The notes under the pieces are model-generated. The model saw only the letters and a list, made by a program, of their open reading frames with translations. It did not search any database and had not been told where the DNA came from. Both the position numbers and the translations under genes were made by a program. DNA of 64,000 nucleotides from Sedimentisphaerales bacterium. GTDB taxonomy: Bacteria; Planctomycetota; Phycisphaerae; Sedimentisphaerales; Anaerobacaceae. Each line of letters opens with the position of its first letter. The stretch's first letter is position 1. The stretch lies in contig OY970194.1 of the NCBI GenBank assembly GCA_963708075.1, positions 3,136,001 through 3,200,000 of the forward strand, in the 5' to 3' direction. This document shows, one piece after another, positions 1 to 64,000 of this stretch.

Positions 1-1016
1 ACTACGACGACTACTGGAAGCAGATGGACCCGGCGCGACTGGCCTCGCAGGTGAATGTGCCGACGATGTTCGTAGGCGGCTGGTATGACATTTTCAACGC
101 CGGCAGTATCGACAGCTTTGTTACGGTAAACAAGCAGGGCGACGTGGGAGCACGCGGCAAGTGCCGGCTGGTCATGGAGGCGTATGGCCACGGGCGGAAC
201 GAGGACCTCGTGTTCCCCAACTCCGCACAACCCCCGGCCGCCGACGCGTGGAAGTGGTTCGACGTCTGGCTGAAGAACGACGGCAAGGGGCTCGAGGAGA
301 TTCCCGCCGTGCAGTACTTCGTCATGGGCGATCCGGCCGACCCCAACACGCCGGGCAACAAGTGGCGAACCGCCGCAGATTGGCCTGTTCCCGCGGAGCC
401 GATCAAGGTCTACTTCTACCCGGATAACAAGCTGCGACTCGCGCCCCCGCAGGACATGTTTGGCTCGCTCGCCTGCAAGTACGATCCGAAGAACCCCGTC
501 CCCACCGTCGGCGGCGCAAACCTGACGATCAGTAAGGGCCCTATGGACCAGCGTTCCGTTGAGGAACGACCGGACGTGCTGCTGTTCACCTCCCCCGCTC
601 TCGATCGGTATGTCGAGATCACCGGGCCCGTCAAGGTCAAGCTGTGGGCCTCCTCGACCGCCCCGGACACCGATTTCACCGCCAAGCTCTGCGACGTCTA
701 TCCCGATGGCCGAAGCATGATCGTCCTCGACGGGATCCTCCGGGCCAGCCGCCGCACCTCTCTGGAGAAGGCGGAGCTCATCGAGCCCGGCAAGATCTAC
801 GAGTTTGAGATCGACCTGTGGTCCACGAGCCTGGTGATCAGTCCGGGTCATCGAGTCCGCGTCGCCATCTCGTCGAGCAACGCCCCGCGCTTCGAGCCGA
901 ACCCGAACACCGGCAAGCCCGCTGGCTCGGATGATAAGACCGAGGTGGCCACGAATACGATCTATATGAACGCGGATCATCCCTCGCATATCGTGCTGCC
1001 GGTGGCCGCACATTGA
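1..1016 (+). CDS. CocE/NonD family hydrolase (Xaa-Pro dipeptidyl-peptidase-like), C-terminal part; 5'-truncated by window edge
   Basis: Frame is open from position 3 (YDDYWKQMD...). Motifs GGWYD, YDPKNPVPTVGG, DTDFTAKLCDVYPDG and ISSSNAPRF match the PepX/CocE C-terminal domain. Confidence 0.9.
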   Translation, partial: YDDYWKQMDPARLASQVNVPTMFVGGWYDIFNAGSIDSFVTVNKQGDVGARGKCRLVMEAYGHGRNEDLVFPNSAQPPAADAWKWFDVWLKNDGKGLEEIPAVQYFVMGDPADPNTPGNKWRTAADWPVPAEPIKVYFYPDNKLRLAPPQDMFGSLACKYDPKNPVPTVGGANLTISKGPMDQRSVEERPDVLLFTSPALDRYVEITGPVKVKLWASSTAPDTDFTAKLCDVYPDGRSMIVLDGILRASRRTSLEKAELIEPGKIYEFEIDLWSTSLVISPGHRVRVAISSSNAPRFEPNPNTGKPAGSDDKTEVATNTIYMNADHPSHIVLPVAAH

Positions 1017-1059
1017 GGGATGAACGCAGGGATTCACGGCATTGGGTGTGACCTCAACA

Positions 1060-2175
1060 ATGAGCGTTGAGAACAGCCGCATTGTGCTCTTCGGCGTGTG
1101 GTGTGTCATTGCTGTTCTGCTGCTGACCTCGAATCCGGTCGATGCAACGAGCAAGACCACCGTACCACTCATCCATGTGACGGACCTGTACCGGCCGCAT
1201 ATCGATCCCGACGATCATTGGGACCTGGCCTGTGTGTACGCGCTAGCCCGGCGGGGCGACGTCGATCTCAAGGCCATTGTCATTGATTATCCGCCCGCCG
1301 AGCCAAAGGGGCACAATCCCGATATCGTCGCCGTGGCGCAGATGAATCGGATCACAGGCCTGTCCGTTCCGGTAGCGGTTGGATCGCCGCATCCGATGAA
1401 GTCACGCACCGATACACAGCCGTATGCCGCCAAATCCGATCTCCAGGGTGTGCAGGTAATACTGAACGTGCTCCGCGCATCTGAGCAGCCGGCGTTGATC
1501 TTTGTCACGGGCTCCAGCCGGGATGTGGCCGTCGCGGGCAAGACGGACTCCGGTCTTTTCGCGAAGAAGTGCGCGGGGATTTACCTCAACGCCGGCACGG
1601 GCTTGCCCGACAAGAATTCATCCGGCAAACTCGAGTACAACGTCTTGCTCGATAAAGTGGCTTATGCGGCGATCTTCGATCTGCCCTGCCCCATCTACTG
1701 GCTGCCCTGCTTCGAGGGGACCGAGTCAGACGGCAGGCCTGTGGTTCGCGAGTACGCCTCCCACTACGCATTCCGTCAGGGCGAGATCCTCCCCAGTCTC
1801 TCCCAGCCGCTCAGGAACTATTTTGCTTGCATGTTCAGCCGCCGCACGACCTGCGACTGGCTCGACTACTTGTCCGGAACGCCTGACAACACTCTGCTCA
1901 CCGAGCAAAGCAACAAGGACAGGCACATGTGGTGCACCGCCGGCCTCTTCCATCTGGCCGGCTACGGTATCTCCGCCGACGGGCAAATCCAGGGACGCGA
2001 TGACGCAAGCGTCTGCACATTTGAGCCGGTGGTGGTCACGTGCGGCGAGGATGGCATACCGCGATGGCGCCAGGACCCCAACTCGAAAAGCCGGTTCATT
2101 CTTTACGTCCGCGACTTGGAACACTACCAGTCCGCCATGACCAAAGCCATGAACTCGCTGCTGGCGAGTAGGTGA
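1060..2175 (+). CDS. Secreted nucleoside hydrolase-like protein
   Basis: N-terminal hydrophobic signal, then IHVTDLYRPHIDPDDHWDLA (Asp-rich DxDD motif of the IU-NH fold) and EYNV motif. Confidence 0.7.
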   Translation: MSVENSRIVLFGVWCVIAVLLLTSNPVDATSKTTVPLIHVTDLYRPHIDPDDHWDLACVYALARRGDVDLKAIVIDYPPAEPKGHNPDIVAVAQMNRITGLSVPVAVGSPHPMKSRTDTQPYAAKSDLQGVQVILNVLRASEQPALIFVTGSSRDVAVAGKTDSGLFAKKCAGIYLNAGTGLPDKNSSGKLEYNVLLDKVAYAAIFDLPCPIYWLPCFEGTESDGRPVVREYASHYAFRQGEILPSLSQPLRNYFACMFSRRTTCDWLDYLSGTPDNTLLTEQSNKDRHMWCTAGLFHLAGYGISADGQIQGRDDASVCTFEPVVVTCGEDGIPRWRQDPNSKSRFILYVRDLEHYQSAMTKAMNSLLASR

Positions 2176-2353
2176 AATCTGTCGCGGACCGGCCGGGACA
2201 AAAAGAAAGCGAGGCCCTCATCGAAGATCGCCTCATTCCGCTAATCGAAGGAGCCACGACGATGAGAGCCACGCTTTTGCTCGGAATCCCTGTGGGGACT
2301 TTACCGTCCGAGCACCTTAAGCCGGCCGCGTTGCCCGGCCTGACAATCCGCTA

Positions 2354-3739
2354 TTACATGTAGCCTTGGGCTACCATGGCATCGGCGACTTTGACGAAGC
2401 CCGCCGCGTTAGCGCCGCGTACGTAATCCACGCAGCCGTTCTCTTTCTCCTTGCCGTACTTGACGCAGTTCTGATGGATGGAGGTCATGATCGTCTGCAA
2501 CTGCTTGTCGACGTCGTCGCGAGAGCGCCGCATGCAGCCTCCGTTCTGGGTCATCTCCAGGCCGGACACCGCGACGCCGCCGGCGTTGGCCGCCTTGCCC
2601 GGGCCGTACAGGATTTTCGCCTCGTGGAACACATCCACGGCTTCCGGCCGACTGGGCATGTTCGCCCCTTCGCTGACGCAGTAGCAGCCATTGGCCACCA
2701 GCGTCCGGGCATCGTCCTCGCCGATTTCATTCTGCGTGGCGCTCGGAAACGCCAGGTCGCACGGCACGGACCAGGGACGTTTGCCCGGCAGGTACTGGGC
2801 ACCCTTGAAGTGCTCGGCGTACTCGCGGATGCGGCCGCGACGGACGTTCTTCAACTCCAGCACCCAGGCGAGTCTCTCAGGGCTGATGCCAGCCGTATCG
2901 ACGATCGTGCCATCCGAATCCGACATCGTGATCGGCTTGGCGCCCAGAGCATTGAGCTTCTCCACCGTGTACTGGGCCACGTTTCCGGAACCCGAGACCG
3001 TGGCGGTCTTGCCTTTGAGGCTCTCGCCTCGCGTGGACAACATTTCGTTGGCGAAGTAGACGCAGCCATAGCCGGTCGCTTCCGGGCGAAGGTTGGAGCC
3101 GCCCCAGCCCACAGCCTTGCCCGTTATGGCGCCGTTGAAGCGATGGGTCAGGCGACGATACTGGCCGAAGAGGAACCCGATTTCCCGGCCGCCCACACCG
3201 ATGTCGCCGGCAGGCACATCGATGTCCGGACCGATGTGACGGAACAGCTCGGACATGAACGACTGGCAGAACCGCATGACCTCGCCATCGCTGCGACCCT
3301 TCGGATCGAAATCGGACCCGCCCTTGGCGCCGCCCATCGGCAGCGTCGTCAGGCTGTTCTTGAACACCTGCTCGAAGGCCAGGAACTTCAACAGTCCAAG
3401 GTTGACCGACGGATGGAACCGCAGCCCGCCCTTGTACGGGCCCAGCAGGCTGTTCATGCGAATACGATAGCCCCGGTTCACCTGGACCTGCCCGCTGTCA
3501 TCCGTCCAGACCACGCGGAACATGATGACGTTCTCGGGCACCACGAGGCGCTCCAGGACCTTGGCCTCGCGATAGGCACGGTTGTTCAGCACGAGGGGCA
3601 TGACCGACTTGGCCACCTCGCTGACGGCCTGATGGAATTCCACCTCGCCGGGCGATTGGGCGATGACTCGCTCCATAAAGGCTTCCACCTGATGGTCTCC
3701 GCCCGATTGTTCTTTGATTCGTGACTTCGCGACAGTCAT
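2354..3739 (-). CDS. gdhA: NADP-specific glutamate dehydrogenase
   Basis: GPYKGGLRFHPSVN, GGAKGGSDFDPKG, DVPAGDIGVGGREIG, RPEATGYG, GSGNVA, KAANAGGVAVSGLEM. Confidence 0.98.
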   Translation of the reverse strand: MTVAKSRIKEQSGGDHQVEAFMERVIAQSPGEVEFHQAVSEVAKSVMPLVLNNRAYREAKVLERLVVPENVIMFRVVWTDDSGQVQVNRGYRIRMNSLLGPYKGGLRFHPSVNLGLLKFLAFEQVFKNSLTTLPMGGAKGGSDFDPKGRSDGEVMRFCQSFMSELFRHIGPDIDVPAGDIGVGGREIGFLFGQYRRLTHRFNGAITGKAVGWGGSNLRPEATGYGCVYFANEMLSTRGESLKGKTATVSGSGNVAQYTVEKLNALGAKPITMSDSDGTIVDTAGISPERLAWVLELKNVRRGRIREYAEHFKGAQYLPGKRPWSVPCDLAFPSATQNEIGEDDARTLVANGCYCVSEGANMPSRPEAVDVFHEAKILYGPGKAANAGGVAVSGLEMTQNGGCMRRSRDDVDKQLQTIMTSIHQNCVKYGKEKENGCVDYVRGANAAGFVKVADAMVAQGYM

Positions 3740-3820
3740 AAATTCTCCTCTAACTTCCGTAGTATCATCTCATGTCTGATGGACTTCGTCCCGATGCAGC
3801 GAGCACCGTCGGACAGCGCC

Positions 3821-4135
3821 TCAGTGTTTCCCATCACAAATTCGCTGGATGGAATCCAGATAGTGCTTCAGCAGCCAGAACTTCTCCAGGAACTCGGGCC
3901 ATCCGCACGCAGGGACGAACCCCTGCCTGGCCTCGGGGCCGATCATCCCACCGCCGGTGGTGATCTGCTTGAGCTCGCTCCACATTTCCGCCCAGACCTT
4001 GTTGGCATCCTGGGCGACCGATTCGGACACCTTCAACAGGTGCTCAAGCTGGTACAGCGGCGTGAATGGCAGCACCGTGGTTTGCTCGTCTGATAGTTCA
4101 TCGCCGTGTATCCTTCTGTGCGGCTCTGCGGTCAT
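3821..4135 (-). CDS. Hypothetical protein (104 aa) upstream of gdhA
   Basis: GGGAG Shine-Dalgarno-like sequence upstream; protein-like helical composition; co-oriented with gdhA. Confidence 0.65.
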   Translation of the reverse strand: MTAEPHRRIHGDELSDEQTTVLPFTPLYQLEHLLKVSESVAQDANKVWAEMWSELKQITTGGGMIGPEARQGFVPACGWPEFLEKFWLLKHYLDSIQRICDGKH

Positions 4136-4430
4136 GGCAATCTCCCGGTCATCACTGCGGACACCTGTAGCTCACCACCTGCGAGGTGGATGAGCACGTC
4201 TCAGCACAACAAGCAACATACGGGGCGCATTGTAGCAGAGCTGTGGTGCAACCGATCCCCAACATGACACACATGCATTCCACAGATTCTGTGTGATACT
4301 GCTCACACACATAATACACATGGATATGATAGCCGCTATGCAACCTCCGCCATGCCCCTCGTTGCCGCACGAATCGCAACTACTTACGTTATATGCACTT
4401 ACGACCATCTCGTGTCATCCAGGAAAATGT

Positions 4431-4459
4431 TTGCCTTTTCCGTCGTGTGCTGCCATAAT
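4431..4459 (+). promoter_or_regulatory. Putative sigma70 promoter for the LuxR-type regulator
   Basis: TTGCCT-17 bp-CATAAT with extended -10 TGn. Confidence 0.55.
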
Positions 4460-4514
4460 GGACTTGTTCACAGAGACGTTTCGCGGATATGTGTGTATTA
4501 GATGGGTAATCGTT

Positions 4515-5594
4515 ATGGCCGATGCTCCTACACGTGCTCAACTCGCGAAGCAAGTCGATACGTTGCAGAAGCGACTCGCGGCGACGGAGGCGGAACATTC
4601 CGGCGTATGCTCGCCGTCCGAGCTCGAGATCGCCTTGCGGGAGCGGATCAAGGAACTCGATTGCCTATATACAATCTCCACATTTAGCGAAATGCATTTC
4701 CAGGCGCCGGACCGATTCCTGCAGAGCGTCGTGGATTGTCTGCCCAAGAGCTGGCAATTTCCGGAGCATGCCTGTGCGCGGATCAGTTATGCGGACAGAC
4801 AGTACATCACCCGGAATTTCGCCGAGGGCAAATGGCGGATGGCCTCCGATATTGTCGCGGAGGGCCGCCCCATCGGCGAGGTGGAGGTCTTTTATCGGAA
4901 GGTCGTTCCGACGGTGGACACAGGGCCCTTCCTCAAAGAAGAGTATGCCCTCATCCGGGCCGTCGCCGAGCGCGTCGGCAGCGTCATGATGCACATGAAG
5001 GCTCTGTCGGACCTGCGCACTGCGCACCGCGCCATCCAGAGGGAGCACCAGGCGCTCCAGGAGGCCAACATCGCTCTGCGAGCGGTCCTGTCCAGGCTCG
5101 AGGAGGAGAAGCGTGGAATCAAGGCGTCCATCGCGGCCAACATTCAAAAGGTGATCATGCCGATCGTGTTTGAGCTGGAGCTTGAGGTCACCGGCCGCCA
5201 GCGATCCTATGCCACCCTGCTGCGCAGGAGCCTCCAGGAAATCACCTCTCCCTTCCTCACGCAGATCGCCCGGGACCACGTGCAATTGACGCCCGTCGAG
5301 ATCGCCATCAGCACGATGATCCGCAACGGGCTCTCGACCAAGGAGATCGCGCAACTGCGCTGCATCTCGCCGGCCACAGTCCGACGCCACCGCGAGAACA
5401 TCCGCCGCAAGATCGGGCTGAAGAACCGCAAGGCCAATCTGGCCACGTACCTGCAAGCCTCGATTGCAGCCGAGTCTGCTCCTGTCGCGGATACGAACGC
5501 GCAGCCCACGGACATGCCCGCCGAAGAGCCGTTTTCATTCCGCGGTTTGGACACGGACGATCTACCGGTGCCAACGACGAAGCCGCACACGTAG
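4515..5594 (+). CDS. LuxR/NarL-type HTH transcriptional regulator with N-terminal GAF-like sensor and coiled coil
   Basis: C-terminal LTPVEIAISTMIRNGLSTKEIAQLRCISPATVRRHRENIRRKIG; N-terminal LRERIKELDCLY...WQFPEHACARI...GPFLKEE domain. Confidence 0.88.
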   Translation: MADAPTRAQLAKQVDTLQKRLAATEAEHSGVCSPSELEIALRERIKELDCLYTISTFSEMHFQAPDRFLQSVVDCLPKSWQFPEHACARISYADRQYITRNFAEGKWRMASDIVAEGRPIGEVEVFYRKVVPTVDTGPFLKEEYALIRAVAERVGSVMMHMKALSDLRTAHRAIQREHQALQEANIALRAVLSRLEEEKRGIKASIAANIQKVIMPIVFELELEVTGRQRSYATLLRRSLQEITSPFLTQIARDHVQLTPVEIAISTMIRNGLSTKEIAQLRCISPATVRRHRENIRRKIGLKNRKANLATYLQASIAAESAPVADTNAQPTDMPAEEPFSFRGLDTDDLPVPTTKPHT

Positions 5595-5627
5595 ATTGTC
5601 CCCTCGCCACGCCCGCCGTGAGAAGGG

Positions 5628-5975
5628 TCATTTCTTCGCATAGGGCGCAAGCTCACGTCTCAGGATGCCCACCAGAACAGGATCGCCGCGCTCATAGATG
5701 TCGGGGATATCCAGACAGATGATCTTCGCAGAATCCTGGCCGTACTTCGTCTCCAGTTCCAGTGCCATGTAGTCCTCCATGACGAAGATAAGGTCGGCCT
5801 GATCCGCCATTGCCTTCGTCACCGGCCGGGCGCACAGCGGGGATATCCCGGCGGAGTTGACTTCCACATCAAGACCGTTCTCGGCAGCCATCTTGCGGAA
5901 CACGTCTGCCGCCGTGGGGCTGCGGTTGATGTTGGCCGCGCAGACGAACAGGTAATGCCGATGTGTCTCGCTCAT
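5628..5975 (-). CDS. Low-molecular-weight protein-tyrosine phosphatase family protein
   Basis: LFVCAANINRS (CX5R P-loop), ADLIFVME, LDIPD. Confidence 0.9.
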   Translation of the reverse strand: MSETHRHYLFVCAANINRSPTAADVFRKMAAENGLDVEVNSAGISPLCARPVTKAMADQADLIFVMEDYMALELETKYGQDSAKIICLDIPDIYERGDPVLVGILRRELAPYAKK

Positions 5976-5984
5976 ATTATCACC

Positions 5985-6017
5985 CCATCGGCAAGCTCGC
6001 GCTTGCCGCTGCCACCC
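5985..6017. repeat. REP-like palindromic repeat (family B, single copy)
   Basis: CCATCGGCAAGCTCGCGCTTGCCGCTGCCACCC matches 55274-55306 at 32 of 33 positions. Confidence 0.85.
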
Positions 6018-6046
6018 GGCAGACACATTGACGGAAGTCGGAGGAC

Positions 6047-8005
6047 TTATCCCGCGCGGCGGTCGTAGGCCCGATAGAGCAGGTCGAGCTCCGCCTGTTT
6101 GGCGTCGTAATCCTGCTGCAGCTCTGCGAACCGGTCGGGATTGCGGTACACCTCCGCGTCGCCGAAACGCTGCTTCATGCCCTCCAGCTCATGCTCGATC
6201 CGCAGGATCATATCCTCAAGCTGATCGATGGAGTATTTATTGAATCGTTTGAGTTCCTCCGGCGTCTTTCGCTCCTGGACAGCCGGTTGGCCATCCACTT
6301 TTCGATTCTTGTCCTCCGTCTTGCGCTGCGCCTCTTGCGCTTCCCTCTGCGCCTCGACGCGCTGGTGAATGATGGAGGCGTAGACGGAATAGGCGGGCGA
6401 GGCGTTGATGAACTCGGCTTTGCCAAGCTGTCGATTGCCCAGCTCGTCGGTGCCGATCACGAGCAGCTTGTCCACGATGCGATCCAGAAAATACCGGTCG
6501 TGGCTGACGGCGATAATTGTGCCGGTGTAATCATCCAGGGCGGTTTCGAGCATCTCGCGGCTGGCGATGTCCAGATGGTTGGTCGGTTCATCCATAACCA
6601 GCACATCGGGCTCGGACAGGACAAGCTTGCAGAGCATCAGCCGGCTGCGCTGCCCGCCGCTCAATTCGCCGCAGAGCTTGAACACGTCGTCGCCGCTGAA
6701 CAGGAACGCACCGAGACGGTGGCGGACCTGTTCCGGCACAAGCTCCGGGTTGATGCTCCATACTTCGTCAAGAACGGTTCGGGCCGGGTCAAGCACATCG
6801 CCATGCTGGTCAAGGTATCCGATGCGAAGGCTCGGCCCCATGCGAATACTCCCGGCGGACGGCTCCATCTGGCCCAGGGCCATCTTCACAAGGGTCGTCT
6901 TGCCCGTACCGTTGGGGCCGGTGATGCCGAGCCGCTCGCCCCTGAGAACGTCAAACGTGAGGTTCTCAAACAGCGTCAAATCACCAAACGATTTGCCCAT
7001 TGCCTCGCAGCGAATCACGAGGTCGCTGCCGCCGTCGGTCTCGGCGAACGAGAATCGGATCGTCCTCTGCTCGACGGGCTTGTCGAGGAAATCAGGATTC
7101 TCCTTGAGCAGGCGTTTGAGGCGGATTTTGCGGCCGCGGGCCGTGCCGCGCATGCCTTCCTGGTCCTTGTTTCGAGCGATGAAATCCCGCGTGCGCTCGA
7201 TCATCTCCGCACGATGGGTGTACTCTCGCTGCTGCTGCAGACGGACGGTATCCCGGGTCTGAATGTAGTTGCTGTAGTTGCCGCTCCAGACGTGGGCCTG
7301 ACGATTCTCCACCTCGATGATCTTGCAGGCGACACGGTCGAGCAGGTACCGATCGTGGCTGATGAGGACAGCGCCTCCCCGGTAGTTGCCCAGGAATCGC
7401 TCCAGCCACTCGGTAGCTTGCAAGTCCAGATGGTTCGTCGGCTCGTCCAGCAGCAGCAGGTCGGTTTCGAGCATCAGCACCTGGGCCAGCCCCAGCCGGG
7501 ACAACTGCCCGCCGCTCAGGGCGCTGGTCTTAGCATGATGCAGCTCCGGCTCAAGACCGATAGCTGCAAGAGTCATCTGGATCCGAGTCTCGTACTCGTA
7601 CCCGCCGGCAATCTCGAATTCGTGGCAAAGCCGGTCGTACTGCCTCATTTTCGCCTGCAGCTCGGCGCCGGCGAGGCTCTCCATCTCATGCGAGGCATCA
7701 TGGATCGCCTGCTGCAAGCGGAGCAGATGCTCGACACCGGCGTGCATCTCCTCCAGGACGGTCCGCTCACCGCTGAACGTGGCCTCCTGCGGCAGGTACC
7801 CGATGCGCAGCCCCTTCTGCCGGATGACCCGGCCGATATCCGGGGTGATCTGGCCGGTGATCAGATTGAGAATGGTCGTCTTGCCCGAACCGTTGGCGCC
7901 GACCATGCCGACCTTCTCCCCCGCGTGGAGTTGAAGATCCAACCGGTCCAGCACGACCTCCGGGCCGAACGATTTATGAATGTCCTGCAATACGACGATG
8001 GCCAA
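6047..8005 (-). CDS. ABC-F family ATP-binding protein
   Basis: Two ABC domains (GANGSGKT, LSGGQ, LLLDEPTNHLD; GPNGTGKT, LSGGQRSR, MDEPTNHLD), no TM segments, C-terminal coiled coil. Confidence 0.95.
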   Translation of the reverse strand: MAIVVLQDIHKSFGPEVVLDRLDLQLHAGEKVGMVGANGSGKTTILNLITGQITPDIGRVIRQKGLRIGYLPQEATFSGERTVLEEMHAGVEHLLRLQQAIHDASHEMESLAGAELQAKMRQYDRLCHEFEIAGGYEYETRIQMTLAAIGLEPELHHAKTSALSGGQLSRLGLAQVLMLETDLLLLDEPTNHLDLQATEWLERFLGNYRGGAVLISHDRYLLDRVACKIIEVENRQAHVWSGNYSNYIQTRDTVRLQQQREYTHRAEMIERTRDFIARNKDQEGMRGTARGRKIRLKRLLKENPDFLDKPVEQRTIRFSFAETDGGSDLVIRCEAMGKSFGDLTLFENLTFDVLRGERLGITGPNGTGKTTLVKMALGQMEPSAGSIRMGPSLRIGYLDQHGDVLDPARTVLDEVWSINPELVPEQVRHRLGAFLFSGDDVFKLCGELSGGQRSRLMLCKLVLSEPDVLVMDEPTNHLDIASREMLETALDDYTGTIIAVSHDRYFLDRIVDKLLVIGTDELGNRQLGKAEFINASPAYSVYASIIHQRVEAQREAQEAQRKTEDKNRKVDGQPAVQERKTPEELKRFNKYSIDQLEDMILRIEHELEGMKQRFGDAEVYRNPDRFAELQQDYDAKQAELDLLYRAYDRRAG

Positions 8006-8475
8006 GGACTACAGACCTTCCGTATAAGAATCTACACTGTATCGCACACACTGCGGCTATGGATCCGCACGTTGTTCGACGGCGACCAGACAATATATGC
8101 TTATGTTATCTACGCGGGCCGACGGATTCAAGTGCGCCCTTGAGGAGAGCAAGTTGACCGTTCCGAGCGGTGATGGTATCCTCGCCTTCAGCCAGGGTGG
8201 CTGCTCTCCTGTTCGGTCTTGAGCGGGGCCTGCGCCTGCGTACAGCCTCTATCAGGAGAAATGTCGCACATCGGGCATCGAAGAGACGAACAATGGACTA
8301 CCGCAGAGCCCTGAGGGTCATCAGTCCCTCGATAGTCGATCCGGCCGGAAAACTCGCTTGCAATCGCTGTCCCGTAGTGGTTTACTTCAATAATTCGCTG
8401 AGTACGAGCGTCTTATGACGCGTAAGGATGGATCGGCAGGAGACATACCATAGACATCGCATTGGAGAGCTCAAC

Positions 8476-9771
8476 ATGGTGAGAAGACGAAGTCTGACAC
8501 GACGAGAACTCCTCAAGAGTTCGGCAGTAGCGGCCGGGTCCCTGGTGTTATCGGGGGCGGCCGGACCTCTGGCTTTTGCACAGGGCAGCGACACGATCCG
8601 CGTGGGCGTGGTCGGCTGCGGCGGACGAGGGTCCGGCGCGGCTCATGACTGCATGAATTCCTCACAGGGCGTGAAGATCGTTGCCCTGGCGGACGCCTTC
8701 GGCGACCGCATGAAAGGCCTGAAGGACGAATTCAAGGTTGCCGATGACCGCTGCTTTGTCGGCCTTGACGCGTACAAGCAGTTGCTGGCCCTGGATGACA
8801 TCAATCTGGTCATCCTGGCGACGCCTCCGGGCTTTCGGCCGGTCCACTTTGCCGAGGCGATCCGGCGGGGCAAGAACGTGTTCATGGAGAAGCCTGTCGC
8901 TGTCTGTCCCGCGGGCATCAAGATGGTGATCGAAGCATCCGAGCAAGCCGGGCAAAAGGGCCTGGCTGTCGTCGCCGGAACGCAGCGTCGTCACCAGCCT
9001 GAGTATGTCGAGACCATGAAGCGAATCCATGACGGCGCCATCGGTGACATCGTCTCGGCCCAGTGCTACTGGAACATGGGCGGGCTGTGGGTCAGCGAGC
9101 GTCAGCCGGGCCAGAGCGATGTCGATTGGCAGATCCGCAACTGGCTGTACTTCACGTGGCTGTCCGGCGACCACATCTGCGAGCAGCACGTGCACAATCT
9201 CGACGTGATCAACTGGGCCTTCAAAGATGAGCAGCCTGAAATGATCCACGGCCTGGGCGGTCGGCAGTTCCGCACGGACCCGAAATACGGCCACATTAAC
9301 GACCATTTCGGCGTCGAGTTCATCTACCCCAACGACGTGCGGACGATCAGCATGTGCCGCCAGATCGAAGGGACCGACGGAAACGTCAGCGAGCGAGTCG
9401 TCGGTACGAAAGGCGTCACCAATTGTGCCGGCGTGATCGACGGCGAGAATTCCTGGCGATACAGAGGCCCGCGAGGCAACGCCTATGTCCTGGAGCATAC
9501 GGACCTGATCAAGAGCATCCGCGACGGCAAGCCGCTCAACGAGGGCAAACGAATCGCCGAGAGCACGCTCTGTGCGATCATGGGCCGCGAGTCGGCCTAT
9601 TGCCGCCAGCAGTTCAAGCGGTCGTGGTTCATGAACCGATGCACGCTGAACCTGTTGCCCCCCGAGGGCCTCAAGCTCAGCGATTCCAAACCCGTGCCAG
9701 CCTTTGCAGTCCCCGGCCAGTACCAACTGCCAGGGTGGGTGCAGGAGGAACGGGGCAGGAAGCGAGGCTGA
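8476..9771 (+). CDS. Gfo/Idh/MocA family oxidoreductase, Tat-exported
   Basis: TRRELLK twin-arginine signal, VGCGGRG, FMEKP, WLSGDHICEQHVHNLD. Confidence 0.93.
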   Translation: MVRRRSLTRRELLKSSAVAAGSLVLSGAAGPLAFAQGSDTIRVGVVGCGGRGSGAAHDCMNSSQGVKIVALADAFGDRMKGLKDEFKVADDRCFVGLDAYKQLLALDDINLVILATPPGFRPVHFAEAIRRGKNVFMEKPVAVCPAGIKMVIEASEQAGQKGLAVVAGTQRRHQPEYVETMKRIHDGAIGDIVSAQCYWNMGGLWVSERQPGQSDVDWQIRNWLYFTWLSGDHICEQHVHNLDVINWAFKDEQPEMIHGLGGRQFRTDPKYGHINDHFGVEFIYPNDVRTISMCRQIEGTDGNVSERVVGTKGVTNCAGVIDGENSWRYRGPRGNAYVLEHTDLIKSIRDGKPLNEGKRIAESTLCAIMGRESAYCRQQFKRSWFMNRCTLNLLPPEGLKLSDSKPVPAFAVPGQYQLPGWVQEERGRKRG

Positions 9772-9834
9772 GCCAGATCGCTGACGCGTGCAGGTTGACA
9801 CGAACTAAGACACCGAACGAAGGAGATTTCAAAT

Positions 9835-11166
9835 ATGTCGTCACAGAACAAAGGTATATCCGGGACGAACGCAGGCATTGTCGCCGGCACAGTGGCGGCG
9901 GCCGTGCTGGGACAGAGGGCACACGCCCAAGGGTCCGACAAGATTAAAGTGGGAATGCTCGGCTGCGGCGGGCGGGGCAACGGCGCTATTCAGGATTGTT
10001 TGCAGGCGGATGCCGGCGTCGAGATCATCGCCCTGGCCGACCTGTTCGAGAATCAGGTCAAAGGGACTCGGGACCGCTTCGCCAAAAACGAGAAGTTCAA
10101 AGATCGCGTCAAGGTCAACGACGATCACATGTTCTGGGGCTTCGATTGCCACGAGAAACTGGCCCAGTGCGACGCCGACCTGCTGATGATGGCCACGGCG
10201 CCCGCGTTTCGCGGACGGCAGTTGATGGCCGCCATCAAGGCCGGCAAGCACGTCTTCACGGAAAAACCCATTGCCACGGACGTGGCCGGCTGCAAGGAAG
10301 TGATGGAGGCCTCCCGTCTGGCGAAGGAAAAAGGCCTGGCCATCGTAGCCGGCACGCAGCGACGGCACGAGTTCAGCCGGCTCGAGCTGATGAAGCGCAT
10401 CCACGACGGAGCCATTGGCGAGCTGGTCGGCGGCCAGTGTTACTGGTTCGGCGGCGGCATCTGGTTCAAAGGCTGCCAGGAAGGGATGAGCGAACTGGAG
10501 TGGCAGTGCCACAACTGGTACCACTTCGCGTGGCTGTCCGGCGACCAGATCTGCGAGCAGCACATTCACAACATCGACGTGATGAACTGGTGTTTCAACG
10601 GCCCTCCGGCGAAGCTCACGGCAGTCGGCGGCCGCGGCTGGCGCACCTTCAACGAAGATCAGATCAAGAGCGCCAAGGAAGTCTGCCGCAAGCTCAATAA
10701 CGGCTCCGACGCCAACTGGGAAAAGTACAACGGCGACATCTGGGACCATATTTATGCCGAGTTTGAGTACCCAAATGGCGCCCGCTGCCTGAGCTTCAGC
10801 GGACACAGCCCCGGCACCGGACGCAACGGCGAGAAGATCGTCGGCACCAAGGGTACCAGCGACTGTAACCACAACATCACGGGCCAGAACGCATGGACCT
10901 ATGAGGGCAAAAACGTCAACGGGCAGGTGCAGGAGCATGCGGATCTGATCGCGAGCATCCGCAGCGGCAAGCCGCTCAACGAGGGCCAGCAGGTCGCCGA
11001 GAGCACCCTGACGGCCATCGGCGCACGCATCGCCGCCTATACCGGCCGCGTGATCACATGGGACTGGCTGATGAACACCTGCAAGCAGAACCTCGTGCCG
11101 AGGGACATCAAGCCCGGCGCAGGCCTGTTCTACCCCATCGCCACCGGCCGCGATGAGCCGGTGTAG
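9835..11166 (+). CDS. Gfo/Idh/MocA family oxidoreductase (paralog of upstream gene)
   Basis: LGCGGRG, FTEKP, WLSGDQICEQHIHNID; AAGGAG SD upstream. Confidence 0.93.
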   Translation: MSSQNKGISGTNAGIVAGTVAAAVLGQRAHAQGSDKIKVGMLGCGGRGNGAIQDCLQADAGVEIIALADLFENQVKGTRDRFAKNEKFKDRVKVNDDHMFWGFDCHEKLAQCDADLLMMATAPAFRGRQLMAAIKAGKHVFTEKPIATDVAGCKEVMEASRLAKEKGLAIVAGTQRRHEFSRLELMKRIHDGAIGELVGGQCYWFGGGIWFKGCQEGMSELEWQCHNWYHFAWLSGDQICEQHIHNIDVMNWCFNGPPAKLTAVGGRGWRTFNEDQIKSAKEVCRKLNNGSDANWEKYNGDIWDHIYAEFEYPNGARCLSFSGHSPGTGRNGEKIVGTKGTSDCNHNITGQNAWTYEGKNVNGQVQEHADLIASIRSGKPLNEGQQVAESTLTAIGARIAAYTGRVITWDWLMNTCKQNLVPRDIKPGAGLFYPIATGRDEPV

Positions 11167-11194
11167 TGCCGGCCCGTTCAACTCGTTCTCACTG

Positions 11195-11246
11195 CAGGGG
11201 CCGGGGATCGGATGCAACGTCAACCGATCCCCGGCCCCTGATTTCT
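11195..11246 (+). terminator. Strong hairpin / probable intrinsic terminator
   Basis: 17-bp perfect stem CAGGGGCCGGGGATCGG / CCGATCCCCGGCCCCTG followed by ATTTCT. Confidence 0.7.
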
Positions 11247-11261
11247 GAGGCCTGCGAGACT

Positions 11262-12422
11262 ATGACGATACTGTGCCTCTTTTGCCTGCTTATCTCGTCA
11301 CCTGCGAATTCAAAGGATGCACCGGAGACGATCCGCGAGTTCTTCACGCCGCCGCAGTTCGCCGGAGATTTTGGGCACTACGGATCGCCACTGAAGTTCC
11401 AGGACGGCACACCTGTAAGGACGCGGGCGGACTGGCAACGGCGCAGGCAGGAAATCCTCGCCACGTGGCGCAATCTGACAGGTTTCTGGCCGCCGCTGAT
11501 CGAGAAGCCTGGACTCCAGTACCTGGAACAGACGCACCGCGACAACTTCACTCAGCACAAAGTAACCGTCGAGATCGCTCCCGGCAAGCAGACAGTAGCC
11601 GGCTACTTGCTCGTCCCCGACGCTGGCCCCAAGGCCGCTCCTCCAATCCGCACTCCGCAATCCGAAATCCGAAATCTGTTTCCCGCCGTGCTCGTCGTCT
11701 TTTACGACGCGGAAACCGGCGTCGGACTAGGCAAGGAGGGGCGTGACTTTGGCTATCAGTTGGCCAAACGAGGCTTTGTCGTCCTGTCGATCGGGACGCC
11801 GGAATTCGCCAGTCTCAAGCCTCCGTACAAGCCGCTGTGCGAGATTGCCGAAGGCAAGCCTCCGCTTCAGCCGCTGTCAGCCCTCGCCTATGTCGCCGCC
11901 AATTGCCACACCGCGCTCGCGAACATGCCCAACGTTGATCCCAAGAGGATCGGCATCGTTGGCCATTCCTATGGCGGCAAGTGGGCGATGTTCGCCTCCT
12001 GCCTCTACGAGAAGTTCGCCTGTGCCGTCTGGTCGGACCCGGGGATCGTCTTCGACGAAACCCGGCCCAACGTCAATTACTGGGAGCCCTGGTATCTGGG
12101 TTGGGATGCAAGCCGCCAGCGTGAGCGAGGCATCCCGAGCGACACGAACCCTCGCACCGGCCCCTACAAGTCAATGATCGAGACCGGCCGCGACCTGCAC
12201 GAGTTGCACGCCCTGATGGCCCCCCGCCCGTTCCTTGTCTCAGGCGGCGCCGAGGATCCGCCCAAGCGATGGCAAGCCCTCAACCACACCGTCGCCGTGA
12301 ACAATCTTCTGGGCTACACAAATCGCGTCGCCATGACCAGCCGCGACACCCACGACCCGACGCCCCAATCCAATGAGCAGATCTACACCTTCTTCGAGCA
12401 CTTCCTGCAATCGGACCAGTGA
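11262..12422 (+). CDS. Secreted alpha/beta hydrolase (dienelactone hydrolase/acetylxylan esterase-like)
   Basis: GHSYGG nucleophile elbow, DLHELHALMAPRPFLV, C-terminal His; signal peptide. Confidence 0.85.
   Translation: MTILCLFCLLISSPANSKDAPETIREFFTPPQFAGDFGHYGSPLKFQDGTPVRTRADWQRRRQEILATWRNLTGFWPPLIEKPGLQYLEQTHRDNFTQHKVTVEIAPGKQTVAGYLLVPDAGPKAAPPIRTPQSEIRNLFPAVLVVFYDAETGVGLGKEGRDFGYQLAKRGFVVLSIGTPEFASLKPPYKPLCEIAEGKPPLQPLSALAYVAANCHTALANMPNVDPKRIGIVGHSYGGKWAMFASCLYEKFACAVWSDPGIVFDETRPNVNYWEPWYLGWDASRQRERGIPSDTNPRTGPYKSMIETGRDLHELHALMAPRPFLVSGGAEDPPKRWQALNHTVAVNNLLGYTNRVAMTSRDTHDPTPQSNEQIYTFFEHFLQSDQ
11644..11678 (+). repeat. Heptamer tandem repeat (C/A)AATCCG x5 inside CDS
   Basis: CAATCCG CACTCCG CAATCCG AAATCCG AAATCTG. 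Confidence 0.85.
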
Positions 12423-13247
12423 CTACTGCGGCGCGTGGCAACTCTTGATGATGTAGCCGCCTGATTTTTCTTCTGGTTCCAGTTCGAGAATACCGCGTGC
12501 CTGCGCCTCCTCGAGCAACTGGCTGAACGATCGGACGCCGTAGTAGGATTCACTGAAGCCGGGTTTGCGGCGTTTCAGGGTCTGCTTGATCATGGAGCCC
12601 CAGATCTTTTCCCCCTCCCCGCGCTCTTCCACCAGCGCCTGATAGGTTTCGACGATCCAGTCGAAAGCCTCCTGCTTCTTGTCCTTGACGGGCTTGGCGG
12701 CTTTGGTGGTCGGGCCCCGGGCCGGCTTCGGAGCCGCCTCTCTGGCAGCCTCTTTCCTGCGAGTCGGCTGGCGGCGCACAAGGTCGTCGTAGTAGATGAA
12801 TTCATCGCAGTTTGCGATCAACAGGTCCGACGTCGAATTCTTGACGCCCACGCCGATAACGATCTTGTTGTTCTCCCGCAGCTTGCTGACCAGTGGCGAA
12901 AAATCAGAGTCGCCGCTCAGGAGCACGAAGGTGTCCAGGTGCTCCTTCGTGTAGCAGAGGTCGAGTGCATCGACCACCATGCGAATATCGGCGGAGTTCT
13001 TGCCCGACATCCGCACGTGCGGGACCTCGATCAGCTCGAAGGACGCTTCGTGCATCGCCGGCTTGAATGCCTTGTAGCGGTCCCAGTCGCAGTATGCTTT
13101 CTTAACGACGATATTCCCCTTGAGCAGGAGCCGCTCGATCACCTTGCTAATGTCGAATTGGGCATAGTTGGCCTCTTCAACGCCCAACGCAATATTCTCG
13201 AAATCACAAAAAAGGGCCATGTTCCGCGTCTCAGCCTGATATGCCAT
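12423..13247 (-). CDS. NYN domain protein with C-terminal OST-HTH/LOTUS domain
   Basis: LFCDFENI, GKNSADIRMVVDA, SGDSDFSPL, CDEFIYYD; C-terminal FSESYYGVRSFSQLLE. Confidence 0.92.
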   Translation of the reverse strand: MAYQAETRNMALFCDFENIALGVEEANYAQFDISKVIERLLLKGNIVVKKAYCDWDRYKAFKPAMHEASFELIEVPHVRMSGKNSADIRMVVDALDLCYTKEHLDTFVLLSGDSDFSPLVSKLRENNKIVIGVGVKNSTSDLLIANCDEFIYYDDLVRRQPTRRKEAAREAAPKPARGPTTKAAKPVKDKKQEAFDWIVETYQALVEERGEGEKIWGSMIKQTLKRRKPGFSESYYGVRSFSQLLEEAQARGILELEPEEKSGGYIIKSCHAPQ

Positions 13248-13366
13248 GCCATCGTTCCTTCAGTAGTCCCTATTGTCGGATTATAGATAAGTCTATTCTC
13301 AAAGTATCATTCTTCTTGTTCTCGGCCGCCCATCTTAACACAACTACCGTCCAATGCAAAGGCACA

Positions 13367-13798
13367 TCAACAAGAAGGACTGCCCCGCGGGATACGCAAA
13401 AGAAGAATGACGAGCAGCACACCCTGGGCGAAACCTTCCGCGAGGTCGACAAAGGCAAACCAGAAGAAGCCGATTCGATGGTCCGGCGGCACAGCAAGGA
13501 ACAGGGCAATGAGCCCGGCAAGAGTGCCGATCAGACAGGCAACACCCAGAATCCAGATCAAGGGGCGGTAGCGTTGCACATCCGTCGAGAACACGATGCA
13601 GAATAGCCCTGTAAGCACGAACATGCCCATCAGCATCCGAAACAGATAGCTGATAAAGATCCCCACAGGCACCGCTCGGTCGGCCGTATGGATGAACCGA
13701 ACGAGCCAGGGATGAGGCATCACGCCCGCAATGAGGCCGAACAGCGTTGTGAACGCGATGAACCGCAGTATCCATTTCACTCCGGATTCGGCTGTCAT
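13367..13798 (-). CDS. Hypothetical membrane protein (about 4 TM)
   Basis: AGGAGAGG SD before MTAESG; four hydrophobic segments. Confidence 0.75.
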   Translation of the reverse strand: MTAESGVKWILRFIAFTTLFGLIAGVMPHPWLVRFIHTADRAVPVGIFISYLFRMLMGMFVLTGLFCIVFSTDVQRYRPLIWILGVACLIGTLAGLIALFLAVPPDHRIGFFWFAFVDLAEGFAQGVLLVILLLRIPRGSPSC

Positions 13799-13835
13799 CC
13801 TGTCCTCTCCTGTATGACCTCCAGGTCCTGTTCTC

Positions 13836-14411
13836 TCAGGCGAACTTGGCGTCGGGCACTTCGCGGACGGCCGGGTCCACGTTGAAGTAATCTTCCGGGG
13901 CAAAGCCGAAGGCGTTGGCGATCAGGCTGCTGGGGAAGGTCTCGCATTTGTTGCGATAGTCGCGGACGTTGCCGTTGAAGAACCGCCTCGCGGCCTGGAT
14001 GCGGTCCTCCGTATTCACCAGCTCGCGCTGGAGTTGCAGGAAGTTCTGGTCGGCCTTGAGCTGCGGATAGTTCTCCACAACCACAAACAGCCTCTGCAGG
14101 GCGGCCACCAACTGGTTCTCATCCACCGCCTGCTCGCTGGGTCGGCCCTGGCTGGCGATGCATTGCGTGCGCAACTGCGTGACGCGGTCGAGGACCTCCC
14201 TCTCATGGGCGGCGTAGCCCTTCACCGTGGCAACGAGGTTGGGGATCAGATCGTACCGGCGCTTCAGCTCCGTGTCGATGTTGCCCCACGCGTCGCGGAT
14301 GTGGTTTCGCAGGGCCACCAGCGTGTTGTACGTCAGGACGACATAGAGTAGCGGCAGCAGGACAACAGCGGCGAGTAAGGCAAACACAATCAATGAACCA
14401 TCCATAATCAA
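13836..14411 (-). CDS. lemA: LemA family protein
   Basis: YNTLV...WGNIDTELKRRYDLIPNLV..VKGYAAHE, ENYPQLKA, EDRIQAARRFFN. Confidence 0.95.
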   Translation of the reverse strand: MIMDGSLIVFALLAAVVLLPLLYVVLTYNTLVALRNHIRDAWGNIDTELKRRYDLIPNLVATVKGYAAHEREVLDRVTQLRTQCIASQGRPSEQAVDENQLVAALQRLFVVVENYPQLKADQNFLQLQRELVNTEDRIQAARRFFNGNVRDYRNKCETFPSSLIANAFGFAPEDYFNVDPAVREVPDAKFA

Positions 14412-15106
14412 CTCCGGGAGAACAGGTAATCCGGCAGGAGCGACCTGACGGCGATGAGGCGATTCAGGTTGGATTCGATCTGCTCGGGCGACAATCGGTT
14501 ACCAAACGAAATGGCCATCGCGGGACCCTCGATCTCAATCGTCAGGTCGTCGTTGGCCAGCAGGTACTCCATCATGCGGGCGTTGCACACGTCATAGGCG
14601 AACTTCTTGTCTCGCGAGCGCACGCAGAACTTCCGCGAGAACTCGTGCGACTCGAAGTCGATATCGTCATAGCCGAGGCTCTGGGCAACCTTCGAGAAGA
14701 ACCCCTCCCGGCCGACGGTCAGCTCCGGAAACGATATGGGCATCAGCAGGAGGAAGAACGAGAAGTAGTGATGGTGCGTCTGGCGATGGCCTTTCGAGTC
14801 GGTGGAATGCGTCTCGTAGTGATAATCGAACGCCATCACGTCATGGCTGTTGTACTTGCCCGAGAGGACGTTGAACGCATAGCGATTATCGCCCGCCCGC
14901 AGCTTATCGAGGAACTGATATCGCTTGGCCAGCCCATGATCTTTGTTCGGATCGAATCGCAGCCCGAGCCTGGCCGCCAGGGCCAGCATCGCCTCCTGAC
15001 GCTTCTTGGCCACAAGATGCCCGAAGATCGCTCCGACGACGACCAGAGCGATCACACCAACAATGACCAGCACCTGCACTATGCTCATGCCTCCAAAGCC
15101 ATCCAA
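14408..15106 (-). CDS. Membrane-anchored hypothetical protein (DUF3137-like), LemA-associated
   Basis: N-terminal TM helix; DIDFESHEFSRKFCV motif; overlaps the lemA start. Confidence 0.7.
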   Translation of the reverse strand: MDGFGGMSIVQVLVIVGVIALVVVGAIFGHLVAKKRQEAMLALAARLGLRFDPNKDHGLAKRYQFLDKLRAGDNRYAFNVLSGKYNSHDVMAFDYHYETHSTDSKGHRQTHHHYFSFFLLLMPISFPELTVGREGFFSKVAQSLGYDDIDFESHEFSRKFCVRSRDKKFAYDVCNARMMEYLLANDDLTIEIEGPAMAISFGNRLSPEQIESNLNRLIAVRSLLPDYLFSRS

Positions 15107-15216
15107 CGGCTCCAGCTTCTATCAGTACCGACATTCTGCGGGAACCGCGGCTCGCATGCAAGTCTGATTTGCCGGCACTTTCCGCGTCTGAGCATCAATA
15201 GCCGCAAGGATACGGG

Positions 15217-17614
15217 CTAGAGCTTGATTGTGACTATAGCGGCGGAGAGGGCCGGCAGGCTGAAACGCGTCGTGCCGCCGTCCACCTGCACCTGGCCCGG
15301 CTCAGCGCGGACCGAGTCGGGTTTGGCCAGAGTGTTGCGGGCGTTCAATGATCCCGGCGATACTATCTGCATAGTGACTGTCGTGGATTTGAACTTCTCG
15401 GGCAGATTCAGCGTCATTTCCGCGGCGGCTGCGCGGGGGTTGACGCATTTGACGTACAGGGTCCGACCGTCCTCGGATTTGGTTGCGACGACATTCAGTT
15501 TGTCGCTGCCGCCGGTGATCTCGATACGGCTTGGGGCGTAGTGGTTACGCCAGAGCTGCATCACGACGTAGTTCGGGGCGGGGAACCACGTGCTCTGGTC
15601 GAAGTTGATGAAGGCGTTGTCCCAGGCCGTCGCGGAGACGTGGCGCAGGAACAGGGCCGGGCCGCCGATCTCGAAGACATCGCCGCATCGCTCGAACCCG
15701 TTGAGCACGCCGCCCGCATACAGCCCGGTGCGCCAGTCGGTGCTCTGGGCGTTCCACTCGGAGCAGTAGATCTTCAGCTTGGGATTGGCCGACTGGGCGA
15801 TGATCTCGGCGGTCTGGCGGATGAACCGCTCGTAGTTGCCCGGCCCGTCGGCGAAGCGGTCCGGGTTTTCATAGTGATGAATGCTCAGGTAGTCGATCAC
15901 CTGCGCAGCCATTGATGATGCGACGATTCCAATCGAGGTTGAATCCGCCGCTGCCACAGGCGATCAGCTTGATCGACGGATCGGCCTTGCGCATCGCGGG
16001 GGCGAAGCGATTGACCGCCGCGATGTAGTTGTCCGGCCCCATGCTCCACGTCTCGTTGTCGATCTCCCAGTACTTAACGTTGTACGGCTTGGGATGGCCA
16101 TTGGCGGCGCGGACCTTGCCCCACTTCGAGTCGGCAGGGCCATTGCAGTACTCGATCCAGTCGAGCACATCCTGCAGGAAGTCGTGAGTGCCGGCATCGA
16201 GATTCCACTCTGTGGTGCCGATATTGACCACGAGCAAAGGCTCCGCCCCGACCAGCCTGCACAAAGCGATGAATTCATCCGTGCCGAGGCTGTTGATGTC
16301 GAGATCGTCCCACAACTCACGGGGGGTGACACGGCGCTGGTGCTGCGGGCCGATGCCGTCCTTCCAGCGATATGGCGATGCGAAGCAGCCGCCGGGCCAG
16401 CGGATGATCGGCGGCTTGATGTCGGCCACAGCCTTCAGCAGGTCCGGCCGGAAGCCCCCCTTCGCCTTCCAAGACTGAGGCATCATGCTCACCTGATCGA
16501 TCTCCACGTCTGCCTTGCCGGGTACTACCACTTGCAGGACCGCGTTGGCATCGGAGGCCTTCGGACGAAGCTTGAATTTGAATTCGCGCCAGCCGCTGCG
16601 CGGGCTGCTGAGCTTCTGCTCCGCAATGGTCTGCTTGCCACTGAGCAGGCGCACGACGAGCCTGTCACCCGAGCCGCGAGCCCAGAGCGAGCCCTCGTAC
16701 GTCTCGCCCGCCCGGATGCAGAACTCATCCTGCATCAAACCCGTCTCGCCGGCATCGCCTACAATTCGGACGAAAGCGTTGCTATTGAACGCATTCTTGG
16801 ATTCGATGCTCCCCTTGCCGGGGCCGAACATGTTCCAGTGCCGAGTCTCGAATACCTGCTGCGGAGCCGGCGGCAGACCCTCGAATAGGACCTTGTCGTC
16901 TAATGTGGCCACTTTGAGATTGCGGAACTTCGCCTGCGTGGACCACGTCCCCACGCCGACCCGCCCCGCCAGATGCGGCGACCGCGCATCGGTGTAGTCG
17001 AGGACTTGCTTGTCGTCCAGCCACACCTGCAGGTGGTTGCCTTCGCAGCGCACGCGTATGCGGTACCACTTTCCCGTGTCGATTCTGTCACGGACCTGCG
17101 GCCCAACCGGATTCCGCTGCCTGCCAAAGGCTTTCTCCAACTGATGATGCTGGTTGCCCCAGCCGCCGATGTTGTACCAATAGAATTGATTGGGACCGGC
17201 GATGCGGAAGAGAATGAGAAAGCCCTCCGCTCCACCGGTCTTCCGGGCTTCGAGCGTGTACTCATAATCGGTCCAGGACGCGTCGCCGAACATCAGCCGC
17301 TGGTCCGTGCCCATGCCGGCCTGAATGACCTGCCCATCTTCAATGCGCCAGAGGCCGGCGGAGTTCTCTTCGAAGCTGCGATTCCAGACCAGCTCGCCCC
17401 ACAGGCCACCATTGGCCGAGTGGTAGATGTGCTCGAAGAAGTGCCCATACACCTTCTCATCGATACGGTTCAGCACGCGGTCGGGATTCAGAGTGTATGA
17501 GACTTTCAGCACTTCCTGATCTTGGGCGGCTGCAAGCGATGTCCACGACAAGGCAACTACCGTTGCACAGAGAAGCCCCACAAGCCCGATCCCCGCCTTT
17601 GTTCCTGAACGCAT
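15217..17614 (-). CDS. GH51 alpha-L-arabinofuranosidase with DUF1080-like and CBM-like inserts; frameshift near 15905
   Basis: YGHFFEHI, IRWPGGCF, YWEIDNE in ORF 15869-17614; continues as DYLSIHHY...SEWN in ORF 15217-15957. Confidence 0.9.
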
Positions 17615-17807
17615 GTGTCAAACCCTTTCGTCGTGTGTCTGCATGATAAAGCGGACGTCAGTGACAATTAAGGGCACAACCTATCGCCGCGGGCTCAGGC
17701 GTACAACGCAATTTTGCGTTTTATATTCACCTCTTTGCGAATGAGGGCAGCTCGCCCGTCTGACTTTCGGCTTTTGCGGCGGATGGGCCGCTGGTAGAAT
17801 CCGCATA

Positions 17808-18793
17808 ATGGGCGAAGCAACGAAAAGGCGTCTGTCTCCGGCTCTGGTGCTCTTCTTCCTGGCGCCGGCAATCGGTGAGTTGCTCAGCAGTTCGGCGCCG
17901 CCGGCGGAATTCTTCAATCCGCCCGGCTTCATCGTCCTCTCTGTGCTCTACGGCGGCGGTGCGATTCTGGCACGGGAGCTTGCGTTTCGCTGGGGCAAGG
18001 GCTGGCCGAGCCTGCTGATCCTTGGAGCGGCCTATGGCATCGCGGAGGAAGGGCTGATGTGCAAGAGCTTCTTCGATCCGGGCTGGATGGACGTGGGAAT
18101 CCTGGGCGAATACGGGCGATGGCTCGGCGTCAACTGGGTGTGGTCGGTCGAGCTGACGATCTATCACACCGCCTTCACCATCCTGATTCCAATCACACTG
18201 GTGACACTCCTGTTCCCGGATCGGCGGATGACCCCCTGGATCGGCCGGCGCGGGCTCGTTGCTCTCTGGATTCTGTGGCTTGCCAACGGCGTCCTGATCT
18301 TCCTTTTCATCAGCAAATACCGCCCGCCCGTGCTGCACTACGCGGTAGCAGCAGGCACGATCGCATGCCTGGGTGCCGCGGCGAAGTGGTTGCCGGCGAC
18401 TGTCGCCCCGCCGGAGGCGTATGGAAAAGAGACGCCCGGTTGCGGCCGGCTCTTTGCCCTGGGCTTCGTCAGCACAGTGGTCTTCTTTGTGCTGGCCTGG
18501 ATGCTGCCGCACAGCCGGCTTCATCCCCTGGTTGTGTTCGGACTCATGGCGGTGCTCGCTGCCGCAATGATATGGGCCATTTGGCGCATCTCAGCCAGAC
18601 CCGGCTTCTCGGACAGGCACAAGCTGGCGCTGGTCTGGGCGCTCTGGGGTTCTTCATCTTCATCGTGGCCCCGGTGCGGGAATTGGCAAAGAACCCAGCC
18701 GACAATCCGGCCGGGATGCTCATCGTGGCACTGGCGTTCTTCCTGTTCCTTGCCTGGATGTGGCGCCGCACACGACCACATGCGGAGACCTGA
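17808..18793 (+). CDS. Multi-pass membrane protein; frameshift near 18632
   Basis: About 9 hydrophobic helices, GIAEEGL motif; C-terminus continues in the alternate frame as LGALGFFIFIVAP...WMWRRTRPHAET. Confidence 0.75.
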
Positions 18794-18804
18794 TTCATGC
18801 GTCC

Positions 18805-20799
18805 CTATCGCTTCGGCGGCTTGGCGGCACCGTCGATGAGCAGCGGCCCAGGCGCGGTCTTCCACACCCGGCACAGCGGCTTGTCTCCGCAAGTCCAGCC
18901 GTCTTTGTTCAGTTGTGCATCCGTCGAATACAGCCGGCCTCCGGAATCGCTACGACGATACTCATAGAGCGGCACGATGCACGCGTTTGCGGACGCTGGT
19001 TCGGCCGGGGGCAGCGCATAGAACAGCGGCTTCTCGGATGGGACGGGAGGCTCCGTCACCAAACTGCTGCTCTCGGCAGCTTTCGCGGCGTAAAGCGGGA
19101 TCAGTCCATCGCGGGCCCTGTCCGGCTCGACCGCATAGAACGCGACGGATTCTATGGCGTCCCATTTCTCGCCCTTTGCCACGCCATCCCGCAACAGATA
19201 CTCCGTGCTACCCTCCATCCGGTACACCGGGACAGGCAGGACGAGGCGAGGGTCGTCGAGAGTCAGTCGGTACATGATCTGGTTGTAGTCGTAACGCGGT
19301 GTGGCGGTTTCGGGGGAACCAGAGAATGATTCCGTGTACGTGCCCTCGAAGAAGATGATGCGGCCACCATCCTGATCGAAGTACGGATGATGCTTCGGAT
19401 TGTAGAACGAATACTTGTCGTGCGTCATGATTTTGCGGGCGTAGGCCCAGGGACCGACGGGTGTATCGGCCTCGGCGTACCAGACCTCGCCCAGAAATGA
19501 GCTTTCGCCGCCGGACTGCACGAAGATCATAACCCATTTGCGTCGATAGGCGTTGAAGTAGGCGCTGCCGCCGTGAGGCGATACCGCTTTGCCTGAACCG
19601 ATATCGTACAGCAATGTACCCTTCTTCTCCTGCCGGAGGGCCTCGCTGACACGGGCCCTCACGGAATTGTCACCGCGGGTCAACTCGGCAAAACGCACCC
19701 AGCGAGGCCGCTCGGTGCTCCCGGCCAAGCCCGGTTGCAGTGAGGTCAGGACTTCGTACCGATTGGGGTCGATCACTTCGCCCCACTTCGCCTCAACACG
19801 CATGCGGACCGCCGTCGGGAACGGCAGCGTGAAGTAGTAGTAATCGTGCCCCCCTGCCGCCACGCGCTCGGCATGCCCGAAGTCCCGGTACGGCAGGACG
19901 TTCGGGTCCGCCCGAACCACCGGTTCAAACGATTGTGTCGCATCATTGAAGACCACCAGGCCCAGCTCCAGTGTCGTTCCGAGATCCTTGAGCCTGGCGA
20001 ACTTCGCGACCATCCTCTCGCGGCCCTGGTCGTCGTTGACGGTCAACAGGCCGTCGAGCCAGACCAGGCCCGGCTCTTTCAATCGCGCCAGCGGTCGGCT
20101 GAACCCGTTCTTGTCCACAAAGTACTCGATATTGACACCTGCCGCAGGGTCCAGGCCGCCGCGCCCGGGCAGGTCCGATACGGCGCCGGCCATGGCGAAG
20201 TGGCCGAGCGGATAGGAGGGCTTGCCCGTATCGCCCCATAGCCAGTACAGCCGCCCATGATAGATGGTGGTATCTACAGAATCCTGGCCCATGACTTGTC
20301 CGTTGAGAACCGGGTTTTGCAGGGGAACCGGCCGACCCGCCAAAATGCTGTCACGGTAGATGCCCTGCCCGGTCACCCGGTACAGCCGCTCAGCAACGTT
20401 CAGCCGGTCGATCTTGATGATCGCGGTTGTGCCCGGCGTTGTCTTCAGCCGGACTCCACGGTACCCAAAGCCGTCCTTCGGGGACTCATACCCGTGACTT
20501 CTCACGAAGAAGAAGACCTCCAGGTCCATCAGGCCAGGCTCATGGAATGCGACGATCCCGTTGCTATCTGTGAAGCAGCGGATGCTGTTGGTCGTGCGAA
20601 GCTCCACGAGAGGCACGCCCCGCCCGGTCTGCCGGTCCACCACCTGGATGGCGAAGTACTCGCGCGAGGAATCCGCAGCGGATGAAGACGACGACTCCAG
20701 AGCCGCCGCCTGGTGACTGAGAGTCGAAATGAGAAGAATCGCCAATATCGTGAATATCGGCCGATTGGGCTGCGATTCGCGTGCCACTATGCGTGTCAT
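18805..20799 (-). CDS. Secreted hypothetical protein (beta-propeller-like core; N-terminal carboxypeptidase-regulatory-like domain)
   Basis: Signal-like segment, VVDRQTGRGVPLVEL, WLWGDT, YSFYNPKHHP; long ORF with typical codon usage. Confidence 0.75.
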   Translation of the reverse strand: MTRIVARESQPNRPIFTILAILLISTLSHQAAALESSSSSAADSSREYFAIQVVDRQTGRGVPLVELRTTNSIRCFTDSNGIVAFHEPGLMDLEVFFFVRSHGYESPKDGFGYRGVRLKTTPGTTAIIKIDRLNVAERLYRVTGQGIYRDSILAGRPVPLQNPVLNGQVMGQDSVDTTIYHGRLYWLWGDTGKPSYPLGHFAMAGAVSDLPGRGGLDPAAGVNIEYFVDKNGFSRPLARLKEPGLVWLDGLLTVNDDQGRERMVAKFARLKDLGTTLELGLVVFNDATQSFEPVVRADPNVLPYRDFGHAERVAAGGHDYYYFTLPFPTAVRMRVEAKWGEVIDPNRYEVLTSLQPGLAGSTERPRWVRFAELTRGDNSVRARVSEALRQEKKGTLLYDIGSGKAVSPHGGSAYFNAYRRKWVMIFVQSGGESSFLGEVWYAEADTPVGPWAYARKIMTHDKYSFYNPKHHPYFDQDGGRIIFFEGTYTESFSGSPETATPRYDYNQIMYRLTLDDPRLVLPVPVYRMEGSTEYLLRDGVAKGEKWDAIESVAFYAVEPDRARDGLIPLYAAKAAESSSLVTEPPVPSEKPLFYALPPAEPASANACIVPLYEYRRSDSGGRLYSTDAQLNKDGWTCGDKPLCRVWKTAPGPLLIDGAAKPPKR

Positions 20800-20957
20800 G
20801 CACATCCTCTGCCAAGCATCCACAGACCATTATTGCCGGCCCGAGCACCAAGAAAACCAGCCGGCCATTGGTCCGCATGGTACCCGGTTTATCCGCAGGA
20901 TGCCAGAGCAATCGAAGCCCCTCTACAATGCGGCGCGATTCGCAGGCTGCCCTGCGA

Positions 20958-21854
20958 TCAATAGCGCGATACCCTCTCACGCTCTTGTGACGTGCCATGC
21001 GCCTTGGCGGCGCCGGGGCCCCATTTGGCAAATTTGTTCGGGACGATTTCCCTGGCGCAGCACAGGCCGTACGCCTGCGTCAGCTCCGCGCCAAGGAAGA
21101 TGATGATGGCGGAGTAGAAGATCCAGAGCAGCAGGATGGCCAGAGCGCCGGCGGCCCCATAGACCGATCCCGGCGCCGCGTGCGTGAAATACATGCTGAT
21201 CGCGTAGCCGCCGAGCAGGAACAGGATCGCCGTGATCAACGCACCCGCCAGAGTGGTCTCCCAATTGATCCGAATGTCGGGCAGGACCTTGAACATGATC
21301 ACGAAGATGGCCGTGTACACCACAAGGTTGGTCAGGAGATTGGCTGCAAACAACAATTGGCTGCGGCCGGACAACAGTACTGCGACAACCGAGCTGATCA
21401 CAACCGAGCCGACGAGCACGATCCCCATCCCGATGACCATCAGCAATGACAGGAAACGCTTGTAGAGCCAATCGATCACATAGCCTTGCTTGGTGCGCAC
21501 GTCGAAAATGAGATTCAAGGAATACTGCAGCCTCGCAAAGACGAGCGTCGCGCCTAGAATGGCGCCGCCAATTCCGATAACAGCGGAGACTGTCGCCTCC
21601 AACTGCCTGGCCTGGGCGTGCTCCAGGAGCATGTTGACGCCCTCGGCGGCCTCGGGGCCGACCAGCAATGTGACCTGCCCGGTGATCCCTTCCCGCATCG
21701 AGTCACTCATGAACCCCAGAGCGGTCGTCAGCAACACGAGCAAGGGGCTCACCGACAACATCGCGTAGAACGCCAGGGCCGCTGCGAGCGTGAACACATC
21801 GTCGTCGATGAAGCCCCAGAACGCGCGCTTCACAACTTTCCAGACCGTCCTCAC
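20958..21854 (-). CDS. YihY/virulence factor BrkB family membrane protein
   Basis: AAALAFYAMLS, FKVLPD, YGAAGALAILLLWIFYSA...FLGAE. Confidence 0.93.
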   Translation of the reverse strand: MRTVWKVVKRAFWGFIDDDVFTLAAALAFYAMLSVSPLLVLLTTALGFMSDSMREGITGQVTLLVGPEAAEGVNMLLEHAQARQLEATVSAVIGIGGAILGATLVFARLQYSLNLIFDVRTKQGYVIDWLYKRFLSLLMVIGMGIVLVGSVVISSVVAVLLSGRSQLLFAANLLTNLVVYTAIFVIMFKVLPDIRINWETTLAGALITAILFLLGGYAISMYFTHAAPGSVYGAAGALAILLLWIFYSAIIIFLGAELTQAYGLCCAREIVPNKFAKWGPGAAKAHGTSQERERVSRY

Positions 21855-21938
21855 GCGTATGGTCCTGCCTCATACGAGGCTTGATCGGCAAGTCACATGT
21901 ACATCCCGTCACGTCGCCGTACAGTCGCGAAACCACCA

Positions 21939-23679
21939 CTACGTGTACGTCGAGAGGATACCGCCGATAACCGCGGCAGTCGCCGAGGCAAGAGCCGACC
22001 CGAACGTCCACCATGCCGCGTTGCGAGCCGCCTTGCGAGTCTCTTCGGCCTCGCGAAGCGCACGATCCTTGGCGTCCTCGATCCGGTGCTGCACTTCCTC
22101 TTTCATACGCTCGTACTTGGCAATGGTCTCGTCGCGCGCCCGCTCCATCTGGGACACGATATGCTCGGCATCTTCCTCGGATACATCTCTCCGCGATGAG
22201 ATAACCGCCTTGAGCGTATCGCGATCCATGGCTCGCAGCCGCCGGATCAGCGCGTCAGCGCCGGCCTTGGGGTCGTGGAAGAGCACATGTATGTCGTGCT
22301 TGATGCCCTCGTACCGCAGTTCCGGCCGGCCCATGGAGTTCAGGTAGTCGCTGATCTTTGCCTGGATGCCGCGCCGTCGCGCCTCGACTTCGCCGGCAAC
22401 TTCGCCGGCAGCCTCCTCTGTCCTGCCGCGGATCCTGTCGATCACGCTCATGACCCGGTCGGTCGCCTTCCTGGCCTCGTCCTCGCTCATGTCCTGTCGC
22501 TGTGCGAGAATCGCCTCCAGGGTGGTCCGATCGAAGTGGGACAGCCGTTCCCGCATTGCACTGAGAACCTTCCCGCGGATGCGAGAACAGCGTCTCCAGG
22601 TCTCGCTTGATGCCTTCGGGCTCCAACTCATCTTTGTGCGTGCGCCGCAGGTAGTCCTCGATCTTCTCGCGGGCGGATCGCGCCTCCTCCTCGGATCTGC
22701 CGGCCACTCGCATGGCGGCGTCGCTGAACTTGGAGAACTTGTCTTTGTCCGATTTGTACTCTTCCCGGATTTTGGAGATGGCGCTTCGGACGTTCGTGGC
22801 CACTGTATGAGCCTTTTCTCGCGTCATGCCTGCCTTGGTTTCGAGCGTCGCCGTCAGCACGTCCACGTCGGCGAGATCCCCTTCACCGTGTTCGACGAGA
22901 GCCCGGACCTCCGTCTCGTCCAGCATATCCCGCAGGGCATCCTTGATTTCCTCGGCCGTGGCCGGTCGGAGTTGCCGCACATACCTATCCACCTGCTTGC
23001 GAATCCGATCCGTGTCCACGTCGCCGAACAGCTCATCCCGCACCGCCGCCGTGACCCGCTCGGCCGTGTCCACGATACGATCCTCCTCGGATTTGCCGAA
23101 GATGGAGCTGGTTGCCTTGTAGGCCGACCGCAGGCCTTCCGCGGCCGTGTGGGTCAGCGAGCCCACCAGCGACGTCAATGCGGTGACCTCGATGGCAGTC
23201 ATGATGATGTAGAACAAGGCCCAGATCGACAGTCCCAGGATGAATCCTGTGAACGCACTGGGCGAGTGACTCAGCTCCACGGCCAGCCAGCTCGCGAAGA
23301 ACAGGGAGACAGTCGCCGTGACGACAGCCCAGATCCCAAACATGTTGCTGGTCTTGCGGACGGTGCGCATGACCGCCCCCTCGCCTTCTTCACTTACTTT
23401 CGTCGGCTTGGCCTCTCGCTTTGCGTAGCGATCGAACGGCCCCACGGAACTGATCCCTGCCGCCACGGACAGGTGGGTCAGAATCAGCTCGAACGAGATG
23501 GCGAGAATCACGCCGACAACGATGGCCAGGATAAAATACCAGGGCGATGGGCCGACAACGGCTTCCGCCGTACGGACGATCGGATACCCCTCGTCGACCA
23601 CCACCTCCTGCGCCAGGGCAGCGACTCCCGTCAGTAACACAAGACTGACTACGGCTAATCTAATTCTTCGGATAAGCAT
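21939..23679 (-). CDS. Large membrane-anchored helical-repeat protein; frameshift near 22565
   Basis: N-terminal TM bundle, two copies of a ~85-aa repeat, C-terminal TM (AAWWTFGSALASATAAVIGG) in ORF 21939-22631. Confidence 0.8.
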
Positions 23680-24057
23680 CTGTCTCTCCTTTCCAGCTAC
23701 ATTCCTCTCATCTTTGGCGCCTTCTCACACGGCGGAAAAATGAGCCTGTGGGCGTCGTCAACAGCAATCTCAGTATAGAATATGGGCCTTTTGCAAGGCC
23801 CGCCGCTAAGCGAATACCTTGATTCAAAGGAAGGATTTTGCTTCGGCTTGCCGCTGCCACCCGGAGATACGGGATTCCCACTCGTAATCCGTATCAGAGC
23901 TTGTTGAATCCGGGGACCACTCGCCAGCAGGGGTTCTTCAGATGTGTCTCGATTCTGCATGCACCGGCATCACGGGAAGACTTCCTGTCAGAGCGAATGT
24001 AAAGATCCAATAGCCCGTGAACCGCCCTCCGCGGCGACAGGATGTGCGATGTCCGGC

Positions 24058-24330
24058 TTATGCCTCTCGCTTGCGCATGAGGTATGCAGCGAAGATTTCC
24101 GCGGATGCGCAGGGCTCGCAACCCAAATAGCTGCGCACTTGCGACGGATCCACCCTGTACGTCTCAAGCAGGGGCTTGCCGCCCTCGTCGGCGTCGAGCA
24201 CTAGCTGGGCAATGAATCCCTGGAAGCATTCACACGATCTGCATTCCGGTCGCGACGACGCCTGCTGCAACTGCGCAAGAAGGCCCGCCACCTCCTCTTT
24301 CGATAGTTTTTCCTGGCTGTCACCAGCCAT
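24058..24330 (-). CDS. Small Cys-motif protein (CxxCEC...GCEPC)
   Basis: GGGAG SD upstream of MAGDSQ; 90 aa with clustered cysteines. Confidence 0.65.
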   Translation of the reverse strand: MAGDSQEKLSKEEVAGLLAQLQQASSRPECRSCECFQGFIAQLVLDADEGGKPLLETYRVDPSQVRSYLGCEPCASAEIFAAYLMRKREA

Positions 24331-24592
24331 GTGTCGACTCCCAACCGAGTTATCTCTCGCGATCCGCCCCTCCGAGCCTGAGAAATCGCAGAGGAAGTCC
24401 TCTGGTAGCACAACGATCCGCGTGTGCTCCTTCGATTCGGCCCCCGATCCTGGCGTTATCATCCCAGGCTGAAAGCAGCATGCGGCTCTCTCAGCTTTCG
24501 TCCTCCACCAGGCGCGTAGTAGTATACCGCTGCGCCGGGCTGATTGTCAAGAGAATTCCCCGGCCCCCCTGTCATGTGTCATGGATCATCTG

Positions 24593-25006
24593 TCACCGCT
24601 TGCTCATGGCATCCAGAATCTCGCGTCTGTTGTCCTCAAGGGCGAGTCCGTCCAATCGATCCAGGAGGGCGCTCTTGGCCTCGGGGCGGAAGCATCGGTT
24701 GCGCACGAGGGTCAAGAGCACATCCAGTTTCGCATCCTCCAGGGACAGGTGCTCGAATACCGCCTCGACCAGGTGCACCTGAGCCTCTGTGGACAAGTTA
24801 CGCCGGCGGGCGATCCGCCCGTACGCCTCGCGGCGATTGTCATCGAGAGAGAGCTTCCCAACAGCATCGATCTCGCGAATCGTCACGTCCGCCGGCTCCA
24901 CCACATCCGACCGCCAGGATTCCGCCTTCTCCGTGTCGATGACGATGCACCCACTCAGCCAGGTCATCGTGAGAACCAATCCTGCAATCAACAGCCGCTT
25001 TTTCAT
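24593..25006 (-). CDS. Hypothetical lipoprotein
   Basis: MKKRLLIAGLVLTMTWLSGC lipobox; AAGGGG SD. Confidence 0.8.
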   Translation of the reverse strand: MKKRLLIAGLVLTMTWLSGCIVIDTEKAESWRSDVVEPADVTIREIDAVGKLSLDDNRREAYGRIARRRNLSTEAQVHLVEAVFEHLSLEDAKLDVLLTLVRNRCFRPEAKSALLDRLDGLALEDNRREILDAMSKR

Positions 25007-25293
25007 AGTTTCCCCTTCTAAAGAATGTTCTCTGCCGTGAATCCGCTTTGCCCGGGGATAGAACGTCATCCCGCGGGCACAACGGTACCATTTCGCCTTG
25101 CGGGTCGCAACCCCTCACTGGGGTGCGGCTCATTATCCATCCCTATAGATAAGGCGACAGAACTGTCCATGGTAACGCGGATACCGAGCGGAACAGAAAT
25201 GCCGTGCAGACGTACGTCCGTGCAAGTACAATGGGTACCCGCAAACGCAACTTGAAAAGGGGCTGTATGAGAGACAATGAAATGAGGTGAGCC

Positions 25294-25815
25294 ATGAAGA
25301 CGAGACTGGGGGCATTGCTCTTCTGCGTGCTGCTTGTGTTCGGTTGTGAGATGAAGCAAGGGACTTCTGCGAAGCTTGGGGATCCGGCCCCGCCGTTGAC
25401 GGGCCTGGAGTGGGTGAAGAACGGACCCGTCGAGATGAAGCCGGGCACCGTCTATGTCGTCGAGTTTTGGGCGACCTGGTGCCCGCCGTGCAAGGTGAGC
25501 ATCCCGCACCTGACCGAGCTCCAGCACAAGTACAAAGACAAGAACGTGGTCATCGTCGGCATCTCGACGGAGAAGATGGATAAAGTGAAGCCTTTCGTGG
25601 AGCAGAGGGGAAGTGAGATGGAGTACGCCGTGGCGGTGGACTCCGAGCAAACCGTATCCGCGGGGTACATGGATGCATTCGGCCGTAATACAATCCCCTC
25701 GGCATTCGTCGTCGATGCCAACGGGAAAATCGTGTGGGTCGGCCATCCGATGGCTGATATGGATGCGGTCCTGGAGCGGACTCTGGCCGGGGCACCTCCT
25801 GCCCAGGGCGGCTGA
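25294..25815 (+). CDS. TlpA-family thiol-disulfide oxidoreductase (lipoprotein)
   Basis: VVEFWATWCPPC; lipobox VFGC; GAGGTG SD. Confidence 0.92.
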   Translation: MKTRLGALLFCVLLVFGCEMKQGTSAKLGDPAPPLTGLEWVKNGPVEMKPGTVYVVEFWATWCPPCKVSIPHLTELQHKYKDKNVVIVGISTEKMDKVKPFVEQRGSEMEYAVAVDSEQTVSAGYMDAFGRNTIPSAFVVDANGKIVWVGHPMADMDAVLERTLAGAPPAQGG

Positions 25816-25834
25816 CATCGCATGTGGAGATAAG

Positions 25835-26459
25835 ATGGAACCTAACTGGCTCAGGTGGGCAAAGCAGCTCGCCGCACTGGCCCAAAACGGGCTGACCTAC
25901 TCCGACAACGAGTACGAGATCGACCGGTACAAGCAAATTCGACAAATCGCGGCGGAAATGATGTCCACCGGCTTCGATTGCGAAACCAAAGCGTTCATCG
26001 ATCTGTTCTCCCAGGAACGCGGTTACGCCACGCCCAAGGTGGACGTACGGGGGGCGGTCTTCCGCGACGACAAGATCCTGCTGGTCCGGGAGAAGATCGA
26101 CGACGGATGGACGCTTCCCGGCGGCTGGGCCGACCCGTCTCAGTCCCCATCAGAGGCCGCGGCCCGCGAGGTCTTCGAGGAGGCCGGCTTCCAAGTCCGC
26201 GTCACCAAGCTGGCGGCCGTGTACGACCGCAGCAAGCACCCGCACCAGCCGCCCATGCCCTTCCACCTCTACAAGCTGTTCTTCCTCTGCGAGATCACCG
26301 GCGGCACCGCCACAGAGAGCTACGAGAACCACCGGCGTCGATTTCTTCACAGAAGACAGCATCCCGCAGGACTTGTCCATCTCGCGCACCTTGCCTTTCC
26401 AGATCGCCCGCATGTTCGAGCACTACCGCAACCCCGCCCTGCCGACAGATTTCGACTGA
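25835..26459 (+). CDS. NUDIX hydrolase with Nudix_N domain; +1 frameshift near 26327
   Basis: MEPNWLRWAKQLAALAQNGLTY, GYATPKVDVRG, LPGGWAD...REVFEEAG; C-terminus ...PALPTDFD* in the other frame. Confidence 0.9.
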
Positions 26460-26522
26460 GCACAAGTAGTCCCGGATGCGGGATCAGCAGCCAGTACCCC
26501 AATTCAGGTGAGCGAAGACTCA

Positions 26523-26729
26523 CTACGTGGGCGATGGGGCAACTTGATATTCGATCCGAGTTGGCAGTTCGACCCGGCGCGAAGCATCCAAGATCTCCAC
26601 CGATATGAGATTACCCAAAGCATCGAAGTCCAGAATCACACCGGGTTTCGCTTCATCGCTCTCAACAACGGGCGCGTCAGAGAAAACAACTGTCAGCGTA
26701 TCTGTCTCGCGGTCATATGTCACTTTCAT
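26523..26729 (-). CDS. DUF2283 family protein (putative antitoxin)
   Basis: MKVTYDRETDTL...GVILDFD..GNLISVEILDAS. Confidence 0.9.
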   Translation of the reverse strand: MKVTYDRETDTLTVVFSDAPVVESDEAKPGVILDFDALGNLISVEILDASRRVELPTRIEYQVAPSPT

Positions 26730-27013
26730 TGGTCAGCTCTCCAGTACTTCGCCACATTGCTCGTACGATACACCGTCACCACGACCGGAGGATCGCGGTC
26801 GATGTCCACGAAAACGCGCAACAAGTAGGTTTTGGGCCGGTCCCCGGACTCGCTCCGCGACTGGAGAACCTCGCGTCCTTCTCGGACTATCTCCCATTGC
26901 TCCGGTGCCGCCAGCACTCTTGCCACGTCTTCTTCGCCAACTTGGCGGCGGCGCATTTCGTCTATCGCGTGGTCGCTCAAGCGGTATCGGACGATTTGCT
27001 TCTTGCTTGCCAT
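26726..27013 (-). CDS. DUF4258 family protein (putative RelE-like toxin)
   Basis: LSDHAIDEMRRRQV...LLRVFV...VVVTVY; 4-bp ATGA overlap with the DUF2283 gene. Confidence 0.88.
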   Translation of the reverse strand: MASKKQIVRYRLSDHAIDEMRRRQVGEEDVARVLAAPEQWEIVREGREVLQSRSESGDRPKTYLLRVFVDIDRDPPVVVTVYRTSNVAKYWRADQ

Positions 27014-27204
27014 ATGGTGTGCAATTGTACACTGATATCATCTGAGACTCCAAGCGGAATATCGGTGCAACAATCCGCATGCCGTCCCAACAGTGCGGCC
27101 TGCCCTATTGACAGACCCGCCTGTGTAGGTTCTCCTGCTGAACTTTGGACTCAAGGCTTGCCCTTGCGAAAGCGGGGGGTGGTGCGCCAGTTCGGTAATC
27201 TTGA

Positions 27205-28107
27205 ATGATCCAGGCAGTCTTCACCGCAGTTCTGTGGGCCATGTCCGCCGTCAGCGCAGGGCGCAGCACGCGTATGCTCGGCGCGGGCACAGCCAATCTG
27301 AGCCGGCTGACGCTGGCCACGATCATGCTGGCCCTGTGGGCACACCTCTTCGGCCAGGGGTTCGGGGGCGCCGGCCTGCCCTGGTTGTTTCTTAGCGGCA
27401 TCGTCGGCTTCGGCCTGGGCGACCTCGCGTTGTATGGAGCCTATTACCGCCTCGGCCCGCGATTGGGAGTAATGCTGTGCCTGTGTCTGGCCGCTCCGCT
27501 GGGGGCATTCATGGAGTGGATATGGCTGGGCACGCGATTGACTCTCTACCAGATGGCGTGGAGCGCCACGATCCTGACGGGTGTCTTCGCAGCCCTGGCG
27601 CCGGACAGCCGTGTCGCTATGGGCGCACGCACATGGGCCACCGGGATCATAATGGGCGCGCTCGCGGCCGTGGGACAAGGCAGTGGGGCAGTGCTCACGC
27701 GGAAAGCCTTTGACGTGGCCGGGCATGCGGGTCAGCATATCGACGGCGGCACAGCCGCGTACCAGCGAATCCTGGGCGGCCTGCTCCTCACGGCCATAGT
27801 CCTGTTCATCCATCGCTGGCGCAGGCAGCCGGACCCGCCGGATACGAATGCCGCTGCAGATCATCCCTGGAGACGTGCGTGGCCATGGGTCATCGCCAAC
27901 GCCCTGTGCGGCCCGGCCCTTGGTGTCGCCTGCTATCAATGGGCCCTGGCCATCGCCCCCACCGGCGTCGTATTAGCCATTGTGGCCACAACCCCGCTGG
28001 CCGTGATCCCCTTCACCATGTTCCTCGACGGCGAACGCCCCACCGTACGCTCCCTCGCAGGCGGAGCCATCGCCGTCTTAGGCGCAGCCGCCCTGGCGTA
28101 CAAGTAG
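27205..28107 (+). CDS. DMT/EamA family transporter
   Basis: About 10 TM helices in two EamA-like repeats (LSGIVGFGLGD; DGERPT). Confidence 0.88.
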   Translation: MIQAVFTAVLWAMSAVSAGRSTRMLGAGTANLSRLTLATIMLALWAHLFGQGFGGAGLPWLFLSGIVGFGLGDLALYGAYYRLGPRLGVMLCLCLAAPLGAFMEWIWLGTRLTLYQMAWSATILTGVFAALAPDSRVAMGARTWATGIIMGALAAVGQGSGAVLTRKAFDVAGHAGQHIDGGTAAYQRILGGLLLTAIVLFIHRWRRQPDPPDTNAAADHPWRRAWPWVIANALCGPALGVACYQWALAIAPTGVVLAIVATTPLAVIPFTMFLDGERPTVRSLAGGAIAVLGAAALAYK

Positions 28108-28125
28108 AACATACCCGGCGCACGC

Positions 28126-28500
28126 TCAGAGCATGTACCCCTGGTCCAGCCAATAGTGCCAATCTGCGATAGCTTCCTTGGTATCCTTGTCCACCTTAGC
28201 CGCGGGTTTCAACTGCGCAAGGGGAACCGCAAGCCTTCGGTCTTCCCACGGTATCTCAACAAACATCTCGTGTTCGCATTCTTCTTCGGGAGCCATGCCC
28301 ACGACTTCAGTTTTCTCGCCCGCGCGTAGCGGCGAAACCGCCCTCTCGGCGATACACTTCGCAGGAAATGGGAACTGCAATTTGTCCTCAAGATAGTAGT
28401 ACCACCCCATCGCCTGCTCTTCCGGGCCATACGCGTCCACGATGATCTCGTCAGTGATGCGGTGCTCACGCTTGGCGTTCTTCTTGTTGGCTTCCGCCAT
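28126..28500 (-). CDS. Calcium-binding CcbP-like protein
   Basis: EIIVDAYGPEEQAMGWYYYLEDKLQFPF...LAVPLAQL...AIADWHYW. Confidence 0.8.
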   Translation of the reverse strand: MAEANKKNAKREHRITDEIIVDAYGPEEQAMGWYYYLEDKLQFPFPAKCIAERAVSPLRAGEKTEVVGMAPEEECEHEMFVEIPWEDRRLAVPLAQLKPAAKVDKDTKEAIADWHYWLDQGYML

Positions 28501-28623
28501 ACCACTTATCCTTATCCGATATTATCTTTTTACAGAGCTTCCTTCGTCAGATACGTTCGCCATGGACTCCATGCCACTTTGAATCAATCAGTGCTTCAAC
28601 GGGTCGGCTGGGCCATCTCGTTG

Positions 28624-29361
28624 TTAGGTGCCTCCTGTTTCAAAATCATTTGCTATCGTGAATATGGATGAAACAGCGCCTTTTGCCGTGGCCTTTGAGA
28701 TAGTGTGCCTCGGACAACTCTCCCCTTGCAGATGAACAATATTACGAAATTGCCGAACGGAGTCAGCGAGTCTATGGATTGCCCCCTTAAGAAGTCTGTT
28801 TCTCTCACAGGCTCGTATGTACGAGTCCAATGTGTCCCCCGCCTGAGCGACCTTTCTGTGTTCAAGGTAAAGCCGAAGCAGTTCCTCGATAACTCCCCCG
28901 GCCAAGACAACTGCCGGCTTGCTGAATCCAGCGTGTGCAAGTATGAATGCGTGCTCGACATCCCGGAATATCACCTTTCTCTTGAAGCCATCTTTCACGA
29001 AGTTGATTCTCTTTCCGAAAGTCATTTTCGAGACACCATATTCCTTCCTTATCTCCAGCCATGTGTCAACTATGTAGGTCATGTCCAGTGTCTCGTCTAC
29101 TGGTCTTCCGTCTTGTCTTGCCGCGTCCATTTGACTGTCCCTCATTCGAGTCCTGAGTTCATCCAGATACTCCCTGCCAGCTAACGTAATCTCCGGGTCC
29201 AAGTATGCCACCCCCTCGCAGGATGAAGCGTCCGTTGCATCGAGGTAACCTGCATTCACCAGTTGCTTGATTATGGCGACTGGCAGATCAGAAGTCGCAT
29301 CGATTCTATCTGGTAGTTTACCTTGGGCCGCCATCTCTAAGATCATCTTGTACTGTCTCAT
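28624..29361 (-). CDS. Hypothetical protein: N-terminal winged-helix-like domain plus C-terminal DUF4145/HEPN-like domain
   Basis: ITLAGREYL wHTH tail; AVVLAGGVIEELL and RQFRNIVH; visibly AT-richer than the flanks. Confidence 0.7.
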   Translation of the reverse strand: MRQYKMILEMAAQGKLPDRIDATSDLPVAIIKQLVNAGYLDATDASSCEGVAYLDPEITLAGREYLDELRTRMRDSQMDAARQDGRPVDETLDMTYIVDTWLEIRKEYGVSKMTFGKRINFVKDGFKRKVIFRDVEHAFILAHAGFSKPAVVLAGGVIEELLRLYLEHRKVAQAGDTLDSYIRACERNRLLKGAIHRLADSVRQFRNIVHLQGESCPRHTISKATAKGAVSSIFTIANDFETGGT

Positions 29362-29504
29362 ATTGCTATTGTCTCCATGAAGATCGGCAGGACAACGCCC
29401 GGTCGAGAGAGATTAACATTCTCGTTGAGATAATCCGCTTTCGCGAGCGAGAAGTCAACGTCTTGCATCCTGCTGCAAACTAGAAGAGCGACGTCTCGCG
29501 TGGT

Positions 29505-29726
29505 TCATGGTCTATCTGCCTGGGCATCTATTGTGACGATGCGCCTTCTCCAAGAGAAGTACCAGATGGCGCCGACCACGCTGCCGGTGATGAGGACGAG
29601 GAACCATGTGAGCTTGTGCGTGCGGCTCTCAAAGTCCCTGCCGTCCCGCATGAGCAGGTCAACTACCTGGATCAGCCAGAAGATAATGGCCACAAAGGCC
29701 ACCAAGTAGAATATTGATGCGGCCAT
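29505..29726 (-). CDS. Small membrane protein, PLDc_N-like
   Basis: Two TM helices; KLTWFLVLI...VGAIWY. Confidence 0.7.
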   Translation of the reverse strand: MAASIFYLVAFVAIIFWLIQVVDLLMRDGRDFESRTHKLTWFLVLITGSVVGAIWYFSWRRRIVTIDAQADRP

Positions 29727-29757
29727 AGTCTGTGCTCCCTGCGTATATCGAACGCGA

Positions 29758-31443
29758 TTATGGTTGGACTTCCACCGGTGAATTTCTCAGCCAGTTTGAT
29801 GCCAGGAGCGAGAGGTCGGCGGCGTTGATTAGGCCGCTGTTGTCGAAATCGGCTCGGATGTCGTACTGCGGCTGCTCTTTCGATGCGAGCCAGCACGCTG
29901 ACAGGACGGCACAGTCGCCGAGGTCAATCGTGTTGTCATGGCTGGCGTTGCCTTCCAGCAGCATGCCCAGGTCCACAGACGTGTGTGGCAGTGAGATAAC
30001 AACGCCTCTTTTGACGTTCATCAGGGTGGACTCGCCATGGACGGTGATATCGTAGGTCCCTGGCGCGACACCTGTGACCTCGCAGACAGCCGTATCTGCT
30101 GTGGCGGACTTCGTCGCAGTCAATTTGAATTCTTGGGTCGCGGTGTCACTCAATACGTTGGCTCCAGGTGTGAAGAGCCGGACGGTCAGTGGAAGGCTCC
30201 TGTCTGCGTCGGGGCGGCTGTCGTCCTGCAGCGTCACAGAGATGGATACGACGGCTCCCGGTGCACCGATGCTGACAATCACCTGGGGTACGTAGGGCGC
30301 AGGGATATTCGTGGCGGACTGAATGGCCTGCCGCTCGGCGGCGCTGAGCTTGGGCTTAAAGTGACAGCCCAGACCGATCGCACTGGCCTGGAGGAGCATA
30401 TTGCCGGCGATGAACCCGGGCTCCAATTGGGCGAACTCCTGGCCCGCGTTGGCCGAATCGAGACAGAGGATGACGTAGCACGGAGCATGGGGCAGACCGG
30501 CAATGGCGGATTGCAGACCGACCCGGGCATCCGCAGGCAATGGATCGACAGGCAACCGCCCGCGTCCATCGCCGGCGGTGACGAGACGCTCGATCCGATG
30601 GTCCTTCGTCGCCATGTCCGTGATGACCTTTCGGTTCAGATACCGATACACTCCGTCCTCTTTGACGATGTAGAGGCTGCGCGTCAGGTAGTAGTTGGCG
30701 TAGGCGGAGGGGACGGTCAGGCCCGCCCTGCCGTTCGACGTGGTATGAGCGGTGCAGCCGTAGCCGGCCCACAGGATTTGGGAGAGTTGGGGCAGCGTCA
30801 GGCTCGTCCGGGCGAAGCTGCTGGTGTAGGTCAGATGGGCCAGGACCTCTTCGAGACTGTCGTCGCCCGTCGAGCATGGATCGGGCAGCCAGCCGGGCTG
30901 GCCCTCGGGCACCGACGAATGTACAGCCGGCGAAGAGGTCAATCCCTTACCCGCCTGCACTCCGAAAAACACGCTTGTCCTTGGAAACCCGGCCCCTTTC
31001 GGGCAGGACGCCATCGGCGATTCCGTGCTGTTGGACAGAGACACGGACGCGAGCATTGCGGGCATGAACATAGTTCCTGCATCGAACGCAAGCTCGGCCT
31101 CATACCGGATCGCGAAAGCCCCCTCGCCGTTGACCTCGTTGGAATGCCACTTCAGCGAGTGGTCGTTGGGATCGTACAGGTACGTCCCGCCGGATGTGGC
31201 GACATAAATGTCCCTGTGGCTCCCTGCCACCGGCATCCTCCCGGCCGCCCACAGGACGTTGCTCAACTGCTGGACGCTGGCCGTGCCGCGAAGCGAGTGC
31301 TGTGAGTACCGGCTGTTCAGGCACAACTCCACCGAATTGCGTGTCACGGCGGGCTGCGGAAGAGGTCCCGCTTTGATCCCCTGGGCATGACAAACCACCG
31401 TTCCCACGGCCAGAACCACAACTGCCACCATTACCCGCTTCAT
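29758..31443 (-). CDS. Secreted tandem nitroreductase/SagB-like protein with C-terminal dockerin-like domain
   Basis: Signal peptide; two QLSxxLWA repeats; TVPSA; GNMLLQASAIGLG; C-terminal ADFDNSGLINAADLSLLASNW. Confidence 0.8.
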   Translation of the reverse strand: MKRVMVAVVVLAVGTVVCHAQGIKAGPLPQPAVTRNSVELCLNSRYSQHSLRGTASVQQLSNVLWAAGRMPVAGSHRDIYVATSGGTYLYDPNDHSLKWHSNEVNGEGAFAIRYEAELAFDAGTMFMPAMLASVSLSNSTESPMASCPKGAGFPRTSVFFGVQAGKGLTSSPAVHSSVPEGQPGWLPDPCSTGDDSLEEVLAHLTYTSSFARTSLTLPQLSQILWAGYGCTAHTTSNGRAGLTVPSAYANYYLTRSLYIVKEDGVYRYLNRKVITDMATKDHRIERLVTAGDGRGRLPVDPLPADARVGLQSAIAGLPHAPCYVILCLDSANAGQEFAQLEPGFIAGNMLLQASAIGLGCHFKPKLSAAERQAIQSATNIPAPYVPQVIVSIGAPGAVVSISVTLQDDSRPDADRSLPLTVRLFTPGANVLSDTATQEFKLTATKSATADTAVCEVTGVAPGTYDITVHGESTLMNVKRGVVISLPHTSVDLGMLLEGNASHDNTIDLGDCAVLSACWLASKEQPQYDIRADFDNSGLINAADLSLLASNWLRNSPVEVQP

Positions 31444-31608
31444 TCTGAGCCCTCCGAAAATCGCCGACAACTCAACTCACTCCCACCATGTCCCCGTGCC
31501 GTCCCGGCGAGAACAGGACGGGAGCCATCTCAGCCAATGTGCGTCTATTCTAAGCCCGATGCTGGCAACAGGCAAACATCTTGTTGCCGTCCTCGCACCT
31601 TGTTGCGC

Positions 31609-32939
31609 TCACTCCGAGGAGGTCATGAGAATCTTCTCGTGCTCCTGCGCCACAGGTCGAGCGCTTTCTGAGGCGGGAGTTCGCCGGCGATGGCTTGATG
31701 GACGTACCGCTGATAGATCTGCAGCAGTTGGGGATAAGCGGGCAGGTGCCAGTAGTCCCTGGTCAGACTCATCGAAAGGGAAAACGACTTGTTGGCGGGG
31801 CTCGCGCCGAGAAACTTGGGGTCGCTAAGGATGGCTTTCAGCCCGCTCTTTCCACCACCCTGGACCCACTTCCATTGCTGCTCCGGGCTCATGAACCATT
31901 CAAGGAACTTCCACGCCTCGTCCTTGTTCCTGGAATACTGGCTGATCGACACGCCCTGGCCGCCAACCATGACGAAGCGGCGGAAGGCGCCGTCTTGCCC
32001 CTTCTGACCCGGCAAAGCGTCGAAGCTCAGCGTGTGCATTGTCCCGGCGGTCTGGGCGGTAAGCTCGTCGAAGTAGTAGTACCACTGGAAGCCCAGGGCG
32101 ACACGGCCCTCTTGAAGGGCCTTGTTCACCTCGGGCACATACGCGTTCACAAAACCCTCGGGGGCATAGGCGAACAAGCTCTTGTAGAACTCCAGCGCCC
32201 TGGCCGCACTGGGGGAGTTGATGTAGCCTTGGGCCTTGGCTGTCTCGCGGTCCCACAACTCGGCGCCGAAGGACCACAGGATGTTGTTGAAAACCGACGT
32301 GCAGGCATCGTAGTCCTGGCTGCCGTAGAGCGAGATCCCGTAGAGATTTGCGCCGGGACGGGTGAAGAACTCCGCGATATCTCGCAACTGGTCATAGGTC
32401 TGGGGCACAGCCAGATCGTAACCGTATTTCTGCTTGAAGGCGGCCTTCTCTTTCGGATCCGCGAAAAGGTCCCGGCGATACACCAACCCCATACAATCCT
32501 GATTGATGGGCAACGCATAGATATTTCCCGAGCCCTCCGGGTACTCCGCATAGCGGCGCAGGGCCGCCGGGTCGAAGTCCACCGCCCGAACCTTTTCGCT
32601 GTTTTTCAGCCAGTCGTTGAGGAGCACGATGTGCCCCTGCGAGGCAAACTCCGACATGGACTGACTGTCGAAGATGCAAAGATCGAAGGCCGATCCTTTC
32701 CTGGCGAACTCATCCGCAATCCGCCGATAGTACTCCTCCGTCAGGGGCGGCAGAATGGCCTTGATCTCGACCCCGGCTTGCCGGGTGTACTCCTCGGATA
32801 TCTTCAGCAGCAGGTCCGCGCGGTCTCCCGCATGCCAGATGAAGGTCAGCGTCGCCTTGCGCTGGGCCTGAGCCTGGACGGAACCGACTGTCGCAAACAA
32901 ACCCAGCAGCGCACCAACAGTGAGCAGATGAGTCTTCAT
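31609..32939 (-). CDS. Sugar ABC transporter substrate-binding protein (family 1); probable frameshift near 31652 at C-terminus
   Basis: Signal peptide; YALP, LVYRRDLF, PQTYDQL, GGQGVSIS; alternate frame gives VAQEHEKILMTSSE*. Confidence 0.88.
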
Positions 32940-33119
32940 AACATCTCTCCCAAGTGCATATGAAAGTCTACTTCTGCGTTCCCAGCGTGATTTGACCCGA
33001 CCATGGGGTCTCTGCGGGATGCCTCGACGATAGATCAGTCCATCGGACAGGACAATGAGGCTTTTGCTCAAAGGCAGCTCGTGGCCACAATCGGCGCATA
33101 CGTCTGTGTATTGGCAGAC

Positions 33120-33926
33120 CTATCGTGCCGCCAACATCCTGAGCATCGCTTCGAGGGCCGGCTGGTCGGGTCCGATGAACGGCTTCGCCGCCGGGACGAC
33201 CGCCATGTGCGCCAGCAACGTGTCGTTCATGCCCTGGGCGGCGGGCAGATGGCTGCTCAGGATAACCTTCGGCGACATGTCGCGAACGAGATTCAGCGTA
33301 TTCGCGAACTTCGCGGTGTCTATCGAGTGCAGCCAGGGAGAGTCCACCGTCGTCCATGTGACCATGCCCTGCCGCAGGTCGTCGGCTCCAATCTCGGCGG
33401 CGTTTTCCACAGGCTCGGACATGAGGGCGCCGAAGGAATCCGCGCTGAAGAATGCGCCGGATTTCGGATCGTAGAAGCCGGTGGTCTCAGGGGCATCGTA
33501 GGTAGGCGGCTTGACGGCGGTGAGTGTTCGGTCCCCCACGTCGATACTCTGGCCCGGATTCAACAGGTAAACCCGATCCAAGGGCAACGGCCGAAACAGA
33601 CTCATCTTCCCCGTGGCAAGGAATGTCGTGATGACCCGCAGCTTCGGAGCCTCCTCCAAGAGCCGATGGAGACTCCCGATATGGTCCGGGTCAGCGTGGG
33701 TCAGCCACAACCATCGAAGGTCCTCAAGATCGATGGTGGACGACAGCGCCGCCATGTATTCATCACTCAGCAGCACGAGTCCCGTGTCCACCAGAACGGG
33801 TTCGGCTGCCCTGAGCACAAAGACGTTGATCGGCACGATCCCGAGGCTCGGTATAGGAAAATACGAAGGCAGGACGTCAATGTCGGGCACCGCCCGATAC
33901 GGCTCGAACATCGTCGGTTTGTCCAT
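33120..33926 (-). CDS. Metallo-beta-lactamase fold protein (FprA/ODP-like)
   Basis: LVDTG, THADPDHIGS, FSADSFG, SSH; AGGAGG SD. Confidence 0.85.
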   Translation of the reverse strand: MDKPTMFEPYRAVPDIDVLPSYFPIPSLGIVPINVFVLRAAEPVLVDTGLVLLSDEYMAALSSTIDLEDLRWLWLTHADPDHIGSLHRLLEEAPKLRVITTFLATGKMSLFRPLPLDRVYLLNPGQSIDVGDRTLTAVKPPTYDAPETTGFYDPKSGAFFSADSFGALMSEPVENAAEIGADDLRQGMVTWTTVDSPWLHSIDTAKFANTLNLVRDMSPKVILSSHLPAAQGMNDTLLAHMAVVPAAKPFIGPDQPALEAMLRMLAAR

Positions 33927-34220
33927 TGGCTCACCTCCTGAGAAGCCGCTCTTCCGTTGTGGTCCGTACACAGATGTAGTTCACTCAGGCAACATACTCA
34001 GACACACGGGAGAAGTTCGGTCTTTCCGGTTGCATATGACGACACAGGGGCCAGGCAAGCCGTATCACGCAATGATGTATTGATTCCGTGACCTATTCAG
34101 CATCAGGTTTGCTTTTCGTGAGGAATCTGCTATTTTGTGCGCGGTATGAGCCACCAGGTACGTGGCGGAAAACTGATGGTGTGCATGGCACACTCTACGG
34201 TATTGGCACAGGAGACAACC

Positions 34221-36701
34221 ATGACCAAGTCGCGAGTCGTCGTTATAGCAGTCACCACCATCCTGTCCGTGACCGTCCTGCGGGCAGCGGTGCCTGTGCG
34301 GGTGGTGCCTGTCCCGCCGACGGTGGGGACGAATGATTTCTATGTCAGCAATGCCAAGCCGCTGGCGCCGAGCCCGCTGGTCAAGCTGCCCATTGGGGCG
34401 ATCAAACCCGAGGGGTGGCTGCGCCGGCAGCTTGAGCTGCAGGCGGATGGCTTCTCCGGCCATCTGACGGAGATCAGCAAGTTCGTCAACAAGGACGGCA
34501 ACGCGTGGCTTGCGGCGGATGGCCAGGGCCACAGCCCGTGGGAGGAGATGCCCTATTGGCTCAAGGGCTTCGGCGACACCGGCTACGTCCTCGGCGACAA
34601 GCGCATCATAGACGAGGCGAAGGTCTGGATCGAGGGGATGCTCAACAGCCGCAATCCCGACGGCTGGTTCGGCCCCGCCACGAACAAAACCGGCTCGCGC
34701 GACACGAAGAACGTCCCCGACCTCTGGCCCAACATGGTCGCGCTCAATGCCCTGCAAACCTACTACGAGTACACCAGCGACCCACGGGTGCTCGAGCTCA
34801 TGCAGGAGTACTTCAAATGGGAGCTGACCGTGCCGGACGAGAAATTCCTCGAGCCGTTCTGGCAGCAGCAGCGGGCCAGCGACAATCTCGCCAGCGTGTA
34901 CTGGCTCTATAATCGCACCGGGCAGGAGTACCTGCTGCAACTGGCCGAGAAAATCCATCGCAACACCGCCAACTGGGCGGAGACTGTCGCGAGCTGGCAC
35001 AACGTGAACATCGCCCAGTGCTTCCGCGCCCCGGCTGTTTACTTCCAGCAGGCCCGCGATCCTTATTTCCTCCAAGCGACGGAGCGAAACTACAACATGG
35101 CCTGGGGCACCTACGGCCAGGTCCCCGGCGGCATGTTCGGCGGCGATGAGAACTGCCGCAGGGGCTACTACGGTCCGAGACAGGGCATCGAGACCTGCGC
35201 CTCCATTGAGTTCATGCTCTCCTGCGAGATGCTGCTGGGAATCACGGGCGATCTGACGTGGGCCGACCGCTGCGAGGACGTCGCATTCAACACGTTCCCG
35301 CCGGCCCTGACCGCCGATCTCAAGGCCCTGCACTACCTGGTCAGCCCGAATGTATGCCAGCTTGACAGCAAGAACAAGGCTCCAGGCATCCAGAATGGCG
35401 GCGACATGCTCGGGTATAATCCGCACAGCTACCGCTGCTGCCAGCACAACGTCGCGCACGGCTGGCCGTACTTCGCCGAGCATCTGTGGATGGCCACGCC
35501 CGACAACGGCCTGGCCGCGGTCTTTTATGCCGCCTCGCAGGTCACCGCCAAGGTCGGCGATGGCCGGCAGGTGACCTGGAAACAGGAGACGCGATACCCG
35601 TTCGAGGATGCGATTCACATGACGCTCAGTGCAAGCGCGCCTGTGGAATTTCCGCTGTACCTCCGCGTCCCCGGCTGGTGCAATACCCCCACGCTGCGCG
35701 TCAACGGCAGGAAAGTGCCCGTGTACCCCGAGCCGCGAACGTTCATCGTCATCGACCGCAAATGGAAGGACGGCGACACCGTAGAGCTGACGCTGCCGAT
35801 GGAGCTGAAGCTCCGCTACTGGATTCGCAACGGCAACACCATGTCCGTCGATCGCGGGCCGCTGACCTACTCGCTGAAGATCGGCGAGAAGTACGTTCGC
35901 TACGGCGGCACAGACGCCTGGCCCGCCCAGGAAGTGTATCCAACCACGGCCTGGAACTATGGCCTGGTGATCGATCCCGACAAGCCGCTCCGGGAGCAGC
36001 TCAGCGTGCGTGAGAGGAACTGGCCCAAAGACAATCAGCCCTTCGAGGCCCAGGCCGCCCCAATCGAGATCAAGGCAAAAGCCAGAAAGATCCCGAACTG
36101 GCAGGCGGATCATCTCGGCCTGATCGGCGAGGTACAGCCCAGCCCCGTCAAGTCCGACCAGCCTGTTGAAACCGTGACGCTGATCCCGATGGGCGCCGCC
36201 CGACTGCGAATCTCCGCCTTCCCCTGGATCGGCGAAGGCCCGAACGCCCGCGAGTGGCAAATCTCGCAGCAGAGCAAGGCCAAGTACCTGACAAGCGAGT
36301 CGTATTGCTGGGAGCTGGATAGCACCGCCGCCCTCAGCGATGGTGAGATTCCGGCGAACTCCAACGACAAGAGCGTCCTGCGTTTCACATGGTGGCAGCA
36401 CAAAGGGACCACGGAGTGGGTCCAGTATGATTTCCCGCAAGCCCGTAACATCAGCCGGGCCCAGGTGTACTGGTTCGACGATGCCGCCGGCGGTGGCGGC
36501 TGCCGCGTCCCGCAATCCTGGAAGCTGCTATACAAGGATGGCGACAACTGGAAGGAGGTCCCGAACGCCTCCGCCTATGGCGGCGAGAAGGACAAATTCA
36601 ATAAGGTGACGTTCAACGCGGTGAAGACGACCGCCCTGCGCCTTGAGGCCCAGCTTCAGCCGGAGTCCTCCGCCGGCATCCTCGAATGGCAGATCGACTG
36701 A
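34221..36701 (+). CDS. GH127/GH146 beta-L-arabinofuranosidase-like protein with C-terminal F5/8-type (discoidin) domain
   Basis: WEEMPYW, GGDEN, ETCASIE, RCCQHN Zn/Cys motifs; C-terminal EWVQYDF...VYWFDD. Confidence 0.9.
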   Translation: MTKSRVVVIAVTTILSVTVLRAAVPVRVVPVPPTVGTNDFYVSNAKPLAPSPLVKLPIGAIKPEGWLRRQLELQADGFSGHLTEISKFVNKDGNAWLAADGQGHSPWEEMPYWLKGFGDTGYVLGDKRIIDEAKVWIEGMLNSRNPDGWFGPATNKTGSRDTKNVPDLWPNMVALNALQTYYEYTSDPRVLELMQEYFKWELTVPDEKFLEPFWQQQRASDNLASVYWLYNRTGQEYLLQLAEKIHRNTANWAETVASWHNVNIAQCFRAPAVYFQQARDPYFLQATERNYNMAWGTYGQVPGGMFGGDENCRRGYYGPRQGIETCASIEFMLSCEMLLGITGDLTWADRCEDVAFNTFPPALTADLKALHYLVSPNVCQLDSKNKAPGIQNGGDMLGYNPHSYRCCQHNVAHGWPYFAEHLWMATPDNGLAAVFYAASQVTAKVGDGRQVTWKQETRYPFEDAIHMTLSASAPVEFPLYLRVPGWCNTPTLRVNGRKVPVYPEPRTFIVIDRKWKDGDTVELTLPMELKLRYWIRNGNTMSVDRGPLTYSLKIGEKYVRYGGTDAWPAQEVYPTTAWNYGLVIDPDKPLREQLSVRERNWPKDNQPFEAQAAPIEIKAKARKIPNWQADHLGLIGEVQPSPVKSDQPVETVTLIPMGAARLRISAFPWIGEGPNAREWQISQQSKAKYLTSESYCWELDSTAALSDGEIPANSNDKSVLRFTWWQHKGTTEWVQYDFPQARNISRAQVYWFDDAAGGGGCRVPQSWKLLYKDGDNWKEVPNASAYGGEKDKFNKVTFNAVKTTALRLEAQLQPESSAGILEWQID

Positions 36702-36733
36702 CAGTTCACGCTGAAGTGTTCAGTCCGGGATGC

Positions 36734-36761
36734 AAAAAGGCTGCAGGGAATGCCTGCAGCC
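36734..36761 (-). terminator. Intrinsic terminator downstream of the PEP-CTERM gene
   Basis: GGCTGCAGG/CCTGCAGCC stem with TTTTT tail on the minus strand, between convergent genes. Confidence 0.75.
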
Positions 36762-36784
36762 CCGAAGGATGAGCTCGATATTTC

Positions 36785-37435
36785 TTATGCCGCGCGTCGG
36801 CGGAACCAGGCAACCAGCCCGGCGCCAATGCCACCGAGCAACAGTGCACCCGGAGCGGGAATCGTGGCGGCGATGTTGTCCAGCGACATGCCGCCCGGCC
36901 CGCCGGTGACCAGTGCTCCCGAGAAGATAACCGATGTCAGGTTCGCGAACGTTCCGGGCAGGACAAATGTCTGAAAGTCCGCGGCCCCGCCTGCACCGTC
37001 GACGATTCCGTCCAGCGCGAATTGGGCATTCACCGCGCCACCGCCGGAAAGGTTGCCGACCACGTTGATGTAGTTAGCGTTGGGGAAACCACCGGCAGCA
37101 GCAGCGGCGGCATCAATCCACGGTTCCGTGCCGTCGAAGCTGATCAGACTGAACGGCTGACCGCCCGCGGCCGCCATCGTGATCGGCAGGCCAAGAGGGC
37201 CGGCCTCCTCCGAGATATAGATGGTTCCATTGTCTGCCGCCCCGCCGAAAGCTGTACCGGCCGGCGAACCCATCGCGTGGAAGTGCCCGGACGTGAACGT
37301 GAATCCCTCAGTGGTCAACGTTGTAAGAGTGGGATTCCCGACGCCCGGAACCGCGTCAAACGTCACAACACTCGCCTGTACCGACCCCGCCGCAATAAGA
37401 GAAAGCACGGCAACTGCCACAACCATACTTCTCAT
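36785..37435 (-). CDS. PEP-CTERM sorting domain protein (PAP variant)
   Basis: Signal peptide and C-terminal IPAPGALLLGGIGAGLVAWFRRRAA; GGAGGAG SD. Confidence 0.9.
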   Translation of the reverse strand: MRSMVVAVAVLSLIAAGSVQASVVTFDAVPGVGNPTLTTLTTEGFTFTSGHFHAMGSPAGTAFGGAADNGTIYISEEAGPLGLPITMAAAGGQPFSLISFDGTEPWIDAAAAAAGGFPNANYINVVGNLSGGGAVNAQFALDGIVDGAGGAADFQTFVLPGTFANLTSVIFSGALVTGGPGGMSLDNIAATIPAPGALLLGGIGAGLVAWFRRRAA

Positions 37436-37660
37436 ATCTCACTCCTCCATCTCTCCATTGCCAGGGCCACACGCGCCGGCACAGGTCCATAGCCTCACCG
37501 CTTCAATAGGAATTGCCCGAGAAACGCAATTCGTCACGTCTCAAATGGATCGCACCTCCGGCGGGTCCTTCCGAAGCATTCTGTATCAGCAGCGTCATGC
37601 TGCGTTGCCTAGAGAATGCGTGCGTTTGAAATGGGCAGCGCCCATCCAACCGATCCTTCA

Positions 37661-37689
37661 AAGATAGCACTTCCCGCCCGAAAAGTCAA
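37661..37689 (-). promoter_or_regulatory. Putative sigma70 promoter of the PEP-CTERM gene
   Basis: Minus strand TTGACT-17 bp-TATCTT with TGn extension. Confidence 0.55.
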
Positions 37690-37916
37690 TGGTAATTTGG
37701 GGAATCTGTGCATTATCAGACCAATACCCTGTCCCCGTGGCGGCATCTGCCCGCGCCGCATCACCCGTCACTCGCTGGAGGCAGGCCCCAAGGCCAATCA
37801 AAGCCGGAAACATCGGCGACATAAGGACTTGCGTGAGCTGCGGGGATGCCTCGGACCCTCTGCTCCCGGAGAAATCCGCGGCAAGGAAGCGGGAATACCC
37901 AAACGTCCAAGTCTGC

Positions 37917-38411
37917 TTATCGCGTGAGTTCTTCCGTCTCAGACGTGACGCCGGAGTTCTCTGCCGGCATTCTCGAATGGGGCATCGACTGACGCTCACT
38001 GAAGAGTTTGCCGAGGCGATAAGGGAAGTAGAGACCGCCGAGGAGGCTGAACACGAAGAGAACGACGGCCAGCGCTATTGCCAGCCGGCCGCGCACCACG
38101 GCCGCGTCACCCTCGACCACTTTCGTATCGCGGACGACCCGTGTCCCCGGTGGCGGCATCCGCCGGGACCGCACCGCCCGCCACCCATACCAGTAGAAGT
38201 ACGCCGAAAATGGTATGAGGCCCAGGAACGCTACTGCGATGGCGACCTGCACGACTCGCAGTGTCGCCTCGGGCCCCTGCCGCTCCAGGTATCGCTGTCC
38301 CCACGGCAGCACCCACAGCATCAATGACATCCCCAGCAGCAGGCCGATGGCCAGAATCGTTACGGCCAGCCTGCGCGCCTTCTTATCCGCCTTCATGACC
38401 ATATGCTTCAT
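37917..38411 (-). CDS. Hypothetical membrane protein (3 TM)
   Basis: Three hydrophobic helices and an R.PPPG..V motif; GAGG SD. Confidence 0.72.
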   Translation of the reverse strand: MKHMVMKADKKARRLAVTILAIGLLLGMSLMLWVLPWGQRYLERQGPEATLRVVQVAIAVAFLGLIPFSAYFYWYGWRAVRSRRMPPPGTRVVRDTKVVEGDAAVVRGRLAIALAVVLFVFSLLGGLYFPYRLGKLFSERQSMPHSRMPAENSGVTSETEELTR

Positions 38412-38699
38412 TCTTCGTATCCGCCGCCTCCGTCAAACGTCATCAATCGCGCAATGTCGAACCCTGCTGGGCATTATAGTGGAACTCCCGCTGAAGGATA
38501 GCCCCACCGCGGCGGGACGGCATATATTACTCACGTTCATATTCTCGGACGTGAAGCCGCGTGAGCGGTTGGACGATAGATAAGGAAGCCGCCGGATGAG
38601 ACCGGGCCGAATCGCGAAGCGAGCGATCTGCCTGAGCAGACGACGAATGCAGATGCGCAGACAGACGCGAGAATGTTACGCCGGTGTGAGGAGGTGCTG

Positions 38700-38945
38700 A
38701 TGAATACAAGCTCGATCAAAAGAAAGCTGCAGGTGTGCAGGCGCTGCGAGTTCCTCTGCAAAGGTTGCCCTCATGCCCTGCCCTGCGCGGTGCAAGGCCA
38801 GCGGGTCAAGCCTGTGGAATGTTACCTGTGCTGGCATAACCCGGGGACGGTCCTACCCACCAACTGTGGCCTGCGACGTCGGCCCGTTGCGCAGACCGGG
38901 ACAACCGCGAAGAACCCGACCCGACCCCACTCAACTGCGTGTTGA
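38700..38945 (+). CDS. Small Cys-rich hypothetical protein
   Basis: Strong SD GAGGAGGTG; CRRCEFLCKGC...C...CYLC...C. Confidence 0.55.
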   Translation: MNTSSIKRKLQVCRRCEFLCKGCPHALPCAVQGQRVKPVECYLCWHNPGTVLPTNCGLRRRPVAQTGTTAKNPTRPHSTAC

Positions 38946-39039
38946 ACGGTACGAATAGCTTTGCCCTTCGTGTTCCGGATAGAACGAGGGCTGGATCGGC
39001 AGGAGTGTCTTCGAACCATTGAATTGCAGGTACTGGATC

Positions 39040-40251
39040 ATGAAGAATGTCACATGGGCTTCGGTGTCGCTGGCGATCGTACTGGTTGGGATACTGATGC
39101 TCCACGGCATAAGGCAGATATCGAATCCGAAAGCAAGCCCCGCTGTTCACGCAAGCGGACACGTCAACGAGTCGAACGTGGACCTGCGGGAACATTCCGA
39201 CGAGGTCTTCGCGATGGCGGACACCCGCGCGAGAGAACACAAGATCGACGAGGCCATATCCCTGTATCAGCGAGGGTTGCAGGTGGATCCCTGGCGACTG
39301 GAATATCAGTTGAAACTGGCCCGGCTCCTGAAACAGATCGGCCTGGAGGAGCAGGCCGTCGAGAAAGCGGAGACCGTGCGCCGGTACGCCGAGCAGGAAG
39401 AATTGATTGCTGCGGCGGAGGAGTTGACCCGGACCTCCGATGCGCAGCGGGATGCCTATAGGCCGCCCGTACCTTCTGAGGCGGTCCCGCGTCTGGAGAT
39501 CGTCATTGTCCCCATCGACAAGGTGGATTTGAGATTGCTGTCGGAGTTGCGGGAATCTCTGGAATCGAAACTCGGGATCAAATTCACCCTTACGGACAAG
39601 CCGCTGAGCCTGGGAGGAATGGATCGAACCTATGCCGAGCACATCGTGACGAAACTGCTCGATGAGATGAAGGAGAAGATGCCGGAGGGAGAGTACAAGC
39701 GATTTCTCGAAGAACTCGGTTTTACAGAAGCCTCGCTCGAATCCTACTACCCTCGGGTCCAGTTTCTGGAACGGGCGCTCCGGGATTCCGGCTATTCCCA
39801 GGGACAGATCAGCGAATTCCGCAGAGCACTGGAGATGCTGTGGCGCACGGGCCAGTATGACGCCGAGAGGCTGCTGTCCTCGCTCAAGCAGGCACACCCG
39901 CTGCATCCGGCAGGTCCGGTGAAGGGCTACCTGGGCATCACTGAGGCCGATCTCTTCACGCGGGATTACAACTTCTTGTATGGTTGGGGCGGGCGCGGCC
40001 ACGCGGTGATGTCATACCACCGTTACACAGCCGCCTTCAACGAGGAGCCACCCAACCGGCCCAAGCTGCTCGAACGAACCGTCAAGCAGGCGATCTCCAG
40101 CACGTTCTTCCTACTCGACATTCCGCGCTGCACGTCCCCGGCGTGTGCCCGTGCGTATCCGAACAGCCTCGCGGAGCACGATCAGAAGACCGGTGACCTC
40201 TGCAACGACTGCAAACGGGCGCTGGCCCTGGCCATCGCCAGGAACCGTTAG
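39040..40251 (+). CDS. Membrane-anchored TPR plus archaemetzincin (M54)-like protein with degenerate catalytic motif
   Basis: TM anchor; TPR-like helices; QYDA, LGITEADLF, NFLYG, MSY; C-x4-C...CxxC retained but HExxH absent. Confidence 0.8.
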   Translation: MKNVTWASVSLAIVLVGILMLHGIRQISNPKASPAVHASGHVNESNVDLREHSDEVFAMADTRAREHKIDEAISLYQRGLQVDPWRLEYQLKLARLLKQIGLEEQAVEKAETVRRYAEQEELIAAAEELTRTSDAQRDAYRPPVPSEAVPRLEIVIVPIDKVDLRLLSELRESLESKLGIKFTLTDKPLSLGGMDRTYAEHIVTKLLDEMKEKMPEGEYKRFLEELGFTEASLESYYPRVQFLERALRDSGYSQGQISEFRRALEMLWRTGQYDAERLLSSLKQAHPLHPAGPVKGYLGITEADLFTRDYNFLYGWGGRGHAVMSYHRYTAAFNEEPPNRPKLLERTVKQAISSTFFLLDIPRCTSPACARAYPNSLAEHDQKTGDLCNDCKRALALAIARNR

Positions 40252-40436
40252 CCGCCATCGCCGGAACGAACCAACCCGATCACCTCTAATCGTGACATTT
40301 CATCGGATCGGCACGGGCCCGCGCCTGATGATCGCATGGATTGCATATCTGTTGCAGAGAAACGGGCGACCCAGATGCAGCACAGTAGCACACGAAGCCA
40401 CCCTCATCGGTTCTCTAAGCCCCGGCGCCCCGCGAC

Positions 40437-40468
40437 AAAAGAAAAGGTGGGGACAAGCCCCACCCTAT
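40437..40468 (-). terminator. Hairpin terminator / partial GTAG-type REP after the ThuA gene
   Basis: Minus strand ATAGGGTGGGGCTTGTCCCCACC followed by TTTTCTTTT. Confidence 0.65.
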
Positions 40469-40478
40469 ATGCTCGCAC

Positions 40479-40513
40479 AAATCGGCAATCTGAAATCCGA
40501 AATCCGCAATCGG
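40479..40513 (+). repeat. Heptamer tandem repeat (C/A)AATC(C/G/T)G x5, intergenic
   Basis: AAATCGG CAATCTG AAATCCG AAATCCG CAATCGG. Confidence 0.85.
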
Positions 40514-40520
40514 AAGGCGG

Positions 40521-41273
40521 CTAGTCCGTCACTTTTCCCTTCGCGGCCCACTCGGTGCCTCGGATGATGATCTTCTGGACGCTGGGGGTCATCAGGGCTT
40601 TGCGGTCATGGCCGTAGGCGTTGTGGACGACGCGGCCCTGGCCGTAGCTCTTCACAAAGACCAACGGCTCAGTCTTCTTGCTCCAGTCGGAGTCGGCTTG
40701 GACGAGAACGTGGATTTCCTCGGTGCCTTGCAGCTTGGCGTACAGTTCATCGTTGGTCGTGAAGTCGGTCAGGCCCTTGGTGATCGGGTGCTCTTTGTCA
40801 ACGATTTTCGACATGAAGTCGCTGCGAGGGCCATGGCCGGAGGTGCCCATCACCCACTTGCGGCCGCAGAGCTTGCCGAACTCCTCCCACTTCGGGAATG
40901 AGGCGGTGGCCAAGTGCTGGACGAAGAAGCCCTTGCCGCTCTTGACGTAGTTGAGCAGGTTCTCCTGAGCCTGGCCGGGCAGTTCCCCGAGCTTCTGGGC
41001 ATAGATCGTGAACACGATCACGTCATAGTTCTTAAGGGCGGTCGCGGACTCGAGGATCAGCGGGTCCTCACTGACCTTGACGTCGAATTTGCCGGATCCG
41101 ACGAGGATTTCGCGCGTGGTCTCGGATATTTCCCGCCAGGGGTGGGCGCCGACATCATCGCCGGTGATCAGGAGGACCTTGATCTGGGCCGGCTTCTCAG
41201 CCGGATTGGCCCCCATGCAAAACACCACCCCCAGAACCGCCAACAGAGCTACAACTCTCAGTGAATACCGCAT
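40521..41273 (-). CDS. ThuA (trehalose utilisation-like) domain protein, secreted
   Basis: KVLLITG...HPW, HPITKGL, DELY, GQGRVVHNAYGHD. Confidence 0.9.
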   Translation of the reverse strand: MRYSLRVVALLAVLGVVFCMGANPAEKPAQIKVLLITGDDVGAHPWREISETTREILVGSGKFDVKVSEDPLILESATALKNYDVIVFTIYAQKLGELPGQAQENLLNYVKSGKGFFVQHLATASFPKWEEFGKLCGRKWVMGTSGHGPRSDFMSKIVDKEHPITKGLTDFTTNDELYAKLQGTEEIHVLVQADSDWSKKTEPLVFVKSYGQGRVVHNAYGHDRKALMTPSVQKIIIRGTEWAAKGKVTD

Positions 41274-41678
41274 GTCATTTCTCCTTCTCTGTTAAGAATC
41301 CTCGACCCGATCACTGCCGCGGACCAATCCATTCGGTTCGGCCCGCTCGTGCAGATTCTACCGACGGACGTGTGACAGGCAAATCCAAAAAGACCAGGCC
41401 GTGACATAAATGCGGTCCCGGCACGGGTGCACGACAAAAAAGTGGCACTCGATCCGGGTGGCAGCGTCAAGGCCGAAGGCCTTGGCGATGGTTATGCTGC
41501 GTCCGAGGCAGGCCATCGCCAAGCTGCGCTTGACGCTGCCACCCAAGAGTCTCATCCTCGCTCTGCCACAATCTTGTCGTACACCCCCCGGCACAGGAGC
41601 GGCGGAATCCACTTGACCGGTGGACCAATCGTTGATAGCCTCGGGCAGCATTTTAGATGGTCCTGCTGGAGCGAGCAC

Positions 41679-42833
41679 ATGGTGCAGGTTCCTGAGAATT
41701 CGAGAGACATTGAGAGGTGGCTCAAGCTGATCCGGGCGGATGAAGTCGGGCCGGTGACGTTTGCCCGGCTGTTGAAGTACTTCGGCTCGGTGGATGCAGC
41801 CCTGGGAGCCCCGGTCGGCAGGCTGATGAAGGTCGAAGGGGTCGGCTCGGTGACAGCCGAGCGGATCGCTGCCAGCCGGGACAAATTCGACGCCTGTGCG
41901 GAACTGGAGCTGGCGACAAAGGCCGGGGTCTGGCTCCTGCATATGGAGGACCCGCGTTACCCACCCGTGCTCAAGCAGATCTACGATCCGCCGCCGGTGC
42001 TGTACGTCAAGGGTACGTTGTGCCGGGAGGATAATCTCGCTGTCGCCATCGTGGGGTCGCGCCGGTGCAGCCTTTACGGGCAGGAGCAGGCATCACGTCT
42101 GGCGCATCTGCTTGCCGCCGCAGGCTTTACAATCATATCGGGCATGGCCCGTGGGATCGACACCGCTGCTCATACCGGTGCCCTGGCAGGCGAAGGCAGG
42201 ACCATCGCCGTGCAGGGTTGCGGCCTATCTCGCGTGTTTCCGCCGGAAAATGCAAAGCTTTTCGAGTTGATAAGTGCTTCCGGCGCCTGCATTTGCGAGC
42301 TGCCGGTGCGGGCTGAGCCATTGGCCGAGCACTTCCCGCCCCGTAACCGGATCATTGCCGGGCTGAGTCTTGCTACTATTGTCGTTGAGGCCGGACTGCG
42401 ATCCGGTGCCCTGATTACCGCCAAAACCGCCTTGGAGAGCAACCGCGAGGTGATGGCGGTACCAGGCAAGGTCGATTCTCCGCTGAGCCAGGGGCCTCAT
42501 TACCTCATCAAGCAAGGGGCGAAGCTCATCGAATCGGTCGAGGACGTGATGGAGGCGCTCGGATACGTTGGTGAGCAGCTCAAGGAGCACACAGCCGCTG
42601 CCGCCAGGGAAGCCACCGGAAAGGTCGAGGCCCCTCTATTCGACACGGCGAAATTCAACCTCAAGGGCCACGAGAAGACGGTCCACGATTTCCTCGGCAG
42701 AGAGCCTCTGCACATTGACCAGATCATTACGGATGTGAACCTTCCGGCCGGCGTAGTCAACGCCAGCCTTGTATCTCTGCGGCTCAAAGGCATTATCAAG
42801 CAGTTGCCCGGTAACCTCTTTGTACGGCGTTAG
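41679..42833 (+). CDS. dprA: DNA-processing protein DprA
   Basis: YPPVLKQIYDPPPVLYVKG, AIVGSR, SGMARGIDTAAH, FPPRNRIIAGLS, SGALITA; C-terminal winged helix. Confidence 0.97.
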   Translation: MVQVPENSRDIERWLKLIRADEVGPVTFARLLKYFGSVDAALGAPVGRLMKVEGVGSVTAERIAASRDKFDACAELELATKAGVWLLHMEDPRYPPVLKQIYDPPPVLYVKGTLCREDNLAVAIVGSRRCSLYGQEQASRLAHLLAAAGFTIISGMARGIDTAAHTGALAGEGRTIAVQGCGLSRVFPPENAKLFELISASGACICELPVRAEPLAEHFPPRNRIIAGLSLATIVVEAGLRSGALITAKTALESNREVMAVPGKVDSPLSQGPHYLIKQGAKLIESVEDVMEALGYVGEQLKEHTAAAAREATGKVEAPLFDTAKFNLKGHEKTVHDFLGREPLHIDQIITDVNLPAGVVNASLVSLRLKGIIKQLPGNLFVRR

Positions 42834-43201
42834 TTACGATAGGCACTGATCCCAGCCATTGGCCGGCCTGCCCCCGGCTCCATCCACCACAGGCGGCATG
42901 TACGATCTATCTCCCGAACTCAGTCCCAATAACACCTGCAATAAAGCGGGCTTACCGGGCGTCGAATACTGTGAGTGCCATAACAGCACTTTGGACAACG
43001 ACAGGCTGATGTGAAAGGCACAGGGAGGCTGGTTATCATTAGACGTACTAATGCAATAGCAAGAATACCTAATAGAAAGAGGACGGAACACGAGCAGCTC
43101 CATTTATCGGTCCTTACCATAAGTACTTATTCTACAACGACTTACGTACATCCCATATGGAGCATGGTTCATATTTCTCAGTTCCTGTCCAATAACAATG
43201 G

Positions 43202-43230
43202 TTGACTACGGGAACGCAATTTGCTAACAT
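43202..43230 (+). promoter_or_regulatory. Putative sigma70 promoter of folC (near-leaderless)
   Basis: TTGACT-17 bp-TAACAT with TGn; ATG 10 bp downstream. Confidence 0.5.
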
Positions 43231-43239
43231 GGCGGATTC

Positions 43240-44673
43240 ATGGCCAAGACAATAAGGACAACCGGTAAGAAGCGTACAGGAAGGAGCTCTTCCAAGGTCG
43301 CGTCGATAAAAGCCCAGAAGGCTTTTAGCAACTATAAAGAAGCGATCGCCTACCTGTTTGATAGGACCGACTACGAGAAGGAAGAGCGCGTCCGTTACAA
43401 CGTAACGACCTTCAGCCTCGAGCGGATGGAGAAGCTGCTGTCGCTCGTCGGCGATCCCCACACCAAGATCAAAACGGTGCATATCGCCGGTACGAAGGGC
43501 AAAGGCTCGACAGCCACGATGCTGGCCAAGATGCTTGAGGCGAACGGGCTGACCGTAGGCCTGTACACCTCTCCGCATCTGGTCCACCTGCATGAGCGAA
43601 TCGTGGTGAACTCGCAGATGATCAGCGAGGCGGAGATGCTGGAGCTGCTCAATCGTATCTACGGTCCTGTGGAGAAGTTGACCAAGACAGACCCACCCAC
43701 ATTTTTCGAGATCATGACGACGCTGGCCTTCCTGCACTTCGCGGACCGCAAGATCGATATCGGCGTGATCGAGACGGGCATGGGCGGCCGGCTGGACAGC
43801 ACGAACGTCATTTTGCCGGAAGTCGTTGGCATTACAAGCCTTAGCATCGACCACAAATTGCAGCTCGGCGAAACGCTCGACCTGATCGCGATGGAGAAGG
43901 CCGGTGTGTTGAAGCGTGGCGTGCCTGCCATCACGGTGGAGCAGGAGCCGATGGCCATGAATGTGCTTCGGGCACAGGCTACGGCCATGAAGGCCCCGCT
44001 GAGCGTAACGGGCAGCGATATCGATTTCTCCTGTCGATTCGAGACGTCGCGCGAGCATGGGCCGCACACACGCATCTGCCTGACTACCCCCACAAGCCGA
44101 TTCGAGCACCTTCGCGTGCCCCTGCATGGCCGGCATCAGGCCATCAATTGCGGGCTGGCCCTGGCCTTGCTGGACAAGCTCAAAGCCGCCGGCTACGAGA
44201 TCGACAACGACAAGGCTGCCGCCGGACTCAACGATGTGCGGCTGGCCGGCCGGATGGAAATGATCTGCGAAGATCCTCGCATTATGATCGACGGCGCACA
44301 CAATGCCGCCAGCATTCGCGCGCTCATCCATGCCATCGGCCAGAACATCCCCTACGATTCCATGGTCGTCATTTTCGGGTGCAACAGCGACAAGGACATC
44401 AAGGGCATGCTGGCGGAGCTTCAGTACGGGGCCGACAAGGTCATTTTCACACGAAGCAATTCGGTAAAGGCCACGTCGCCGCAGGATCTGGCAGATGCGT
44501 ACACGGAGCTTTGCGGCAAGATGTGCCAGACCGCCAGTTGTCTCGGCGAAGCGCTGCAACTCGCCCGCAGCGCCATCGGCAGAGAAGACCTGATCTGCAT
44601 CACGGGCAGTTTCTACCTGATTGGCCAGGCAAAGGTCCGCTTCCAACCCCGCATGGTTTCGGTCACCTCGTGA
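43240..44673 (+). CDS. folC: Folylpolyglutamate synthase/dihydrofolate synthase
   Basis: HIAGTKGKGST, YTSPHL...ERI, TFFE, ETGMGGRLDSTN, DGAHN, TGSFYL. Confidence 0.96.
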   Translation: MAKTIRTTGKKRTGRSSSKVASIKAQKAFSNYKEAIAYLFDRTDYEKEERVRYNVTTFSLERMEKLLSLVGDPHTKIKTVHIAGTKGKGSTATMLAKMLEANGLTVGLYTSPHLVHLHERIVVNSQMISEAEMLELLNRIYGPVEKLTKTDPPTFFEIMTTLAFLHFADRKIDIGVIETGMGGRLDSTNVILPEVVGITSLSIDHKLQLGETLDLIAMEKAGVLKRGVPAITVEQEPMAMNVLRAQATAMKAPLSVTGSDIDFSCRFETSREHGPHTRICLTTPTSRFEHLRVPLHGRHQAINCGLALALLDKLKAAGYEIDNDKAAAGLNDVRLAGRMEMICEDPRIMIDGAHNAASIRALIHAIGQNIPYDSMVVIFGCNSDKDIKGMLAELQYGADKVIFTRSNSVKATSPQDLADAYTELCGKMCQTASCLGEALQLARSAIGREDLICITGSFYLIGQAKVRFQPRMVSVTS

Positions 44674-44838
44674 TCGCACGCAACTGCGGCCGCATGTTCC
44701 GAAGAAATTGACAAGCCCAATCAGCCCCTGCGCCGTGCGTGTTTTATAGTTGACGATCCCCGCGTCGGACCTTTTAATCTCTTTCTCGTACGCCGTTTGT
44801 GACGGTGCGATGAACGAGCTTGCGAGAAGGAGCAGGCG

Positions 44839-46314
44839 ATGGCGAAGAAGACCAACTATATCGCAGTGGACCTGGGCGCCGAGAGCGGGCGAGTCATGCT
44901 CGGTCGCATTACCGACGGGCGATTGACCCTCGAACAAATTCACCGCTTCAGTAACGGCCCGGTGGATGAACAAGGGTCCCTGCGGTGGGACTTCGACCGG
45001 CTGCTGTCGGAGATCAAGACCGGCATCGGCCAGGCGGTGAAGAAGGCCGACGGCCGGGCCCACGGCATCGGGGTAGACACCTGGGGCGTGGACTTCGGCC
45101 TGCTCGGGGCCGACGGGCAGCTCATCGAGAAGCCCTACCACTACCGCGACAGCCGAACCAACGGCATGATGGACAAGGCCTTCACGCTCATGCCGAAACG
45201 CCGGATCTATGAGAGCACCGGCATTCAATTCATGCAGCTCAACTCGCTCTACCAAGTCCTCGCGATGCGACTGGCGAATTCGCCCGCGTTGGCCAGGACC
45301 GAGCGGCTGTTGTTCATGGCGGACCTGTTCACGTATTTCCTCTGCGGCAAGGCTGTCGGTGAGTACACGCTGGCAAGCACCTCGCAGATGATGGATATGA
45401 AGACCGGCCTGTGGTCACAGGCGATTTTCGATGAGCTCTCGCTGCCCAGGAAGGTCATGCCGGAGATCGTCATGCCCGGGACAGTCGTCGGTGACCTGAC
45501 GGACGCAGTGGCAAAGGAAATCGGCTGTCCGAAGATCCCCGTCATCGCGATCGGCTCGCACGATACGGCGTCGGCCGTGCTGGGCGTACCCGCCGCCGGC
45601 GAGAGGTGGGCATACCTGTCCTCGGGGACATGGAGCCTGATGGGCGTCGAGCTGCCCAATGCCGTTGTCAATGACAAATCGTTCAAATACGAGTTCACCA
45701 ATGAAGGCGGCGTGGAGAATACGATTCGCCTTCTGAAAAACATCATGGGACTGTGGCTGGTGCAGGAATGCAAGCGTCAGTGGCAGCGGGAGGGCCAGGA
45801 CCTTTCCTATGGCGAGCTGACGAAAATGGCTGTGGCGGCCAAGCCGTTCTTCGGACACGTCGAATGCGACCGCAGCGAGTTTCTGGCGCCGGGCGACATG
45901 CCGGGGCGAATCAACAAGTATCTCGCCGAGACCGCCCAGAAGCCCACGCAGGATAAGGGCCAGATGGTTCGCCTGATCCTCGAAAGCCTCGCCCTCAAGT
46001 ACCGCTCGGTTCTCAACGCCATTGAGGACGTCACGGGGCAGACCGTGGATGTCCTGCACATCGTCGGCGGCGGGATCCAGAACGAGCTGCTGTGCCAGTT
46101 CACCGCCAACGCCATCGGCAAAAAGGTCGTCACCGGCCCCATTGAGGCCACGGCCATCGGCAACATCCTGATGCAGGCCAAGGCCGCCGGCCAGCTCAAG
46201 AGCATCGATGAGGCCCGCACGGTCATCCGAAACTCGTTCGAGCTGAAAGAGTACCAGCCGCAGGATACGGCCCTCTGGGACAAGCAGTACAAGAAGTCCT
46301 CAGGAAACAAGTGA
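44839..46314 (+). CDS. rhaB: Rhamnulokinase
   Basis: AVDLGAESGR, GVDTWGVD, YRDSRT, SHDTASA, SSGTWSLMG, NIMGLWL, GGGIQN. Confidence 0.93.
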   Translation: MAKKTNYIAVDLGAESGRVMLGRITDGRLTLEQIHRFSNGPVDEQGSLRWDFDRLLSEIKTGIGQAVKKADGRAHGIGVDTWGVDFGLLGADGQLIEKPYHYRDSRTNGMMDKAFTLMPKRRIYESTGIQFMQLNSLYQVLAMRLANSPALARTERLLFMADLFTYFLCGKAVGEYTLASTSQMMDMKTGLWSQAIFDELSLPRKVMPEIVMPGTVVGDLTDAVAKEIGCPKIPVIAIGSHDTASAVLGVPAAGERWAYLSSGTWSLMGVELPNAVVNDKSFKYEFTNEGGVENTIRLLKNIMGLWLVQECKRQWQREGQDLSYGELTKMAVAAKPFFGHVECDRSEFLAPGDMPGRINKYLAETAQKPTQDKGQMVRLILESLALKYRSVLNAIEDVTGQTVDVLHIVGGGIQNELLCQFTANAIGKKVVTGPIEATAIGNILMQAKAAGQLKSIDEARTVIRNSFELKEYQPQDTALWDKQYKKSSGNK

Positions 46315-46317
46315 TGG

Positions 46318-46340
46318 ATTCCCGCCTGTGCGGGAATGAC
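46318..46340. repeat. ATTCCC-N8-GGGAAT palindrome (dRS3-like repeat)
   Basis: GGATTCCCGCCTGTGCGGGAATGAC directly after the rhaB stop codon. Confidence 0.7.
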
Positions 46341-46389
46341 AAATCATGTTGAGTTGGAGGACGCAAGTGGAGGGAAGGAGACAGGGATT

Positions 46390-47715
46390 TTGATTGAGAA
46401 ACTCGAACAGCAGTTGGACAGCTTCGATCCTGCCGAACGCAAGGTTGCGCTGCTGGCCCTGCTTGAGAAGGTAAAGGCCGGGGAGCTCGCTCTTTGCGAG
46501 TCCTGCAACGCCGTGAACATTCATTGCCACACGTTCTTCTCGTACAACGCCTACGGTTACTCGCCGACGAAATTTGCCTGGTTGGCCCGCAGGGAGGGGC
46601 TGGCGGTGGCGGGTACGACGGATTTCGATGTGCTCGACGCGCTCGATGAATTTCGCGAGGCCTGCCGGCTGCTGGACCTCAAGGGCTGTTCGGGCATGGA
46701 GACGCGCGTTTATGTGCCCGAGTTTGCCACGCGGGTGATCAACTCGCCGGGCGAGCCGGGCATCTCCTACCACATGGGCGTCGGCTTCCCAAGCTCGAAG
46801 GTGCCGGAGTCGCAACAGTCTTTCCTGCGGGGCCTTAAGGAAACCGCCCAGCAGCGAAACCGCGAGTTGATGGCGCGGGTAAATCGATATCTCAGTCCCG
46901 TGGAGATCGATTACGAGCGCGACGTGCTCATCCTCACGCCCGCAGGCAACGCGACCGAGCGTCACATGTGCCTGGCGTACGCCCGCAAGGCCGTGGACAT
47001 CTTCGGCGAAACCCACAAGCTCATCGAGTTCTGGTCGCAGAAACTGGGCACCGACGCGGTGATGCTTGGGCTGCCCGAGGGACGCGACCTGCTCAACACG
47101 ATCCGCGCCAAGACGATGAAACGAGGCGGGGTCGGCTACGTCCAACCCGACAGGGGCTCATTTCCGCTCATGGCCGACACGAACCGTTTCATCCTTGCGG
47201 TGGGCGGAATGCCTGTGCATACGTGGCTCGACGGGTCCAGCGACGGCGAACAAGCCATTGAGGAGTTGCTCGACGTCGCCATGAGCACGGGGGCAGTGGC
47301 CATCAACGTGATCCCCGACCGCAACTACACGCCGGGCGCCCCGGATCAGAAAGTGAAGAACCTTTACCGCGTGATCGAGGTGGCTCAGCGCCGCCATCTC
47401 GTCGTGGTTGAGGGCACCGAGATGAACAGCCCGGGCCAGAAGTTCGTCGATGATTTCGACACCAAGGAGCTGGCCCCCCTGCTGCCGGTATTCCTGAAGG
47501 GCGCCCATATCGTCTATGCCCACTCGGTACTGCAACAACAGTGCGGCCTGGGATACACCAGCGCGTGGGCGGACAAGCACTTCGGCACCGCCGAGCGAAA
47601 GAACGCGTTCTTCGAGCAGGTCGGCGCGACCTTGAGGCCGCGACAAGAAGACAGCCTCGCAGGATTCAAGCATACCAGGACGCCCGGAGACGTGCTGAAG
47701 ATGATACGGGCGTAA
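46390..47715 (+). CDS. PHP-domain-like protein
   Basis: NIHCHTFFSYN, GTTDFD, GMETR; start probably TTG at 46390 after GGAAGGAG SD. Confidence 0.75.
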   Translation: MIEKLEQQLDSFDPAERKVALLALLEKVKAGELALCESCNAVNIHCHTFFSYNAYGYSPTKFAWLARREGLAVAGTTDFDVLDALDEFREACRLLDLKGCSGMETRVYVPEFATRVINSPGEPGISYHMGVGFPSSKVPESQQSFLRGLKETAQQRNRELMARVNRYLSPVEIDYERDVLILTPAGNATERHMCLAYARKAVDIFGETHKLIEFWSQKLGTDAVMLGLPEGRDLLNTIRAKTMKRGGVGYVQPDRGSFPLMADTNRFILAVGGMPVHTWLDGSSDGEQAIEELLDVAMSTGAVAINVIPDRNYTPGAPDQKVKNLYRVIEVAQRRHLVVVEGTEMNSPGQKFVDDFDTKELAPLLPVFLKGAHIVYAHSVLQQQCGLGYTSAWADKHFGTAERKNAFFEQVGATLRPRQEDSLAGFKHTRTPGDVLKMIRA

Positions 47716-47759
47716 TGCGCATGGCTGGCTCATCATAGGGCAAAGGATAGACAACGCAC

Positions 47760-49433
47760 ATGAAGGCGAACATACCCGACAAGCAATATGCAGTGCAATT
47801 GGTGGGGCCGGATCAGCTCACGTTGAACAAGGCGAAGGAGGTCTTTCGGCCCGGGCCGCACCAGATTCTGGCGAAGGTGGAAGTCGTCGGCCTGTGCTTC
47901 TCGGATTTGAAGCTGCTCAAGCAGTTCACCGGCCACGTCCGCAAGGGCCCCGTCGTGGAGGGTGTCGATCTCGACATTCTCAAGGACATCCCGAGCTACG
48001 TGCCGGATACAGCGCCGACAGTCCCGGGGCATGAGACGGTGGTTCGCATCGCCGCCGTCGGGCCGGGCGTGGAGAGGCACAAGCCCGGCGAGCGATACCT
48101 CGTGCAGACCGACTATCGCTGGCTCCGCACAGCCACCTCCAATGCCGCCTTCGGATACAACTTCGAGGGCGCCCTGCAGGAATATGTTCTGATGGATGAG
48201 CGGGTCATCACTGCCCCAGATGGCGAATCGATGCTCATCCCGGCGCGCGAGGACAAATCGGGCTCGGCAATTGCCCTGGCGGAGCCCTGGGCGTGCGTTG
48301 AGGATGCGTACGTCTCGAAGGAACGGACCACGCTCAAGGCGGGCGGCCGGATGCTGATCGTCGTGGATGCAGAGATTGGGAGCGGCCGGATGAGCAATCT
48401 CTTCCGCCGACACGGCACTCCCGGCAAGATCACATGGGTCTCCAAATTGACGCCGCCGGCGGACCTTGGGGTCCCGGTGACCCGCGCCAAGTATGTCGAT
48501 GGGCTTGAGGACGCCGCCTATGACGACGTCATCTACTTCGGGGCGAACCCGCGTACGGCGGAAACGCTCTTCGCGAAGGTCGCCGCCAATGGCTTGCTGA
48601 ACGTCGTCTTGGGCGGCGATCGCTTCGGCCGGCCGGTCGTGACCATGGTCGGCCGGGTTCACTACGGCGGGATTCGCATCATCGGCACGGCCGGGTCCGA
48701 TCCCGCCGACTCCATGAAGTATATCCCGAAAACCGGCGAGATCCGCCGCGACGATCGTGTCAACGTCGTCGGCGCCGGCGGGCCCATGGGAATGATGCAC
48801 GTCATTCGCAACATCTGTCAGGGCGTGGATGGCGTAAGCGTGTTCGCGGGGGACGTGGATGACAACCGGCTGGCCGCGCTGACGAAGATCGCCCAGCCGC
48901 TGGCCGAGAAAAATGATGTCGAGTACAACACGTACAATGCAAAGGATGGGCAGACCCCGGAGGACTGCACCTACACGGTACTGATGGCGCCTGTGCCTGA
49001 GCTGGTAGCGGCCGCTGTGCACAACTCCGCGCCCCGGGGCATCATCAACATCTTCGCGGGTATACCGGCGACCATCACCGGAGAAATCGATGTGGACGCC
49101 TATGTGGAGAAGCGGCTGTACTTCATCGGGACCAGCGGCTCGACCCTGGATGACATGAAACGCATGTTGGAGAAGGTCGAGACGGGCCGGCTGGACACCA
49201 ACGTGAGCGTGGCCGCCATCTCCGGCCTGGATGGCGCTGTCGAAGGTATTCGGGCTGTGGAGAATCGTTCCATCGCCGGCAAGATCATGGTGTACCCGGC
49301 GTGCAAGGGCCTCGGCCTGACACGGTTGGAGGAACTCGCCACTAAGATGCCCGATGTGGCCGCGGCCTTGAAAGATGGCCTCTGGACCGCCGAAGCAGAG
49401 AAGAAATTACTCGAAGAGCATTCAACCAAGTAG
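47760..49433 (+). CDS. Zinc-binding (MDR) dehydrogenase, L-sorbose-1-phosphate-reductase-like, extended (557 aa)
   Basis: GLCFSD, PGHE, LAEPWAC, GAGGPMG, GTSGS, GKIMVYP. Confidence 0.85.
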   Translation: MKANIPDKQYAVQLVGPDQLTLNKAKEVFRPGPHQILAKVEVVGLCFSDLKLLKQFTGHVRKGPVVEGVDLDILKDIPSYVPDTAPTVPGHETVVRIAAVGPGVERHKPGERYLVQTDYRWLRTATSNAAFGYNFEGALQEYVLMDERVITAPDGESMLIPAREDKSGSAIALAEPWACVEDAYVSKERTTLKAGGRMLIVVDAEIGSGRMSNLFRRHGTPGKITWVSKLTPPADLGVPVTRAKYVDGLEDAAYDDVIYFGANPRTAETLFAKVAANGLLNVVLGGDRFGRPVVTMVGRVHYGGIRIIGTAGSDPADSMKYIPKTGEIRRDDRVNVVGAGGPMGMMHVIRNICQGVDGVSVFAGDVDDNRLAALTKIAQPLAEKNDVEYNTYNAKDGQTPEDCTYTVLMAPVPELVAAAVHNSAPRGIINIFAGIPATITGEIDVDAYVEKRLYFIGTSGSTLDDMKRMLEKVETGRLDTNVSVAAISGLDGAVEGIRAVENRSIAGKIMVYPACKGLGLTRLEELATKMPDVAAALKDGLWTAEAEKKLLEEHSTK

Positions 49434-49504
49434 GGTGGGTTCTCAACCCACGCGCCAGGGTGTGCACTGACCGAGCCAACGCGTGGGTCAAGGACCCACC
49501 CTAC
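49430..49504. repeat. GTAG-type REP doublet (inverted pair)
   Basis: GTAGGGTGGGTTCTCAACCCACGC ... GCGTGGGTCAAGGACCCACCCTAC. Confidence 0.88.
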
Positions 49505-49555
49505 AAACCGACACAGGTTCGTGACAAGGTTCTGTGAAATGGAAAGGACACGAGG

Positions 49556-50776
49556 ATGAAAGGCAAGGGGAGAATCACATCACATCAGTTGCACCATCGA
49601 TACGGAACGTGCATATTCACGCTGCTGACCGTCTGTGCTTTGATTTGCCTGGCGGCCACGGACCTGTTCGCGCAGGGCCGGGCGTTCAACGGCTTGGATA
49701 TGGACATGGGCAACCTGGCGCGACTGTCGAACGCCAAGACACGCTCGATCAGCCCGGAGAATTTCACCGGCGAGAAGGGCAAGGCCGGTATGGCCACCGA
49801 GGGCACCGGTAAGAACGCCGCCCGTGACCTGGGCCAGGGCTGGAAGGTTTCGCCCTCGGTGCGAATTCCGGCGAAATCCACGTTCACCATGGGCGAGATC
49901 AACGGCTCCGGCGCGATCCAGCAGATCTGGATGACGCCCGCCCCGCTCGACAAGACGCAGATCTACATCCTCCGCCTCTACTGGGACGGTGAGACCACGC
50001 CCTCCGTGGAAGTGCCGATGAGCCATTTCTTCGCCTGCGGCTGGGGCAAGTACGCCCAGATCAACTCGCTGGCCGTGTGCGTGAATCCGGGCAGCGCATT
50101 CAACTGCTACTGGCCGATGCCCTTCCGCAAAAGCGCCAAGATCACGATGGAGAACCTCGACGACAAGGACATGGTGCTCTACTACCAGATCAACTACACG
50201 CTGACGGAAGTGCCGGAGAGCATGGCCTACTTCCACGCCCAGTACCGCCGCGAATCGCCGCTCAAGACCAAGGGCCTCTTCACCATCCTCGACGGCGTCC
50301 AGGGCCAGGGTCACTACGTCGGCACCTACCTCGCGTGGGAGGTTCATAGCCCGGGCTGGTGGGGTGAAGGCGAAATCAAGTTCTTCATGGACGGCGACAA
50401 GGAGTTCCCGACGATTTGCGGCACGGGGACCGAGGACTACTTCTGCGGCTCGTACAACTTCGAGAACCGCGAGATCAAGAAATACCAGACCTTCTCGACG
50501 CCCTACACCGGCCTCGCCCAAGTCCTCCCGCCGGACAAAATCTATGAGGTCGGCCAGCGGTTCGGGCTGTATCGCTGGCACGTCACCGACCCGGTCCGGT
50601 TCGAGAAAGACCTGCGCGTGACGATCCAGGCGCTCGGCTGGCAGAAAGACGGGAAGTATCTTCAGGAGGAAGACGACATCGCGGCAGTCGCGTACTGGTA
50701 CCAGGCAGAGCCGCACGCGGCGTTCCCCAAGCTGCCCGACCGAGAGGCGTTGAAGGTTGCGCCGCAACAACAATAG
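49556..50776 (+). CDS. GH172 (DUF2961) glycoside hydrolase
   Basis: [53 protein letters not shown]. Confidence 0.92.
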
Positions 50777-50791
50777 GATCCATCCGGGCAT

Positions 50792-50829
50792 CGGGTGCCA
50801 CGCTTACGCTTGCATAAGCATGGCACCCG
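50792..50829. repeat. REP-like palindrome (family A, short copy)
   Basis: CGGGTGCCACGCTTACGCTTGCATAAGCATGGCACCCG; related to 55041-55129. Confidence 0.85.
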
Positions 50830-50861
50830 GCCTGAGACAGATTGTCCGTGAAAGGAGCATC

Positions 50862-52127
50862 ATGGCGAATACGAGACAAGTTGAGCAGGCGTACAGACTA
50901 GCACGTGAGCGATACGCGGACTACGGCGTCGACACGGAAAAGGCGATGCGCAGGCTTCGCAAGATTGCCATCTCCCTCCACTGCTGGCAGGGAGATGACG
51001 TCGGCGGGTTCGAGAACGCCGAGGGGCTCAGCGGCGGCGGGATCATGGCCACCGGCGCCTATCCCGGCAAGGCCCGAACTCCCGACGAGCTGCGGGCCGA
51101 TATCGAAGAGGCCCTGAGTCTGATCCCGGGCAGGCATCGGCTGAACCTGCACGCGATGTACGCCGAGACCAGGCGCAAGATCGATCGTAATGAGATAGAG
51201 CCGAGGCATTTCAAAGGCTGGGTCCAATGGGCCAGGGCGAACAAACTCGGCATGGACTTCAACGGCTCGTATTTCTCGCACCCGAAAGCCGCTGACGGCT
51301 TCACGCTCTCCAGTGCGAAGGAGAGCATCCGCCGGTTCTGGGTCGAGCACGGCATCGCCTGCCGCAAGATCGGGGCGTATATGGGCAGAGAGCTTGGCAC
51401 GCCCTGCGTGACGAACACCTGGATTCCCGACGGATACAAGGATATCCCCGTGGATCGCAAAGGCCCGCGCGAACGACTCAGAAAATCGCTCGACGAAATC
51501 CACGCCCAACCGATGAATCGCAAGTACCTGCTGGATGCCGTCGAGGGCAAGCTATTCGGCCTCGGCTCGGAAAGCTACGTCGTCGGCTCGCACGAGTTTT
51601 ACTTAGGCTATGCCGTGGCGAATGGAACGTTGCTGTGCCTGGACATGGGCCATTTCCACCCGACGGAGACCGTGTCCGATAAGATCTCGGCCGTGATGAC
51701 ATTCGTGGACGAGATTCTGCTGCACGTTAGCCGCGGCGTGCGATGGGACAGCGACCACGTCGTGGTCCTTTCCGACGAATTGCAGGCCCTCGCGCAGGAG
51801 CTTGTCCGGGGCGACTACCTTGATCGAACGCATATCGGCCTGGATTTCTTCGACGCCAGCATCAATCGCATCGCCGCATGGGCCGTCGGCACCCGCTGCA
51901 TGATCAAGGCCCTGCTGCTGGCGATGCTTGAGCCCACGGCTCAGCTTCAGCGGATGGAGGTCAAGGGCGATTTCACGTCGCGTCTGGCCACACTTGAGGA
52001 ACTGAAGACACTGCCGTTCGGGGCCGTGTGGGATTACTATTGCCTTAAATCGAACGTGCCGATAGGTAACGCATGGCTTAACGAAGCCAAGGCGTACGAA
52101 GAGAACGTGCTGACGAAACGCAGTTAA
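50862..52127 (+). CDS. rhaA: L-rhamnose isomerase
   Basis: [65 protein letters not shown]. Confidence 0.97.
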
Positions 52128-52143
52128 AGGAAACGAAACGATC

Positions 52144-53310
52144 ATGGTGGCAAATCCATTCCTTGGCGTATTCTTCCATTGGCTTGGCGGATTGGCATCG
52201 GGCAGTTTCTACGTGCCCTACCGAGGCGTGAAGAAGTGGGCGTGGGAGGTCTATTGGCTCGTCGGCGGCTTCTTCAGTTGGATCATCGCGCCATGGGTGC
52301 TGGCGTTGACCCAGACCAACGACCTCCTGGCCGTCCTTCGTGAAGCTCCGGGCAGCGCACTTTGGTGGGCGTACTTCTGGGGGGCGATGTGGGGCCTGGG
52401 TGGACTGACGTTCGGACTGACGATGCGCTACCTCGGAATGTCGCTCGGCATGGCGGTCGCGCTGAGCTATTGCTCGGCCTTCGGCACGCTGATGCCCCCG
52501 CTGTTCGATGGCACGCTTCTTCAGAAGTTCTCCACTCCGTCGGGTCATTGGATTCTGTTTGGGATCATCGTCTGCCTGCTCGGCATCGTCGTCACCGGGT
52601 GGGCGGGTATGTCCAAGGACCGCGAGATGTCTGAGGAGAAGAAGAGAGAGGTCATCAAGGAGTTCAACTTCTGGAAAGGAATCCTGGTGGCCACGTTCTC
52701 GGGCATTATGAGCGCCAGTTTCGCCTACGGGCTCAACGCGGCCCAGCCTATCGCCGAACTCTCCGCCCAGCACGGCACGACGATCCTCTGGACCGGCCTG
52801 CCGAAGCTCTGCGTGGTGCTGCTCGGCGGCTTCACCACCAACTTCATCTGGTGCGTGCTGCTGAACGTCAAGAACGGGACCGGCTACCAGTACTTCCGCC
52901 AGACGCCCCGCCGGGAATCACCGCCGCGTGGAGCCATGCTTGCGGCCGCAATCGACACACCGACCGGGCAGACTGTCACGGAGATACCGGTCACCGTGGT
53001 CAACGCTGTCGCGGCTGTACCGATGCTGAGCAATTACATCTTCTGCGCGCTGGCCGGCGTCACGTGGTATCTGCAGTTCTTCTTCTATACGATGGGCGAG
53101 ACGCAGATGGGCGACTACAAGTTCTCCAGTTGGACGCTCCACATGGCCAGCATCATCATCTTCAGCTCGCTCTGGGGCATCGCCTTGAAAGAGTGGCAAG
53201 GCAGCAGCAGCGGCACCAAGAGCAAGCTGACGCTGGGGCTGCTCATGCTGATCCTCTCGACGATCATCGTCGGCTACGGCAATTACCTCGGCGCTCAAAC
53301 GGCACAGTAA
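52144..53310 (+). CDS. rhaT: L-rhamnose/proton symporter
   Basis: GSFYVPY..VKKWAWE, WGLGGLTFGLTMRYLGMSLG, WYLQFFFY, SWTLHMA. Confidence 0.95.
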   Translation: MVANPFLGVFFHWLGGLASGSFYVPYRGVKKWAWEVYWLVGGFFSWIIAPWVLALTQTNDLLAVLREAPGSALWWAYFWGAMWGLGGLTFGLTMRYLGMSLGMAVALSYCSAFGTLMPPLFDGTLLQKFSTPSGHWILFGIIVCLLGIVVTGWAGMSKDREMSEEKKREVIKEFNFWKGILVATFSGIMSASFAYGLNAAQPIAELSAQHGTTILWTGLPKLCVVLLGGFTTNFIWCVLLNVKNGTGYQYFRQTPRRESPPRGAMLAAAIDTPTGQTVTEIPVTVVNAVAAVPMLSNYIFCALAGVTWYLQFFFYTMGETQMGDYKFSSWTLHMASIIIFSSLWGIALKEWQGSSSGTKSKLTLGLLMLILSTIIVGYGNYLGAQTAQ

Positions 53311-53354
53311 GTCGGGAGCGGTCACGCAAAGAACCTGAGACAAGGAAGAACAGA

Positions 53355-54817
53355 ATGAGCCCGGAGCAGCAATCGCAGGAGACCCATAGCGGCAGTGAGT
53401 TTGAGCGAGAGCCGGTGCCGCAGAATCGACTGCTCGGCTTCCGAAGTTTCGTCGGCATGTACGCCGGCGAGCATACGGCCGGCACCGAGCTGATGATTGG
53501 CCCGCTGTTCGTAGCCGCGGGCGTCAGCGCGTTCGATGTCGTTGTCGGCCTGCTCGTGGGCAACCTGCTGGCGGTGCTGAGTTGGGTTTTTATGTGTGCC
53601 CCGATCGCCACGCGGGCGAGGCTCACGCTGTACTACCAATTGGAAAAGATCTGCGGGCGGCAGTCTTGTGACGCTCTACGACCTGGCCAACGGCGTGATG
53701 TTCTGCATCCTCGCCGGGGCGATGGTGACGGTCTCCGCCACGGCCTTGGGCGTCTGGTTCCACTTCGAGATGCCTGCGCTGGACGACCTCTATCCCAACA
53801 GCATCGGCTGGGTTATCGCCGTGCTCGTATCCGGTGCGATGATTGCTGTTGTGGCCGCGTACGGGTATCAGATCGTTGCCAAGGTCGGAGAAATCGCCGC
53901 ACCGTGGATGGTGCTGGTGTTCATCGCGTTCGGACTCGTCGGCCTGCGGCAGTTCATCGATGCCACAGGAACTCAGATCACGAACCTGTCCGATGTATGG
54001 ATGCTCGCAAAAACGCAAATCTGGCAAGGGCGGCGCACCGCACTGCCGGGTCAGAGTGAAGTTCACGTTCTGGCACGTGATGTTCTTCGCGTGGTTCTGC
54101 AATATGGCGATGCACATCGGAATGTCCGACCTGTCCGTGCTGCGTTTCGCAAAGAAATCGTGGTACGGCGTGGCCAGCGGGACCGGCATGTTCCTCGGGC
54201 ACTACCTGGCATGGCTGGCGGCGTCCATCCTCTACGCGTTCCAAGTGCATCAGGACCCGAGCAATACGAAGGTCCTGCCCGGACCGCTCGCCTACCAGGC
54301 CGCCGGCCTGGCGGGACTCATCTGCGTGATCATCGCCGGCTGGACCACGGCCAACCCGACTATATATCGTGCCGGACTGGCCTTCCAGGCGGTCATCCCA
54401 AAGGCATCGCGATTCCGGGTGACACTGATCACGGGCGGCATCGCCACCGTGGCCGGGATGTTCCCGGCCATCACCATGAGGCTGCTGGACTTCGTGGCGC
54501 TTTATGGCTTGCTGCTGATGCCGATGGGTGCGGTGATCTTCGTGGACTTCTGGCTGATCCGTAAGTTCGGCCTGCAGAGCTACTACGCCGAGCGCTGCGG
54601 GGCCGCGTTCAACTGGGCCGCCGGCGCCGCCTGGCTCGTGACGCTGGCCATCGCCTTTATCCTGGTCAAGTACGCCGGCTTGCAGATTTTCTTCGTGTCG
54701 CTACCCGGCTGGTTCATCGCCGCAACACTCTATATCGGCTTGAGCGTGGTTTATCAACGAGTCGTCCGCCCGGTAATCGCCCAGCCCAAAGTCCGCCCCG
54801 GAATGGCACAGGCATAG
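53355..54817 (+). CDS. NCS1 (cytosine/purine permease) family transporter; two frameshifts (~53655, ~54055)
   Basis: EFEREPVP, YAGEHTAGTELMIGP; continues across ORFs 52851-54059, 53596-54564 and 53843-54817 (AGWTTANPTIYRAG). Confidence 0.85.
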
Positions 54818-54827
54818 GAGAGATCAC

Positions 54828-55001
54828 ATGCGTACTGCATTCATTGTCATCTCGGTGCTTTCTCTGGTCGTCCTGATGGTGCCGTCGATTCTCTTCCTGG
54901 CCGGACGCATGGAGCTCGACACAGTCAAATGGGTCATGCTCGCCGCGACAGTCGTATGGTTCGTCGCCGCCCCTCCCTGGCTCTGGAAGCAAACCGGCTA
55001 A
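54828..55001 (+). CDS. Small 2-TM membrane protein (57 aa), not in the ORF track
   Basis: AGGAGAG SD; MRTAFIVISVLSLVVLMVPSILFLAGRMELDTVKWVMLAATVVWFVAAPPWLWKQTG. Confidence 0.75.
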   Translation: MRTAFIVISVLSLVVLMVPSILFLAGRMELDTVKWVMLAATVVWFVAAPPWLWKQTG

Positions 55002-55040
55002 GCCATCCAAAGCAGGTCTTGAGATCCCACTGGTTATGTG

Positions 55041-55129
55041 TTGGGTGCCATGCTTACGCTTGCTTGCGTAAGCATGCCCCTGTGCGGCTGCCCAAAGCAT
55101 GTCCACGCAATCGCGGACATGGCACCCAA
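55041..55129. repeat. REP-like inverted doublet (family A)
   Basis: TTGGGTGCCATGCTTACGC..GCGTAAGCATG ... CATGTCCACGCAATCGCGGACATGGCACCCAA. Confidence 0.85.
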
Positions 55130-55222
55130 TCCTGTGCCACGCGATATTCCAAAGCGCCCTGGCTTGTGCGCACCAGGTTCCTGCCCCCCTTCTCATGTGT
55201 CTGTGAAAGTAACCTGGGAGTC

Positions 55223-55306
55223 GGGTGGCATCGGCAAGCGGAGCTTGCCGATGGGTGCTACGCATCTGAGGAGCCATCGGCAAGCTGGCGCTTGCCGCTG
55301 CCACCC
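55223..55306. repeat. REP-like inverted doublet (family B)
   Basis: GGGTGGCATCGGCAAGCGGAGCTTGCCGATG ... CATCGGCAAGCTGGCGCTTGCCGCTGCCACCC. Confidence 0.85.
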
Positions 55307-55442
55307 AGCACAGTGCCCTGAGATCTGCCCAGACACCTTCTCATTAGGAACCGCAAAACCCAGTGGACACCGGAGAACAGATGTGCTAATAATAGCGGTT
55401 TTTGGAATGGGCCACGAATCTACGAAATGAGGTGCTGTTGTG

Positions 55443-57407
55443 ATGGATAAGGCGTTAGCGGATCTGATTCGGATTTCGAATGTTACGGGCAGGGACCCGG
55501 CGCTGGTGCTGGGCGGCGGCGGCAATACGTCGGTCAAGACCGGGGACGGCCGATACATGTATATCAAGGCCAGCGGCACGGCCCTGAAGGACATGTGCCG
55601 GGAGCGAGGCTGGCGGCGGCTGAAAATCGAGCCGGTCCTGGCCATCATCAAGGACAAATCGCTGCACAAGCTGGACGCCATCGCCCGGGAGAACACGGTC
55701 GTCAGCCGCCTGCTGGACGCGTGCGACGACGGCTGCGCCGGTGGTGCGCGACCATCCGTCGAATCGCACCTTCACGCCCTGCTCAAGCAGTACGTGATCC
55801 ATCTGCACCCGCTGGTCGTCTCCGCGTACGTCAACGCGAGAAACGGCCAGGCTGAAGTGCAGAAGCTCTTTGCCCGCGAGAAGTTCCCGCCGCTGTGGGT
55901 GCCCTACGCGAACCCCGGCTACATGCTCGCGAGGAAGATCGCTGCACTGGTCGAGGATTATCAGCAGCAACACGGCCGCAAACCTCAAATCCTGTTCCTC
56001 GCAAAGCACGGCGTATTCGTCACGGCTGACAGCGCCAACGGCGCTCTTCGGCTGGTCCGCAAGGTAATTGCACTGTGCCAGAGCAAGGTAAAGCCAATCG
56101 CGGTGCGATCCATCAGGTCACCGGCAACGGAGGACATCACCTCGGCCAAACTGGCGGTCCGCAAGGCCATATTCGAGGCGACTGGACAATATCTTCCGGT
56201 GAGTCACTTCCCTGCCACGAACAGCGTTGCTACGTTCATGGCCCATAGCGAAGCCAGAGCCCTGCTTGCCGCGCCGGCCCTTCACCCGGAGGAAATGGTC
56301 TATGCAAACGGGCCGGCTCTGTGGTGTGAAGATTCGCGATGCGAGAACATCCGTCGCAAGCTGCAAGCCCGCCTCAGCAGGGCGCCCAAGGCCCCGTCCG
56401 CCTTCCTCATCAAGGGTCTGGGCCTCTTCGTGGCCGCCGACAAGTCCATCGCTTCGCTGGTGGCAGAGATGGAGGACGGCTCCGTCACCGTGCGCATGCA
56501 CGCCCGGCGGTTCGGAGGCGTCGTCGGCCTGAGCAAACGGGAGCAGGAGTTCATCAACAACTGGGAATCCGAGGCCTTCCGCAGAAAGCTCGTCAGCGGC
56601 GAGGGCAAGGGCGACCTGAATAATCGCATCGCGGTGGTGACCGGCGCCGGCAGCGGGCTGGGCAGGAGCATCGCCGTCGGCGTGGCAAGGGCCGGAGCAT
56701 TGGTTGCGCTGACGGACATCGACGAGAAGGCCGCACAGGAGACCGCCACACTCATCTCCCGTGAGAGGTCGAAGAATCAGGTCAAGGTCCTCCCGTGCAA
56801 CGTCACGAGCGAAGCCAGTGTATGCCAAGCCTTCGAAGAGCTACTGTCCTACTGGGGCGGCCTCGATATCCTCGTCAATGCGGCGGGGATCGCGCCGGCA
56901 TACGCACTGGTGGATATGCCTGTAGACAAGTGGCGCATGGCGATGGAGGTGAACCTCACGGGGTACCTCCTGATGGCCCGCGAGGCGGCGAGAATCATGA
57001 TCGCGCAGGGCATGGGCGGAAGCGTCGTCAATCTCAGCTCCAAGTCCGGCCTGGACGCCAGCAAGAACAACACGGCCTATAATGCGACAAAAGCAGGCGA
57101 GCTTCATATGGCCCGTGGCTGGGCTCTGGAGCTTGGCGAGCACGGCATCCGCGTCAACAGCATCGCCCCCGGCAATGTATTCGAGGGTTCAAAGATCTGG
57201 AATCCAGAGTATATCAAGGTCTGTGCGAAGAAGTACGGGATCCGGCCCGAGGAAGTGATCCCCTACTACGTAAACAAGACGGCCTTGAGGCGGGAGATCA
57301 AGGGGCAGGACATCGCCGACGCCGTGGTGTTCCTGTGCTCCGACAAGGCCCGCACGATCACGGGACAGACTCTCGTCGCCGACTCAGGACAAGTGATGGT
57401 TCGGTGA
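55443..57407 (+). CDS. rhaD: Bifunctional class II aldolase / short-chain dehydrogenase (RhaD-SDR, RhaEW-like)
   Basis: GGGGNTSVK, IKASG, RPSVE..LH, IHLHP, KHG; C-terminal TGAGSGLG, NAAG, YNATK. Confidence 0.82.
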   Translation: MDKALADLIRISNVTGRDPALVLGGGGNTSVKTGDGRYMYIKASGTALKDMCRERGWRRLKIEPVLAIIKDKSLHKLDAIARENTVVSRLLDACDDGCAGGARPSVESHLHALLKQYVIHLHPLVVSAYVNARNGQAEVQKLFAREKFPPLWVPYANPGYMLARKIAALVEDYQQQHGRKPQILFLAKHGVFVTADSANGALRLVRKVIALCQSKVKPIAVRSIRSPATEDITSAKLAVRKAIFEATGQYLPVSHFPATNSVATFMAHSEARALLAAPALHPEEMVYANGPALWCEDSRCENIRRKLQARLSRAPKAPSAFLIKGLGLFVAADKSIASLVAEMEDGSVTVRMHARRFGGVVGLSKREQEFINNWESEAFRRKLVSGEGKGDLNNRIAVVTGAGSGLGRSIAVGVARAGALVALTDIDEKAAQETATLISRERSKNQVKVLPCNVTSEASVCQAFEELLSYWGGLDILVNAAGIAPAYALVDMPVDKWRMAMEVNLTGYLLMAREAARIMIAQGMGGSVVNLSSKSGLDASKNNTAYNATKAGELHMARGWALELGEHGIRVNSIAPGNVFEGSKIWNPEYIKVCAKKYGIRPEEVIPYYVNKTALRREIKGQDIADAVVFLCSDKARTITGQTLVADSGQVMVR

Positions 57408-57469
57408 CCCAATGTCACGATCTCGATGCATTTGTGATAAAACTTTTTGAAAAACGGCTCAGTTTTCAG

Positions 57470-57498
57470 TTGACAATTTGAGAGGGATCGTTTATAAG
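57470..57498 (+). promoter_or_regulatory. Near-consensus sigma70 promoter
   Basis: TTGACA (57470-75), 17 bp, TATAAG (57493-98); AT-rich UP-like tract upstream. Confidence 0.8.
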
Positions 57499-57504
57499 GA
57501 CGCA

Positions 57505-58125
57505 CGATAAGTCACATGGTCCTCAGTAAGGAGGAGGCCACACCGGATGGTAGGCCACGGACCATGCAACTCATGGAGGAGTGCCTCTTGCAGGATGCAG
57601 AGGCCTGACGACAGGAGAGTGTGTAGTGAAAAGGCTTTCACCACAGCCCGTGGTGAGTGTTCGGCCGCTCGTGTTGGAGAAAATGGGCGTCCGTCACCAG
57701 GGACATGCAGGGATGCGGATAGGCAGCCTTGATGCTACTCCCCCGTACGATGGCTCCGCACCGACAACGATCCACACCCGGGCACACGCGAGTTGGAATT
57801 CAGCCCGGCCCTCCGCATGTTCTGTCCGCTCTCGCATCACCAAACGCAAGCAAGGTGGGTTCAAATCCACTTCTCCCAAACAATCGGCCCGCGGCGGCGG
57901 GGATCAGTGCTGTGCCGAGACATCGTGCACGCAGTCTGTCCTGCCGGCGATCGGGCCCGTGATCTGTCCCGGGCGAGGTCCGGCGGCCCACACGCCGCAC
58001 GAGATATCGCGCGGAGTCCGGATATCCTATTCCAGTCCATACTTCTCTTCATCTCTCACTCTTAGTATTTGGGGCGCGGCCTCTCCTGCTCGACATGTTC
58101 TGACAAGGCCGCGCCCCCACCCATT
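57505..58125 (+). ncRNA. Candidate structured non-coding RNA (GGA-rich 5' part; 3' boundary uncertain, could extend to ~58540)
   Basis: Strong promoter, no convincing CDS, 12 GGA motifs in 57530-57719, several hairpins, 12-bp terminal stem at 58071-58117. Confidence 0.45.
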
Positions 58126-58127
58126 TT
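58071..58127 (+). terminator. GC-rich hairpin, possible terminator
   Basis: GGGGCGCGGCCT / AGGCCGCGCCCC perfect 12-bp stem; short T-tract a few nt downstream. Confidence 0.5.
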
Positions 58128-58541
58128 CCCGACACGGGAAAGGGAGAACTCCGGCTCCGTCTTCTGTACGAACACCGTGGAGCCTGAAGAGAGCGGGGGA
58201 TGCAGAGTGTGTCCAAATAGTTTCGCGGCATGGCTGTCAACCGTGGACGCGAGCCTGCGGCGTTGACCCGCAGGAGGCGACCACGTTTTCCCATAGCCCC
58301 GCACCGTGGCAATCCAGAGGACGCGTTGGGATGCTCAGTTGCAGAGCACGAATCCCAAAGTCGTGTCCTGACGGTCATGGCTTCAGCGACCTCTGGATTG
58401 CCTGATTTTACTGTGGGGCGGAGTCTTGCGGCCGGCTCAAGGAGGAGCCGGCCCCGCGAGGCCCGGGGATGGGCAGCCGCCAGCCGATGACCGGCTCAAG
58501 ATCAACGTAAGAGCCGCGGCAGGTTGAGCTCGTGCCTGCCG

Positions 58542-60911
58542 TCATCTCCCGTCCAGCAGCAGCGTCCAATCCTGCCCATCCGGCGCTACGAAGAGTCCAC
58601 CCTCCGAGACGGCAGCAGGCGACCATTCACCCTCGCGAGGATTGAACCATCTCGCTTTCACTCGCTCACTCGCAGGATCCGGCTTTATCCTCGCGCGCCT
58701 GCCGGCGGCAAAGTACAACACAGCCAGATCACTCTCTTGCGATCGCAAGCCGACCACAGAAGGGACGACCTCCTCTCCCCCCGGGGAGGACAGCGATGGT
58801 TCACCATTAGGCGAGGTCGTCGTGGTGCGAAGCCGGACTTCGTACGCCCCAGCCTTCTGGCTCAGCGTGACGTTCCGGCCGCTTGGGTCCTTCGAAACGG
58901 TGACGATCCGCGCCGGACCCGCCTGTGTCACATTGGCGGGTTTGATCCAGGCCTCGACGGTGATCGCATTCGACTGCTTCACGGTATCGATCAGTCTCGT
59001 CGGGGACTCGGCGGAAGCGATCAGCGTGGCCTTGGCGATCTGCAGTCCGCCTCCGTCCAACCACCTGACAGCCGATGCATCCTTGATCTTAAGGGTGGGT
59101 GATTGAGCTGCTCTTGATACGTCCTTGATTGCACCGCCCGTCCCCTCATGGAAATCATACACTGCCACAGGGTCAGTAGGCGTTGCTCCACGTCCCCCCT
59201 TGAACGACCGCAAGACCTCCGCCGCGTCCAAGGCACGAGCATAGATCGCCACACGATGCAACTCGCCCAGCCAAGGCCGATCCTCCGTCAGTTCATTGCA
59301 CAAGGCCAGCCGGAAACCCTCGTCCCAGTTGGAGAAATCACCTGCGACTTCGGTGGCCGAAATGAGACCGCCATCCACATAGAGTGAAGCCTTACCCCCA
59401 CGGTCTCGCGTGTATACCACATGCGACAGCTGCGTGTTGACAACGGTCTTCTGCGACGTCTCAAAGAACTCGTTATCGGGATCGAGCTGCCACCATGGGA
59501 TCGACGTAAAGAAATCGACGATATGGCCATAGCCTTTGAGCATGATCATGGAATCGTCGCCACGACCATTGATCCAGCCGCCGCCGGTGTCCGGTCCCCA
59601 GCCCGTGCCCGTATCAGCGCGCTCGCCGGTGGTCTGGTAGCCGCCGGCCATGTACATGCCCCAAGCCAGCCGCCGACGATTGTCTGCGCTGCGGGCGGGC
59701 GCCTTGCGACCACCACCCCACGCTGCCGGGTAATGATCCTCGTACCCGTATTCCTCGTTGATCTGCGGGATGATCCGCCCTGTCTTTTGCTGCTGGATGC
59801 GATTGTTGAGCATGAACCTGTAACCGCCGGACTCGTCCCAACTCTGGTACATCGCGAAATCCGCCCACTCGGAGGTGCGGAATGAGAACTGGCCGTGGCC
59901 ATGCACCGACATCACGTGATCGTACGGGTCCACCTGCTTGATCAGCGCGCCCATCTTGTTGGTCCACGCCTCATCACGGAACAGGTGGTACTCGTTGGTC
60001 ACGTCCCACATCACGTTGGAAAAGGCGGCGAGGCGGGCCACCGCGTACCTGTAGTAGCGCCGCTCGTCTTCCTGTCCCATGCGGGCCTTGCCGAACGGGT
60101 CGACGCCCGGGCGCGCGCCATCGACGTAGAAGATGATGGAGATGGCCATGTCCTTGTCGCGGGCGTACTGCAGCATGCGTTCGATCTTCTGCCAGTGCGA
60201 CAGGTTGAACCGGGTGACGTCAAAGCCAGGATTCTCCACGCTGTCCGGCCGCTCAGCAACCCAGGGATTCATCCGGAACGAAAACTTCTCGGTTGGAAAA
60301 ACATTCTCGTACCAGGCACGCCCATCCTTGACTCGGCCGTTGATGGCCACTCGCAACCGGTTGACCTTGAGCACGGCCAGCCGGTCGATGTTGCCGCGGA
60401 TCGTCTCATCGTCCCAGCCCAGCAACCAATAGGTCGTCGTGCCGTTCCAGAAGTAATGTTCGCCCGTCCCCTCCCAGAGGAAATGCCACGGATGATCCCT
60501 GTCCACGCGGATGAGTCCCCGCCGTCCGGCATTTTGGGCTGTGAATCGGCCTGTGTGTGCGGCCTCGTACGCCCCCTGTCGGTACGTGACCGAATAGCTG
60601 TAATCGCCCGGCTTGGTCGGCATGAATCGGATGCGGAAGAGGCTGCCATCCGTGCTGTCGCAGAAACCGTCGACAGACACCGCCTGGGCGCCCGGTACTC
60701 CGAACCGGCCTTCCACACTCACGTCTGTGAACGGGTTGGAGACATCCGGCTTGTCCACGCGGAGTGTGACCTCCACAAACTGGTAGGAGGATACGTCCGG
60801 GGCCGATTGGTCGAAGGTCACGCCAGCCGGTGCAGCAGATAGCGGCACAGAAGCACCCAGCAAGACCGACAGGACGATTCCCGGCAACCGTGATGAAGCG
60901 AATCTACACAT
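58542..60911 (-). CDS. Secreted DUF5060/DUF4038 glycoside hydrolase-like protein with inserted LamG (ConA-like) domain
   Basis: NPFTDV...FRIRFMP (DUF5060); WDVTNE and NEEYGYE (GH5-like catalytic motifs); HVVYT...LYVDG...IYARAL and TVEAWIKP LamG motifs. Confidence 0.85.
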   Translation of the reverse strand: MCRFASSRLPGIVLSVLLGASVPLSAAPAGVTFDQSAPDVSSYQFVEVTLRVDKPDVSNPFTDVSVEGRFGVPGAQAVSVDGFCDSTDGSLFRIRFMPTKPGDYSYSVTYRQGAYEAAHTGRFTAQNAGRRGLIRVDRDHPWHFLWEGTGEHYFWNGTTTYWLLGWDDETIRGNIDRLAVLKVNRLRVAINGRVKDGRAWYENVFPTEKFSFRMNPWVAERPDSVENPGFDVTRFNLSHWQKIERMLQYARDKDMAISIIFYVDGARPGVDPFGKARMGQEDERRYYRYAVARLAAFSNVMWDVTNEYHLFRDEAWTNKMGALIKQVDPYDHVMSVHGHGQFSFRTSEWADFAMYQSWDESGGYRFMLNNRIQQQKTGRIIPQINEEYGYEDHYPAAWGGGRKAPARSADNRRRLAWGMYMAGGYQTTGERADTGTGWGPDTGGGWINGRGDDSMIMLKGYGHIVDFFTSIPWWQLDPDNEFFETSQKTVVNTQLSHVVYTRDRGGKASLYVDGGLISATEVAGDFSNWDEGFRLALCNELTEDRPWLGELHRVAIYARALDAAEVLRSFKGGRGATPTDPVAVYDFHEGTGGAIKDVSRAAQSPTLKIKDASAVRWLDGGGLQIAKATLIASAESPTRLIDTVKQSNAITVEAWIKPANVTQAGPARIVTVSKDPSGRNVTLSQKAGAYEVRLRTTTTSPNGEPSLSSPGGEEVVPSVVGLRSQESDLAVLYFAAGRRARIKPDPASERVKARWFNPREGEWSPAAVSEGGLFVAPDGQDWTLLLDGR

Positions 60912-60949
60912 AACGATATACCTCCACTTGCTCAGAGCAATGAGCATGC

Positions 60950-62348
60950 TTAGTACACCACATTCCGAGCGAGAACCAACACCCAGTCCGGCTCGCCGGC
61001 GGCGTTGCTGGCGATCGGGGTAAGATCACGCTTGCCTTCGTTGCGAAACGGAGAGCCTTCGACGGACTTGAATTGTCCGCTCGTCGGGTCGAACCATATG
61101 CCGGTGACAGGCCCGCGAAGGCGACCCATGTCCACTTGGATCGTCCCGCCGGTCGGTGCATACACAATCGCACCCGTGCCCTCGTCCGTGAGCGAGGCGG
61201 CCACAAAATTCGCCTGCTTCCACTGGCCATGGCCACCGATCACCAATTCGTGCTTCGTGTCCGGGATCAGCCGCCACCAGGCACACCCCTCCATCAATCG
61301 CCGGATGAGCGGGGCCTGTCGGACCGAGGCAACGTTCAAGACCTCCCGCCAGTTCGGCTCGAAGCGCCACAACCGCGTGCCAGCACAGTAGCCGCAGGCG
61401 CCGGAGAGAATCGCCCAGTACTCGTTGCGCCGGATGCGATATGGATTCCAGAGGTCTCCCTCTCTTAGCATCGGGCAATAGCTCGATGGCGTTGGGCTCG
61501 GCTTCGTAGCCGGTCTCGCCGAGGATGACGGGTCGGATGCGGTCGTTCCGCTGGTACTCCTTGCTCACCTGCAGGTATGAGGCGCCGTAGGTGTAGGCCA
61601 TGTTCACATCCAGCCAAGGCTCCTTGTTGAAGAAGTCGGCACTGGAGAACTCGTGCTCCATGTGCGCGGTGTGCAGATGGTGTGGCGCCTCCTGTTTGAT
61701 GGCAATCGCAAGCTCGTTCGCGCACTTGGCCAACCGCTCGTCAGCATTGCGGTCGCCGCAGTGCATCCACATCAGGTTCTTGAACCGCGCGTAGCGCCGG
61801 CCCAGGAAGTGGCCGTAGGTCCGGGCGCTCTCGGGTGTGACATGATGCATCCAGAGCCCGTTTCCCGCGCCGTACCAGAGGTCGGACATGATGACGAAGA
61901 AGCCTTGTCGGGTAACCTCCTCCATCACGGTGTCGGCGTATCGCCAGTAGGCTTCGACGGGCCTGGTGATGTCCTTCTCCGGCTCGAACGCCACGTTGCC
62001 GTAGGCGTCGCGCGAGGGCATGGCGCTGTCGTCGAGGATTTCCAGAAACAGCGTGTTGAACCCCTTGCTCTTGCGGTCGTCAAGAATGAGCCGCACGTCC
62101 TCCAGCTTGAGCTTCTGGAGAAACCACGGTGTGTCGCCCAGCAGAAAGAAGGGTTTGCCCCTGGAGTCCACCAGATAGCGACGGTTCTCGCTGGCCTTCA
62201 AAGGGAAAGTGATATCGCCGACGCCTGTTGTGGCATTGTTGTCATCCGCAAGCAGGAGGCTGTCGGGCAGCAACCCGGCAAGAGCCATGCGGCCAACCAC
62301 CGCACTCTGGCGAGCGAGAAAACTGCGACGTGTGAAACGCGATTCCAT
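60950..62348 (-). CDS. Tat-exported DUF4038 glycoside hydrolase-like protein with collagen-binding-like C-terminus; frameshift near 61462
   Basis: TRRSFL signal, PFFLLGDTPW, PVILGETGYE; continues in ORF 60950-61471 (WFDPTSG...DWVLVL). Confidence 0.85.
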
Positions 62349-62368
62349 GATGCAAATCTCCTTCGAGA

Positions 62369-64000
62369 TCAATGTTGTGAATCTGTAGAGGAGCTCCCCT
62401 GCTTCTTCCAGGCCCGGACATATTCGATGCGGAACGTCGAGGGAAGGTCCTTGTCGTCAGGCATGCCGAACCAGTCCGGCATCGTCTCACTGTCGAAGAT
62501 CAAGTACAGAGGCTGGTGCCAGTGCGTGTTTTGGACTCGCCGGACCAGCACACCATCAACGTAATACTGGATGTTGTCTTCGTCCCATTCCAAGCCGTAA
62601 ACGTGGAAGTCATCGGCCAGACGCCACGGCGCCTGCCAATCGCCGCCGATGGACCAATGCCGCTTTTCAGCCGGGGTGCGGAAGACGTGCACGTTCATGT
62701 GGCACTTATTCTCGTGGCCCGGGGCCTTGCCGCCGATCTCGAACACGTCGATCTCCGTCGCCCAGCCCGGCGTCGTGTCCTGCTGGAACCAGAAGGAGCT
62801 CGAACCGCCTGAATTCATCGGACGCGGCCTTGACTTCAAAGTACCCGTAGCAGGTGCGGTCCAGGCTGTGCACAGCGGCCGAAGTGTAGTCGTGATAGCC
62901 CTGTTTTCTGAACTCCTCCGGTACCGGCTCCTTGCGCATCGTCAGGAGCAACTGGCCGTGCTCGACCGTGACATTCTCAGCCTTGAAGAGAGCGGGCTGC
63001 CTCCCCTTCCACCACTCCATGTTGCGTACCCATTTGTTCGTGTCCAGAGAGCTGTTCTCAAACTCGTCGCTCATGGGCTCATATTTCACCCACACGCCGA
63101 CATCCGACTGGTGAGACAGCGGCAGAGAGTCCGTGACACGCTTGGGCGTCTCGCCAAGAGGTCCGACAAGCGTCCACTGGGCGGCGGCCTCCAGTACCTT
63201 TGCGGCCTCGGCAACTACCTTTCGCTCCTCGTCATCCAGTTGCTCGAACAATCGCCGGCCGCGCAGATCGAACGAGCGTCGTGGCTGTTGATCGGACGCA
63301 CCCCGCTGTGTCCCGTTGTGGAAACACCAGCCGGCGGCCCCACCCGCCACCGCGCCTCGCAAATCGGTCAGGAAATCAGCGGCCGTCGGCTCCCATTGCT
63401 CGTAGCCGCGTCGGAACGGCTCTTGATAATGCACCGGCACGACGCGCTCGATCTCCTTCATCAGCTTCAGGCATTCATGCGTCTTCGCCTCTGTCTGGCC
63501 CGGGGATTCGGCCTCCCGGGGCCGATGCGGGCTGAGGAAATCGGCGCCAACGGTCAACAGGGATTCACGCACGTCCTCGACACTGAGATCGTGTCCGCCA
63601 AATGAGGCGGTCACAAGACGCTGTGGATCGAGCCGGCGCACGCGGTCCCTCAATTGCTTTAGCTCCTCGGCACCGACATAGCGTGCGTCATGTACGTCGC
63701 GCTCGTTGGCAAGGTCGAGATACCAGTTGCGATACGGCTTCAGGGCATCAACCAGAGTCTCCACGGCACGCAAATGCGCCTCGGAATTCGGCAACAGCTC
63801 ACCTCGTGTGAGTGTGACATCGACGACGAGTCCCCGGCGATCGCACTGAGCCACAAGCCACTTGAGTCTGCCCAGGAATGGCTCTCGCGCACGGCCCTGT
63901 GCGTCCACGGCCGAGACGTTGTTCTCGAAGGAACTCCAGGTAGCCCAGATGCGAAGCCAATTGAACCGGCGCTTCTGGAAATCATCCAGATCGCTGCGGA
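62369..64000 (-). CDS. GH5-like TIM-barrel plus GH16 fusion; 5'-truncated by window edge; frameshift near 62826
   Basis: Frame open to the window end (FNWLRIWATW, DLANE, HYQEP); MSDEFE, YGYFEVK, then EIDVFE (ExDxxE) and FHVYGLEW in ORF 62369-62839. Confidence 0.82.

Follow-up and report, generated by a model that had tools for sequence, protein, structure and literature searches.

A probably translated RNA without a conserved protein in Sedimentisphaerales, very probably descended from a ribosome-arrest cassette

What is transcribed from a promoter that points into more than a kilobase of DNA with no evident gene? The question is raised by a locus in a 64,000-nt stretch of a Sedimentisphaerales genome (hereafter the window), for which a preliminary description had noted a TTGACA-17-TATAAG promoter and a GGA-rich transcript, and had proposed a CsrA-sequestering sponge RNA. 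The comparison of its homologues shows the locus to be real and conserved, and no description of it was found in the literature searched. It is very probably a cargo-less translated descendant of an arrest-peptide gene, and is neither a CsrB-type sponge nor any longer an arrest-peptide gene. In our estimate there is an even chance that the part first flagged holds the promoter and the 5′ leader of a regulatory RNA of ~0.9 kb, translated and derived from a ribosome-arrest cassette.

The unit spans ~905 nt (about 57505-58410, Table 1) and has counterparts in 38 Sedimentisphaerales genomes, a comparison that bears out the core of the earlier proposal, namely a conserved, promoter-led structured RNA in a CsrA-bearing planctomycete. 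Its blocks follow each other as promoter, structured leader of ~100 nt (P1, site 1, site 2 and P3), open reading frame, CU tract, hairpin P4, 3′ motif and terminator-like stem, with variable spacers that bring the unit length to about 480–1,000 nt. A DNA search gave matches in 5 of 40 relatives. Anchoring on the upstream dehydrogenase, present in 22 of 23 other same-genus genomes, located the element after each copy; L015, a second dehydrogenase copy in G007, is not followed by one, and in G010 neither dehydrogenase nor element was found (L and G label loci and genomes, G000 being the 7.5-Mb genome of the window, with a completeness of 93%). A pattern scan of genome contigs yielded 36 loci in Sedimentisphaerales, Phycisphaerae or Planctomycetota MAGs, 15 of them new. 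The working set thus comprises 38 loci from 38 genomes (23 in the discovery set and 15 in the new set, with L010 replaced by its longer copy L038), and, the loci being related by descent, the counts given below overstate independence.

Table 1. Positions of the features in the window and, for the cargo paralogues, in the genome G000.
Feature	Positions	Strand	Basis or remark
Upstream neighbour, aldolase II + short-chain dehydrogenase (rhamnose cluster with RhaA, RhaT)	55440..57407	+	context
σ70-type promoter: −35 TTGACA (57470-57475), 17 nt, −10 TATAAG (57493-57498)	57470..57498	+	start predicted near 57505
Leader stem P1, formed by 57515-57522 and 57559-57566, around site 1 and an inner hairpin that varies	57515..57566	+	90% of cells paired, 3 pairs with two-sided changes
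Site 1, A-N-GGAGGAG	57528..57536	+	GGAGGAG invariant in 38/38; can pair with upstream UCC
Site 2, U-C-ANGGAN-G-A mini-hairpin, CsrA/RsmE-type hexaloop	57569..57582	+	stem 91% paired, no two-sided change
Hairpin P3, bearing the ribosome-binding site of the open frame (loop or 3′ strand)	57583..57604	+	98% paired
Open frame, 266 codons, protein sequence not conserved	57605..58405	+	CTG where homologues have ATG
CU tract, single-stranded, conserved, apparent relic of FSPxxI codons	58041..58063	+	comparison with arrest-peptide codons
Hairpin P4, GC-rich	58071..58117	+	12/14 pairs with compensatory changes (37 sequences)
3′ motif GCCCCGCAYCGYGG, single-stranded in the fold and confined to the cargo-less group	58296..58309	+	37/38 loci; Ns mask it in the remaining one
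Terminator-like stem of 13 bp at the end (58308-58320 paired to 58390-58402), with an interior of variable length, 14–116 nt, and a short U-rich tail	58308..58410	+	comparison
Cargo paralogue in G000	6047155-6047628	+	
Cargo paralogue in G000	7386059-7386571	−	
Cargo paralogue in G000	5882474-5883166	−	
Cargo paralogue in G000	945620-946249	−	
Cargo paralogue in G000	4209777-4210397	−	

Several simpler identities were set aside. A repeat or mobile element is ruled out by BLAST and three covariance models, which find a single copy, and the second covariance-model matches (L088/L128 and L134) lie inside coding genes and are false. ARAGORN calls no tRNA or tmRNA at the locus, the tmRNA being encoded elsewhere in the genome, and Rfam gave no match at the gathering threshold, only two chance ones at E 4 and 8. 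A conserved peptide within the leader was rejected, since its frames differ among homologues. The element adjoins the aldolase II/dehydrogenase gene in 22 of 22 same-genus genomes with a match; a link to rhamnose metabolism was nevertheless rejected, since L037 and all distant homologues sit elsewhere. On the 3′ side, the neighbouring gene lies on the opposite strand in 22 of 24 loci with a resolved neighbour, and is convergent in the window. Three gene regions of the window (60950-62372, 53596-54817 and 62369-63998) are split across frames and may contain assembly indels (two apiosidase-like pieces cover successive parts of a single Pfam model), so that single-base frame calls elsewhere in the genome could be affected too.

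The promoter, correctly described in sequence, keeps its position in all 38 homologues: TTGAC lies 43–48 nt before the leader in each, and after the 17-nt spacer both letters of TA are kept, each in 37 of 38. A consensus promoter scanner does not call it (0 promoters) because the last T of the −10 box is missing. In most loci, although not in the window or L037, a conserved GTCCG(A/G)AAA motif, possibly a regulator site, stands ~85–90 nt before P1, upstream of the −35 box. A homologue turns up in metatranscriptomes: L047 is present in 16 of the 20 RNA runs listed, and contigs from four runs of four different studies cover its element. In two of these studies the contigs begin 15–20 nt past the predicted start, with library adapter attached and no cover just upstream, which is a weak hint of a transcription start near the predicted one. 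In run X2 one contig bridges the upstream gene and the element; the contigs of X1, X4 and X5 are deeper over the element than over the upstream gene, although contigs cannot rank expression or give strand or 3′ end, and the coverage stops at 1725, where the strain differs. These runs concern L047 and not the window.

The proposal of a sponge was founded on 12 GGA motifs in the first ~215 nt, all of whose positions are correct. This number lies above that of dinucleotide shuffles (mean 6.4; 12 is reached by 0.2% of dinucleotide and 1.5% of mononucleotide shuffles), yet 0.22% of the 215-nt segments of the genome hold at least as many. The density falls from 7.0 GGA per 100 nt in the leader to 3.5 in the first 40 nt of the open frame and to 2.3 and 1.9 beyond, the genome average being 1.9. 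Two invariant ANGGAGGAG sites are found in the leader of all 38 loci: GGAGGAG at site 1 and GGAGGA at site 2 do not vary, an A stands two positions ahead of them in 37 and 38 loci, respectively, and at site 2 the base between this A and GGA does vary. A further ANGGA is present in the first 40 nt of the open frame in 33 of the 38 loci, the window being among those without it. Site 2 has the form of the high-affinity CsrA/RsmE hexaloop, ANGGAX closed by C-G and U-A pairs (parts of PMC4005645).

As for folding, the leader is 92.9% paired in the comparison, a value matched by 2 of 500 shuffles, with modest covariation, whereas the 261-nt piece originally flagged folds no better than shuffles (z −0.64). 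The folds given for the 8-bp stem and for the hairpins ACTC/GAGT and GCCTCT/AGAGGC were confirmed. Already in L037, the nearest homologue, the ACC-GGAT-GGT and GC-AGGGAT-GC hairpins are absent, as are the last four GGA motifs (57676-57717), which fall in the variable part; the conservation expected of the GGA loops is thus confined to the leader. Its anti-Shine-Dalgarno sequence CCUCU can pair with either GGA site or with the 3′ strand of P3. That the GGAGGAG sites pair over long range with the CU tract was also considered and rejected, as cross-clade pairs are as strong as own pairs and site 1 barely beats shuffled tracts.

The host is suitably equipped. Where several csrA paralogues had been expected, G000 carries one; csrA was found in 145 of 151 family genomes and fliW in none of them. 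G000 itself likewise has no fliW, and encodes Rho, RNase E/G, flagellin and three exosortases; Hfq was not found in it (completeness 93%). With two ANGGA sites, one of them in a hexaloop, and no FliW, CsrA binding is plausible from the sequence, although at the leader only and not at GGA loops throughout the RNA; a caveat is that ANGGA overlaps the Shine-Dalgarno-like GGAGG and that site 1 can be paired. Two host genes deserve mention in their own right: the single CsrA (L001, G000:1009819-1009974, − strand) has a ~40-residue K/E/T/P-rich tail, though fliW is found in 0 of 151 family genomes, and a second, shorter Rho-like frame of 373 aa, below the family cut-off, lies at G000:5348462-5349565 (− strand).

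The region had been described as having no convincing gene. On the contrary, P3 is followed by a frame that selection keeps open. ATG stands directly after P3 in 18 of the 23 discovery loci and in all 15 new ones; in four loci with TTG, ACG or AAG at this place an ATG follows in frame two codons later, and in the window an in-frame AGGAG-8 nt-GTG lies at 57613-57628, 21 nt past its CTG. From the start to the end of P4, the 38 loci contain no stop codon in frame against 79 and 73 in the other frames, and ~89 stop-creating changes would be expected along a spanning tree, 19 of them on close edges alone. The count up to the 3′ motif, with L038 listed apart, gave 1 in frame against 48 and 43 (77 expected) in the discovery set, and 1 against 51 and 64 (80 expected) in the new set. 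Stops have thus been purged over about 3,250 substitutions.

The protein, in contrast, is not conserved, so that the dN/dS comparison suggested earlier separates the two: the frame is kept and its product is not. Neither Pfam nor NCBIfam has a match to the 266 codons. Differences between close relatives fall on the three codon positions at 9.1/7.9/10.7% (66/57/77, p 0.22, six disjoint pairs), compared with 2.2/0.7/18.5% (13/4/111, four pairs with data) in the upstream gene; this test replaced Nei-Gojobori omega values of 0.4–1.2, which ignore transition bias and for which some control rows were misaligned. GC content by codon position is 0.61/0.62/0.63, base and amino-acid composition are like those of shuffles, and the frame is barely C-rich (C 0.31–0.34, G 0.28–0.30). 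A frame kept open with no codon-position bias and a random-like composition argues for selection on being translated, not on the product. Its length varies from 114 to 271 aa, frameshifts separate the close relatives L019/L020 and L013/L014, and different loci read the CU/P4 block in different frames, three in all. N-termini do resemble one another within clades, and 14 of 15 loci of the genus-g20-type clade read the CU block in one and the same frame, which could also come from protein constraint. The stop always lies at least 28 nt past P4; in 11 of the 15 new loci it falls exactly 2 nt before the 3′ motif, and in clade A many frames extend into the terminal stem or beyond it. Inside the frame of the window, a T-loop-like GGTTCAAATCC hairpin (57857-57872) was noticed, which ARAGORN does not call and which was not seen in the homologues.

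The origin of this arrangement was traced through the leader. A leader-only covariance model from the cargo-less group matched 15 of 150 family genomes. Seven of its loci belong to four further genera, and there RGPP closes the frame behind P3 and a secreted-protein gene comes next. A second model reached 19 of 150 genomes and added eight true loci (three full upstream open reading frames (uORFs) with RGPP, five truncated or degenerate), and found nothing real outside the family among 149 genomes of the order. Sequence comparison gives the ancestral unit as leader, uORF and a PEP-CTERM or other secreted-protein gene. The uORF has a signal-like N-terminus, an LPAVP/GFxCxSLVRDRR PEP-CTERM-like membrane segment (both read by eye from the alignment), a linker and a C-terminal FSPAFIFxxLxRGPP. 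RGPP is a robust arrest motif, enriched at the C-termini of small secretory uORFs, and arrest by RAPP/RGPP has been demonstrated (parts of PMC12992588).

We call the full uORF the monitor, and its atlas lead is SecM (0.88). It was found in 89 of 200 family genomes, though not in G000. A different RGPP leader, beside an exosortase gene, lies at G000:2027905-2028516 and is not matched by the monitor profile. Among 23 loci outside the training set, 21 end in RGPP and the others in RSPP and HGPP, and the leader lies at the expected place in 10 at E≤1 (4 at E≤0.002). In the 20 of these 23 with a resolved downstream gene, 19 products end in IPAPGAILLG...WLRRRR, a PEP-CTERM-like tail that is below the Pfam cut-off in the one protein tested. 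The monitor loci (L143-L172; an example is L086:1610-2335, + strand) stand upstream of PEP-CTERM genes and have no Pfam or NCBIfam name, and they make a candidate for a family-wide monitor of the PEP-CTERM/exosortase pathway. In 8 of 10 ancestral loci a same-strand downstream gene begins 85–143 nt after the Arg codon. Unmasking of the cargo ribosome-binding site in the manner of SecM was not shown by folding, a clear shift freeing this site being seen in 1 of 11 folded loci (L085). One locus, L131 in G265, is a paralogous leader with a truncated uORF in a genome with three leader copies; the gene behind it we take to be a WecA/MraY-type glycosyltransferase.

Between the monitor and the window stands a series of forms: the full monitor with PEP-CTERM cargo, a shorter uORF, still with RGPP, before an unnamed secreted cargo (L081-L083, L085, L087), a junk open frame with cargo (L038), and a junk frame without cargo (the window and 36 others). 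In L038, the stop of the junk frame overlaps the start of the secreted-protein gene, which lies between P4 and the 3′ motif; in the other loci no cargo remnant is found there. In the group of the window, the uORF is without signal and membrane segment, RGPP is lost in 38 of 38 loci and the cargo gene in 37. The direction from full monitor to cargo-less RNA is suggested by how much more widely the full form occurs, and not by a rooted tree; the upstream-protein tree leaves L038 in an unresolved fork, so that cargo loss and cargo regain are both possible.

Judging by the alignments, the arrest codons survive as the CU tract plus a new, strong hairpin, P4. The monitor consensus FSPAFIFDNLARGPP aligns with FSPLLISHKVLRGPT, as the CU tract most often reads. 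Its codon consensus was matched to the DNA of nine loci, and in eight of them the best match coincides exactly with the tract (19–25 of 42 versus ~11), the match being weakest for the window (19 of 42). The match fails for L047, which scores best at its counterpart of 58293-58325, in the 3′ motif region. In the window itself, one frame of this region reads SPAPWQSRG(P), faintly like the arrest consensus and possibly a second relic. The 5′ strand of P4 appears to hold the relic of the Arg-Gly-Pro codons, read as RGL one base out of frame in the window. RGPP is present in 0 of 38 loci and an in-frame RGP in 4, and two clade A members read RGPT or RGPG; a programmed frameshift restoring RGPP was rejected, as the second Pro is missing in every register inspected. 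The leader has changed as well. In ancestral leaders site 1 is part of a CUCC/GGAG hairpin, and most are without the ANGGA that is fixed at site 2 in the cargo-less group, its GGA being present in 2 of 12 pattern-matched ancestral leaders, with further bearers among other distant loci. At the 3′ end, the motif gave 36 exact pattern matches among genome contigs, and all 13 pairs of the terminal stem are kept in the 36 loci that show it, two columns having two-sided changes. Descent from an arrest cassette, together with selection for an open frame, is very probable on these comparisons.

How such an RNA might work can be proposed with less confidence. Ribosomes would have to run over the CU tract and P4, and P4 may pause them in any frame. 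It starts ~30 nt after the beginning of the CU tract, at the former RGP-codon site. One ribosome footprint is ~30 nt; since the tract fills the ~30 nt before P4, a ribosome paused at the base of P4 would cover it, whichever frame is read. With translation off, the tract would lie bare as an anti-Shine-Dalgarno-like seed, and such gating by translation has, we believe, slightly less than an even chance of being correct. A natural input would be CsrA, whose sites cluster around the ribosome-binding hairpin as in pgaA and psl: bound to sites 1 and 2 and the ribosome-binding site of P3, it could shut translation and free the CU tract. This role of CsrA is put forward tentatively, and the mechanism overall is possible rather than probable. 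Once freed, the tract might pair with mRNAs of secreted proteins at their purine-rich start regions, and among these the former cargo family would be the first to consider.

G000 contains five paralogues of this family, an unnamed secreted protein of ~150 aa (atlas lead SCPU-like, 0.90). The 5′ regions of several of these genes are long and share motifs, among them a CU-rich stretch and, ahead of the start, a conserved run rich in purines. A TTGACA promoter of its own precedes one paralogue, and a short upstream frame of one contains RGPP. The CU tract of the window ranks the five at 6, 9, 35, 128 and 221 of 11,373 crude starts (z −2.8; 1 of 150 shuffles as good). The strongest pairing seen, −38.7 kcal/mol, is between the L037 tract and the paralogue start L142 in its own genome, G266; other CU tracts also pair well with this start. 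Over 21 genomes, pairing of own tract with own paralogue was no better than with tract and paralogue swapped (−1.71 versus −1.63, permutation p 0.24), and the own pairing ranks first only for the window and L037, so that the paralogues as targets are a lead only and trans-pairing with them appears distinctly unlikely. An arrest-peptide attenuator recast as a free RNA, in which P4 would stall ribosomes in any frame, the protein would be irrelevant and CsrA-set ribosome traffic would switch the CU seed against surface-protein mRNAs, is as a whole somewhat unlikely.

Could translation serve only to protect the transcript, from Rho acting at the CU tract or from RNase E/G, with the 3′ motif and terminal stem, or the whole RNA, as the working part and the CU tract as no seed at all? 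Rho and RNase E/G are indeed present, strong conservation is seen in the 3′ motif and stem, both of them novelties of the cargo-less group, the stop codons just before the 3′ motif in 11 of the 15 new loci are as expected for a 3′-UTR-derived RNA, and a coupling of CsrA and Rho is known for pgaA (parts of PMC7652899). Such protection is nevertheless unlikely, since the CU tract is only ~25 nt long in a barely C-rich frame, many clade A frames enter or cross the terminal stem, and Hfq was not found in G000. A CsrB/RsmZ-like sponge titrating CsrA through repeated GGA loops would agree with the GGA density of the leader, its two ANGGA sites, the frequency of L047 among the RNA runs listed, and a family in which csrA is nearly universal and, with fliW in 0 of 151 genomes, no known CsrA antagonist is present. 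A leader with three or four sites could itself act as a CsrA sink, as the flagellin mRNA of Campylobacter reportedly does. Only two invariant sites and one or two variable ones are found in 0.5–1 kb, however, with no repeats; the RNA is ~0.9 kb long, its frame is selected to stay open, its leader apparently descends from the 5′ UTR of an RGPP arrest cassette, there is no Rfam match to Csr/Rsm even at E 10, and the element occurs in 19 of 150 family genomes. In kind and extent the sponge first proposed is therefore highly unlikely.

The remaining two readings concern the frame itself. A real, fast-evolving disordered protein needing only its length or its first residues would account for the conserved start and ribosome-binding site, the similar N-termini within clades, and the frame and stop fixed in one clade; the missing codon-position signal, the shuffle-like composition, the frameshifts between close relatives and the range of lengths leave it a very small chance. 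That the locus is a dead relic of the arrest cassette was already disfavoured and is barely credible: RGPP is lost from every locus and the cargo from 37, degenerate copies occur in other genera and the window starts with CTG, but stops are purged, P4 covaries, a new 3′ module is conserved, the promoter is kept and a homologue is transcribed.

The cargo-less RNA was not found in the literature searched. CsrA is prevalent in Planctomycetota (parts of PMC13443453), and papers on CsrA and Planctomycetes mention no sRNA in title or abstract start; nothing was found that joins PEP-CTERM with an arrest peptide or exosortase with translation arrest, nor on a Sedimentisphaerales small RNA, nor related to sequence-independent leader translation. 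Ten supplements of PMC12992588 contain no PEP-CTERM or exosortase, and the monitor family may stand in its remaining data. If the proposed reading is true, translation of this gene would convey nothing beyond the absence of a stop codon, and CsrA would have here a first RNA partner in Planctomycetota. Genes of this kind are invisible to protein-conservation and ncRNA screens alike, and the locus points to what restrains CsrA in a family with csrA nearly everywhere and no FliW.

Among known systems, the ancestral form fits the RAPP/RGPP arrest peptides (ApdA, ApdP, ApcA, RQH uORFs, CruR and SecM; parts of PMC10987492 and PMC12992588), apparently sharing with them a small uORF, a localisation signal, RGPP near the C-terminus and a same-strand downstream gene. 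The RGPT and RGPG readings of clade A are among the motifs of ApcA-clustered uORFs, and for Phycisphaerales only the LPPP class is reported upstream of secA (both in parts of PMC10987492). The ancestral form differs from the members described in those parts in its cargo, PEP-CTERM or an unnamed secreted family instead of sec/yidC or metal genes, and in bearing a PEP-CTERM-like segment in the uORF itself; the window copy differs further in having no RGPP, signal peptide or downstream gene. CsrB, CsrC, RsmY and RsmZ, as covered in parts of PMC7652899 and PMC4005645, resemble it in ANGGA sites, one in a C-G/U-A-closed hexaloop, in an own promoter and a terminator-like end, and in a host with CsrA, here without FliW. 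RsmZ, however, has eight GGA in 127 nt (parts of PMC4005645 and PMC7652899), whereas here two to four conserved sites surround the ribosome-binding site of an RNA of 0.5–1 kb that is probably translated and has no Rfam match. The CsrA-repressed leaders of pgaA and psl (parts of PMC7652899) are similar in their several GGA sites around a Shine-Dalgarno hairpin and start codon, and in the anti-Shine-Dalgarno CCUCU; they differ in that the frame behind the present leader encodes no conserved protein. Taken together, the loci form a traceable series, with living intermediates, that leads from translational switching by a peptide to an RNA in which translation is retained and the protein given up. 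The rnTrpL attenuator RNA of Sinorhizobium meliloti is said to have taken a comparable step, from cis leader with a uORF to trans-acting RNA, reportedly being released by attenuation from a leader that still stands before its gene. At the present locus no such gene is left behind the leader, which has become a unit of its own, with a putative action in trans.
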